Of a stretch of DNA of 64,000 nt, positions 1 through 64,000 are shown in pieces. A model generated the notes under the pieces. It was not told where the DNA came from and ran no database searches. It saw only the letters and a program-made list of their open reading frames with translations. Within the stretch, counting starts at the first letter, position 1; each line of letters starts with the position of its first letter. The stretch spans positions 12,648,001 through 12,712,000 of the forward strand of contig NW_024704752.1 in NCBI RefSeq assembly GCF_018977255.1, read 5' to 3'. The translations under genes were made by a program, and so were the position numbers. The DNA comes from Callorhinchus milii. Taxonomy: Eukaryota.

Positions 1-2966
1 CAGCTCAGCTGGACAGACACTGAGTTCCTATCTGAATCACACCAAAAGATTCTCAGAGATAAACTTCTCCTGTGCTAGGTGATATATCCAGTTAGCAAGT
101 TTTGTATAGTATCAACATGAAATGAACCATTCAATTGAACAAACAGTTGAATTAAACCCCCCCATTACAACGAGACAAGTGAAGGAGAGAGGAAAAAAAC
201 ATCTAAACTGTTGTGAATCGGTAATCAACTAGCAAGCACTGCATCAAAACAGAATTGGGCTTTCGTCCAGCACATCTCCACCAGCTGCCCAATGGTAAAC
301 TACACTATTCATTCCAACACTGCATGCGTGAAATATCATTGAGTCAGCACCCAGTTTGCTGGCACAGCGTGTGAGTTCTTCACAGGTACACATTTCTTAT
401 TGACATTCCAAGTCTTAAACTTGTCCAGAAATCGAACAGTGGAAAACTACCTGAAGTGACTTGTCCACTTAATTTAACAAAACTTGCTTATCTAACAAAG
501 TAAGGTTATGAATTCTGACAAGGCAATTTTCTCAAACAAACTTAATTTGAACTATTTTTATGTATAAAAGGGGGGAAAAAAAGTGTGAAGGCAACATACA
601 AAGTAAAAATTAGGGTACGCAAGTCAAGGGGGCCACATGTCAGCAATATTCTCAAAAAACAAAGCAGAATTTATGGTTTAAGTGCCAAATCAGTCTGTTT
701 GCATCGAATTATTAAGAGTGCAATTTTAAAAAATAATTTAAAAATGAAATGCCTTTAAAATCAACATAGCAGCCAAAATTTTGCTAAAATTCTCCTTGGT
801 TGCAGGAAATCAAACATAGTTTGCGAACTAAAATTCATGGATAACTTGGCTTCACATAATCTTCTCACACCTGTACAAATAAGTCTGAAATGAGCAAACG
901 CGATATGTGAAGTGATCAAATTGGGCTCCAGGAATAAATTGGATTCTTTTAAGTAGTGAGTGAACCAAGTGACAGAATGAAAGTCTTGCATTTCAAATCT
1001 CATCCGTCTTGTAAGCTACTCTGGCAACTAAATCAAACGGATACCTGTTTTAGTTACCCATTTGTAATGAATCACCAACTTCCAGTCAAACCACCTGATA
1101 ACCTCTTGGAAGCAGCAATGATAAACAGATTCACAAGCCTGGAGGGGAAAGCTGAGATTGTAACAGCAATATGAGATTATGCTCTTGAACAATACAGTTC
1201 ATCAACACATCCACTATTTGTTTGAGTTGCAATTACAAGCGTACATCAAATTACGCTTCTTCCTTTCCCTGGAAATTAAGCAGTCCCTAAGGTGTTCTCT
1301 ATCTATGGTTGTGGAACATGAAACATGAGGGTTTGCCCAGAGGCCAATGATTCTTAAATTACTCCAACCAAGTGCCACAAGCAACAACAATTTAATTTGT
1401 ACAGCTTCTTTTCAGGAACTAAAACACTTCAGATGGGGGAAAGAGGGCATTAAATTATACAAGGTAATTGAACAAAGCTCTGGATATTCAACTTTGGTTA
1501 AAAAAAACAAGTGGTTTGGCTTCATTGACAGAAGTAAAATACCCTATTTACGTATGCCTCTGTATTCAAAAGGTAATTTGCTCCTTCCATAACACAATTT
1601 CCCTTAGCTCCCTCTGTTGGCATAACTTTGAAACATATTTAAAAGAAGGAATTAATAGTAAAAGATAGCAGAAAACAGATCAAAGAACAGATCAAAGGAA
1701 GATCCTTCCCCCTCAAATTTCACCAATTTGTTGTCGCTCCTCACACCATTTTGGTTCAGCGACTCCCAGACATGGCTAACGCAAACACTGTACAAATCAC
1801 TTTGGAGACAAACAATGCCCAGTCTACACTGGGACACTGCCATCTTGTACAATGTTCCACGCCGCTATGATCAGGATTCTTGGAAAGCTCTAATGTACCA
1901 TAACCCGACCATAACTGTAACCCTGCATGCACTTTAAGGACCAGAGTCTAAACATACTCAGCTGGATATTCTTTCTCTCCCTCAAAAAGTAATTGATGCT
2001 TTAAGGGAAAGGTACTGTAATTTCAGACACTAATTAACATCTAACATGACATTTTCTATTGAAGAATCTCATATTAACCACAGGAAAAAGGCACTGTGTC
2101 CGTGTACTGGAATTACCTAAAACATTCTCAAAATAAATTTAGTTATTTTTGGAATAGGCTGTACAGGGAGACCTGGGATACTCGGTCATAATACTTCCCG
2201 CCACCTCTTTCATCACATGTTCAGGCAAAACTATTCTGTATTCCTGCCAGGGGATGAGAGAAGTTATTATGGAATATGGACATTTGCTCCAAAAGCATAT
2301 ACTGAATTAATATATTTAGAATGCTGCTTTTGGCACTTTGCTTTTTAAAAATTACACAAAAGCAAATGGCTATAGTGACATGTAACTGACCTGATCGGTT
2401 ATTTCAGAGGAAAAAGGACTTAGGATCACAGTGGTTACTGAAGGAGCAAGTATCACAACAGGTTATATGCATGGACTGAATGGCTTGCTGCTATCCTGTA
2501 TTTTCTAGGAGGTTTTTTGGGCCTGTACCGTGGATAATATTGGCCGAGATTACTTTAAAGACTATTTAGAACTGCTGTCTTCAAGTTGGACCAGCATTGT
2601 CAGCAGAAGAAGACTTTTTGGCCAGTATGTCTTTGCTTCAAGCTTTAAGTAACTCACCCTGCGTTTGGTCTATTTTAAACTGGGCTGCAAACTGAAATGA
2701 TGTCAGGAATGTGAGATTAGTTTTGGCACACTTGCAACCATAGCAGCTAGACCATCTAAACATGGTTTAATGATCCGACATGTTTAGCGTCTAAGATCAT
2801 GTGCAAGAGCATTTCTTCCCTTACTGCATTCTCCCCCCTCACACAGCAGGTACAGGTAATGGTACATCAGAAGCTTCTGTTAAAATGGTTTGCAGAGGGC
2901 GAGAAGGCAAGAGTGACAGGTACGTACGAAGGAGAGAGAGGGAGAACGTAACCATGGGAAGACAAC

Positions 2967-3050
2967 CTGCCACCCCGCTTGAGACGTTCCGAACGGAAAT
3001 TTTCATAGTGCAGATCCTGGGTCACCTCCTGTAGATCTTGCATGTGGGTA
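2967..3050 (-). CDS. SEPTIN2: SEPT2 coding exon 9 ([28 protein letters not shown]); alternative extended donor at 2928
   Basis: 84 nt to GGCAG|gttgtc, or 123 nt to CCTTC|gtacgt in the same phase. Confidence 0.92.
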
Positions 3051-6000
3051 CTAGATATTCCGAAAACACAAAGCAGAACATAGATAAATCTTCGATTGCA
3101 GTCTGGGTATCGCAACTAATCAGAACATCAGTTTTTTGAAACGAGCAGGAAAATTCAAACCCAATTAGACAATATTTATTGTTCATTGCTACCTACTGTT
3201 GAACCTACTATAAACCATTTCATCAGAACAGTACTGTCATTTAGACGTGGCACTTACATGAGCATAGTTCTTAGCTTCAGGAAGTCATTGTGCTCTGGAT
3301 TCTCCACTTCGACTACTCCCCATGGGTATAGGCGGCCTCTGACTTTTTTACCCTTTGCTTCAATTAGTTGATTTGACCCAACCACTGCGAAAGGGATACT
3401 GGTCTGTATTCACAAGAAGAGCATCATTTTAATGCAATACTACAGTCAATATGTCAAATACATATGTCTGAGAATTTCAACCAGTGCAAACATTGACTTA
3501 TGACAAAAGGATAAGAAAGAGCCAGGCAATGCTTCACCAGAAATAATAATAACATACAAGGAGTTTAGATTTTAAACATCTGTCCTCTACCTTAAGGACT
3601 CGAGTTTGCTCCTTGAAATCTTCATCCTCGTCAGACTCTGCATCTGGAAGGTGGTATATTCTAATTCCATGCTCTTCAATTTCATCCAAAATCTGAAAAA
3701 GAAACCATGGACCTATTGAAAAACGGATAATCATCACAGAATTTGGGATTGCCTTGTAAATATATATATTATATAATATATACACACACACAGGGAAAGT
3801 AGTACATTGCGGTGTGGTTTCATGCTCCAAATTTAACAGATCCTTCTTGCTTATATCCTGTACAATACCTGGTTAATTAGAGCTGTTTTATTGCAGCCTG
3901 ATGAAGTTGGCCTAGCAGGGTATAATACATTTGATTCAATCACCAACAGATTCAAGGGAGATAGATCGCAGTGGCCTTTCACAATTTTATACATTCCTAT
4001 ATTCCTCAGTGAAAGAAAACTGGCACTTTAAATCGACTGCAAATGCCAATTAAGGGCACAAAGCCCACAATATTGTGCCAGAACTCATCTAAAAAAAGGA
4101 AAACATCCAAATTTTGCTCAAGCTGTAAATTAAAGCTAAAAACACAAACTCCAGTGTTCAGCTGCACAGATTTCTAAAATAAACATCTTGTAGTTACAGA
4201 TTCAAAATGGTTGCCTTTTCTGCATTCAGGCCATTCGAGGCCTCTTTCAAGATTACATCCCACCAATGTTTTTTTTGCTACCTTAACCCCATAATACGTG
4301 TCATTCCTGGATCTAGAATTGCCCCTGGATTGCTGCAAATGAGTACCCACTACACTAGATGTCACAAGAATTATTACACTTCAGCAATTATTGGTTTCAC
4401 ACTTAAAGGAACAGTTTTTACACATTTATCAGTAATTTATTCTCGTTTCAGACAAGACCTGAATATTTGCTAATCTCCGTACCCTTCTCTTGAGCCGCTC
4501 CCTTTCCTTCAGTGTGAGAGTGTCTGCCTTAGCAATCACAGGAACAACATTCACTTTGTTGTGTATGGCTTTCATGAACTCCACATCCAAGGGCTTCAGG
4601 CTAGATAAACACAAGATAAAACAGAGAGATGCTGGGAGAGTTTGCTGAGAACTTGTTTTATTTAGAATATAAAAAACATTTTCCTCCCTCTAAAGACATC
4701 GCATCGACTTTTTCTATAATACATTTCCATGAGTACTTCATCAAAATGGCCTCATAGGTGCCTAGATTGTGAATATCGGAATCGAGTCAATCCTCTATGA
4801 TGGTCTCATTAGTCTGGTTCCTAAACCAGGCTACTTACTGCTGATGAAACAGACCACTGAGCCTGGTTCGTAAGAAGAACTTGGAGGGGCAGATCGGTGA
4901 GCTCCCGTTAAGACCCCGCAAGTCCTATCTGGACAAGCAGCTTGTCAGACAGTGCTCTCAATAACACCCTATGTGGTTTTACCTGGTTAAACTCCAGCAG
5001 TAGCCCAACAATTACTCTGTAATCCCTAAGCCCTGATTACCAACCTTTACCAGATACTCTCTGGAATTAGCTAAAATGGGTGCATCGTCCAGGAAGAGAG
5101 TACAGTTTCCACTACACTTTGAGGACATTTGATGTATAGCACCATTTGCATCATGAGGACCCTTAAAATGTCTTTTTTTTGCAGACAAATGCCTATGTTT
5201 TCTGTGCTGTACAGAGGATAATGCGACACAATTCTATCAGGCAACATGCTTACCCATGGCCAAAAGGAGAGATGAAATAAAAGCAGCAGTGGACTCGGTT
5301 ATCAACAATGTGGCGTCTGTTCAGTCCACTCTCGTCATGCAGGTAACGCTCAAACTGCTCGTCAATGTATGAAATGATGGTTTTAAAGCTGGGAGGAAGC
5401 AGAATTGAACAATGAAGAACATTGTGAGAGCTACAATCATCTGGTCAGGGACACAGATAATCCTTCAAAGCAAGCAATGCATCGAATGATGACTGGGGAA
5501 TATCAAAGCACTTGTACAGGTAAGCAAACACCCTATATCAGTGCTTTAGTATGTCAAACCCATCCAATGACAGATTTTTACATCTCAGCAATTCAAAGCA
5601 ATTCCATCAGGTCCTTTAATTTGACTGAATCATACAAGATCCAGAAACTGCATTATTATGTACATGTCACCATATTAAAATAGCTATAAATGACACCCAC
5701 CCCCTCCCCCAAATGTCACTCCAGAAAGAGATACAATACTGCAAGGTAATAAAGAGGTTTAACACTTCTAATTTATTCAATTTCTCCAGTTTTTGTACAC
5801 TTCCATTTAGATATAGGAGCGATCTCCCTTTAAGAACAGCTACACTGGGAGTGTGTTTTTTCCATCTAATCTCAATTCACATAGAGTGAATTGTGTAGTA
5901 CATTATGTAGTACAATTAATCCAATTTATTGCACACCTTCTCTGCTGCAAGCAGAAAAATTGANTTTTTTACAAACGTTTCAATACCTGTTAATCAGTCA

Positions 6001-9000
6001 CTCGAATTCAATGCTCTGATTAAAAATCTAAATTACTTACAGAAACTGGGATTGCAACACCCTCGTCAATTGAATGCCTCAGGAAGCATGAATACAGTTC
6101 ACAATAATAGTACATACCAGTCTTGACTGTTTATGGCATCACCATATCCTGGGGTGTCAACCACTGTCAGACGAAGCTTCACTCCACGTTCTTCTATCTC
6201 CACAGTGGAAGCCTCAATCTGGACAGTGCGTTCAATTTTCTCTGAAACGGAAACATGGTGCTGTGAGCCAAGGTGACCCAGACAAGCTCATCTTTCAGCA
6301 GCTACATACATCCTCGTCAAGTCCCCAAGTAATAGCAAGAGCTTATTAAAATAAAAATTCCTACATGTCTAAATGAATAGGTCACCTTCCTGATACTGTC
6401 AATTCTACTTTGTAACCAGTCATGAAATGGTGTGAAAAAGCAACTTGGATGACAGGCTTTCCTATTCAGATTATAGGAAAATGCCTGGGCTCTGCTCAGT
6501 GTCTCAATAAGTGAAGTTGGTACCTGTTACTCAAATCAGAGCTTGGCCGCTAACTGATACCAATTTAGCTGAAGAGATATTGTTCCACGGTGCAGCTGTC
6601 AAGTATTTCTAATACACTGCAAAGCAAACTACTTTTAACACTAGATTGTAATATCTCCCTTTGAAAATCTAATCGCATGGAATTTCTGAAGAGACTTTTT
6701 TGGCACCAATTTACAGTGTCCTGAAAGGGAAGACATATACAAGCACATCATCATGTTTGGATAGTTTCAATCTATGATAAAATTGAACTGACAAATCAGA
6801 GGCTCCTTACCTGCAGCACCTGGAATGATCCTCTCAGGGTAGAGATCAGTCAGGAAAAGGCTGTTAATGAGGGTTGATTTGCCCAGGCCAGACTCCCCTG
6901 TAAAGGAGAAAAAACAGTATTGAAACAAGGCATCTTACGTCAAAAACAATCACAAGACTACACCCATAACAATAACTTTCAGATGCAGATCATGGAGAAG
7001 TGATAAAGCACTATATTAAATGCAAGTATTATTATAATAGATTACGTAACGTTTCTGTGATTGCCAGTTTCCTGTATCAACAGCAAATTTGATCCATGGA
7101 ATTCTCCCAGATTAAGATAAATCCTGAAATTACTTAGTCAGCCTCAACGTAAAGTTTAAAGTTATCTCCTGATAATTCATTTGAAACATATCTGCCGAGA
7201 GGTAAACAGAATCAGACAAAGAAGCCCTCAAGTTTGATCTCTGATCTGTGCTAAGTTAGGTGATCTTGGAGTACCAGTAGGAACACCACCATTACCCTCA
7301 GCAATCTTGGATTAAAGAAGAGAAAAGTTAATCATGGCTCCAGTTCATGAACACCATCAAGGAACTTCAGTGGAAAGTGGGCATGTGAGAATGTAAGGTG
7401 AAGAGAAATAAGGCAGGCTGTGATGTCCCCCCCTCCCCCTGCTAATTGGTCTCCAGCCCCTCATTTTTTCAGCCTACAGGTGAACAGACAAGTTTGAGCC
7501 GTGGAACTGTACCGCAGTATGTGTAAACATCTTCAGGAGAGAGAAAAGATCAAAAAAATAAACTGTATACTTACCAACTACCATGAGTGTGAATTCAAAC
7601 CCTTTCTTCACAGATTTACGATGCACCTGATTAGGAAGGTTAGCAAATCCCACATACCCCGGGGTCTCTGGGTTTGTGAACTGGGCTTGTTGCTGCTGCT
7701 GCTGTTGCTGCTGCTGTTGTTGCTGCTGCTGCAACATTTGCTGTTGTTGCTGTAACAACTAGATGAAAAAAAAGACAGTTCAGATCTCTTAATGGCACTT
7801 GAAAATGATGTCCTCCACTGAACTGAAGACATCCAGCAATCTAATTATTCTCAATCCCCAAGGATAGTTTCTGTAGTCGTTTTCTCAATTTCAAGGTGCA
7901 CCTCAGTTTATTTAGCTTATTTTAATCTTTGCAACAGGAACACAAACAAAATAGAAGTTAAAGCACTTGAAGTGGAAATAATGTACAGAGAATAACTTAT
8001 TCAAAGTACTCCCACTGGAGATAGGGGAGAAAAAAGTTACAATGCAGCATTTAATAGTGAAGAAACATCCCACATTAATATCAACATCTCACTTACTCTT
8101 AAAACCAGCTGCATTTTACACAGAGCAGCTTAGCAGTTCCAGAGGAAACGTTGGATCAGTGTGGAAGCTGACACTCACAGAATTCCAGCAATACCTCTAT
8201 AGAGAAGTGAGTTTTGCTTCTTGTGTTAATTATTGCTGGAGCACCAGGTGTTTGAAAACTAGTGATATTCCAAAATAATTTCTCCCCACTCTTCACTGGT
8301 CTGCTTCACATCCCCCACCCTGCCGGTCCCACCATCAGCAGTCAGGCTTTCAGCTCACAGAATCGAACAGCACAAAAAGAGGCCGTTCGGCCCATCGAGT
8401 CTGTGCCGGCTCTTTGAAAAGAGCAATGTAATGTCAATCCCACTCCCCAGCCCTTTCCCCATAACCCTGCAAACCCATCCTCCTCAAATACCCGTCCACC
8501 GCGTTCTTAAAAGTAGTTATCGAATCAGCCTCGACCACCCTTTCATCTGCTCCCATTCTCTGGAACTCCATGCCAGAGTCCCATTGCCTCACCCCTTCCC
8601 TCGCCTCCTTCAAGGTCTACCTCAAGACCTTCCTCTTTGAACATGCCTTCAACCAACTTCCTCCCTACCTCCCCCCCAACCACCAACTACAGTTCAGGTC
8701 CAAAATAGTCCAACATCTTGTAACATCATCCCGAATGAAAGGCGGTATATAAATGGAATTTGTTATTTGTTGTTGTAATTCCATTAATTTTCAAGATCAA
8801 TTCAATGAAATACATGTCCCTGTTACTGATCAATAAGTAACCTGTAATGCCCCATGGTAAACAAAAAGAATGTCTGAGATGATGACTGGGCACTGAAGTG
8901 ACTGAGAAAATTTAATACAATATTTTGGCCATCACTTGGCTTTGGAAAGCTTCAAACTTAACCACACCGACAATCGAGCCAAAGCTTAATTGGAATTTTC

Positions 9001-12000
9001 CAGACAGCACACATCAATAGGCACAGAAAACACAGTGGAAATCTCCATTTACATACCATTAAGTGTGTACTGCATAGTTAATGGGTTTTAAAGCAGACAA
9101 TTATCTGCTGATTTCTATAAGAGGCATTTTCAGCATCACCCGCACAAGCAGTAAATTTGGTTCGAGTAAAGAAATGCTGGGAGATTAGATTCCATCGAGA
9201 TCTTCCTATCTGAAACTTAATCTCTGCAGGAGCAGTCAGATTGGGACATTGCACAGAGAGGTTTCATCCTGTAAATGAAGGCCACTTATTAATAAAAAAG
9301 ATTTATGTTGGCGCAATCATTAATACAAATGTTGAACCATCATTGTTATGACCTGAAAACCTCTCATCTGGACAAAGTATAGATTTGTTTTTAAATCCAC
9401 ACTGTAAATTTTCAACATTTTAAACTTCATGCTGATTATCTGGATAATTATTCTCTTTCAACCTGGGACAGAGTAAACAGGTGAAGAGTGAGTAGGGCTA
9501 TCTTAAATATGCTTAGCCCAATGTAATCACTGCTCCCCCAAGAGTCCTCTCAACTTTGCCAAAGGGAAAAAACAGATTAATTGCTTTTTAAATAGTAGTG
9601 TCTGGATGAATGCATACCAGAGCGGACTCCAGAATTCCAATGCACTGTTCACAGTCGCTCCCATTACAGCATAGATGAACTCCAATCCAAGCAGAAAATT
9701 CTTGGCAGCTTGCTTGTGCTTCTAATCATGTTTTGATTGATGGTCCAGAAGGAGATTCACTGTGAAACGTCAATTCTCTTTTCCTCTCTTTACTCCCCCA
9801 CCCCCTCCCTCCACAAGCCTTGCGAATGTGGATTTGGCCAGATCTCCAGATGGCTGCTCTGCATTTACAGAGGCACCGGGCCACTGAGTAAAGCACAGCT
9901 GGAATACATATTGAGACAGCGGGGTAAACACTTTCCCAATGCGGGCCCTCTTCTCAGTTCAGTTCCCTTTGCTTTAATGCTAAATCTTCCACAATAATGT
10001 GTTATCTCACACTATTTTGTTCAGTCTTGGAATATTTGCTACACTTTTTTTTTAAAAAAAGAAGTCTTTTTGCTCAAATGGAGTCCCAAGTTCTGCTCAG
10101 AACATGGACCAAGTTAGAATTGCACAAAATGAAATGACACAGAAGCAGACGAAAATCGGCCCAGCTCGTCTATGCCAATACTTACACTCCACTCGAATTG
10201 AAGAGGTGGAAGCCGATTCGATAACAACTTTTAAGAGAGAAGTAGATAATTATTTGGGGAGGCCAAGTTTGCGGGACTATGAGAAGAGAGCAGGGGAGTG
10301 GGATTGATTTGGATAGCTCTTTTAAAAGAGCTGGCACTGACACAATGGGTTGAATGGCCTCCTTCTGTGCTGGATAATTCTATGATTCCAGGTGCACACT
10401 GTGGTGTGTTTTCTACCCTGCCAGATAATCCTAACCCACAAAGATCAAACCACTGTAATTGCTACTATGAAATTAGGGTCCAGATCCCATGTTAAAATAA
10501 ATGTCTAGCTCAAATTACTGGCAGCAAGTTCAGGAGTTTTATCTCTGATCCTATTCAAGGGCCATCAATTGAAAACCTCAAGGCCCAGCTGAGTGTCTGT
10601 TCTGCTTATCTCACCGTACACTTCTTCCACACAGTCAGCACGAAAGTCAACAATCACCACTACTCATTCAGGATTTAATCGTCTCACTGGAAATGGCGTC
10701 TCCAAATAGTCTTTTTACAGAAGTTACTTTTGATGATTAGGGTAGTACCTCCTTCATCCCAACTAGTCCCACCTCCCCTTAAAACAGCTTTGGCTGAATA
10801 GCTTATTTAACAATGAGCTAACCACGTCCGACTTTGTACCATGCACTGCCCAGAAATCAGAGTCTGGATAATCCCTGTCCCTCATTCACAATGGAAAATC
10901 ACAGCATTATAGGACAGAACACAAAAGTCCCAAACATCATTAAAAAAAATCCACATATGCACTTAACAGCAGAAAAGTCAAAAGCAAGAGCTGTTTCTAC
11001 TCCTCCCACATCAGTAGGGTTAAGGTCAATTATAGTACCACAATTGCCAGCCCGACAGTTAACTCAGCATATTCTGATCTACAAGATTTAGTAAGTCACT
11101 GTATGAGTACTTTAAGCACTGTGCGATCAGGAGAGCTGTGTTCTGCATTAATGCACATTTTGTGGTACAGCTCCTGGGCCACACAAGTATACTTCAACAT
11201 GGAATACAAAAAAAACTGTAAATTGTTTTTCTTTGGTAGTTCTCACAATGTTTCATGGTTGTCAACAGCTCAATCGAGTGGCACAGCCCAGAGACAACAT
11301 GAGACAGCATCAAAATAACTTCACACAAGAGGGAAATAATCTGCCAGCTAAATGAGCAATGTAGGCATGGACTTTAAAACCGCACAAATAAGAATGCCTC
11401 GCCCCCTCCCCCCCACCAACAATTACTTGGCAGAAGAGGTTCCAATGAAATGAGACCTATCCTAACTGATGTAAGTACGTAGAACAGCTCAAATTTAATA
11501 GCGCCTTGGGACATCCTCCCGACGTGAAAGGCGCTCCATTAATGTAATTTTGTTGTTGTTAATGATGTAGTATTTGCATTTGTATTTCTAGCTTTATGAG
11601 TGCTCATCCAGTTTCAGAGCAAAGCCCATGCGGGTAATTTATTCGATTTATTTATAAGTTTCCCTTTCCAAATCTGTGGCTTGGTATAGTCCCAGTGACG
11701 TATGCCTTCAATGAAAATTCCAATGCAGCCTGCACAGGCGACTGGACAGCACAGGAACTCAAGACTCCAGATGCCTGCAGTAGTCATTTCTCTCCCCATC
11801 CTCCCCCACACGAAACACACAAATGTAAAAATGTTATTTGGGAAGTGCAAACTGAGGCAGTCCTGATGCTGCAACATTTTGTATTGCTGGAAACTGTAAC
11901 AAGAACCAACGCAAAATTTGCACTTTTATAGCACCACTTTTCATCAGAGGGAGGCCACTCTGGGAGGCAAATGGAGTGGGGGGGAACGGGGAAAGGTGGT

Positions 12001-13719
12001 CAAAGGAACAGTCAAAGATATAGGTCTTTAGTTGAGTTTTAAAAGCAGAAAGGAAGCAGTCAAGGAGCAGGAATTTTGGAAGAATTCCACAGGGTGGATG
12101 CAGTGTGGCTGGAAACTCAGCAGACGATCATGCAGCAGAGTTGACAGGGTCCACTCGCTCCACATGGAGGGAGGGAGTGGCCGTGGAGAAGGGTCACAGG
12201 AGATCGAAGAAGTCGGGTAAGGCAAGGCTATGGAGAGTTTGAAGGCCACGTCAAAAACCTTTTAAGTTGATTTTATTTGGTCAGGCAGCTGTCAAACACA
12301 TGCAGAAACCCAGGATCTAACCAGGCAGAGTTCCACATATGCATGCCACCCACACGTGCAATTTCAACTCAACTGGAATGGAATGCTCACTCTCTTCCTG
12401 AAGGGATATACACTGCATCCATGAAGTAGAGGCAGGCAATGTTGTGAAGATGGAGGAAAATGGATTTGGTTAAGAGTCTAAATGAAAAGTTAAGAGTGTT
12501 GACAGCCAAACTAAATGCAGAAGTGTCGCACAGGCTCTGTGAGTTGAGTGAACAGCCAGGAAGATTGACATGAATAGCACTGAGGTTAGGAGCCATTGGC
12601 ACTGGATTCAGTTTTGTCAATGAGTTACAGAAAGTCAAAGCTCATCAGACTTGAAAAGCAATGGTCTTGGAGTTGAAGGTGGAAGGAAAGTTGGGTGTCA
12701 TCCAGGTACACACTTAAACATAGACCCCTAACCACCTTCTTAATCTCGTGCCCATTCATCATGTAGCTCGTAATAACATGATGCAATGAGTGCATTAATG
12801 ATGTGAACTGTTGCCAGCTCTCCCAGCAATGGCAGCTTGCTTGTGTGATAAAAATTTATTATATTCACAAAAACACATCTTTCAACTAACTACATTGATG
12901 TTCTCTCTGTAACTTTTGGCTGACAGTGCAACAATTTACCAGGGACCTTCTGAGGCACTAAACGTCAGGGCCATATTTGAGACCTTGTGAATACCACAAA
13001 CCTAGGTCTGCAGTGGTTATAGCTAGAAGTGTGTGGTAATGCCTGAAGCTCATTTTTCTCATGGGAACTACTCATTTTCACAGGAACAGCATTCACATCT
13101 CAGGTGAGCTTTGTAGAGTTAATAGAAATTTGGCTTTAGAATGAACTCAGTTATAGCAAATCATGACAAACTTTTTTATGGAAGCAACCCAAACAATTTT
13201 TTTTAAAAATCAGTGTCATTACTACATCAGCCACCTTTTTAAGACATTCACATTAGTAAGGTTGCTCTCTTTCAAATGCTAGTTTTAAGCACTCTGAGAC
13301 ACTACCCTGTGTGGAAGATGCTATATAAGTGCAAGTTGTTGTTGTAGTTTACATTAAAAACTACAATTTCACATCAATGCTGCACAGTTGATTTACAATC
13401 TTCGTCTATTTTGGTGACAAGTTAATCAACATTTAAGACAATAAGCAGACTAGGTTAAGACTTGCTAAAGCAAACACCACATATGTGCAAATGAAAGGAC
13501 ATTTTCTTAAAGGGGCATGCAAACACACATTTCAAATTATTCGGTTCAACCTGAATCATTGGATAGCTTCAGTACATCTTGTCCACTAGCTTTAACCAGA
13601 AAGCAGTACCATACAAACCTTTACTTCAGCCATTTTAAAGAAATAATCCCAAATAATACCATTCTATTTTTTTCTAAAAAAAAACTACTCACCTTAAATT
13701 TTTCTGCTGTTTGAGACAT
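2967..13719 (-). CDS. SEPTIN2: Septin-2, spliced CDS, 3'-incomplete in this window (9 coding exons)
   Basis: Exons splice in frame with GT-AG ends: MSQTAEKFK|LLQ5MLQ15[38 protein letters not shown]|ESGLGKS (G1 P-loop)...DTPG (G3)...AKAD (G4)...RLYPWG...[15 protein letters not shown]. The C-terminal coiled-coil exons were not found in 1-2900. Confidence 0.97.
3258..3403 (-). CDS. SEPTIN2: SEPT2 coding exon 8 ([48 protein letters not shown])
   Basis: 146 nt, AG/GT ends, septin unique element. Confidence 0.96.
3591..3692 (-). CDS. SEPTIN2: SEPT2 coding exon 7 ([34 protein letters not shown])
   Basis: 102 nt, AG/GT ends. Confidence 0.96.
4483..4600 (-). CDS. SEPTIN2: SEPT2 coding exon 6 ([39 protein letters not shown])
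   Basis: 118 nt, AG/GT ends, AKAD motif; lies within ORF 4429..4614. Confidence 0.96.
5254..5388 (-). CDS. SEPTIN2: SEPT2 coding exon 5 ([45 protein letters not shown])
   Basis: 135 nt, AG/GT ends. Confidence 0.96.
6118..6241 (-). CDS. SEPTIN2: SEPT2 coding exon 4 ([41 protein letters not shown])
   Basis: 124 nt, AG/GT ends, DTPG motif. Confidence 0.96.
6811..6897 (-). CDS. SEPTIN2: SEPT2 coding exon 3 ([29 protein letters not shown])
   Basis: 87 nt, AG/GT ends, P-loop motif. Confidence 0.96.
7575..7758 (-). CDS. SEPTIN2: SEPT2 coding exon 2 (polyQ, polybasic region, start of G1)
   Basis: ttttcatctag|TTG TTA CAG...GTA GTT G|gtaagt, 184 nt. Confidence 0.93.
8290..8775 (+). mobile_element. 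L2 3' fragment interrupted by an antisense CR1 3'-end fragment (~8357-8545)
   Basis: L2 text ccaccatcagcagtcaggctttcagct resumes at ...ctctggaactcc...tccttcaaggtctacctcaagaccttcctcttt; the insert reads cacagaatcgaacagcacaaaaagaggccgttcggcccatcgagtctgtgccggctc. Confidence 0.7.
10195..10388 (+). mobile_element. CR1 LINE 3' end fragment
   Basis: [17 protein letters not shown]...GEWD followed by atgggttgaatggcctccttctgtgctg. Confidence 0.8.
11895..12710 (-). mobile_element. Highly decayed L2 relic
   Basis: Remnants such as [10 protein letters not shown] and a tail-like aaaatttgcacttttatagcacc; boundaries approximate. Confidence 0.5.
13693..13719 (-). CDS. SEPTIN2: SEPT2 first coding exon, MSQTAEKFK (whole exon 13693-13741 including 5'UTR)
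   Basis: Minus strand reads ctttcag|GTAGAATTGCGCAATCTCCACT ATG TCT CAA ACA GCA GAA AAA TTT AAG|gtgagt; the phase-0 end fits the next exon. Confidence 0.85.
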
Positions 13720-16700
13720 AGTGGAGATTGCGCAATTCTACCTGAAAGAGAAAGAAGTTTAGCATACATTACTCCATAAATATTTGACAAATTTATTTCT
13801 ACCCCATCAATTTCTTCTCATCCACGAATCCAAATTAATTTACCCTGGATAATGAACATTAACCGTAAAATCATTACAACTGGGAATCTGAAAACAAGTG
13901 GCAAGACTCCTAGGCTTTATTCTCATCCATTTGAAAGAGCTTAGGTTTTCAAAATAGTAGCAGCCCTGATGGTGTAGTAGATGAAGCTGCAGCTTATGGA
14001 TGACTTGACATCAATGCAATGGTTTCACAACAACGTCAATATGTTACGGAAGAGTGGGACTCAGCAGGCTTACTCAATTCAGCTTAGCAACTTTATACTG
14101 CGTCAAGTCTGCAGCATGCGGAGGCAACTGAAGATCTGACTCTCTACTCCAAAATAGTGCCATGGGATGCAAGAATGAAGAACTAGAACCAACAAGGTCT
14201 TGGTTTAACAATTCATCCAAAGCCCTACACTGAAAACCCTGCAGCTCTCCTCTATCTCTCACAGTGTTCCCCCTGTACTCGAGCAACAGTCTAGAATAGA
14301 TTATGACTACAACTCCTTGCGCTGCTACTCCAAATGACCACTTTGTAACCCACAGGTTAAGAGTGCTACCAATGAGATAGAAAAAATAAAAGTAATGTAT
14401 CCAAGAATTGAGCTCACTGATGAAAGATTGCGATCAGCTTTTTTTAAAAAAACATAAAAATTCTATGAACAGGAAACACCTTGGGCTCCACGAAATCTCA
14501 AGACTAAGAGTGAATGCATTGGTGGAGTTTCAGGTAATTTCTACCTCCCCAAATCTTGGGCATCGAGGGTCTTGTAACACTCACAAAGAAATCTTACTGA
14601 TTTTTATGCTAATGATCTCTCTCACACAATATGGTTAATTTAAGGCAGTATTTACTCAAAATGGCAAGCCTCCAAATCAAGGACTTCAGAACACCATACA
14701 TGCAATCTCACACAATCACAACTGATACTATTAATATCAAGTTGTGCCTCAGTAGTTGATTACCAACACACTCTAAAAACCAGCAGAGGCAAAAATAAAA
14801 TGAATCTTACCCCCTTCCCCTGAGTAATCTCCAGTACAATTCATTGTCACACTCCAGACAGCAAGAAAGAAAGAGGGAAAAAAAGCTCAGCATCACTTAC
14901 AACTAAATCTCTAATATTTATATAATCAGTCAGATTCAGTTTCACACATACGAATGTTAAACTTGTTAGTTTAGATCAAACTGCGGGAATAATAGTCGGG
15001 CATAACCATGCTTTTTTAAAAAAAACATGAATATTTTATGTTCTTCCTGCTCCCAATTAATTCTGGGGCACACACTGTAGAAACCAAGAGCTTTCTGAAG
15101 ATTTCTAAAAATCACAGGTTTATAAAATTGCAAATACCTTTGTAAGTGTCAGTTACACCCATATTTCCTATCCACAACGCAAGAAGTGCAATAACGTTGC
15201 TCTAACAATTGTATGTAGGTAGGTAGCACTTTAACCAGTCAGACATAAACAGTTTTGTCACTGAGGGGTGGGTAGTTTTACCTTGGACACTTATAACGCA
15301 ACCCATCCTAAGGCAGCTAGAGGCTCAATTAAGCAGAATCTAAGTACAGTTAAGAACAAAGTAAAAAGAGATCCTAGTCGGTCATATTGGGAACTAAAGT
15401 ATTTATTTTAAAACCAGACAGTTGAAAAGAAGCTGAAGTGCCAAATCAAGGTTAGACTGGACAGAACATCACCATGTGCTCACATTCAGCAGCAAAATAA
15501 ATTTCCATTCTCATTTGAATCTGAACTTCTTTTTCCAACATAAATGAGACGGTCGGATTCCTAAATCATGGCTTAAAAGTGGGTCTAAGGGAACAAAAAG
15601 CAAATAATTGTAAATAGTCCGGCTACTTAAAATGGCAGAATGCAACACACAATTAACCCTACGGGGAAGTCTCCACTAGAGAAAAAAAAACGGTGTTGGC
15701 ACATGTGGTACAGATGGGGAATCGGTTTCTCAGACAGCCGCTTTGTACACGAAAATGTGTCAGTTGTAGATCTGACTGAAAGTTGCTCAACCCACAACTA
15801 GCCAAAGCAAGAAAAGCTATGATCCAGGTTTTTTTTCCCCCCCCCACTCTGTGGAGTTGCTTGTATAAAATGAGCACCATGATTAACCAGTCCACAGCAG
15901 AAAATCCTGTGATACACTTTTCCCTTCTGGGACATGATGACTCAGTGTCCCTTCATTGGCTGAATAACATAGGACGAGAATGCTCACATTTCTAACAATG
16001 AGTGAAAACGGCAAAGCTAACTTTCCTGCACTCTCTCTCTCCTGTACGTTGTAAATACAGCTCTGTCCTATATAAAGCAGCCTCTGTGAGACGTACAAGA
16101 GCACATTATGAAGCCGCCATGGCAATGTGCGCTGCAAAGGGAATCTGCCAGATGCTACCAAGTAAACATCTATAAGATAGAAAAGTTTACCCTCCAGCTA
16201 ACCCCTCCATTAACAATAGTAAAATTGTCAAAACAAGACAACAACCAATTTTCTGTGTACTTTTTCTACACCCATTCATTTGACAGACAGATGTTGACAG
16301 ATAATACCTTGCTTGTATCGAAAGCCAGATAGTGAGACTTGCTCTGTACGCATACGAGGCAGCAGCCTTAGACCATTCGCTTTCTTAATATCACAATCTC
16401 ACACTGCATGCATTATTTCCAAGGCCAGGTACAATTTTCTTTTTCCAAGCCAAGAAAACCATTTGTACTCCGGGTGCCTCAAAATATAAGCACACCCACT
16501 GTGAAATTGTAACTGCCATTCACAATTCCCAAATCCTTCATTATCGATTTTACAACTCAAGTCAAATGAATTTAGCTTCAATGAGAAAATTCACAACAGA
16601 AATATCAGCAGCTCATACACAAGCAATAAGCAGAGATGATCCAACCGCGTAATCAAAAGCAGCTCAACGCAGAGATAACGTGGAGCAAAGCTCCCTCTTT

Positions 16701-18489
16701 TCAAAAGAAGTTTATTCGATTTAATGAACATCATAATCGCTTACATAAAAAGTACACAATATCCCCAGAAGGCACAACAATTTGTACTTATATAGCGCCC
16801 TCCACACAGAGTAGCGTCTCAGAGTGCTTAAAATTGGATCTTCTCCAATTAGCAAAGAGAACATCAAAAAAAATGTGAGTGGAGATCCAAGGAACTATTT
16901 AAACCTATGAGGCTTTGCTCCATTACACAGGACTGGGAATTCCAATGCTTTTTTTTAAATATAGAAGTCTCTCAGGCTATACAGTTAATTGGGCTCAACA
17001 AACATCAATGCTCAGTCACAAAAGCTCATGGGTATTGCACCTTGAGAATTATTTTCCACAATGATTAAAAATGATGCACCATGTTTTTTTTAAAAATGCT
17101 GCAGCTGCTGTTATATTTCAGGAACAGAAATGTGAACTCTTCAAACTGAATACCTACACCTGGGTCACTAACACAAGCAGTTCTTCTGCACAGTGCAAAT
17201 AAGAAAAACATTCCATGGCAGTAGAATGCAATGCCTGGAATCCTTAGAAGGAATGAGATACATGAACTAACCTAAACTAACGAAACAAGAGAAGAGGATA
17301 CCGTAGAACTCACAAACCCAGCATTTGGACTGGAGTGAAAGCCAAAATGTTGGAACCATACTTGAATCTTGGTGACTGGGATACACTTGAGTCAACTTCC
17401 TCTTCCATTATATAAAACAATTGGATGGGCTACAGAAAAAGAGCATGGCAGAGCAGAAAGTATATCTGAGAGCAATCTCTGGATTCCAGTTGAAAGACAA
17501 CCACTATGCTTTGAAATACAAGGCACAGAAAAGCAACACAGTTTGCATCCAAAATAAAAAATAATCAGGGATGGGATGTTAACGAGCCAAACACTTAACA
17601 AACTAACTGGGCAGCTGAGAATATCTTCTACCCAGTTATACAGTTATGCAGGGTTAAGTGTTTAAAGTTTACTGTTCAGTCAGCAACCATAAACAGTATC
17701 TCCATATTCTGTGCTGAACACACAATAAAGAAAAAGTGATGCCTTCACAGAGTTGCAAGGGTAAAGTTATGATCAGAAGCTGTTCCTTAGATCTGTAAAA
17801 TCTTGAGGTAGCTTTTTATTATAGTATGAAAGAAACCATCGCATTTGTTAAATGCTATCTAGCTTTGATAGAATAAAGCAAAAGGGAAATATTTGCACCT
17901 GGGGGAAACAAAAGAAACATGAACATTTGCTAACCCTGTGGCTTCCAAACTTCAATTAGAAAATACAAGACTCAGGACCACTATAAAGGAAACACCAAAG
18001 TAAATGCAAGGCTTCTCATTTGAGTAGACAAAATCAACAATAGAACAGGTTCCAGCATAGGTTCATTACACAGAATTTCTACAGCATAATTTAATGTCGC
18101 TGGCTTTATTCCAAACAGTATAGTGATATGGTGCAGGACCCCAATTATGCTTCAAGCTCTGTCAGGACTGAATATCAGCAACAGCAATTCTGGGAAGTTT
18201 TTTTTTTTGAAAAGGACATCTGACCATTTTAACAACATTTTTAAAAAATGGTTTGTTCAAATTTCCCAGTATCTCCTTTAAAACAGGACAGAGAATTGAG
18301 CCTAATGCAATTCACATTTGTTGCATTTAGCCTTCATGGGTATGAATCACACAACTCCTGAAACCACCTTCTCCAGCCATTCAATCACACTGCTCTTTTA
18401 GCAGTGAATAGCCAAACTTGCAATAAAAATAAATAACACCCATCTTTCCAGCATAGGAAGTGCATGAAAGACAAGAATTGTTTGCAAGT

Positions 18490-18690
18490 CTGAAAGGATA
18501 GTTGAGGGTTAAACAAGATGCCAAGGTTCCGACTGGCTTAGTAAGGTGCAGTGTGCAACCATGGATGTTTATGCTGTCAGCACCTGAGGTGTGGAGGCAT
18601 TGATGGGAGCCAAACCGGAGAGCCTTGGTCTTGTTGTCGTTCAACTGAAGAAAATTAGCTCCCATCCAGGACTTGATGTCTGACAGTACT
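18490..18690 (-). mobile_element. L2 RT fragment
   Basis: LSDIKSWMGANFLQLNDNKTKA; homologous to ~24715-24855. Confidence 0.82.
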
Positions 18691-20400
18691 AGCAAAAACA
18701 CGCAACCTACGTGTGCAATAAATTACTTCAAGCTACTATACATTTAATTTTTTCCTTGGATTTCTCTCTGTGCACAGGAGGATCATGTTGATTCAAACGG
18801 AAACCATTACAATGGATTTAGTGCTGAAAGTAGTATGAAATACTCAAAAGACTCGAAATAAATCACCAAAAGACTTCACACCTCTGAACCAACTGTTGGT
18901 GGTGCTAGCTCATTATCTGATCTGCTGCACACAAAAATGTAAAAGCAGAACAAACCTTTGACCTCACCACAATATCCTCTTCTACATTGCAATGACCTAG
19001 TGTTGCCTTGGAGAGAATATTTAAAGCTTCCTTCAGAAATATATGTAGATTCATTACTAATCTCTTCCACAGTATTCTATTCCTTGTTTGAAATCTTGTA
19101 ATTCGATAAGATTAGAAGCCCATCACTCCTCAACTAGTCCACGATCAGAACCCCAGTCAGCCTTACTTAGAAACAGAAGCCATGTTTCATAGGGAGACAA
19201 AAGAGCTATGATCACCACACTACCACAAGTTGCTAAATAATTGAATATAATAGTTTGAACAATACTACAAACTGCAACTAAATTTGACTACTTTTTCATC
19301 AGATAAAAAATTCCAAACTCTTTTTAATGAACACCAGATATTTTCAAATAGCCCATCAAAATAGTTATCTTTACCTTGACACCACAGAGCATAGTCCAGA
19401 CACATTTAACAAACGGAAAATGTTTCAGGCAGGAAATGCAAGGCAAGATATAGTAATCTAGTGTAAAGGAAATCTACTAAACAGTTACAATTAGCTAATT
19501 CAAGATTATGGTCATAAACTGCAGTTTCCCCAATTATGCCTCTCCTGATCAGCCCTCCTGGGGAGGGGGGAACTGGGTCTCCTTGGAGCTAAACTGGCGA
19601 CATGGTGACATGCCTGGAGACAGAATGTCAGAATCGAGCCAGCCCTCTGTGGCCGTCTCTAGTCCGGTTCCAGGTGCAAAGTATCCCAAATTGCTGCTGA
19701 TGATAGCACAGCCAACCAGGCTCATCAGCAGGACCTGGAAGGGCAGTGGTGGGAGGGAATCATCCCATTCAGCTCCTGTTAATCCTGCAAGCTAAAGCCC
19801 TAATGGGGTAGGGCGGTCCTCGCTAGACAAGCAGCAGGAAAGCTTGACAGACAGCAATATCAATGGCAAGCTGTGCGGTTCGAGTTGGTCATCAAGCAGG
19901 ATAAAATGATCAGTCAGTGTATACAGCGAGTTCACTTTTGTAAGTACTCTCTTTGCACTTTACTATTTAAATCACCATGCCTTGCATCAGATAAATTTAA
20001 TCCTGGACAGGAAATGGTCAATCACCTCTCAGTCAGAGGCAATTGCTGTACGATAACGAGCTGCGAAACCCACAATTGCAGTGTTTCCAATGCTTTTTTT
20101 TAAACAAAAACGGTTCTGTTCAGTTTTTGTTTCAAAGAGTACACAGGAAGCTGCTTGAAGTTGTAAGCACGTCTTGGCTAAACAACAATCAGGAGACTGG
20201 CGACCAAATGTACAAGTGCATTGAAGCTCACAATCCTGACTGGAGAAAAATCTGTAAAACGTGTGGAAGCAAACACAATCTGTAAAGTTTGGAACATAAA
20301 GGAGAAACCAAGCATCTTGTAAAAACACAACTTCGCTTGCAATAGAAACAAAGAAAAATTGAAAGAAAGACAGGGGCAGTGAAAATAAACTGGTCATTTT

Positions 20401-20578
20401 CAATATAAATTGGTCATTTTCAATCTACGACTGTCTGTGGGACATTCCTGTGCGCAATTGGCTGCCGCGTTCACCCACAAATATACAGTCAATTCACTTT
20501 ACAGTGTGTTCTGTGAAGCGCTTTGGGACGTCCTCCCGACGTGAAAAGTGCTATATCAAATGCAAGGATTATTATTAT
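20401..20578 (+). mobile_element. 5'-truncated copy of the same SINE
   Basis: Matches the reverse complement of ~22235-22407. Confidence 0.88.
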
Positions 20579-20849
20579 AAACTGCAGTCCAGTGGAGGTG
20601 GAGTTGTGAAGCAGCACAAAAACATTACAGTAAAAGAAAAAGCCTTTTTTATGTCTGTGGAGCTACGAGCTCCTTTCAGAGCGATTTACCTTAAACCCTA
20701 GTCCTCCTGCTCTTTCCCTCTACTACTAAAATAGGACTATTTTACCTTCAAGTACTCATCTATTTCCCTGTCAAAGTGTTCCTGCGGGAGCCAACTTCCC
20801 CAAAACCGTTTATGGTAAAGCACTCCATCCACATCCTAACAAATCCCTC

Positions 20850-21043
20850 CAAAACCAAAAACAACAATAAATTGGTCATTTTCAATCTACGACTGTTTGT
20901 GGGACATTGCTGTGCGCAATTGGCTGCCGAGTTCGCCCACAAATATACAGTCAATTCACTTTACAGTGTGTTCTGTGAAGCGCTTTGGGACGTCCTCCAA
21001 GACGTGAAAAGCGCTATATCAAATGCGAGGATTATTATTATTA
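20850..21043 (+). mobile_element. 5'-truncated copy of the same SINE
   Basis: Near-identical to 20401-20578 and to the reverse complement of ~22230-22425. Confidence 0.88.
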
Positions 21044-21399
21044 TATAAACGCGAGAGAATTTTTTTTGAGAGAAAGAGAGAGAGTTTTTTTTGAGAAAAA
21101 AATTCTTTTGAGAGAATCGGGAGAAGCTCTGCGGGACCTTTCCTCATCCCCTCCAAAACCATACACTTGACTATCTCCCCCAACCCACCCACACACACTC
21201 CCCCCCTCACACACACACCCACCCACACCCACACCCCCTCACACTGCCATCTACACACATCACCAGAAGGTTCCTTCTCTCCCCAGAGATGCCTTTTCTC
21301 CCCCCTCCCCTCCCCCATTCCCCCCCCTCCCCCCCAACGAGATCACAGGACAGTTATCACACTCCCCGCCCCCCCACCCCCCGGGCCCTCTCTCTCTCT

Positions 21400-21850
21400 C
21401 CCCTCCGAGTCGCTTCCTCATCTTTGTTAGGACTTCGCATCTCCCAAACCTCCCGCCCCCCCCCCCGCCCCGTGGGGATGGACCCCCCGCCCCGCCCTCC
21501 CGGTGCGGCCCCGCGGCAGAGAAGGAAGAGAGCAACAGAGGGCGGTTCCCGTTCCCTCACTTACTCTCCGTGCAATGCGGTCGAGGAGGAGCGGTGGCGA
21601 CTCGGGATAAAGAGGCCGAAACGCCGGGGCTCTCTGCTCCGGGGGGAGGGAGGGAGGGGGGGACTCGGTTACGGTGCGCGCGGGGGCGGAGGGGGGGCGG
21701 GCGGTCGGCGCTGGACTCACGGCACCGACTGTGGCTGATCCGGGCGGCGCCGCAACCCTCGCGATACTGGAACCCTCCCCCAGACTGCACCGCGCCAGAG
21801 GCGGACACAACACCGTCATCGTCCCCCACCCCCCCGCCTGCTTAAAGGGA
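21400..21850 (-). promoter_or_regulatory. CpG island / SEPT2 promoter with candidate non-coding first exons (donors after 21565 and 21721)
   Basis: Dense CpG with GC-box-like runs; minus-strand donors CACGGAGA|gtaagt and GGTGCC|gtgagt face the SEPT2 acceptor at 13741. Confidence 0.75.
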
Positions 21851-22005
21851 CAGGCACACGCTTCTCCGTCTTAAAGGGACAGGCACACGTTTCTCCATCT
21901 TAAAGGGACAGGCACACGTTTCTCCATCTTAAAGGGACAGGCACACGTTTCTCCATCTTAAAGGGGCAGGCACACGTTTCTCCATCTTAAAGGGACTGGC
22001 ACACG
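21841..22005. repeat. 29-bp tandem minisatellite, ~5.7 copies (CTTAAAGGGACAGGCACACGTTTCTCCAT)
   Basis: Units start at 21841, 21870, 21899, 21928, 21957 and 21986 (partial), with 0-2 mismatches each. Confidence 0.95.
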
Positions 22006-22009
22006 CCGC

Positions 22010-22219
22010 TCCCCTCCCTTGCTTCCTTCAATCCCCATCTCAACACCTGTCTCTTCGACTGTGCGAGAGTGACGGTCACTCTCCTACCTCCACCTTCCCT
22101 GCCCTTAACCTCTCCTGATCCCAATCCCCAGCTCGGGTGCACATCCTTGACTCTCTGGGGAACTTTGGGACGTCCTCCCAACGTGAAAGACCCTATACAA
22201 ATGTAATTTGTTGTTGTTG
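22010..22219 (+). mobile_element. L2 3' tail fragment
   Basis: ctttgggacgtcctcccaacgtgaaagaccctatacaaatgtaatt(tgt)n. Confidence 0.75.
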
Positions 22220-22229
22220 CCATCTTAAA

Positions 22230-22550
22230 TAATAATAATAATCCTTGCATTTGATATAGCGCTTTTCACGTCTTTTAGACGTCCCAAAGCGCTTCACAGA
22301 ATATATTGTAAAGTGAATTGAATGTATATTTGTGGGCGAACGCGGCAGCCAATTGCGCACAGCAATGTCCCACAAACAGTCGTAGATTGAAAATGACCAA
22401 TTTATTATTGTTTTTTTTTGGAGGGATTATTATTAGGCTCTGTGTGGAGTAAGGAAACTTGCCCAAGGTTTCGCCCTCTGCCTGGAATTGAACTCGGGTC
22501 TCTCACTTGCAAAGCGAGTACTCTAACCACTGAGCTACAGGACTCCACAG
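22230..22550 (-). mobile_element. Full-length tRNA-derived SINE (Deu-type body, L2-like tail)
   Basis: Minus-strand head TAGCTCAGTGG (A box) and GAGTTCAATTCC (B box); body gctgtgcgcaattggctgccgcgttcgccc; tail gcgctatatcaaatgcaagg(att)n. Confidence 0.9.
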
Positions 22551-22689
22551 AGTCCTTAAAGGGTCAGTCACGTACTTCACCTGCTTAAAGGAAAAACTAC
22601 ACAGCCGCTTGGAAGGGCAGACAGCATCTCAGTTTCAACAAGAACAAATTACATTTGTATAGCGCCTTTCACGTCAGGAGGATGTCCCA

Positions 22690-22840
22690 ACTTATCTAAA
22701 GGACACCACCTCCAACAATGCAGCACATTCCTGCATTGGAGTGCCAGCAGACTATACGGCTTCCCAGTCCTGACGTGGGGCTTAAATCCACAACCTTCTG
22801 ACTCCGAGGCAAGAATGCTACCAACTCAGCCACACTGACA
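22690..22840 (-). mobile_element. Older Deu-type (SacSINE1/AmnSINE-like) SINE 5' part
   Basis: Minus strand reads tgtcagtgtggctgagttggtagcattcttgcctcggagtcagaaggttgtgg...; related to ~55183-55500. Family name is from recall. Confidence 0.6.
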
Positions 22841-23256
22841 ATATTATAAAGGTGTATTAAATTTTAAATTGGATTGAGGTAGTAAACCCAAAACAATATT
22901 TTTGATACAGCTGTTCTTGATTTGCACATTACAATTAGGATAAATTGTATGCACACACAGTGCATGCAGTTAAATTTGTGGGATAACTATTTCTCCAAAG
23001 TACTTCTGAATGTGAGTGATCTATGCTTAGTGCATTGACCAAGAGTCTTCCACTACGTTGCCCCATTGCCAAACAAAGATTTTGTCTGGACCAGGGACTC
23101 GCTGTGATTCTCTTTATTTTTATTTGGGATTCCTTGAAATTAGTATCCCTGCTAACAAACTAGGAATGGTATAGATCGTAATCTTGATATGTTGATTCCC
23201 AAGAAGGCAGATTTTGTACAATTATAAATTTGGCAGATTTGGTCAAACTGTTTTAA

Positions 23257-23820
23257 AACAACAACAACAAGATTTCATTTATAGAGCGCCTTTCACGTCA
23301 GGAGGACATCCCAAGGCGCTGGACTGTTGGGTCAGGACCCGAGCAGGAGTGAAATGGTCGAGGGGAGGGAAGGGAGGGAGCGAGGAGGGGGTAGAGAGTT
23401 GAGAGGGGAGGTCAAGGCACGGTCAAAGAGAAAGGTCTTGAGACTGGCCTTGAAGGAGGAAAGGGAGGAAGCGGCGAAGGCACTGGGGGATGGAGTTCCA
23501 GAGCCTCGGGGCTGAGAGGCTGAAGGCCCGGCTACCGATGGTAGGGCAGTTGGGGCGGGGGATGTGGAGCAGACCGGAGCCAGAGGAACGGAGGGAGGGG
23601 GATAGTAGGTCAGACAGGTAGGAGGGAGCAAGGCCGTAAATGGCCTTGTAGGTGAGGATGAGGATCTTGAATTCGATCCTCTGGGGGATGGGGAGCCAGT
23701 GGAGGCGAGCGAGGGTGGGAGTGATGTGGTCGTGAAGCCTGGTGCGGGACAGCACATGAGCTGGAGGGAGGTGCCAGGAAGGCCGGCGAAGAGAGAGTTC
23801 CCATAGTCCAGCCTTGAGGT
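23257..23820 (-). mobile_element. L2-clade LINE 3' fragment
   Basis: ORF 23423..23863 contains HITPTLARLHWLPIPQRIEFKILILTYKAIYGLAPSYL...APRLWNS; tail ends in (gtt)n. Confidence 0.92.
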
Positions 23821-24496
23821 GATAAAAGGGAAAAAAATTCAAATTAAATTTTATTTTATCCACTATTACTGTAAATGTTTAGTGCGACAAATTGAAGATC
23901 ATATGTAATGTCCCAGAGAATTCCTCATCTTGTACTGTGGGAAAGCATCAAGCCACGATGAAAGGAATATGGAATTAGAGTGTGGGAGAATGGTTTGAGT
24001 GGTTTCTTATGGTAAAAGTTCAAAGTTTCTACTTTGTAACACTGTTTATGCTGTCAATGAAATCCAAAGAGTACATCACATTAAAGCAGCATTTCAAATG
24101 TAATCTCCTGATCTGTTAATTTTTATCTTGATCATTTTCCTGCTGTTGAAAACTGTTCTTTTATTCCTGTATCAATGTCAAAGAACACTTTTGAAAATCA
24201 AGCCATTTTGAATGTTATCAACATTGTGTTTTGAATTGGCTGATTTTTGTTTGGTTCAGGCTTTTTTTACATTCTCATCTCCAAGTGACTGCTAGGGGTT
24301 GCTTGTCTGACTGGCCATCAGCCCCCATTGGCTTAGTCAACCACTCAAAAATCATGCACATCTTCTTTCTTTATTAGGCAAAGTCATTTTAGAAAGAAAA
24401 TGGGATTGGCATCCACCAGTTTGTGGATAATTCCAGTTTATGTATCACTAGCAGCATAACATTTCAGCACAGCAATTTCCAGATGTGGATGAAAAA

Positions 24497-24950
24497 GCAA
24501 CAACAAACAAATGACATTTGTAAAGCGCCTTCCCCACCGGGAGGACATCCCAAGGCACTGAACAGTCAGGGATCCGGACACGAGCAGGGTTGGGATGAGG
24601 GAGGGCAGAGAGTTAAGAGGGCGGCCGAAGGCACAGTCAATGTTGCAGAGGTGGCGGATGGCAGAACGGGTCATGGTACGGATATGGGGGAGAAAGGACA
24701 GCTGAGGGTCGAACAAGTTGCCCAGGTTTCTGACTGGCTTGGTGAGGTTGAGTGTGCATCCGTGGATGTTGATACTGCCAGTGTCTGAGGGCCTCGGTCT
24801 TGCTGGCATTCAGCTGTAGAAAGTTGGCTCTCATCCAGGACTTGATGTCTGACAGACAGTCTGTCAGGATGTCAGTTGTCCTGAAATCAAGGATGGAGAC
24901 AGAGAAATAGAGTTGGGTGTCATCCGCGTACATGTGGAAGTTGACCCCAG
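24497..24950 (-). mobile_element. Internally deleted L2 LINE relic (RT YADD region joined to the 3' tail)
   Basis: FHMYADDTQLY...CLSDIKSWMRANFLQLNASKTE followed directly by tail sequence. Confidence 0.88.
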
Positions 24951-25924
24951 GTCTGCAGGTAACCAGGAAGCAGCCAGGGTCCTGAGTCAAACCCTTTATT
25001 GCCATGACTGGATCTTATATGCTAAATGAGAACCACAAGACTTTGCCATTTGACTGGTAGAACCAGGACAGTCAAGTCATATTACTCGACATGTATGACA
25101 ACACACATATATTAAGTCATATATGTCATGTATTAAGTCTGCAGATAGAATTGATTTCCACATGGAGACTAAGAACATCTTAAGCATTTTGAGTATTGTT
25201 TGCATTTTTTGAATATGGTTAACATAAATGACCTCCTACCTTTTCTATCCATAATTTAGAGTCCTTGAAGTTTTCACTGGTTGGCCTTGCTGTGTGTACA
25301 TTTTCCTGTGGCTTCCTTTACATCTGAGGTATAATTGTATTTTTGTCAATATTTTCCCAACATTGTGGCCCAAGGACAGGTTGCAGTCAAATCTCTGTAT
25401 ACATTCACTCGATGGCCTAATGTGTAAAGGTATTGCACTGTGTAAAACTATGCCTTACAGAAAATAAAGGTGCAGTCACAAATAAGTTTGTTAATTTAGT
25501 TGATACCAGCTGGGGCACCAGTTGGATTCTTAACTGGCATCAATCCACTTGGGTTGAGAGGGTAAAATCTAGAGGTTTTGCTCCCAATTGCCTATAAAGA
25601 GCCCCAATGAAGTTTCGTGAGGGATATCTGGTGAGCACAGGATCGGCTTAACTATAATATCCTTCCCAGAGTTGAAATAGACTGCCAAAACTCACAAATG
25701 AAGCTCACGTGTGATCCTTAGCCACTTTAGATGATGAACTGGAGGGTGACTTGTACCATGGAATCATATTCCAATAGGAGAAGTGAGTCAAACACGACCA
25801 GAATTGGAAAGGGGAAAATTAGCGCAAAATAAACTGGATAATTTTTGCATGGGTTTTTCTTCTAGATTGCTACATTTTGTATCTCACATGAGGATGTCTT
25901 TTACTTGACCATAAGATAGGCCGA

Positions 25925-26765
25925 CCTCCCTCTCCATATATCCCCCCTCTCTCCATATTTCTCCCTTTCTCTCTGCCCCCTTTCTAAATACCTCTCACTC
26001 CCTACTTTATCTTTCTCTGTCCTCCTCTCTCCTGCACTCTCTCCTCTCCCTTTTCTTCTCCACCCCTCTCAATTTCTCCTCACACTCCCCCTTATCTCTC
26101 CTCTGTCTACTTACTCTCCTCCCTCTCCTTTCTGTTTTCCCCCTTTGCTCTCCAGCAATTCTCCCACACACCCATTACCATTCTCTCCTCTTTCTGTCTC
26201 ACCCCCCCCCCCCCTCTTGCTTTGCCCCTCTCCTCTCTGCCCCCAACATTCCTCAATTGTTTCTCTCCCTTCTCCCTCTACCCCCCATCACCTCTTTATG
26301 CTTTCATTTCCCCCTCATCCCCTTTCTCTACAATCCCCTTCTCCCTCATCCCTTCTCTACAATCCCCTTCTCCTCCCTCATCCCCTTTCTCTACAATCCC
26401 CTTCCCCCCTCATCCCCTTCACTCATCCCTTCCCCCCCATCCCTCTTCCCCCCCACCTCATCCCTCTTCCCCCCCCACCTCATCCCTCTTCCTCATCCCC
26501 CTCATCCCTCCTTCCTCCCCATCCCTCTCCCCCCTCCTCATCCGCATATCCCTCTCATCCACCTTTCTCCCTCATCCCTCGTACCCGCCCTCCCCGTCGT
26601 CCACCTCACCTCTCCCCTCCCCCCCTTTACCCTTCTCTCATTAACCTCATCCCTTTCTCCTCTCTCTCTCTCTCTCTCTCTGTCTCCCACCACCTCATCC
26701 CTTCTCTCCCTCTTCCACTCTGATTCCGCTCCCCCCCCCCCCCCCCCCCCCCCGCCCCCCTCCGC
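25925..26765. repeat. Long polypyrimidine/polypurine (C/T) low-complexity tract with internal degenerate repeats and (CT)n
   Basis: Almost purely C/T on the + strand; the unit cctcatccc(ct)ttctctacaatcccctt is repeated at ~26312-26405. Confidence 0.9.
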
Positions 26766-26779
26766 CTGTGTGTGTCTCT

Positions 26780-27617
26780 GACGTGTGAGCGGGTGATTGG
26801 CGGGCGGGGGGCGGGGGCCTGGGCCGGGCCTGCCTCTCGCTATAAGCCGGCGGCCGCCGTGTGATCCCCATCACATTGGAGTTCAGGAGCTTCTCCACCA
26901 GAGAGGGCTACAAGGACACCACCAACCCGTGAGTACCCAGGACCCGGGGAGGCAGGGGCTCGGAGCCGGCGACTGGGCCTCTCAGCGAGGACGGGGGAGG
27001 AGGGAGGAGGAGAGAGAGAGAGAGAGAGGAAAAAAAAAATATATATATGGACGCGAGTGAGTCCGACCGCGTCTGAGAGAACGGCGGCGACCAGAGAAAA
27101 AGGCGGCGGCGGCGAATATTATTTCCTCCCGTCCTCGGGGAGGTGTGAGGCGCGGGCGGACGGGCGGACGTGAAGCCGGTTGTGCAGCGGTTGGTGGAGG
27201 GCCGACGGCGGCGACGGCGGCGGCGGTGACAGCCCGGGCGGCGTGTTTTACCCCCCGGGTCGGCCGGTCAGTCAGTCAGTCGGTCGGTCAGTCGGTCGGG
27301 CCTCGGCTTGGGCCTGGTCGGTGGTGTGGAAGTGGCCCGGAGCCGGGGGCTGGTAGTGGAGGCGCTGCCGGGCTCGGGGTGGGGTGGGGTGGGGTTGGGG
27401 TGGATGGTGGGGGGTGGGGAAGGCCGCTCAGACATGAGCCGTTTTTTTTTGATTTTTTACCCCCCCCCCGAGCGCCGCCGCCGCCGTCGGGTCCGGCGCT
27501 ACGTGTCACCATTACGGCTGCGCACAAACTCTTCCCAAAGTTTTTTTTTCCCCCTCAAAGTTTGTCCAAAAGCTTTCGAAGTTTCCCCCGAAACAAACCT
27601 TCTGAAAGAGGGCCGAG
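26780..27617 (+). promoter_or_regulatory. CpG island / HDLBP promoter; candidate first exon ~26870-26928
   Basis: GC boxes (GGGGCGGGG ~26807), TATA-like TATAAG at 26841, donor CAACCC|gtgagt at 26929; CpG-rich up to the assembly gap. Confidence 0.7.
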
Positions 27618-27974
27618 NNNNNNNNNNNNNNNNNNNNNNNNNNNNNNNNNNNNNNNNNNNNNNNNNNNNNNNNNNNNNNNNNNNNNNNNNNNNNNNNNNN
27701 NNNNNNNNNNNNNNNNNNNNNNNNNNNNNNNNNNNNNNNNNNNNNNNNNNNNNNNNNNNNNNNNNNNNNNNNNNNNNNNNNNNNNNNNNNNNNNNNNNNN
27801 NNNNNNNNNNNNNNNNNNNNNNNNNNNNNNNNNNNNNNNNNNNNNNNNNNNNNNNNNNNNNNNNNNNNNNNNNNNNNNNNNNNNNNNNNNNNNNNNNNNN
27901 NNNNNNNNNNNNNNNNNNNNNNNNNNNNNNNNNNNNNNNNNNNNNNNNNNNNNNNNNNNNNNNNNNNNNNNNNN
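27618..27974. other. Assembly gap (357 N)
   Basis: Run of N. Confidence 1.
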
Positions 27975-28400
27975 CCCCCCCACACACCACACACCCCCCC
28001 CACACACACACACACCCCACACACACAACCACCCCCCACACAACCCCCCACCCCCACACGCACCCCCCCACACTCACACCCCACACACAACCCCCCCACC
28101 CCCCACACAGAACCCCCCACACCCCCCCCACACACACACACAACCACCCCACACACAACCCCCCACTCCCCCACACCCCCCCACACACACCACTCACACA
28201 CAACCCCCACACATACACACCCCACAAACAACCCCCTCACCCCCCACACCCACACACAACCCCCCACCCCCCCAGCCCCCCCACCCACAGCCACCCCACA
28301 CACAGCACCCACACACCACACCCCCCCCCACACATACACAGCCCCCCCACACACACAACATCCCCCCCACCCCCACACAACCGCCCCCCACCCCCCCGCT
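27975..28400. repeat. C/A-rich low-complexity tract flanking the gap
   Basis: Degenerate (CA)n/(CCCCA)n; possibly low-quality sequence. Confidence 0.85.
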
Positions 28401-31400
28401 TCCTCTCTTTCTCACCCCCACACACATTTCTTTTAAAAAAAACTTTTCTCCCCCCTCCCCTCCCTGTGTCCCTTTCTTCTCCCACCCCCCGCCCCCCCCG
28501 CCCGCCATCCACGAATGGATTGATTATGCAACGAGTAAGAGTTTGCTACGTGGAATAAACTGGAGGAGATCTGCCGAAGTGTGCGGCCAACACACACTCT
28601 CTCTCTCTCTCTCTCTCCCCCTCTCTCACTCTGCTCTTGTCTATTAAATTCCAATTCTTCCCATTTTCTACCCACCCATTTTATTTTTGCTGTACGATTT
28701 TTTTTCCAACACCCCCCCCCCCCCCTCCCCTCCCCTCCTTTCCCTCCCTCTCTCCCACACACACACACACACACTTACTTTTTACCTTCCCCCCTCCCAT
28801 CAAACCCGGTGAGTTTTATTTTATTTTCCATGGTGTTTTCTCCTCCTCTCTCCCCCCCCCCCCTACACCCCCACCCCGTCTGCCTTTCTCTCTCTCTCTC
28901 TCCCTCTCCTCACACACACACACACACACACCACCATCACACACACAAATACAGATTTTTTTCCCCCAATCCGCTGTCTGGTGACGTTGTCAGTTTCTGA
29001 AGCTCCACGCGGACATGCCTTAAAATGCAGAAAAGATTTTATTTATTTTTCTCTCTCTCTCTCTCTCTCTCTCTCCCCATTACTTTTTTTTCTCTAACCC
29101 ACGCGTTGGTGGTGGGTGGGTGGTGGGGGGATTCGATCCCCTGACAACTGCCTGGTAATTGCAGTGAGTGTGTATGTGTGTGTGGCGATGTCCATTAAGA
29201 GAGCGCAACAGTTGCTGAGTTGGCACAGGCTGTCACTCGCCCTTTGCTCCATTTGAAGTTGGTTTTAATAGAGTGCAGTTCTTATTCGATGCGTGTTCCT
29301 GCTTTTTTTTTAAACAAAAAAAATTAAATTACATTTTTTTTATGTTTTTAAAAAAAACACACACACACACACAGTTGGAAATATAGGCGGAAACCGTAGA
29401 GAAGGAAGGCTTGGGGGTTTTTTTTTATTCAAAAGGGACCCTGTGTCGATTGCGATCTGTCACTTGCAGAGTAATCTGGATTTGTTTAAGCAGAGGTCAC
29501 TAATGTAATGCATACGTGGGACCATCATGCACTTTCCGAAAAAAAATGATCGTGCACGTATTGCTGTACTTTTTTTTTAAAAAACAAAAATAAGCCTGAC
29601 CAACTGATCGGGCGTAATGCAATTCCTACCGGAAGATTAATAGTGATCTATTCCCTTTCCGACCCTACCAATTTTTTTTTTAAAAAAGGCATTGAACTGG
29701 GGATTTGGTACTTGTATCGGTTGCGCAGTGGAGCGTGGAGTTGAACACGAGCAGGTGGCGCTTGATTGTGTATCAACATTTTTTTCGCAATTAATTGATT
29801 TCTTGTATGATTGCATTTTGACATACTGTCAGGGTGAGAGGTTGAGTAGGTGAGCAGTGCCTTCATAGCACCCATTCTCGTGATGTGCAAGATGAATGAT
29901 CTAGATGTGGTCAAAGCGTGTTCCGTAATGCTTATTCTGGGAATTGCTCTTAGATATTAGTTCAGGATTTATTGATATAAGGAGGGAATATACACGGAAT
30001 ACTATGGAAGTGTTTCTTAGCCACAGTGTTTGCCACCTTATCCGTGAAGTAAGTTTGCCATGTTTTGTAGTAAATATCCTTGCCAGACAAAAGAAACCTG
30101 TTAGATGAGTGCATAAAAAGGCAGTGGCTTAAATGGTTCAACAATTTAATGTTGTGTTGGATTCTAAACATGAGAAGCAGTTGTAAAGTTGCATTGGAAG
30201 GTATTATCACTTGGTCCTGAAGTAATTTTCAATCTGGTTTCTCACTTGCCGGCTTGTGAAACGTTTTCTCATGAGAATTGTGCACCTTTAAGAGTAATTA
30301 CCCTCGAGATCAACAGCAATATTCCTCTTTGAGCAAAGTTCAGTTTATCAAAAACCATATGCAAGTTCTTTTAACTGAATATTATCTTATAGTTGAACCA
30401 TACAGATAATATCTTCGGACATTACAATTAGCCTCTATGTCTAGGTCAGAGAGGTGAAAGTCAGACCAAGTTCGACTGATTGGTTTTCAGAGACTCCTTT
30501 GCAGGTGTAAGAACAAGATCAGCCTCAGGAGGCAGTTTGGCTGCATCAAATGTTTCTGGCACTTACTGTCAGCTCACTCTGAATCAAATCACTATGTGGT
30601 GAATTACTGAAGGATGCCTGTGGGAATGTACCCCTGTAGAAAGAAGGAATTTAGTGCATTTGGGGGGGCTGGGGGGAATAAAAATTACTGTTACACAACT
30701 GCTTCTCCACTGCCTGATTCCTTTCCTTCAGAAACGCTTTCCTCCTGGAGTGGGGGTTTTAAATTGCACTGGATCTGTGGAAACAAAAGAGCACATGGAA
30801 ACTAGAAGATATTTAGTGAAAATGCCTTTGATTAGTTTTAAAACGAAGGAAAATTATGAAGACGTTACAACCTCTTTCAAAATCATTTCAGCAGTTTGCC
30901 TTGAGATCTCAAGTCAAAACAATGTTCCCTTTTAAAGGGACGCTGGAATGTTTTTATATGTTAATTATTCAAGTTGGTTCCCAGGACTGCTCCTGTGCTT
31001 CAATGTCTTTAAGACAGGATCTCAAAGGTGAATTGCGCACCTTTGGTTGAAGGAATGTGCGTCATGTGAGACGCAGACAAGTCTGTCAAATTGGCCATTT
31101 TAACAATGTAGGTACAGTAGCATTGAATTGGAAACAAATCCTATGAGCTGCTGCCTTAGGAGAAGAGGGGTTGTTGGCCAATCAAGGAACAACAGCAGTT
31201 GTGGCTGAATATTGAGAAATGCGCTCCAGGTACAGGTCATAAACTAAAAGTGGCCTCTGTAGGAACTGCAAAATAAATAAATTGAATCAAATGTATATAA
31301 AACTGCATGAAGGTGAATGCTTTGAACAGCATCTGCAATTGTTCTGGATGAAGCTCAAAGCTGGAATCCAATGATTGTTCGGGGTTGATGGAAGCTCGTC

Positions 31401-34400
31401 TCTCCCTAACAGGAGGTCAGCAAATCTGATCAGCTGCTGCCTAACATTAAAGAAATGGTGTGTTGCAGTTCAATGGTATATAATCGTGAATGTCCTGGAG
31501 TGCTTCCTTGCGCTGCTTTATTTAGGGTGTGACTTCCTTACTCATTGATCTATATTGTGTCTTCTTGCTGTCGATGGATAAACAAATTTCTGCAGGTAGT
31601 AAATACACCAAATACCATGGGATGATTTATTGGTTTTCAGTCTTCCCTTCTGTGAAGTGACTTGTGCAATGGATGGTGAACCACAAACTACAGGTTCCTT
31701 GGTATAATGCTTTAGGATTCTGAACAACCTGATCTGTTGGAATTTTTTAAGTAAGCGCAGAGTGACTGAGTTGCTTGCAAATCTTGGCTGCTAAGGTGCT
31801 GTTTAAGCCGGGTAAAGTTGTGGAATCTGCTGTGCATTTCCCTCCCTGTTGAACTTTTGGGTAATTGAATTTTGATTTCCAGCAACTCGCATTGAATTGG
31901 TTCAATTAGGAATGATTTTCCTGTTCTCTCTGGATAGTTGTTCCACAGGAGCATTTTATTCATCTGTGATTACATCAATAAAGTATGTTGAAAGGACAAC
32001 ATTACGTGGCTGCGTGGTTGCCACGTTTTTAAACTTCCTGCCAAAATACCAGTTAAACTAATCAGTATGTTCCTTCTACTGCAGGTTTCAATAGCATTGC
32101 TGGAGCAGACCATTCCTATCCTGGTCGTTGCGCTTTCTATCACCACTGGAACATTTAACCTGGGCCTTTATTTTGCAGATTCTGGCTTACTTCCAGATGA
32201 TTTCCCCTTCCATTTCCCCCTGCTTCAGAAACCTGTCCAGCTCTTTCTTGTAATTATTCGAATGCTGCAGCACTGACCGTGTGGTTCCACTTCATTATTT
32301 AACTCAAGATAGGTATTTATTTAGTAAGTTGTTCTTCCTGCTCGATTTTTCTTTTTCAGTGGAACAAGTAGTTTGTTTCCACTTTTATAAACTTTCTGAG
32401 ATTTGCATTCTCAAAGTTGTGTTGGGAGTAAATTAAATATTATAAAAATTAGCACTTATTTCAGTTTAACTTTTTTTGTTCCCATCTTTGTGTGGGATGT
32501 TAACATTCAAAACCCAAATGTCATTTTATTCTCTGGCTTCACACTTGCAGTGTGGTGAAGCTCAGATTGAGAGTCCCATCTTTTCATGTTTGTCATTACA
32601 AAAGTGCTTTTTAAAATAAAATTGTTTAGTTGGGAAAACGAGCAGTGACACATGTTTACACACCTTTGAACAAACGAGCTTAGCACTGTAGTGAAGCCCA
32701 ACTCTATGCTTTTGCTCTAGTGGCAGTTCTATGGTGAGGGCATGTCTAAATCCAGTTTATATTTACAAACAACTAAGTTTAACCTTACAACCTTTTGAAT
32801 TTTTTTCTCATAGCAAAAGCCATCTTATTTCCTTTGTAGAATGGAGGTACACGTGCCACTCCTGTTCAGCTGTACCATCTGCTGCTTTTCTCTCTTTCAG
32901 TCCCATTTTAGATATTTAAAATAACATTTACAGCTGTTAATGCCAGAACAGTGCTAATCAAAACCAACCAATGCATGGATGGAATGCAAAGTTCTCAAAA
33001 TCCAATTTTAAGCTGCATGTTGTACGCAAATATTTTTGCCCCTCCTTTCTGGAAACCCTAGAATTGTAGTTGTGATAGTGTGTAGTTCTATGGATATCAA
33101 ACATTCTCATAACTTGCTCAAGGAGCAATTCTTTATCCGAGGCTGGATATTGAGTGCTTGACCTGAGCGAGAAGTGGATATCAAACTACAGACTCGCCCT
33201 TTACAGCAGTAGTCACTAAATGGTGATCTGTAGGAGGAACTCTGACAGCTCTTGCCTACCCCCCCCCTCCCAAGACCACCACCCACCCGTTCCTTAGCCC
33301 AGGCAATTAACCAATTAGTACCTCCGACTGCTGACCAACTGAGATCAGCTAACTTACAAATTGGATCAGAACTGGTCTCCTGGGTTTGTATGGCAGTTTA
33401 ATTCTAGGCAATGGCGTTCACCAGTCGAGATAGCAAGCAGACAATTGCAGCCTTGTAATGAATCCTTTCAGGTCTGATGTTCTCAGGCTTTAAAAGAAAA
33501 CATCCTGCCTGTCAAAAGATGATTACAATTGGACTGCATAACACCAGACCAGACGTGCTATACTTGAATACTCCATTTGGCGTTCAACTCAGCAGTGAAG
33601 TACAGTGGATTCTCAAATCGATGCAAACCGAATGAAACTCCTTCCTGTCCCATGAAGCACTTGGAGACGTATAAAATGTTGTGGTGGTGGTCACTCGTTG
33701 CATAGGATTCAAATGAACCAAACAGACCCTCATTTGTATTGAATTCCTGATCCCAATATAAAATGTTTGTAATTGTCACAATAAATATAATTTGATGCGC
33801 ATTGAAGCTTTAGAGACAGCAGATGATATTTGAAAGTCTGGTTATTGGTATACAGTAATTCATATCAAGGTTTGATTTAAATGTGGTTCAGCACATGCTC
33901 CATGGAACAAAGATTTATAACTAAGCTTTTTTTCCCCCTAGAGATCTTGTACAAATCCTCATCTTGGTGTAGCAACCGTATTGATGTACTTCTCGGGACT
34001 GGAGTGTTTCAGTGAAGGGAAGAGAAGTCTTGCTAAATCTGCTGCTGTATTGTGGCTTATAAAGGGAGTTCCACATGTCTCATCTTCATTGGAGTAAGGG
34101 TTACTATGACCTTCATTTCAGTGGCGCACTTTTGTAAAATGTCCCTGTATAAAGAAACTTTTTTTTACTATTGGTTGACAAACCATGTCAGACCAATTTT
34201 GGAAGGGCAGGTCAGGTTTAATGCTGCCACAAGTGAGCTATGACTTTGCTTGAGCAGCCATTACAATGTGAATACACGGTGAGAAAGTTCCCAACCGTTG
34301 ATCTGCTTTTGTACACAAAGTTCTTGAGTAACTTGCTGAGTTGGCAGCAGGTTGAGGCTCGAGATCGATCGGCATTGACCTTGGAGCTCTTGTTCATACA

Positions 34401-37224
34401 GCCAGTATATTTTATAGTGTAGATGCTGGGAAATATGAGTACCGGACTGACCAATGCTCATAATCTGATTTCTGCTGGCACTGGGAATGTACCAATACTG
34501 AACTTGGGAATTGTACTAAGATGCTACCCAATAGTGGACAAAATAAAAACTCTGTGCAGAGTAGGTGACACACCAAGGCATTGGGATTATTCAACATGCT
34601 GTTGGATTGCAGTTTGGGGAAGATTTCGTACTTGGTTTACAGCGGATGTCTGATTGACTTCCTTCCAATTCAGGTCTGCCCCTGAGCAGACCTGCACTGT
34701 TTCTGGGTCTCTATTCATGGCCTCTCCAGCTAGTAAATACTGTAGTCTTAAGCAGGCTTGTTTAGCAAGTAAAACTGATGAGGACTCTTGGGTACAACCT
34801 GTCCCATCACCGGTGCAGGGTTTTGTGTGGCATTCATGACGATAGTCCTCACGTAGGATATTGGTTGGGATTGTTACCCTTGACAGAAGATGGTGAGTAA
34901 ACATTAATGAGCTTCAATGGGTGCATGATCTCTTCTCATCCCTTATCTTCCTGTGATATGAACACATTGCAGTCTAGCGCTAGCAACCACTACACTTGTA
35001 TGAGGGGGTACATGTAAACCTCACAAACAGCAGCAATTATTTCCCAGTGTGATTTGCTGATATCTCACTTGCCACTAAAAGTTTTTAACTATTTGCTACA
35101 GGATCTGGCAGGTTTTTTAATGTAAATTCAACGAACCTTGAACTGGATTTTCGGAGTAGGCCATTGCAGAAATTTTGCTGCAGCTATTGTTATAATAGCC
35201 CTACTGTCACTTTAAACAATAGCATCAAGTGTTCATAATTAAAGATTATCCTCAGTCAGTGTTGTCATTTCCAAACACAAATGTCTGATTTTTAAAATTG
35301 CTCTGAATTTTGATACCAAACTTGCCTTCCCACATGACCCAGCTGCTATTTCTGTTCCTTGTTGGGAGGGATGTTGAGAATTAAGGATGTGCTGCCTTAA
35401 TCACTTACAAGGAGCAATAGCAGTAATTTTTAACCAGAAATTAGTTCTGTCCATTGTGCAAATGGCAATGACATAGGAAGTGCATGTGCTGATAGATCAG
35501 AACACGTTCGCTCTCTGCATTTGTCACTTGTTCGGCACATCTTGTGCTTCAGAAAGTAAGTGGGTGCTTTATATTTGGGGAAAACAATGCAACGTGGATA
35601 TTTTACCTACAGTGCAGGACTGATCTTATTCTGAGAGGTGAGTGGAAGCTTTGGAGGGTAAATTAGTTGCTATAATTGGATGGTTACAAAGAGCATTGGC
35701 AGAACCAGGTATTATATGTCCTAATAATTAGCAAATGGGCTAATGCAGGGAAGGAAATAACCTGATGAAATTGAAGTGGGAGATTCACTGAATTGCAGTT
35801 TCAAGTGCAGAAAATATTCTTAGAAGTGAGTTTCAACTTGAAAATCTTGTTAAAAATAGAGAATGTAATTTAATGCTCCACCTTGGGGTCCAAAGAACAT
35901 GTTGTGAAGAAGCTTAAGGCTGAACACATGGAATTGCTTCATCTGAGAGGAAAGATTATTTGCTGTGAAACTGGAGTTAATGTATACCTGGCAGAAAAAG
36001 ATACAGAATTTGTGTAGCATTGTCTCTGTCTTTCAAGGTGGGCAGGGGGAATGTGTTCTACTATTCTTGAGCAGACACCAGCAAGTTGCTTTCTGTTCAG
36101 ATGTTTATTGAAGCATGAGGAGCTCATCCTTCCCAGTACTGTGCCAGAAGTATTCTTATTTAGTACATATTTCAACCTGAAAATTAATCCTTGGACTGCA
36201 TCCGAGTTTGATCTGTGCCCCAAGGAGGGATTGAAAAATTAAATCCAATCCATACAATGTATAATGAGGAGAGGTGGAGTTGGAAATCTGTACGAGTGTT
36301 GGGAATCTCCTTGTCTGTTGTGGGGAGGTTTGATTACAAGATGTCTGAGCAAATGTAGGTCTGGATTCATTTGTTTTAAGTAGAAGAGGTGTTTGCTCTG
36401 GTAATCTGCACTGTGACAGGATTTATCCTATGTGAAAATAGATTAGGCCTTGGTACACACAGACGTGCACACCAGATATTGGCAAAACATTGCCTCCCCA
36501 TTCTCCTTACCCCCACTACAATCCTAGCACATGTGTTTTGTATAGTTGGGTGCTACTCCCTAAACTAGAGGAGGAAATCTGCATTCATTTGTCTTCTCAT
36601 TGATACTCAGTGCTTTACAGTAATTTAAGTGCACCCTTCAAGGTCCTACAAACACCCATAAGGTGAATGGCTAACTTTTATCGGGGGATTGTTGGCCAGG
36701 GGGGTGGGAAGAAACTCGCTTCTCTTCAAATATTACCCCTTTAAAGTCATCCTGAACGGTTTTGTCAGTTTAACATCTTATCCAAAGGACAGCACCTCTT
36801 CACAATACACTAATTCCCCCATTGAGTCACGGAGCACGTACAATTAGCCGTAGGTAGCTTTCCGCCTGGGACCTGGTGGTATTTTTAGTGCCGTTTTGCT
36901 GCAGGTTCTAGTATAAATGGGTCCCACAAGTTCCAATTCTCACCTGTTTGCCGCTCCAATACTGTACAGCTGAACAAACAGTAAAATTACTGCCTCCTTC
37001 CCCAACACTCTTTTTGATTGGAGCAATATTTGTGCAAAGCTAGAATTTGCTTAAGTAGTTGATCATGAGGAAATAATTCGGGGAAATCAACAGCAGAGTC
37101 CAGGTACAAGTCATTTGCTGCCCGCTCTTGCGAAATGACCCAGCAAATGCATCAATGGGAGTTCAGCGACATAAAATCTCATTGTAGAGTAAAACAAATA
37201 CCCAGCAGTATTTTCAAGATTATA

Positions 37225-37502
37225 ACAACAACAACAACAAGATTCCATTTATAAAGCGCCTTTCACGTCAGGAGGACTTCCCAAGGCGCTGCACAGTTGG
37301 GTCATGACCCGAGCAGGGGGGAAATGGTCAGGGTGAGGGGAGGGAAGGGAGGGAGCGAGGAGGGGGGAAATGGTCAGGGGGAGGGAAGGGAGGGAGCAAG
37401 GAGGGGGAAATGGTCAGGGTGAGGGGAGGGAAGGGAGGGAGCGAGGAGGGGGAAGAGAGTCGAGAGGGGAGCTGAAGGCACGGTCAAAGAGAAAAAGGTC
37501 TT
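37225..37502 (-). mobile_element. L2 3' tail with an internal triplication
   Basis: Homologous to 23257-23440; the unit gggggaaatggtcaggg...gagggaagggagggagcgagga occurs three times at ~37316-37450. Confidence 0.85.
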
Positions 37503-38494
37503 GCCTACCCTAAAGGTCTTGCCTACCCTTCCAAACCTCTGGGGAGCCACTTTGAGTTGTATAATTTGAGTGAAGTACTGGTGACTCATTGGGTTTACCT
37601 GCTAGATGGTGTAATATTGAACTACACAGACCCAAGCCAGTCCCAAGTTCATTCCCTGGCGTGTGCTGATTAGCCTGGCTTGGAGCAGGGACTCTGAAAC
37701 TGGCTTTCTGCTCCTGGATTACGAGGCAAAATACAGTTTCAATACCATCTTCACATTGCTATCTAGCGAGCCTTGCTATAATCAAACCCCCATCTATATA
37801 AGCTACAAAATCTGTAGATTTAAATGCCCATGGCTACTTGAGTGAGGCACTAAGAACTAGTATTGCTTGTGGAATTGTACCCTGATTTGAGTTTCTTTCA
37901 GCAACAGATTGTTGTCACTTGGGACCCAGAGTTATTTTGATGCAGAGTCGCCTCAGGTTCTGAAATAAATGGGTCCCAACAGGCTAGAGTTGTTGTAGCA
38001 GTGGTTACAACAACCAAGTACCCCAGAATAATGTTCTGCCTTTAAAATTGAAGCAAACCAACATTCAGTTACTATTGTGTATTTAATTGCTCTTTGAATT
38101 GCTTTGATCTGTTAAAAAATAAAGTTCTTTATTTTTTTTACCAGTTTTAACAAGTTGTTGGGTCTGTTGCTTTGTATTTTCAGTAAGGGTGGTGCAAGAG
38201 AATAAGTGTAGTATGGGGTGCTGTGTAAACTAGTTAGTGTGGGGGAGAGAGGAAGGGTTTAATTGGAGTAGGGGGCAGGTCAGAGTGAGAAACCTTGGTT
38301 TCCTGCAGCTGTGTTGATAATAGTTGGTCCTCTCTAGGGTGTAGACTTTAGTAATATCTGTTTAAATCTGCGCCAACCAGATTGGATTCCAATTTTAGTC
38401 TTGCTTGTGGTGGCAAAACTTGTGTTTAGGGTCCTGTCTGCAGGTGTGACTTCCAAGGTGCTTGAGCCTTTCTTGACCATCTGCTCTCTTACAG

Positions 38495-38570
38495 ATCAAA
38501 AAGCTGGCAGGCTGACACGGACGGGAAGCCTTTCACAGGACGGACTTTCTGGCAACTGACCATTTAGCTG
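38495..38570 (+). other. HDLBP: HDLBP non-coding (5'UTR) exon
   Basis: ctgctctcttacag|ATCAAAAAGCTGGCAGGCTGAC...CATTTAGCTG|gtgagg; resembles the mammalian HDLBP leader exon as I recall it (not aligned here). Confidence 0.8.
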
Positions 38571-39218
38571 GTGAGGGCATACATTTTTATGTATTTCACT
38601 TTATAAACTGGTCAACACTACCAATTTAGATGCTGCATGAGTCACATTTGAAGCAAAGCACACTCAAAATTATAGTCCAAATATACTTGCATCCTGTGTT
38701 ACATGTTGAACATTTAATTGCACCTGGGTCAAATATAGACCATCTTCTACGTTACCATAAAGGTACAATATTTCTATTTTTAAATAAAAATAGATGCAGT
38801 TTTTTACTTGGATCTAAGGAGTGGCCATTTGACAGAGTTTTGAAAGGTCACAAACCCAAATGTTAATCTGTCTATTCTGGATTCTGATTGTCTGGCATTC
38901 CTGTTTTATAATTTCTTAAATATTTGTTTTTTTCCTGTTTTGCGTCCATTACTACATATCGTCCATTCCAGCACTCAACACATAATGGCAAATATTTGCC
39001 TTCCCCTTATTAAAAGTTTCCTCGTTAATGATTTGAATGTTGTGTGATTAAGCCTATATTAAGTTATTAAGGGGGGGCGGAAGGAGGGTTACAGTTAAAT
39101 GTAACCTGGCATTGCAAGGAACAGTCATAGCTGTAGAGCAGAGTAGCGACTTGAGAGATGAAGAACAGAGTGAGTCAAGTAGGGACAATTGTTGCCAAAC
39201 GTTTAAAGATATAATACA

Positions 39219-39537
39219 TAATTAATAATAATTCTTGCATTTGATATAGCTCTTTTTCATGTCTTCTAGACAACTCAAAGCGCTTCACAGAATATACTGT
39301 AAAGTGAATTGACTGTATTTGTGGGCGAAACGCAGCAGCCAATTGCACACAGCAGTGTCCCACAAACAGTCGTGGATTGAACATGATCAATTTATTATTG
39401 TATTGTTTTGGAGGGATTATTATTAGGCGTGTGGAGTAAGGAAACTTGCCCAAGGTTTCGCCCTGTGCCTGGAATTGAACCCAGGTGTCTCGCGTGCAAG
39501 GCGAGTGCTCTAACCACTGAGCTATAGGGCTCCACAG
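39219..39537 (-). mobile_element. Full-length copy of the same tRNA-derived SINE
   Basis: Co-linear and highly similar to 22230-22550. Confidence 0.9.
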
Positions 39538-39544
39538 CGATTCC

Positions 39545-41440
39545 CAGCGATCACATATCCCCTTGAAAAATAAAAATACCACTGGAAAAGTGGTTCAACC
39601 TTGGCTAACTAGAGAAGTTAGGGAAAGTATAAAATTAAAAGAAGAGACCTATAATACTGCCAAAAAGAGCAGTAAATCCGAGGATCGGGAGGGCTTTAGA
39701 GATCAGCAAAGGAAAACCAAGAAACTGATTAAGAGGGAGAAGATGGAATATGAGAGTAAACTAGCTAGGAACATAGAAGATTGTAAGAGTTTTTACAAGT
39801 ACATAAAGAGGAAGAGACTATCAAAAGTGAATGTGGGTCCATTACAGGCAGAGAACGGAGAAATTATAATGGGGAATAAAGAAATGACAGTCATTAAACA
39901 ATTATTTGACTGCTGTCTTCATGTTAGAGGACACTGAAATTTACCGAAAATAGAGGGGAACCTGGAAGCTAATGTTAGTGAGGAACTTAAAGAAATGAAC
40001 ATCAGTAAAGCAATAGTACTAGGAAAATTGATAGGATTAAAAACCGATAAATCCCCTGGACCTGATGGCCTCCATCCTAGGGTTTTAAAAGAGGTAGCTG
40101 CAGAGATAGTGGATGCTTTGTTTTTGATCTTCCAAAATTCCCTGGATTCTGGAATGGTTCCCAGTGATTGGAAGATCACAAACGTATCGCCAATATTTAA
40201 GAAGGGTGGGAGACAAAAAATGGGGGACTATAGACTAGTTAGCCTGACATCGGTGGTAGTGAAAATTCTAGAGTCCTTAGTTAGGGATGTCGTTGTGGGT
40301 TATTTAGAAAATTGTAACATGATTAGGCTGAGTCAACATGGCTTTACGAAAGGGAAATCATTTTTAACAAATCTTAGTTTTTTGAGGATGTAGCTAGCAG
40401 GTTAGATAGGGGGGAACCAGTAGATGTGGTATATTTGGATTTCCAGAAGGCATTCGACAAGGTGCCAGTTAAGATTGCAGCCCATGGAATTAAAGGCAAT
40501 ATATTAGCATGGATTGGAGAGTGACTAACAGGAAGAAAATGGGAGAGTAGGGATAAACGGGTCCTTCTCAGATTGGCTGGTTGTGACCAGTGGAGTGCCA
40601 CAAGGATCAGTGCTTGGGTCTCAATTACTTAGTCTATACCAATGATTTAGATGAGGAAATATATTTTAATATATCTAAATTTGCGGACGATATGAAGATA
40701 GGTGGGGGTGTAAACTGAGGGTGTCACACGAAGAAAGCAAAGGGAAATAGACAGGCTAGGTGAGTGGGCAAGAAGATGGCAGATGGAGTATAACGTAGGG
40801 AAGTGTGAAGTTATTCACGTAGGTAGTAAAAATAGAAAAGCGGATTATTTTCTAGAGGGGGAGAGACTAGGCAGTGTTAGTGTTCGGAGGGATCCGGGTG
40901 AGACCGCACCTAGAACATTGTGTGCAGTTTTGGTCTCTATTTAAGAAAGGACATACTCGCCTTAGAGGGGGTGCAGCGTAGATTCACTAGGTTGGTTCCT
41001 GGGATGAGGGAGTTGACCTATGAGGATCGGTTGAGTAAACTAGGCCTATATTCTCTAGAATATATAATAATTAGAGGTGATCTTATAGAAACCTATAAGA
41101 TTCTGAAGGGTCTTGACAGGGTAGATGCTGTGAAACTGTTTGGAGAATCTAAAACTAGGTGTCATGGTCTCAAGATTAAGGGTCAGCCTTTTCGAACTGA
41201 GTTGAGGAAACATTTCTTCACTCAGAGGGCAGTGAATTTGTGGAATTCTCTACCCCAGAAGGCCGTGGATGCTCAGTCCTTGAACATATTCAAGACTGAA
41301 GTTGATAGATTTCTAAAGGATAGAGGGGTTAAGGGATATGGGAATAGGGCGGGTAAATGGAATTAGGATAGAAGATCAGCCACAATCTTATTAAATGGCA
41401 GGGCAGGCTCGAAGGACCGAATGGCCAACTCTTGCTCCTA
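39545..41440 (+). mobile_element. 5'-truncated, decayed CR1-clade LINE (ORF2 reverse transcriptase and 3'UTR)
   Basis: ORF fragments KSPGPDGLHPRVLKE, QHGFTKGKS, YLDFQKAFDKVP, KFADD and FFTQRAVNLWNSLP, broken by stops and frameshifts; CR1-type 3' end gaatggccaactcttgctcct. Confidence 0.95.
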
Positions 41441-42320
41441 AACATTTCTCTGCCCATTCAAGGATTATTGTTTCCATCTGAGATCATGTCTTCCTGGTAT
41501 GAATGGAAACTGAAGCTGACAAACTGGAATGACTGCTTTACTCAAAGCAGTCTACCTTACTGCTGACAGCTTTGTATTGCATTTCTGAAGATTTGTGTCT
41601 GCAATCCATAAAGATGTTAAATTTTACAGAATATTTGGATGATTAAATCATACGTTATGTAGAAAGATTTTGAAGTTTCTTGTGATGTTAAATGTAATTC
41701 CTTTTATATTTGCATAACTTCAGATGTATGACCTGCCACCCAATTGAGGTTAAGTGGCATGATGCAGTCTCCAAGAACTTAATTCCTAAAGATTTTGTTT
41801 GTGTTCAATCCTGTAAATGTACCTCTGTACGTTTTCTCTGTTTTTATTGGTAATATATAGAGGGGAAAAGAAAGAGAGCTAACTAATTTGTATAGGTTAA
41901 ATCTATTGACTGGGGTCTCTGGTATGGCATAGTGGTCTTCAGTTTCCATTTGATCACCTTTTGAAAGAACCAGTCTAATTATACAAGATTTCTCCCATTG
42001 ATTTCCTTGTTAGTATCACGGTGAGCATTTGTGCATAGTAAAGAAGGTGCGACTGCCACTAGTTATGATGACACCAGAAACGAATATAGCATTGCATGAC
42101 GAGTTCTACCCAAAATGTCTGCTTCGCAGCTGCATTTAAACCAGGACATGGAAAGGATTGAGGAAGAGTAGTTAAATGTACTAGTTGCTCCCTTTACAAC
42201 ACTTGCCACTGTGATTGTTCAGCAGCCGATACTGAGCATACGTTTGAGGTTGGAGTGTATGTAATCATGGTTCTTTATTTCAGTGGCATACCCGGACCTC
42301 GTGTACGTGGGATATCGACA

Positions 42321-42396
42321 ATGAGCTCCGTAGCAGTACTGACGCCTGAAAGCTTTGCTGAGCACAGGAGCGGCCTCAGTGAACAGCAAGCCAAAG
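42321..42396 (+). CDS. HDLBP: HDLBP coding exon 1 (exon starts at 42284)
   Basis: tttcag|TGGC...ACA ATG AGC TCC...AAA G|gtcagt, 76 nt coding. Confidence 0.95.
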
Positions 42397-45300
42397 GTCA
42401 GTGCCAGGGCTTCCAGCTACTATGACAGTTGTACAGGTTAAATCATTAAATGCAGACCCTTCCAACAGTAGCTTCCATCACACATCTCAACATTAACACC
42501 GAATGGAGGGAATTGAGCATTCAATTCTCAAAATGAGTTCAAGTCCTGGGGTGATTTAAGTCTGGTGAGTCTCTCCTTTGTCCCCACAAATCATCTTATC
42601 TGACTGTCAGTCAGTCACTGATTCAGCCGGGTGAGTTTCTAGTGTTCTTGGCAGCACTATTGGAACAAGACACAGTATCATTGTTCCTCTTTTGTGGAAG
42701 GAGAATGTTCATAGAACAGCTTGAACCTCTTAAACTTGAAACTTGTAGGGCTTTGTTACAGAATGACTGACATAGCAGGCTGATGGCTGCAGTTGTGTGT
42801 AAGGAAGGGATTGGCATTATGGCCCTCAGCAAAACATTAGTTAGCAACCTAGGTTGAATATATTTGTATCTGGGGAATCGGATCATTTGTCTTTTCCTCC
42901 CTCTCTAAGTTGTTATATCTCACTGTCGCCACCTGAGCTATCCTTCATTTCTCCTGATGATCGGTAATAACTGCCTTTACACACAGTGCAGGTTTGGTTT
43001 CCAGATTTGGAAATTATTCTTGTGTTTAATGTTTGCACAAAGATTCCATTCAGAAGGTGCATGCTGCTTAAACACAGGGCTTCCTCACAAAGGCATGTAA
43101 TGGGATATCTTTAGTAGAAAGGACTTTTTTTTTACACAGTGATTCAATTTACAGTCAGTGTGAATATTACTTGCACATATTCCATTTGTGCTTTAAATTA
43201 TTGACTATTAATATTTCTATCACTTTTAAGAGTGTGGTAGGAGGAAAGAGCATTTGTTCCTTATCTTTTTAATCTGCTGTTGAACACCATCTCCTAGCAG
43301 ATGGGCATTCAGCTTTCAAAACTTCACTAATGATGTTGTATAAATGCAACAGGGAGGGCAAGGAAATAGTGGTCTTTATTTTGATGTGTTGATTCATTGG
43401 ATTGGCCAAATTTAGTATAAAAATAGTTTTGACTAATGCATTACTACAAACTTGGTTATATGTGTTTTTAAGGCTCTTCACTCTTGCTAACCTTAAATGT
43501 CATTCTCATGGTTACATTACGAGTTTCGGACACTAAGTGATTGTCTTGTTTGGCCTGTAGCAAATGTTGGTTCTGAAGATGAGACTGATGTAGTCCCGAC
43601 CTACAAAGAAGCCTTCCCTCCTCTACCTGAGAAAGTTGTTTCTGTCGAGGCAGCAAACGAACCAGCTGGAGCATGGACCAAAATCCGACCACTTAAATCT
43701 TCACTTATCACTCAGGTATGATGTATAGCTCTGCAACCTCAGCAAAATGGGGATTATGGTAACATAATGCAATTGTAGCATCCCAACTTGGTATTAATAC
43801 TTTTGAAGCTGCAACCTCCTAGTTTGTATGGCCTTGTAATTCACCGAACAGGAATTAATCTTTGCTATTGAATTTGGGGGGGTGTGGGGGCATTTGATTC
43901 ATGCTAGATCTGTTAAATGAGAACTCTGGAGCAGGTGTTTTGGTGGGCTGGATAGACGTTTCTGAAATCTGTTTATACGTGATGTTTCTGCTAAAACCTG
44001 GTTCCTTACTGGATTTCATCAGGTCTTTCATGTCCCTTTGGAAGAGCGCAAGTACAAGGAAATGAACCAGTTTGGGGAAGGAGAGCAGGCCAAGATCTGT
44101 CTGGACATCATGCAGAAGACCGGCGCACACCTTGAACTCTCATTGGCCAAGGATCAAGGTCTTTCCATCATGGTTTCTGGAAAACTTGAGGCTGTCATGA
44201 AAGCAAGGAAGGAGATTGTGGCAAAGCTTCAGACTCAGGTAAGTTTCTGCAGTTGGGGTGGGGGGAGAACATGATCTGATCTTGGTGATCTGGTCATTCA
44301 AAAGCAATTTAAGTACACTGTTAAGAGTGGCAATTTATGTGGTATTTGACATTTTCAGATATGTACCTGGTGTGTGGGCTTATAACCTAGTATTTTACTG
44401 CCCATGTTTATTTAGCTGTCTTGAAATCTGCCCAGGGATCTTTGACTGCCTGTATCTAGGTGTCTGTGCTTGTCCTCGTCTAACTGGCTGTGTTCGTCCT
44501 AGGCATCAGCAACAGTCGCCATCCCGAAGGAGCATCATCGTTTTGTGATTGGAAAGAACGGAGAGAAACTGCAGGAGTTGGAACTGAAAACGGCAACAAA
44601 GATCCAGATCCCTCGGCCTGATGACCCCAGCAACCAGATCAAGATAACTGGGACAAAGGAAGGAATTGAGAAGGCTCGGCACGAAATCCTGCTCATCTCT
44701 GCTGAACAGGTACCCAACGGGTGATGCTGTAACAATGAGGTTTTGTTAGTTGCGTCAATAACATACAGTGATATTTGCAGAACAAATTAAGTACTTTGTT
44801 ATTCCTTGAAAGCTTTCTGAATCTTCTCGCTGCCAATGTTTATTTTGACAGGAGAATAATTTAATAATAGCATTTTATATCTGATTCAAAACGCTTTGCT
44901 GAATTGTTCTGTTACCATATAACGCGTTCTAGAGACATAACTATGATCTAGCTCTCACACAAAATCACACAAATGGGCTTCCAGCCAAGACCTTATTTAT
45001 GTTAGTCTATTTGGCCGCAGCAGCAGGAATGCTAAGGCCTGTTGAAGGGTCTTGACTGAGTTAGCTATCTTAGCACAGTTGGACCTTTCTAGGCTCTGGT
45101 TCAGTACCACTTGGGCAGTACTTTGTGCTATCAGAACTCAAAGTATTTGGGGTTTCCAAAGTGTTGGACACTCGAAAACCTTTGTGTCAATTACTAGAAA
45201 GAAATATATCTTCAACGAAGGCAAATGCTAAAAGTACACAACACGTAGACTAAGATTAGATAGCATTGTAAACTACTGTTTGTATGTGATCATTCGGCAG

Positions 45301-48300
45301 AAAGTGACTGATGGAAGCCAAGCACAAGTTAATACATATTATTCGTGTAGAGGCTGGTGCACCTCCCTTTCCAGTGTTTGCTATTAAAGAGAACCTTTTC
45401 CTTGAGTAAAATATCTTCCTTTTCATTTAGGATAAGCGTGCAGTGGAAAGGATTAACATTGAGAAGGTCTACCATCCCTTCATTGCCGGAGCCTTCAACA
45501 AGGTCTCTGGAGAAATGATGCAGGAGACGGGGACTCGAATCAACATCCCTCCTCCGAGCGTCAACAAGAACGAGATTGTCATCACTGGGGAGAAGGAGCA
45601 AGTAGCGCAGGCTGTAACTCGCATCAAGAGGATCTATGAGGAAAAGGTAAGGCACATTGGTGTCGGGAAATAGTCTGCTTACAGAATGCACATCCACTTG
45701 CAATGTCTCCCAGCAAGCACAATGTTACAGATTACTCCACTGGCACTAATCCAACTACCTTGTGTTTATTCCCAATAACTCTGCCAGCCAGCACCTTGTC
45801 ACTGACGATCTCTTCTGATGGTAATCCTGCTCTCTCGTACTGTCAGGCTCAATAAATCCTAGTTAGTACCCTGTGTTACTGACTGTATTTACTGATAGTC
45901 CATGTCCCTTGTGCTTAAGGATTTTTTTCTCAGATATTGGAGTTCTGTGATGACTATTGACTCCTTGAAGCTTTTCCTTTAGTGACTTGTTGGAGAAACG
46001 TATTGTCTCTTGCTTGCCTCATTTTTATATTAAAAAATTGTCCTTCCAGAAAAAGAAGACCACAACAATTGCTGTGGAAGTGAAGAAATCTCAGCACAAG
46101 TATGTTATTGGTCCCAAAGGCAACTCCTTGCAGGAGATTCTGGAGCGCACCGGAGTCTCAGTCGAAATCCCACCCTCGGACAGCAACTCTGAAACCGTCA
46201 TCCTTCGCGGCGAACCCGATAAACTTGGACAGGCTTTGACCGAGGTCTACGCTAAAGTAAGTGATGTTAGCACTAAACAAGGGCACCAAATTTTTATGCT
46301 CTGGTCAATCAAGCCATGTTCAACTTGGGTTATATAAAGTGTCTTAGATTTACCTGTATCAAATTCTCTTTTCTGTACTTGGAAAAGACATCAAAAGTTA
46401 TTTTCTATGTTGTCTTGGATTTGTAGGTATGAGCGTCCCATGAATTTGTAACTGTTTAAGTGCTAAACAGTTAAGTGTGTGGCATGGGGGAGGGCGAGAG
46501 AATAACTTGTAGAAATTTGAAAGGCAATTGTATGTTAATTTTTGTATCATTTTTGTGTAGATTAGAGATTGAGCATGACTGAAAGCTTGCCTGCACGAAT
46601 CAATGTCTTTGAAAGGGAAGAGAAGCCAAAAAAAAGGCAGCTCTGAGTATCAAGTTCTTCTTGTGACACTGAGCAACCTTGTTCTGTCTAAGCTTGTTTC
46701 ACTCTTTCTAATATTCACTGATGAGCCCTCATTTTCTCTGTCCTTTTCAAGGCTAATAGTTTTACTGTGGCGACTCTGACCGCCCCAGCCTGGCTCCATC
46801 GATTCATCATCGGGAAGAAGGGACAAACCCTGAGCCGCATCACCCAGCAGACCCCAAAGGTACAGTAACTGAAGTAAATTTGAGCTGAACATCATCCCGT
46901 TTGAATTATGTGCAAGGCGGCTGGGAGGGGTTGGTTAATGGTCTTAATTTTCCTCCCAAGTCCATTGTAGTGAAAGATCAGAGGGTTTGTGCCCCGTCCA
47001 TGAGCGTTGCACTGAAGTAGAATGTGGATGGTCAGATGCTCCTATTGGAGTGACTTTGAGGAGTCTGTAGCCAATTAACCGGCCCTGATGCCTAATGGAG
47101 GAAACAAGAGGTGAATCTGAACATTGGGTATCAAACTGAATGTATTTCTGTCTATAATTCTGTTGGTTCAGGTACACATCGAATTCACTGATGGTGAAGA
47201 TAGGATTAGTATGGAAGGCCCAACCAAGGAAGTGAAACAAGTTCAGGAGCAGATTCAACTTATTGTGGAAGACCTGGTGAGTGACTTTAGAATTAATTGC
47301 AAACCCAAACTGAATTATCCTAGAGATGAAAGTTCACTGATTATTGTCTCTTGGGGGTTGCGGTCCCAGAATTGGCAAAAATCTTGTGACCTAATGGATA
47401 ATGCTTGATTGCTCTATTCATAGACAAAAGTTATGAAAATCTATTAGTTTTTGTCTATGGTTGTTTTAAATTTTTTTAAGTTTAAAACCTGCTTGGTTAA
47501 TTGTCTGGAGCAATGACTTTCATTGAATGTTGCACTGGCCAGGTGAGAAATTTTTACTGTATCTTTGAACACCATCTTACCAGTTGTGAGGCATAAATTT
47601 AAATTGAACCTACGCTGAAAAGGATCAGCTCTGCCAGTCTTGGTGAAATATGTTGTGGGAGCAGTTTGAAACCAGGTTTTGGTGGGTGGGCAATCTGAGC
47701 ACAAAATTGTCTGTTATAGAATTAATTAGTATTCCATTTCTTGCTGAGACATTAGTTTTGTTTACTGAGATGGCGCTCCCTGGTATAGGACAGGAACCTC
47801 CAACGCACATTTGTGCATCCTTTTTACGTAGGGTGAAGTTTGACTCGCCATCATGTATTCATTTCAGGTAAACCGCATGGACTACACCGAAATTACAATT
47901 GATCCCAAGTTTCACCGCCATCTAATCGGGAAGAGTGGAACAAATAGTAAGTAGCTTGAATTGTGTAGAAATGTGAACTATTTAGGGCCAGATTGCTTCT
48001 AAGGATGGTTGAAAGATAAATAGGCACTGAATATCTGTTAAGTAATGATATATCTTTGATAATTGTTTATTACACATGGTAATCGACAGTTGCAGTTTTT
48101 TTGTTCACCAAGGACGGTGATTGAGAGCGGTACACTGGACTTGTTAAGAATTATCTTAATGCTCTTGTAGGATGATGGTAGGATTAGTATTCCGGAAGGA
48201 AGAGCCTAAGGGGCCTCCGTTGACTGATCTATAAAATTCCTGAGGACTAAATCACTAGATGGCCTTGGTGTCATCCCACATCTGGCTGCTAGCCAGAGTG

Positions 48301-51300
48301 GTATCTACTGTGATCTGAAAATAGTGCATGACCTGGAAAGATTTACAGAGAGGAGAAAATGTCTGAATTTGAGCTTGAGTGCACTTCAATAAATGTATGT
48401 AGGTACATTGATGGGAAAGAGTGTGAAAAAGGCACAAAGGCTCATTGAGATGGTTCTCTTGAGCCCCTGCCCCAACCCATGACATGACATCTACCTTCAC
48501 ATCTCATCTGGTGTTGGCCAAATGCCCCCATCACCCTTTAACTGATCAAGCTTGTATTGTGTTGGATTTCTGGTCTGCAGCACCTTAGTTTGTGTCCTCA
48601 TACCTGGTTGCTTCGATCAACTCGCTTTCTAGCATTGAGGCTTCACTTATTTTACGTATAGTCTTAAAGGTGACCATCGCTCCAGGCTTCAGTATCGCCT
48701 GGTACACAGTTCACATAATCACTTGTTTTCCATTGTGCTTTCTAGTAAATCGTATCAAGGAACTGTACAAGGTGTCTGTGCGAATCCCTCCTGACAATGA
48801 GAAGAGCAATCTAATCCGGATTGAAGGAGACCCTCAAGGAGTTCGATCTGCCAAGAAGGAGCTGCTAGAGCTTGCGTCCAGAATGGTGAGTGGAGGATTC
48901 TTACTTGTTGCTGCCAAAATCCACACTTTATTGGGAGGAAAAGGCTCTTCATAACATGCAGGCCTGCTGCAAGCTTAGTGTGGTTCCATTAATGGTTTTC
49001 AGGCTGGTGACTTTCACAAACATTTTTTTTTAATTTCCTGCTGTTCTGCCCTGGATTATCCACCCTGCTCACCAATGTCATCCAGCTTCCTTTCTATTGC
49101 TTATCAGGAACTCGCAGGTCAGAAACCTGGCCAGGTTACAGGAGTGGTTAGACAGTAACGCAGTCTCATTTACTGTTACAGCAGGGGCCACTGAATCTGA
49201 GAAGCTGATTTTCTTTTTCTTGCGTAACCCGTATGTTTATGTGGTGGGGCCAAATTAGTGTTTCCACCTCGATGTGCTAGGATTTCAATTTGAAAGGAAG
49301 TGCCAATGAATAGCAAATGAGATTTACATCGCATTGTGTTCTCTTGAGTTATACTTCTGTAACTTGCAGGAAAACGAACGCACCAAGGATTTGATCATCG
49401 AGCATCGCTTTCACCGGACAATCATCGGCCAGAAGGGAGAGAAGGTCAAGGAGATACGTGACAAATTCCCGGAGGTACTGGGCACAGGATGGGCTGACTT
49501 GTTTGGTTCTAGTATCACTTCGGTAAGATTACTGAATTCTTGTTGTACTGATTTTTTTTAACTTTCCAATTCAGGTCATCATTAATTTCCCGGATCCAGC
49601 TCAGAAGAACGATGTTGTTCAGCTACGTGGCCCTAAAAATGAGGTTGAGAAGTGTGCCAAGTTCCTGCAGAAAGTTGTAGCTGAATTGGTAAGTTTGCAC
49701 TATGGTATGGTCTCTATGCACTCAGAAAGGTGGGGAGGAAGAGGATATGAACTGGGTAGTGCTGTGTTTTGAATGTAAAGGGGAGGATGTCCTGTCGTGG
49801 ACAATGTAATTAAGGTTTTCACTATTATGAGTGTGGTGGGGGGTAGGTGTGGAATTCAGCACCTCACGGCCATCGAATTGAATTCAGAAATGGAGTAATA
49901 ATAATACTTGCATTTGAGATAGCACCTTATTGCGTCTTTGAGACATCTGAAAACACTTCACCGAATATACTGTAAAGTGAATCAACTGTATCTTGTGGGT
50001 GAAATGCAGCTGTCAATTGCACACAGCAGTATCCGATGAAGTCGTAGATTGAGTGACCAAATTATTATTTATTGTTTGAAGGGAATATTACTCCCAGAAA
50101 AGTGATCCGCCAATCGACTGGATCGGGACCTAGTTACTGCTATGATTGACATGACCATCAAACATCATGTTGCATGAGATTTTGACAATTTAATCAACAT
50201 AAGATTGGGATTTCATATCTATAAACTCTTAATCTCCCATTGTACTCGTGCATTGAAATGAATAAAGCAGTCACCTGAATCTACACAACTTCTTGGTAAC
50301 ATTCTGTTTGTCTCTCAAACCCAGGTGGAGAACAGCTTTTCTGTTTCTGTGCCCATCTTCAAGCAATTTCACAAGAACATCATTGGAAAAGGAGGAGCAA
50401 ACATCAAGAAGGTGTGTAACAGTGGTCCGTCTGCTGCTGTGAGGTGAATGGACTGAATGTGATGTTTTACTTGTGTGAAACCAAGTGAAAGGCCAAAGTT
50501 GAATGAGTGGGACAGAGGGAGAGATGAATTGATGTAGTGGTTGGACTGCCAAAGTTATTGATCATAGGAGGAAGTGCAGATGTAAATTTTTAAAAGATCG
50601 GGTAGGAATACAGAGAAAGTCGCATTCAAAAGAGTAGACCACTTGAGAGGGTTAGATAACCGACAAAATTGACTGGTATAAATTCCCTTCAGTTAATTAC
50701 TTCCAGATTATACATGGAAATTATAAACTGGGCCATGAGTTTAGAGATTTTTCAGATGGAAGAGTTGTATTCACTTTCTATCAGGCCTGGGGTCTGGTGA
50801 CAATGGCTTTCATTTGTTCAGACCAGATGAGATTGGTGTCAATTTTTCTTTTCCAGATCCGCGAAGAAACCCTTACAAGGATTGATCTACCGGCAGAGAA
50901 CAGCAATTCTGAGATGATTGTTATTACAGGAAAGAAAGCCAACTGTGAATTAGCTCGCAACCGGATCCTTTCTATCCAAAAGGAACTGGTATAAAGCGAT
51001 TTTTCTGCTTGTCCTTCAACTATCTGCTGTGTGAAATAAACCTTTCTTGTAATTGACAGGCTTAGCTATTCTCAGATGACACCATGTATTTTTGTGCCCC
51101 GTCACACCTGATTTCACCAGACCTGTCCAAAGACTTAAATGCTGCAAGCCTTTAGGAAGAGTAGGAAATAAATCTCTTTACTTTTGAGAGTGGGAAGAAT
51201 TTTTAGTGAATGAAACCTTTACTTCCTGAATCATGCTGAAGATAAGTTGGATGCAGACTGGACATCCAAGGATTTCGCACTTGGGGATCCCTGTGCCAGT

Positions 51301-54300
51301 TATGCAGGACCTGAGCTGAAGGGGTGGGAAGCAGGGAAAAATGGAGAGTGATTTGCTTTGGGCTACCTTCCCAGAATTAATAGCCAGTCAGACCATCACC
51401 TACTTGTTTTGGGGGTAGGGGAAGGATGGAACTTAAAGATTTTGAATTTGGGGAAGAGTTCCTGCTTCTTACTACATTTGGAGGGTGCTTTGATCAACTT
51501 CACAAAGGGATCAGGATCTGTAATATGCCATTTATGGCATTTTTTTACATGTTTAAATGGTTAATCCCATTCTATAGACATTAACAAAGATTTTCCTATT
51601 TTAGCAATTAACAGATTCCAGTCTGTTCCCACAATTGGTAGATTACTCCTATGTTCCCAATCTTGTCCTGTGATAAAGTGGAGATTTCCAAGACTCTGAA
51701 ATTTCTGAATACATCTATTGCAGGCAAATATCACCGAGGTTGAGGTTTGCATTCCCGCCAAGCTCCATAACTCTCTGATCGGTGCTAAGGGCCGCTTTGT
51801 CCGCTCCATCATGGAGGAGTGTGGAGGGGTCCACATACACTTCCCTACTGAAGGATCGGGCAGCGACACTGTCACCATTAGAGGGCATACCGAGGAGGTT
51901 GACAAGGCAAAGAAACAACTGCTTCACTTGGCTGAGGAAAAGGTAACCTTGTGCTATCTACAGAAAAGGCAGTGGGTGTGCCAGATTTCATAAAGAATTA
52001 TCTTTGGGTCACTGGCTTGTGCCTGCATGTTCGTAGACTTACACTTCAGATTCGTTTTTTCTTTCACTCAGCCTAGGATTGGCATACTGCTGAGATAAAG
52101 GTGATTTTTCCTTTGTGGGGAAGGGTCAACTCCTGATTGACTGAGATCACAAATCTTTCCTAATGGCGAGAGCAAGTCATGACTTTTGGTTTTCTTTTCT
52201 CTCTTTTGCATCCTCCCCAGGGCTAAGCTCTCTTATCTCCAGGTAAATCTTTTCTCTTTTTAAATGTAGCAAATCAAGAGCTTCACAGCAGAGCTGCGTG
52301 CCAAGCCAGAGTACCACAAATTCCTGATTGGCCGCGGCGGTGCTAACATCCGCAAGGTGCGCGACAACACGGGGGCCCGGATCATCTTCCCCACAGCAGA
52401 CGACCAAGACCAAGAACTGATCACGATTGTCGGTACAGAGGAAGCTGTCAAGGATGCTCAGCGAGAACTGGAGATCCTGATCAAAAACCTGGTGAGGCAT
52501 CTTTCTTAAGAGCTTAAGAAGCCGGAACTCCTCATCACAGGGAACAGTTAGAGGAGAACCCACACCCCCCCAACCCGTGGAGCAGGGTCCAGAAGGCTGT
52601 GGTGTTTAAGGGGGGGGTGGGGAGGAGAGAAATAGCCACTATTATCCTTGATGCACCACTGATTCCCAGAGCTTATCGCCTCACCTGTCTAATCATTATA
52701 ATCTCTAAATTGGGTGGTTCTTGGACGTGTGTCCTATTATCACATAGTCTCTGTACCACCAGCTTCCTGTCTTTGGGTGTTCTTTTTTGTGCAACCCGAG
52801 TGATTTTCATTGGTGTCATGCGATCTTGTAATGAGGGTCTTTGGGCTTGCAAAGTATTCCCTGCCCTAGAAGGGAAGCTTAAGTAACTTTATTTTTAAAA
52901 AAAAAAGTTGCCTTCTCTAGAGTTCTGGCCCAAGAAAAATACTGCAGGATGTTTTGCAATAATGGGCTTGAATACAGAGGTGACATCACCATGGTAAAGA
53001 ATGAGTTTAAGGTGTTACTGAGTGATCAAATCTGCCACACGTCTGCTTTTTTTGTTCTCTCCCCTGCCTTTACAGGATAATGTCATCGAGGATGTGATGA
53101 CTGTTGACCCCAAACACCACCGTCACTTTGTGGCGCGCCGTGGACAAGTATTGCGGGACGTCGCAGATGAATATGGTGGGGTGATGGTCAGTTTCCCTCG
53201 TACCGGCACTCAGAGTGATCGTGTGACACTGAAGGGAGCCAAAGATTGTGTGGAGGCAGCCAAGAAACGCATGCAGGAGATCATCGAGGACCTGGTAAGG
53301 AGGCGAGGCTCTGGTGGAACGGACCTGTAGTGAGTTAAATGCTGAAGAACACTATGCTGAGGCTGGTAACTCTTTCTGTTTTGCTATAGGAAGCTCAGGT
53401 GACCATTGAGTGTGTGATTAACCAAAGGTTTCATCGCATGGTGATGGGTGCTAAAGGCTTAAAGGTACAGCAGATCACCAAGGACCACCTCGTGCAGATC
53501 AAGTTTCCTGAGCGTGAGGAGAATCCAGGTACAACCCCATTTCGTTCCTATCTCCCATTTCATTGTGTGATTGTTACAGCCAACTTTAAGACCATAACAG
53601 TGAGAACAAGACTACTTGCGATCAAGTTTGTCTTTTCTGGGATGCGGACTATAAATAGATGCAACGTGCAAGAAGCCTCCTACAATGTGAAATATCATCA
53701 CCTGTGATGTTTAGCCAGCACATGTTGCGAAACTGATGTGATCATTTTTACCAATCTCCTCTGTCTCCTCAGTGGGTCTAAAATACTTTTCACTGATGTA
53801 CATGTTAGACACCAGTATCTCCCAGCTCCCAGGCTGAACTACACTTCTTTATTGCTAACGAGAGCAATTTGTAACTCAACGTCTAGTGTTGCAGGGCTGA
53901 TGGTGCACTGGAGTAGAACAAGATCTTATGCATCACATTGTCCCACAGGGCCTGAGCTACAGCACGTACATGAGAACGGAGAGACCAATGGAGAAGTTAA
54001 AGTTGATCCCACAGTCCCAAAGAAGAACGATATCATTATTATTTCCGGAAGGAAGGAGAGATGTGAGGCCGCTAGAGATGCTTTGCTGGTATGTTGCATT
54101 TCACATTCCTTCAATGGGAATGAGTGAAAACGGGTGCTTGATGAGGCAGTGCAGCCCTTGTGCAAAATTGTTTCCTTTGTTCAGTTAATACCCATTATTT
54201 CTAGTGGTTATTACTATATTTACCACACTGTATACCTGCTGACAGTGGTAGACCACAATCAAATAAACATTTGCGATCAAGCAGCGTTGAGTAAGAGATC

Positions 54301-57300
54301 CACATATATTCTGGTATTCCCAAGTGAAGTATTCTATCACCAGGTCAGACAGATAGACTGTACGTGCAATGAGTTTCTTGGCTTTGAATGTGGCAGTGCA
54401 AGCTTTCTACAGATTGATACCATAGATTTCTACAGAGTGATACCATAGATGTGTTTTCCTGCATTATTACTGCACACAAAGAGATGTTTTATTTTTGTAG
54501 TTCTGCAATTTGCTCTTGCAGTGACAACCACTCTGCGGTTGTGTTGTATGGTGGGTAGGGAAGAGGAGGTGAGGGAAGGTGACAGGAGGTGAAGCACGTT
54601 TGGACCTCTTAGTGACCAGTTATAACAAAAGTAAAGGATGAACTTTTGGAACAGGATAAAGTAGTGATAAAACTGAAATTACAGACCTTTTTTAAAATTT
54701 AAGATTCTTAATTTTACAAACTGTTTTTAATTGTGACCTCCAGTTTGAAAATCTAAAATGGTGGTTGGACTTGAGATTCACAAAATGGCTAATCCCAAAA
54801 GTCAGCAACTGTATTAACTGGCAATTAGAGCTCCTATGGAAGCAGCCAGTTAAGTTGTTTTTTGGTGAGTTACCTAATTCCCTCTAGAAATCAGTATTTA
54901 TACAGACTTTCCCTCAGGAGATAAAGCAGGTTGAATGATGGGCTGAGTTGTAAATGCTCTGTGATATCCAAGTAGCTAGCTGTTCATGCTTGTATCTTTA
55001 TAATAGGCCCTGGTTCCCGTTACTATCGAGGTGGAAGTACCCTTTGACCTGCATCGTTATATCATTGGCCAGAAGGGAAGTGGTATTCGCAAGATGATGG
55101 AAGAATATGAGGTAAAAACACTGTATGGAGGTGGTGGTGGGGGAAAGGGACTAGAAGGTTATACAAGATACTAGCACATAAGTGTCACTCTGTCTCAACT
55201 GGAGGCACACTCGCCTTTCAATCCAAAAGATTGTGAGCTCACACTCTATGTCAGGACTCTGGAGCTGATTATCTAGACAGATGCATTGCAAAGTTGTAAG
55301 AATGCTGTATTGTTGAAGGTACCATCCTTCACTTGTGACATTCATGCAAGGTCCAGTCTGCCTGTTCAGGTGAATGTTGAAGATCCCAGGGCTTCTATTA
55401 GAAAAGAGAAGGGAGTTCCTCAGATCAAATTAGCTATGTACTTCATGTCCACAGGACAGTTCTGTGTTTAGAATGGCTGCTGTGTTTGCCTACACTGTAT
55501 CGTTGCATTCTAACTCTTGAATTGTTAATTTGAGGTACGATCCAGTACAAAGATAATTAAATGGGCACATGCAGCCAATCTGAATCAAAGGACAGAAAGA
55601 ATGTGTGTCATAACGTTGGCCATTGTATTTTTGAACCGAGGTCTTTTCAAGTAATTTTCATGAAGCTTTTACCTTTTCTGTACTAGATTTTCTCCTATTG
55701 ATTGTATTTGTTTCCCCATGTGCTCCCTGGAGACTTGCCCCTTTGTATCTCTCATACATATTTTTCACCTGGGTGTCTAGCATCTCATGGTCTCTTCAGC
55801 TGAAACACAGCTTCACATTTGAGTTTGATCCTGTCCTTAGGAATCACCAACTAGTGATCAAGACCTTTTTTTCTTCTGCCTGGGACCCTCAAACCAAATG
55901 AACTCCTCGAGTGATGTATGTTTTTTGAAAGTCTATAACACGTTTGAAGTGTTAAACTGATCTTAATCTAGCTGATCTCATCTTTCTCTGTCATCTGTGA
56001 ATCAGCATATTGTGTGTTATCTCATGCTGCCAAGAAAGTGGGGACAAGACAGGCTGACAGTGGGAGGAATCGTGCAGATCGAGTCTGACATCCCTGTTTA
56101 CTAACCTGCAAAATGGTGGCCCTAGCAGAAAACTGGGATCAATTCTATTGAAACTATTTAATTTGCAGTTTTGTGGTAGAATTGCATTTAACGTTGTGCC
56201 AAGGGTGCTGAACCGCATCACTTTAATTCAGGGCAGGGAGCAAACACCCATAAGTGCCTTCAAGTGGGAATTGTAAATGGGAATTAACCTGTCATTCATC
56301 AGTTTTAAAGAGTTGCTGTTAATTCTTTGGTATCTGTTTTCAAATCTAGGTGAACATTGCTGTGCCCCCTCATGAGGAGCAGTCTGATACCATCAGAGTT
56401 ACAGGGCTGGTTGCCAATCTGGACCGAGCCAGGGATGGGCTAACTGAACGAGTCAAAGAGCTGCAGGCAGAGCAGGAAGACCGGGTAAGCAAACTCACTC
56501 GGCAAGACTATGGAAATTGGATCCTGCTTTCAATAGAATGGTTCCTTCTTGATTTGATCACTGCCTTGCTTTTTCTCTTTCCCTCTGTTCACTTTCCTTT
56601 CCCACCACCCAATTTCAAGTGCTGCTGCCCAAAACTTGGTAGATGTTGGAAATCTTTCTCTGAGAGACTTAGTGTGGGAGTGGAAAAGTCCCTACTGGTG
56701 CGGTAAGCGGTTGGGGGGGTCTCAGGTTGTGGCCTAAAACACTTTGTGGATGGAGTTGAGGAAACGGTTTGGCAGCTAACTATCTTGTATTGACCTGAGA
56801 ATGTTTGATGGTGGCACTGAAAAAAAAACCAGAGGAGCTCAAATTGAAATTACTGTTTCAATTATTGTAAGACTGGCTGTCTGTTGGCCTCAGTGCACTG
56901 CATCGTATTATCACTTGTGGAATTAATGACTGGTACTTGATCTTTGCAGTGCACTGAAATGCAGTGGTGTTTATATTAAAAACAAATGCTGCCCAAGATT
57001 GTGTGGGCAGGCATGAATTTTAATTGAATCAGCCAGGTGGCATAGTTGAGGTTCTGTTGCTGGTTGTGAATTGACTCTAACCAGCTTTTTTTTAACATGG
57101 TCTCTTGTAGGCTCTGAGAAGTTTCAAGTTGACCATCTCTGTGGACCCCAAATATCATCCAAAGATCATCGGCAGGAAGGGTGCGGTTATCACTCAAATT
57201 CGCATCGACCATGACGTCAACATACAGTTCCCCGATAAGAATGATGAAAACCAGGTGGGGATTTGGGGCTGTTCTCATACTCTGCTTCCTGAGCAGAGCC

Positions 57301-59385
57301 AATCTGTTAGTTGGTAAAAGAGATGAAAATAGAAATCCATCAAATTCCCACATCGACAATCTTAACTTTACCAACAATCAAAAGAATTGGAAGCTTCTGT
57401 GGATGATGGTAATTGGGGCAGGGCATTGTTGCCCAGTTCAGCAATACTAGCATTTTATTGGTTGAGTTGCAGACCCTAGATCTTGTTGTTTTTTAAACTC
57501 ACTGACTTCTGTCTTCAGGATCAAATTACCATCACTGGATATGAGAAGAATACTGAAACTGCCAAGGAAGCCATCATGAAGATCGTGACTGAGCTGGAGG
57601 ATATGGTGTCCGAAGACATTACTCTCAGCCACCGTGTCCACGCCCGCATCATTGGTGCCCGCGGAAAGGCCATCCGTAAAATCATGGAAGACTTCAAGGT
57701 GAGATTAGATGGGACTAAACAAATGTCTCAAATTGTTCACGTTTGGGTTGGCAAACTAGGGCATCTGTGCCACCAGCAAGGCTCCACAAGACCATGAAAC
57801 TTGTCAATTAACCTGGAGCATTGTTGATCAGATTCTACATCCTATTGGCTTAAACATGTTTCCAGTGGCTCAGTTGGTAACCTACTGAGTTATACATAAG
57901 TCCAGGGAGTTTCTAGGTATGCTTTCCCTGTCTTAAGATGAGTTGGGGTTTATTCAGTAGGGTTATTCATAATACACTTCTAGGCCTTTTCACAAAGTCT
58001 TGCTGCTCTTTTTGCTGCTGCAGGTTGACATCCGTTTCCCTCAGTCTGGAGCGGAGGATCCGGACCGTGTGACTGTGACCGGCCTACCTGAGAACGTAGA
58101 TGAGGCTATTGACCATCTGCTGAACCTGGAGGAGGAGTATGTATGTATCTACAGCACAGTTATTGCAGAGAACCTTTACCACTCTCTAGATGCAATTTAT
58201 CATTAACTCCTGGACTCCTACTGTACCCAGACAAGTGTTGATTCAGGATGTCCTGTTACATAAAGGCTCGAGTCCAGTATTCATTCTAGCTATTCCATAC
58301 CATGTTATGTAAGGATCTGTAGCACAGAAAAAGTATTTGTTCAGGCAGCTCTCGCAGGACATCACTGAAGAGCCATACAGTACATGGAGTGGGGAAATGA
58401 GCAGGAAGGAGCTAGGCTCCCTTTGGTTTTGGTTTCCAAGCACACCGTGGTGTCTGTTCCTGGAGCTACCCTGGAGATCGTGTGGAGGGATAAAGTGGCA
58501 CCGTCTGGGTCAAGAGAATGGTTCCCATTTTGTGAAGTACACTTACAAAGATTAAAACATTAAATACATGGTGCAATTATTGTAGCCATTACAAAATAAT
58601 CTTATGGGAGGGAAAGGGCTGAAGTTTTGTTCTTGTTTAAAACTCACCACCAAAGATTTCAGAATGGAGTGTATGACTGTATCAGACCCCATAGCACAGC
58701 TCACTTGCCCAATACTGTTTGCAGATGTCTGATGTTGTTGAGAACGAGGCAATGCAGGCCTACATGAAGCCAGCATCCCGCATGGATGAGCCAAAGGCCC
58801 CTTCCAAGGGCTTTATGGTGAGAGACGCCCCTTGGACCAGCAGCAGCACGGAAAAGGTAAGCTTGCCCCGAATGTCACTTTCTTTTCTATCTTGATCTCA
58901 GTCAAAGTATAAACAAATTAGTATGCGGTGGGTGTTGCAATTTTTTTTAAAAAAGGGGAATTACTTTTGCCCTTATAATTTCGCTCCACTTGGTCTGGCC
59001 TCCTCCTCGTCTCCCGAATCCTCCGCTCCACCATCGGCGGCCGTGCCTTCAGCCACTACGCCCTGAGGCTCTGGAACTCCCTTCCTCACTCCCTTCGCCT
59101 CGCCCCGTTTCCTACTTTCAGGTCTCGGCTAAAGACCTTTTCGACTGCACCTTTGGTCACCTTCTCCCCCCTCCCCCTGGCTCAGCCCCGGGATCTGTTA
59201 TTGTGAAGCACTCTGAGACGCCGTCCAGTGCAGAGGGCGCTATATAAATCCAAGTTGTTGTTGTAATTAGGATCTTTCCTATTCCTCTCTCCCAGGCTCC
59301 AGACGTGAGTAGCTCAGAAGACTTCCCAAGCTTTGGTGCTCCTGTTGCACCAAAGACTTCCCCTTGGGGACCGAAGAGATTCTAA
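42321..59385 (+). CDS. HDLBP: Vigilin (high-density lipoprotein-binding protein), multi-KH RNA-binding protein; 26 coding exons, 1262 aa
   Basis: Starts MSSVAVLTPESFAEHRSGL and ends SSSEDFPSFGAPVAPKTSPWGPKRF*. Exon lengths sum to 3789 nt with consistent phases. 14 KH loops: GKNG, GAFN, GPKG, GKKG, GKSG, GQKG, GKGG, GAKG, GRGG, ARRG, GAKG, GQKG, GRKG, GARG. Confidence 0.98.
43561..43715 (+). CDS. HDLBP: HDLBP coding exon 2 (…PTYKEAFPPLPEK…SSLITQ)
   Basis: 155 nt, AG/GT. Confidence 0.92.
44023..44238 (+). CDS. HDLBP: HDLBP coding exon 3 (VFHVPLEERKYK…AKLQTQ)
   Basis: 216 nt, AG/GT. Confidence 0.95.
44503..44709 (+). CDS. HDLBP: HDLBP coding exon 4 (ASATVAIPKEHHRFVIGKNG…SAEQ)
   Basis: 207 nt, AG/GT, KH motif. 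Confidence 0.95.
45431..45646 (+). CDS. HDLBP: HDLBP coding exon 5 (DKRAVERINIEK…IYEEK)
   Basis: 216 nt, AG/GT. Confidence 0.95.
46050..46256 (+). CDS. HDLBP: HDLBP coding exon 6 (KKKTTTIAVEVK…EVYAK)
   Basis: 207 nt, AG/GT, GPKG. Confidence 0.95.
46752..46859 (+). CDS. HDLBP: HDLBP coding exon 7 (ANSFTVATLTAPAWLHRFIIGKKG…TPK)
   Basis: 108 nt, AG/GT. Confidence 0.95.
47172..47276 (+). CDS. HDLBP: HDLBP coding exon 8 (VHIEFTDGED…VEDL)
   Basis: 105 nt, AG/GT. Confidence 0.95.
47868..47946 (+). CDS. HDLBP: HDLBP coding exon 9 (VNRMDYTEITIDPKFHRHLIGKSGTN)
   Basis: 79 nt, AG/GT. Confidence 0.95.
48746..48885 (+). CDS. HDLBP: HDLBP coding exon 10 (NRIKELYKV…LASRM)
   Basis: 140 nt, AG/GT. Confidence 0.95.
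49370..49474 (+). CDS. HDLBP: HDLBP coding exon 11 (ENERTKDLII…DKFPE)
   Basis: 105 nt, AG/GT. Confidence 0.95.
49575..49688 (+). CDS. HDLBP: HDLBP coding exon 12 (VIINFPDPAQK…VAEL)
   Basis: 114 nt, AG/GT. Confidence 0.95.
49897..50092 (-). mobile_element. Diverged 3' half of the same SINE in an HDLBP intron
   Basis: (taa)n-cttgcattt...tgtaaagtgaatcaactgtat...gtcgtagattga. Confidence 0.8.
50325..50411 (+). CDS. HDLBP: HDLBP coding exon 13 (VENSFSVSVPIFKQFHKNIIGKGGANIKK)
   Basis: 87 nt, AG/GT. Confidence 0.95.
50857..50988 (+). CDS. HDLBP: HDLBP coding exon 14 (IREETLTRIDLP…QKEL)
   Basis: 132 nt, AG/GT. Confidence 0.95.
51724..51942 (+). CDS. HDLBP: HDLBP coding exon 15 (ANITEVEV…LAEEK)
   Basis: 219 nt, AG/GT. 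Confidence 0.95.
52270..52491 (+). CDS. HDLBP: HDLBP coding exon 16 (QIKSFTAELRAKPEYHKFLIGRGG…IKNL)
   Basis: 222 nt, AG/GT. Confidence 0.95.
53076..53294 (+). CDS. HDLBP: HDLBP coding exon 17 (DNVIEDVMTVDPKHH…IEDL)
   Basis: 219 nt, AG/GT. Confidence 0.95.
53390..53528 (+). CDS. HDLBP: HDLBP coding exon 18 (EAQVTIECV…REENP)
   Basis: 139 nt, AG/GT. Confidence 0.95.
53949..54088 (+). CDS. HDLBP: HDLBP coding exon 19 (GPELQHVHENGE…RDALL)
   Basis: 140 nt, AG/GT, restores phase. Confidence 0.92.
55007..55111 (+). CDS. HDLBP: HDLBP coding exon 20 (ALVPVTIEVEVPFDLHRYIIGQKG…EEYE)
   Basis: 105 nt, AG/GT. Confidence 0.95.
55183..55500 (+). mobile_element. Older Deu-type SINE, decayed
   Basis: tRNA-like head plus gtctgcctgttcaggtgaatgttgaagatcccaggg and aatggctgctgtgtttgcctaca. 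Confidence 0.6.
56350..56484 (+). CDS. HDLBP: HDLBP coding exon 21 (VNIAVPP…EQEDR)
   Basis: 135 nt, AG/GT. Confidence 0.95.
57111..57254 (+). CDS. HDLBP: HDLBP coding exon 22 (ALRSFKLTISVDPKYHPKIIGRKG…DENQ)
   Basis: 144 nt, AG/GT. Confidence 0.95.
57519..57698 (+). CDS. HDLBP: HDLBP coding exon 23 (DQITITGYEKN…MEDFK)
   Basis: 180 nt, AG/GT. Confidence 0.95.
58024..58140 (+). CDS. HDLBP: HDLBP coding exon 24 (VDIRFPQSG…LEEEY)
   Basis: 117 nt, AG/GT. Confidence 0.95.
58725..58856 (+). CDS. HDLBP: HDLBP coding exon 25 (MSDVVENEAMQAYMKP…VRDAPWTSSSTEK)
   Basis: 132 nt, AG/GT. Confidence 0.94.
58993..59263 (+). mobile_element. L2 3' fragment in the last HDLBP intron
   Basis: ccaccatcggcggccgtgccttcagcc...ctctggaactccct...gcgctatataaatccaag(ttg)n. 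Confidence 0.82.
59296..59385 (+). CDS. HDLBP: HDLBP last coding exon (APDVSSSEDFPSFG…WGPKRF*)
   Basis: cccag|GCT...TTC TAA, 90 nt. Confidence 0.95.
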   Translation, partial: APDVSSSEDFPSFGAPVAPKTSPWGPKRF

Positions 59386-60471
59386 CCTGGAAGAAGCCCT
59401 TTTCCTGTACCGCTGAACTGCCAAGATGTGCTTCCTGTTTGATTCCAGTTCAGCAGCCTAGCAAATAATTAGACTAGCAACTACTTCCTGTGTCATGATT
59501 GCTCCCCCTCCCCGCCAAAAAAACTGCAATTGAAGGTCCTATTTCACAGCCCGGTTTACATTAATTACCCCCCTTTAACTTCACAGCATTCTGCAAAGCA
59601 CCTGTCGAGCATAGGCCAGTTAAAATCTCACCTGGTACTGTGTCAGTGGCTGGTGTGCTTTGCGCATCCAGAAAGACCCGTCCTAATTGAACAAGTCTCA
59701 CACCATGGGCCTGCCAGCCATGACTATCCATCTGGTTCAATCCTCCCATTTAATTCAGAGTTTGGTTGATACTTAGAGGAGGTTAAGGTGAGTAGAGTAT
59801 AGAAAGGGGAGCATTGTATCTAAGTAGGGCTTCTTAAGAGAACTACCTTTGCAGTTTTCCCTGGTAAAGTGCAAATGCTTTAGCCTTTTAGTTGCCATTG
59901 AGCCCCAGCCCCATTTAACACTAGCCATGGTTCCAAATCTAGCGAGATTCCGTCTTTCATCCATAGCAAGCAAACCAGGCTAGATCGACTCGTTTGATAA
60001 CGGAATCAATTCCAAATTGCATGTATTCACCATTACCAAAGGGACAGTAGATCCTCATGAATTGTGCTGGTGTAGATTTCACCCCCTCATCCCCCTGGAG
60101 TTCCTCTGCATTCATGACTCTTCTATTGCAGAATTGACTATTGTGTATGTGGTGACGTTTGTTACGTGACCCAGGACTAAATGCTCTGAATGAAACTCCC
60201 AAGCAGTGTGTAAATGGAGCTCTGCTAAATTAGAATGACAGCTTAAGGGTACTGAGGGGTTAAAATTAAATTTTAAAAAATATATCCAAGCCAAACAGGT
60301 TCCCTTAAATGGTCCCAAAGCCAAAGATGCATTGGCAGCCGTGCAGTTAGCATACAGCACAAAGCCAGCAGCCTCGCTGTCCTGCCAGTGTGCCATTACT
60401 GCAGGGGGTGAGGCCCCAACACACAGGCTGCTCCCATTACAACGACCCCTGGGTGGTACTTTTCACAAAAA

Positions 60472-60477
60472 AATAAA
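60472..60477 (+). terminator. Candidate HDLBP polyadenylation signal (AATAAA)
   Basis: AATAAA ~1.1 kb after the stop, with GT/T-rich sequence at ~60547-60578. Confidence 0.5.
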
Positions 60478-62841
60478 GTTCTTTATTGAAGGCAAACTAG
60501 AAAATGTGCATCCTTATAAAGCTCAGACGAGTTGGAATGCCAAAATGGTTTTCATGCTTGTTTACTGTAGGTTTTTCTAATGTTTCTGGGCACTTTCCAT
60601 TGCACATCAAAAGGCATTCAAATATCTTCACTGTTTGTATGTTAGACATGCAAATCCTCACATAAATGTTGTGTTCAGGCCAATGGATGCATGCATTGCA
60701 ATTAGCATGGGAGGGGAAAAATTACAGTATGGATCCTGTGACATGGGAATATAAAAAAAATACACTTTGTATGTGTACCTAAATTTAAACCGTACAGGTT
60801 GGGGGTGGGGGAGCGGTCTGCTCAATCCCATAATCCTTGTGCTCATGTGAATTAGAAAGGGGGGAAAAAAAAGCAACATCCCACCAACACTACAAGATTT
60901 TGGCAGACACTGTGTGCCACATTAAATCTCATATGCTAATGATGTGCTGGAATTTGGTTCCTAACCCGTTCCTGCACTGGGGATATTCCGCAGTAGAGTC
61001 TGCACTGTATGTGTCTGATCCTCTGACACTGTAAACCAAGAGGGAGGGAAGGGGAGCAGCTCGCACAGCTTATGAAAGGGACGCTCTTCTCCTTTTATAG
61101 CTCAGGCCTTGCCCACTATCAGTAATGTTGCTCCTGATGTCTGGGGTCTCACTATCTTCCTGTAAGGAGGTGGGAGTGGTGGTGGTCTTTAAAGATTGGG
61201 GTGGTTTGAGAAACTCACCTCCTTCAAACCTAAATGAAACACTAAGACATTGAAACTGAAATGTTCCTTAGGAGCTTGCCGGTGCTGCCAGTTCTCTTGC
61301 AACTTCCCTTAACTCTTGAGAGACTCTGCTACCAGAGCTGCAGCCACGAGCATTGAAGCCATTCACTATCCAGACCTAGTTTCCACTCATTTTTCAGTGT
61401 TTTCAATTGTCATAATTCAAGGCCAGGCCACATCTGCCTCCACGTTTCTCTTTTTTTTTTTACTGCCTATGATTCTAGTTTTACACTTTGTTTAAGACAC
61501 CTTGCAGCCACTCCAGGGATACATTCAGTGGACAGTCAATTGGATTATTCAAGCATTTGTAACGCGCATTCAATTCACTTTATTGACTTGATGATAACAA
61601 AATCTGGGCCCCTGTTTGGGGAAAATGGTGATTTGGTTAGACCCTATTTGGGACGAAATCCCACCTGGGTCTAGATTTATGCTTCTATGTAGCATTTTTA
61701 AGAACGACAGAAAACAAACTTCAAAATTAAGACTGAATTCAACAATTCGCCAAATTCTGAACGTTCTTAAAATCTACATAAAAGTATAAATCTAGACATA
61801 GATAGAATTTCTTCCCATGTGTTTAGTTGAAAGCCTGCAGCAGGCAGTGCCCCTTGCACTATGCATAGAGCTGTAGCAGTATTTAACCAGTTTTATGCAT
61901 GAACGACAGTATTAGAATAGTAATCTTTGCATGTGGTAGAACATTAACTGCCTCTCTCTGCTCCCGGATGCTGCTTGTGTAGATGTTCTGTTTGCTGGCA
62001 CTTTAAGTACAAGGTGGGATCTGCATTGGACACTTATGTGTGTACAGCTCTGGGATCCACTTTGAAGGTTAGATCATTTAGAGAAATGCACACATCTTGG
62101 CAGAATACTAGTTTGATTTTTCAAAAATCAGATTTTCTTTGGCTAATCTTCTCAGGGCCTTCAGTGTGAGACTTTCTCCTCTGACACACACAGATAAAGT
62201 TGGGAACACGAGTTATAGTCTGGTTAGCTTGACTTCCCTGATCTGGACTGAGCAAGCCATGGAAATTAGGTCTTTCTAAGATCACCAGGGCACTATTGAG
62301 TTGTACATTCTACAGGGTCTTAACATACGACAATCGCTAAAAATGGCGATCTTTTCTTTGTGTTTATAATGGGCTGTCCTCCATTATAAGCAATGAATAT
62401 TTTTTAAAAATTGCTACTTTTTGGCATCTGATGTGTAATAGACCCCATCCCCCACAGCACAGTGTTGGCAGTTCAGCTGTGTTGTCAGCTGGTAATGTGG
62501 CAGATCCAGTGTAGGATCAGTTGAAATTCATTATGTAAAAGTACCAGAAAGTAATATGCCAGGCTTTTCCTCTTGTTTAAACCAGCAATGTGCTGGTACC
62601 ATTCTTTCTTGCCCGCCCAAACTGCTACCTTCCTCTAAGGATCGTAGCATTGAAGGGTTTTTGAGAAACGATGAGCGATTTGGCACTGGCCTATTTTCAC
62701 TGCTCACGCCTGTTGAAGTCTTCCATGTTGATGCAATACACAGAACAAGCAGTTTCCATGTGAGACCATTGGCCTTAACTCTGAATGGAGATATGCAAAT
62801 GTACAGGAGATATGGATGACACTGGAATTTTATAAATCCAA

Positions 62842-62847
62842 AATAAA
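62842..62847 (+). terminator. Candidate distal HDLBP polyadenylation signal
   Basis: AATAAA followed by GT-rich tgtactggtggtggtgattctgtt. Confidence 0.4.
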
Positions 62848-64000
62848 AAAAATTGAATAAGTAGTACTTCTGTACTGGTGGTGGTGATTCTGTTCAACAA
62901 AACCCGTGTAAGGATTCTACTGCTACACATAAAACACTAGTTGATGTATTTTGAATGAAATCACACGATTCTCTTTAGTGGCAGGGTATTACAATGTTGT
63001 ACTCGCAGGGAGCTTGATGCACATTTTACTCTGCTGACTCTGACTTCTATCTTTGAATCAGTCTGTTAATGTGTATTGGGTAAATCAGTGATGCTTTTGC
63101 CTGTGAGACAGATGTGAACTACACAGCATCTCCCGTGGTTCAGAGGTAATGCATCTGGCAAAGCCGGTCAGGTCTACAATAATACAAGGCAGCTGTTGAG
63201 CTGGATCTTGTTGCCCTGAGTGCCAAATAGTATGGTTCCAGCTAGTCAAACACAGTAATGGTGCTGCAGGAAATGAACATTCATTTGCAACGATGATGCA
63301 CTCAGAAGATTGATCTTTCCTGCAAGTGAATTGCATAAATCTAAGATGACAAGAGGTAATTTCAACAAACTACCGAAACATCTGAATGCAGTCACTATAA
63401 GTATTAATGAATCAATCAATGAGTATTCATTTAAATAGTAAACATAAAAAGTGAAGCAGTCGAGTTCATGGAAATTGAAATCATTTGTTTACTTCTGTTC
63501 GAGATACAATCGCTCACGATTACTTACCATTTACACCCACTGAGACCTGTTTCACTTATTGGTTGGCCCTCTATCTTCCCCCCCACCCCCTTGATTCACA
63601 AACACATCATGGTACAGCCATACAGCCACCCTCTGGTTTCCCTGTTCATCCGGCCTTCATAGAAAAGTACACATTTTCTGCAGAGAAGGTGGTTATTAAG
63701 CTCATTTTGTCAGGTGCTTTTTCCAAAAAAATTCCTTTTTTTAAAAAAATTCCACTTTCCAGCTCTCTCCCAAACTAAGGAAAGTTGCTAATAATTGGAG
63801 CGAGGTGGGTAGTTACAGGCATCCCCTTAGAGTAGCCTGTTGGTTGTTGGGATATTGCAGAATGCACAAGAAAACTAGCATCCTTCCATAACCAAGTGTT
63901 ACTACACTTAACAATTTGCAATGCATGGAGCCTTGTTCACCCACAAAACACAGTCATGTCACTTTACAGTATATGAAGCACTTTAGGAATCCCTCCCAAC

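Follow-up and report, generated by a model that had tools for sequence, protein, structure and literature searches.

The leader of the vigilin (HDLBP) gene in Callorhinchus milii was found to carry a conserved, AUG-less pair of upstream open reading frames (uORFs): one of 3 codons that opens at CUG, and one of 17-23 codons that opens at ACG. On balance the pair probably acts as a tunable brake on vigilin translation, sensitive to start-codon stringency and working through the positions of its starts and stops and not through a peptide. The window analyzed was a stretch of 64,000 nt (contig NW_024704752.1, positions 12,648,001 to 12,712,000), and all features described lie on its plus strand. 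A uORF of the AUG type is already known in HDLBP; the CUG/ACG cassette in the two leader exons is distinct from it. No description of this cassette was found in the literature listings and accessible passages on HDLBP/vigilin uORFs, non-AUG starts, leader, autoregulation and exon skipping.

Organization of the vigilin leader

Both near-cognate starts lie in a non-coding leader exon of 76 nt (38495..38570), identified from its splice signals, a contig joint and an orthologous exon in locus L007 with unrelated intron flanks. The exon is bounded by AG and GT. Its acceptor at 38495 was fixed by 75 letters on the short side of the contig joint. The following exon opens at 42284 and is preceded by TTTCAG. 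A GT..AG joint from 38570 to 42284 was present in contigs of three of four runs, from two studies; these runs were guessed to be RNA, none being recorded as such. As the spliced joint itself is present in contigs, the leader exon was taken to be transcribed. The first vigilin coding segment (42321..42396) was located by tblastn with the L004 protein and comprises 25 codons and 1 nt with a phase-1 donor. Contig pieces stop at 42396, which is also the last coding position of the ATG exon. The KH domain is encoded by a later exon. No upstream AUG occurs in either leader exon segment in the window, and none was found in the two leader exons of the three loci compared. A paralogue or second copy was not found in the animal's own genome.

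Two candidate first exons were predicted. A TATA box (26841-26845) precedes a candidate AUG-free exon at about 26870-26928 (feature 26841..26928). In a donor-anchored alignment with the upstream exon of L006 this candidate ranked first among 35 GTRAG donors and first among 1005 GT sites; it was not significant in an unanchored search across the window. The other candidate (28603..28808) is 82% pyrimidine, AUG-free throughout, and was proposed from the length of a contig overhang. One contig extends about 206 nt further upstream, which fits the donor of this exon. Alternative first exons of Hdlbp have been described, with no skip of the AUG exon in the accessible text of that paper (PMC13009247).

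The two near-cognate uORFs

The ACG at 38540 has A at -3 and G at +4 and lies 68 nt upstream of the vigilin ATG (42321) after splicing. The start and first 10 codons (plus 1 nt) occupy 38540..38570, as read from the sequence, L004, L006, L007 and a human table row. The 3' part occupies 42284..42324 by sequence and contigs. The frame has 23 codons and is closed by TGA 42322-42324, which overlaps the vigilin ATG 42321-42323. An in-frame TGA (38513-38515) closes the frame upstream; its start must lie at 38516-38540 or later. The earlier note had described this spliced 23-codon frame, its stop over the vigilin start, the AUG-free segments and the 37 nt between acceptor and ATG, and sequence and contig joints agree with it on each.

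The CUG mini-uORF (38504..38515) was overlooked there. It consists of three codons and a TGA, with A at -3 and G at +4, and was recognized from the sequence, from a 19-nt block identical in the window, L006 and L007, and from a match by position in the human table. It is as conserved as the ACG uORF and has the stronger context: in a reporter table from mouse cells with an artificial reporter, the CUG context scored 25.1/100 and the ACG context 14.2/100. These were the top two of five near-cognate sites scored (the others 3.4, 2.4 and 1.7). The conserved near-cognate starts coincide with the two best-scoring contexts.

To assess chance occurrence, the 113-nt leader was dinucleotide-shuffled 20,000 times. 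An ACG frame in strong context, at least 17 codons long and ending on the ATGA overlap, arose in 3.7% of shuffles, and the same pattern with any of CUG, GUG or ACG in 8.7%. Some strong near-cognate out-of-frame ORF of at least 17 codons arose in 31.8%, and 9.0% of the shuffled leaders were AUG-free. The ACG pattern of the single genome is just mildly unusual at 3.7%, and the case therefore rests on conservation.

Conservation across vertebrates

DNA comparison covered three complete orthologues, with L004 representing the bird type and L006 the teleost type. Both starts and their contexts were unchanged in the window and in the bird-type and teleost-type loci. The ACG and its context were also present in L007 and in one human table row, which places the ACG 68 nt before the coding sequence. 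From the ACG, 17 codons (51 nt) were open and free of indels in the window, L004 and L006, and human coordinates agree; in a mammal-type protein record the frame ends after 17 codons. The earlier note's view of a deeply conserved near-cognate uORF is thereby upheld, with one human study scoring the frame as translated. Its account of the human leader held for the position of the ACG, the context and the 17-codon frame, while the stated pattern of synonymous third-position changes was unconfirmed.

The flanks were less uniform. The linker before the ACG block had five lengths (36 nt in the window, 32 nt in P0027, and 28, 31 and 34 nt in the mammal, bird and teleost types). Past the block, the distance from acceptor to ATG was either 37 or 39 nt. 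In a further teleost-type copy, L005, the downstream part was lost. The two leader exons together (113 nt) showed 86-87% identity compared to 75-76% in the coding sequence, and no 3'UTR match was found between the compared loci. A run of 21 invariant nt spans the exon junction in the window and the compared loci. The start contexts account for about 16 nt, leaving these 21 unexplained. One study defines hyperconserved 5'UTRs by at least 250 nt of overlap with high-scoring PhastCons elements, and HDLBP is not named in its main text (10.1101/2020.06.29.165878).

The motif was present in 31 of 62 stored proteins; the invariance of T, D, L, T and D among these 31 follows from the search pattern itself and was disregarded. 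The leader motif gave 24 matches in viral contigs, taken as chance 16-mers, and none in prokaryote genomes. An Rfam search returned only a tRNA-like repeat.

Translation in human

Ribosome profiling had been named in the earlier note as a check on the ACG frame, and one human table supports it. In the accessible data of Ji et al. 2015 (PMC4739776) the frame is listed as translated, in a row for a 45-nt spliced uORF (22 + 23 nt) that corresponds to the ACG frame entered at a CUG 9 nt downstream of the ACG. Calling in that study was limited to NUG starts and did not consider ACG, so use of the ACG itself is inferred. A 12-nt human uORF in the same exon matches the CUG mini-uORF by position, its start codon being deduced from geometry; it was scored as translated and placed in the high-efficiency set (PMC4739776). 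The human rows carry no conservation beyond mouse and no assigned function, and in human the stop falls 14 nt short of the AUG (PMC4739776). Across the bases of the ACG uORF, the frame scored in a second human study was another one.

Alternative explanations

That the ACG frame encodes a micropeptide with a function, or a nascent peptide that stalls ribosomes, is unlikely. Of its 17 residues 12-15 are common to the compared loci, annotation pipelines for several named teleosts treat the frame as a small protein, and for the AUG uORF of HDLBP a synthetic peptide is reported to inhibit translation. Against this, the non-synonymous share of changed codons was 4/6, 5/6 and 5/7 compared to about 30-33% in the coding sequence (Fisher p 0.07, 0.017 and 0.034). 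Differences were spread evenly over codon positions, the other two frames looked equally conserved, and the human-mouse Ka/Ks was 5.0, on few changes. Four-fold sites in the frame differed in 1/12, 0/7 and 0/7 cases compared to 60-62% in the vigilin coding sequence (binomial P 0.0002-0.002, the pairs not being independent). The C-terminus is not constant, the frame closing after 17, 23 or 36 codons; the N-termini of the called teleost proteins are unrelated, and a Pfam search gave no match. With synonymous sites frozen, codon-position bias absent and a Ka/Ks of 5.0, the selected micropeptide suggested in the earlier note is not supported: the ACG and its frame were conserved, and a peptide-level signal was absent. 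Judged from three full DNA orthologues, the ACG frame appears free of peptide-level selection. A longer ORF entering from upstream, as in teleost gene models, was also considered and set aside, since in the window and P0027 the upstream block does not share the ACG frame and the model N-termini disagree. The block is in frame with the ACG in the mammal, bird and teleost types (28, 31 and 34 nt), which happens by chance about 1 time in 9 and leaves this candidate a small probability. The same frozen four-fold sites favor the main rival to the attenuator, in which the exon pair is kept as a nucleotide-level element (a protein-binding site, a small-exon splicing enhancer or a weak cross-junction RNA structure) and translation is incidental. 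This is a real if distinctly less probable possibility. It would accommodate the 21-nt invariant block, and the three cores can be folded into one architecture in which pairing involves only 4 of the 10 variable columns and, in the inner stems, a single one, as a wobble. However, the fold fell short of significance (p 0.135 by alignment shuffle; p 0.26, 0.07 and 0.03 for the single sequences), no compensatory double change was found, and pair probabilities were low in the full leaders of L004 and L006. The inner hairpin reaches only -3.5 kcal/mol, no Rfam family matched, and retention of the two best start contexts is left unexplained.

The overlap of the uORF stop with the vigilin start had suggested stop-restart coupling, by which termination on the TGA passes ribosomes straight to the vigilin AUG. 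This now seems very improbable. The overlap is common to the window and the bird-type locus, and UGGGA lies 13-9 nt before the AUG in both and at the aligned place in L006. In viral TURBS the UGGGA lies about 40-80 nt upstream, much further away than in vigilin. The overlap occurred in two of five cases and was shared by the window with L004/L007 only: the stop falls 16 nt before the ATG in L006 and 14 nt before it in human, and the frame runs past the ATG in L008. In addition, because vigilin starts ATG-AGY, any ORF in the ACG frame that reaches the AUG must end there. Across these loci the stop-on-start overlap is not conserved. A dual use of the ACG was likewise considered improbable. With exon 42284-42396 retained, the ACG would open an inhibitory uORF; with that exon skipped, it would start vigilin with 10 new N-terminal residues, since both donors are phase 1 and the skip stays in frame. 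The second coding exon (43561..43716) would then be in the ACG frame by coordinates; the next two exons hold no in-frame ATG, and vole and carp gene models carry exactly this junction (P0025, P0013). Yet a frame match has a prior of 1 in 3 and counts as one event, because intron phases are inherited. P0025 and P0013 are predictions, and the N-terminus of the vole model was found in 0 of the other 13 members of its cluster. The 38570>43561 junction was not seen in contigs, those examined ending short of 43561, and the would-be N-terminus shows no amino-acid selection. It is accordingly doubtful that splicing toggles the ACG across jawed vertebrates between an inhibitory uORF and the sole in-frame start of near-full-length vigilin, used under relaxed stringency when the 113-nt exon is skipped.

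Proposed mechanism and known systems

In the favored two-step attenuator, reporter values suggest that the CUG would capture about 1/4 of scanning ribosomes and the ACG about 1/7 of the remainder. In every case the ACG frame ends on the vigilin AUG, past it, or no more than 16 nt short of it. By terminating too near or past the AUG, most ribosomes that initiate on the ACG would be unavailable for vigilin. Post-CUG ribosomes would bypass the ACG 16-24 nt on, which is too soon for initiator tRNA reloading, and would initiate again 84-92 nt on, at the vigilin AUG. Relaxed stringency (low eIF1, high eIF5) or eIF2-alpha phosphorylation is predicted to give less vigilin.

The ATF4/GCN4 system of delayed reinitiation uses a short uORF1 and a longer inhibitory uORF2 reaching the main start, with a spacer of about 90 nt. 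The vigilin leader resembles it in geometry only, having a short uORF followed by a longer one at the main start. The vigilin starts are non-AUG, and since the spacing is just 16-24 nt the logic would be reversed, stress lowering output. The uCC of AZIN1/ODC and the ACG uORF of plant GGP are under amino-acid-level selection and have a fixed C-terminus. The vigilin ACG uORF shares with these their good-context near-cognate start and deeply kept open frame but lacks amino-acid-level selection and a conserved C-terminus or stop position. UGGGA at -13 to -9 and an overlap in a minority of cases also set it apart from TURBS.

Inhibitory uORFs sensitive to stringency are established, and those of Hox genes have, as in the vigilin leader, a conserved weak start upstream of the main AUG (PMC8892498). 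The Hox uORFs described there use a poor-context AUG (PMC8892498), whereas vigilin has a tandem good-context CUG and ACG with a predicted eIF1/eIF5 response. Structure-assisted non-AUG initiation (START) involves a hairpin near +20 with a stability of at least about -15 kcal/mol (PMC11165317); that of vigilin begins at +18 and reaches only the -3.5 kcal/mol given above. Within HDLBP itself, a 13-codon AUG uORF is counted as literature-verified (PMC3483550), and uORF control of vigilin translation has been proposed. This uORF starts with AUG in an upstream first exon, corresponds to 42-nt rows in the human tables, and lies outside the two exons studied here.

Vigilin promotes the synthesis of secreted and membrane proteins, and the accessible text of a review on it does not mention a uORF or the leader (PMC10939154). 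The cassette accounts for a set of small 'hypothetical proteins' that are spurious and for incorrect vigilin N-termini in the annotations of fish, birds and rodents, and the ACG uORF is a clean example of apparent peptide conservation as a by-product of nucleotide constraint. If the attenuator is correct, the CUG/ACG cassette, retained since the jawed-vertebrate root, would tie the level of vigilin to start-codon stringency or the integrated stress response.

The vigilin leader in the window

The vigilin (HDLBP) gene was located by a protein-to-DNA comparison, its exons being 59-99% identical to the 1267-residue vigilin of vertebrate locus L004. A KH domain was found in one exon. When exon 38495-38570 was spliced to 42284 an ACG at 38540 lay 68 nt 5' of the vigilin ATG at 42321. 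It opened 23 codons ending at TGA 42322-42324, and TGA 38513 closed the frame on its upstream side. No upstream AUG was present in either leader segment (the leader exon, and the stretch from acceptor 42284 to the ATG). The GT..AG joint of the leader exon to 42284 was present in contigs from three of the four runs examined (two studies) and an acceptor at 38495 was consistent with the 75 letters on the short side of the contig joint; the junction is therefore real. An earlier note had described this start, frame, stop over the vigilin ATG and AUG-free leader, all of which the sequence bore out, and its splice from 38570 to 42284 was the one found in the contigs. A strong ACG frame ending on the ATG occurred in 3.7% of 20,000 shuffles of the window leader, and some strong near-cognate out-of-frame ORF of at least 17 codons in 31.8%, so by itself the pattern is only mildly unusual.

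Septin-domain exons (3534-4689, minus strand) were identified by domain match, placing a septin gene upstream of vigilin, head to head. Human SEPT2 and HDLBP have the same arrangement. The promoter region between the two genes lies at about 21500-27000, with a 29-bp tandem repeat (21841-22005, 5.7 copies, 96% matches) near its septin side. The intron splitting the uORF contains a tRNA-derived SINE-like repeat (39210-39535; Rfam tRNA match 39469-39524) and, by eye, a degenerate LINE-like reverse-transcriptase stretch (39560-41440), both high-copy in the sequencing runs.

HDLBP is counted in PMC3483550 among genes with a verified uORF. Two short AUG ORFs of 2 and 10 codons were seen by eye at 28515-28559 (plus strand), 5' of donor 28808/28809, and, if part of a longer first exon, may be AUG uORFs similar to the one published for the human first exon. 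The verified HDLBP uORF is presumably a different, AUG-initiated ORF, which fits the 42-nt first-exon rows of human tables.

Conservation of the ACG frame

A pattern scan gave five vertebrate loci. L004 (spliced) and L007 (genomic) were classed as bird-type from likeness to a starling model. L005, L006 and L008 were classed as teleost-type, L006 via named matches and the other two as inferred from their own sequence. The vigilin coding sequence of the window was about equally distant from both types. L004 had the ACG at -68 with the same 23-codon frame and stop/start overlap. In L006 the ACG was at -70 and the frame stopped after 17 codons, 16 nt 5' of the ATG; a mammal-type protein record likewise ended after 17 codons. 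Only the downstream exon was covered in L008, where with assumed phase the frame extended beyond the ATG (36 codons), and in L005, where it had diverged and stopped two codons in.

The ATG-exon leader of L005 (137-162) was diverged and 26 nt long, and this teleost-type duplicate may have lost the leader element. The end of another coding sequence lay about 170-280 nt 5' of the vigilin ATG in L008, on the same strand and within the intron before the ATG exon, which suggests a nested or adjacent gene. The first 55 nt of L004 (1-55) duplicated part of its own coding sequence, attached mid-exon to the leader, and are probably an assembly or template-switch artefact.

The human ACG is at -68 in the same context in a table row of PMC6528255. 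A translated spliced human uORF of 45 nt (22 + 23 nt) in PMC4739776 is the same frame, entered at a CUG 9 nt 3' of the ACG because the method described there admits NUG starts only. If the 37-nt spacing holds, the human frame ends 14 nt 5' of the ATG. The human ACG and frame given in the earlier note are thus both on record. A second human study scored a different frame across the same bases. The human frame is already catalogued, as a table row only. The literature text that was searched, with the recent review PMC10939154 among it, describes neither the ACG start nor the CUG/ACG pair, nor how far they are conserved; supplements of initiation-site studies may list them. The ACG uORF is real and deeply conserved.

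An upstream CUG mini-uORF

A further start was overlooked in the earlier note. The CUG at 38504 has A at -3 and G at +4 and begins a frame of three codons followed by a stop (38504-38515). The 19-nt block containing it was identical among the window, L006 and L007. PMC4739776 includes in its high-efficiency set a human 12-nt uORF that lies 59 nt ahead of the end of the exon; its position matches the mini-uORF, the start codon being inferred from the geometry. Reporter values in PMC5778536, where an optimal AUG is set to 100, were 25.1 for the CUG context, 14.2 for the ACG context, and 3.4, 2.4 and 1.7 for three further near-cognate sites of the leader exon; values were taken for five out of 15 near-cognate codons. 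The CUG-to-ACG distance was 36 nt in the window, 31 in L007, 34 in L006, 28 in human and vole, and 32 in protein record P0027. The upstream block was in frame with the ACG at three of these five lengths, and since the distance varies the two blocks are not a single reading frame everywhere.

Nature of the constraint

The two leader exons were 86-87% identical between loci versus 75-76% for coding sequence, and 3'UTRs gave no match between the compared loci. Codons were compared among three full DNA orthologues, a small sample whose pairs are not independent. Four-fold sites in the ACG frame differed at 1/12, 0/7 and 0/7 versus 226/367, 235/383 and 273/454 in coding sequence, and 4/6, 5/6 and 5/7 of changed codons were non-synonymous versus about 30-33%. 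Differences were spread evenly over codon positions and did not confirm the synonymous third-position changes given in the earlier note, and the other two frames appeared equally conserved. Human-mouse Ka/Ks for the human ORF in this frame is 5.0, from few changes. The codon pattern indicates that constraint on the ACG uORF acts on nucleotides, with no peptide signal. Of the proposed "deeply conserved near-cognate uORF or micropeptide", the conserved ACG, context and frame stand; peptide selection does not, given the frozen four-fold sites and non-synonymous excess, and a functional peptide is very unlikely. Several teleost annotations call the frame as a hypothetical protein of 54-79 residues; these look like gene-model artefacts, as their N-termini are unrelated. 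Six public vigilin models from fish, a bird and a vole (P0009, P0010, P0013, P0022, P0025 and P0026) carry the leader frame in their N-terminus, wrongly or speculatively.

In the ACG frame the leader exon has a phase-1 donor, as does the ATG exon in the vigilin frame. Were the 113-nt ATG exon skipped, the ACG frame would therefore run on into exon 43561, and neither of the next two exons has an ATG in that frame. The vole (P0025) and carp (P0013) models contain this junction, but it was absent from the other vole-cluster members (0/13) and the frame match has a prior of 1 in 3. Such a non-AUG vigilin isoform is highly improbable. Stop-restart coupling, proposed from the stop/start overlap, was not upheld and is the least probable reading: the overlap was present in two of five cases, and is automatic because vigilin begins ATG-AGY and any ORF in the ACG frame reaching the start ends there. 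A purely nucleotide-level element is the main rival to the reading proposed below, though less probable. The 21 nt around the leader exon junction were invariant, and the 51 nt from the ACG could adopt a common fold in the three loci, in which a small hairpin spans the junction and begins at +18. The shared fold was not significant (alignment shuffle p 0.135, three loci) and showed no compensatory change, and the leader element had no Rfam match. Structure-assisted non-AUG initiation is described in PMC11165317 as needing roughly -15 kcal/mol, whereas the junction hairpin reached -3.5 kcal/mol, far short of this.

A proposed two-step attenuator

We lean towards a two-step near-cognate attenuator in the vigilin leader. 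The proposal is based on the conserved starts and contexts, the AUG-free exons and an indel-free 51-nt block starting at the ACG. The ACG frame always ended at most 16 nt from the vigilin AUG or past it. Translation of both frames is reported for human only, in one study (PMC4739776); the different frame scored by the second human study speaks against the proposal. Starting at the ACG would withdraw ribosomes from vigilin. Translation of the CUG mini-uORF would let ribosomes skip the ACG, 16-24 nt further along, and reinitiate at the vigilin AUG after 84-92 nt. The balance may be moved by stringency factors or by eIF2-alpha phosphorylation.
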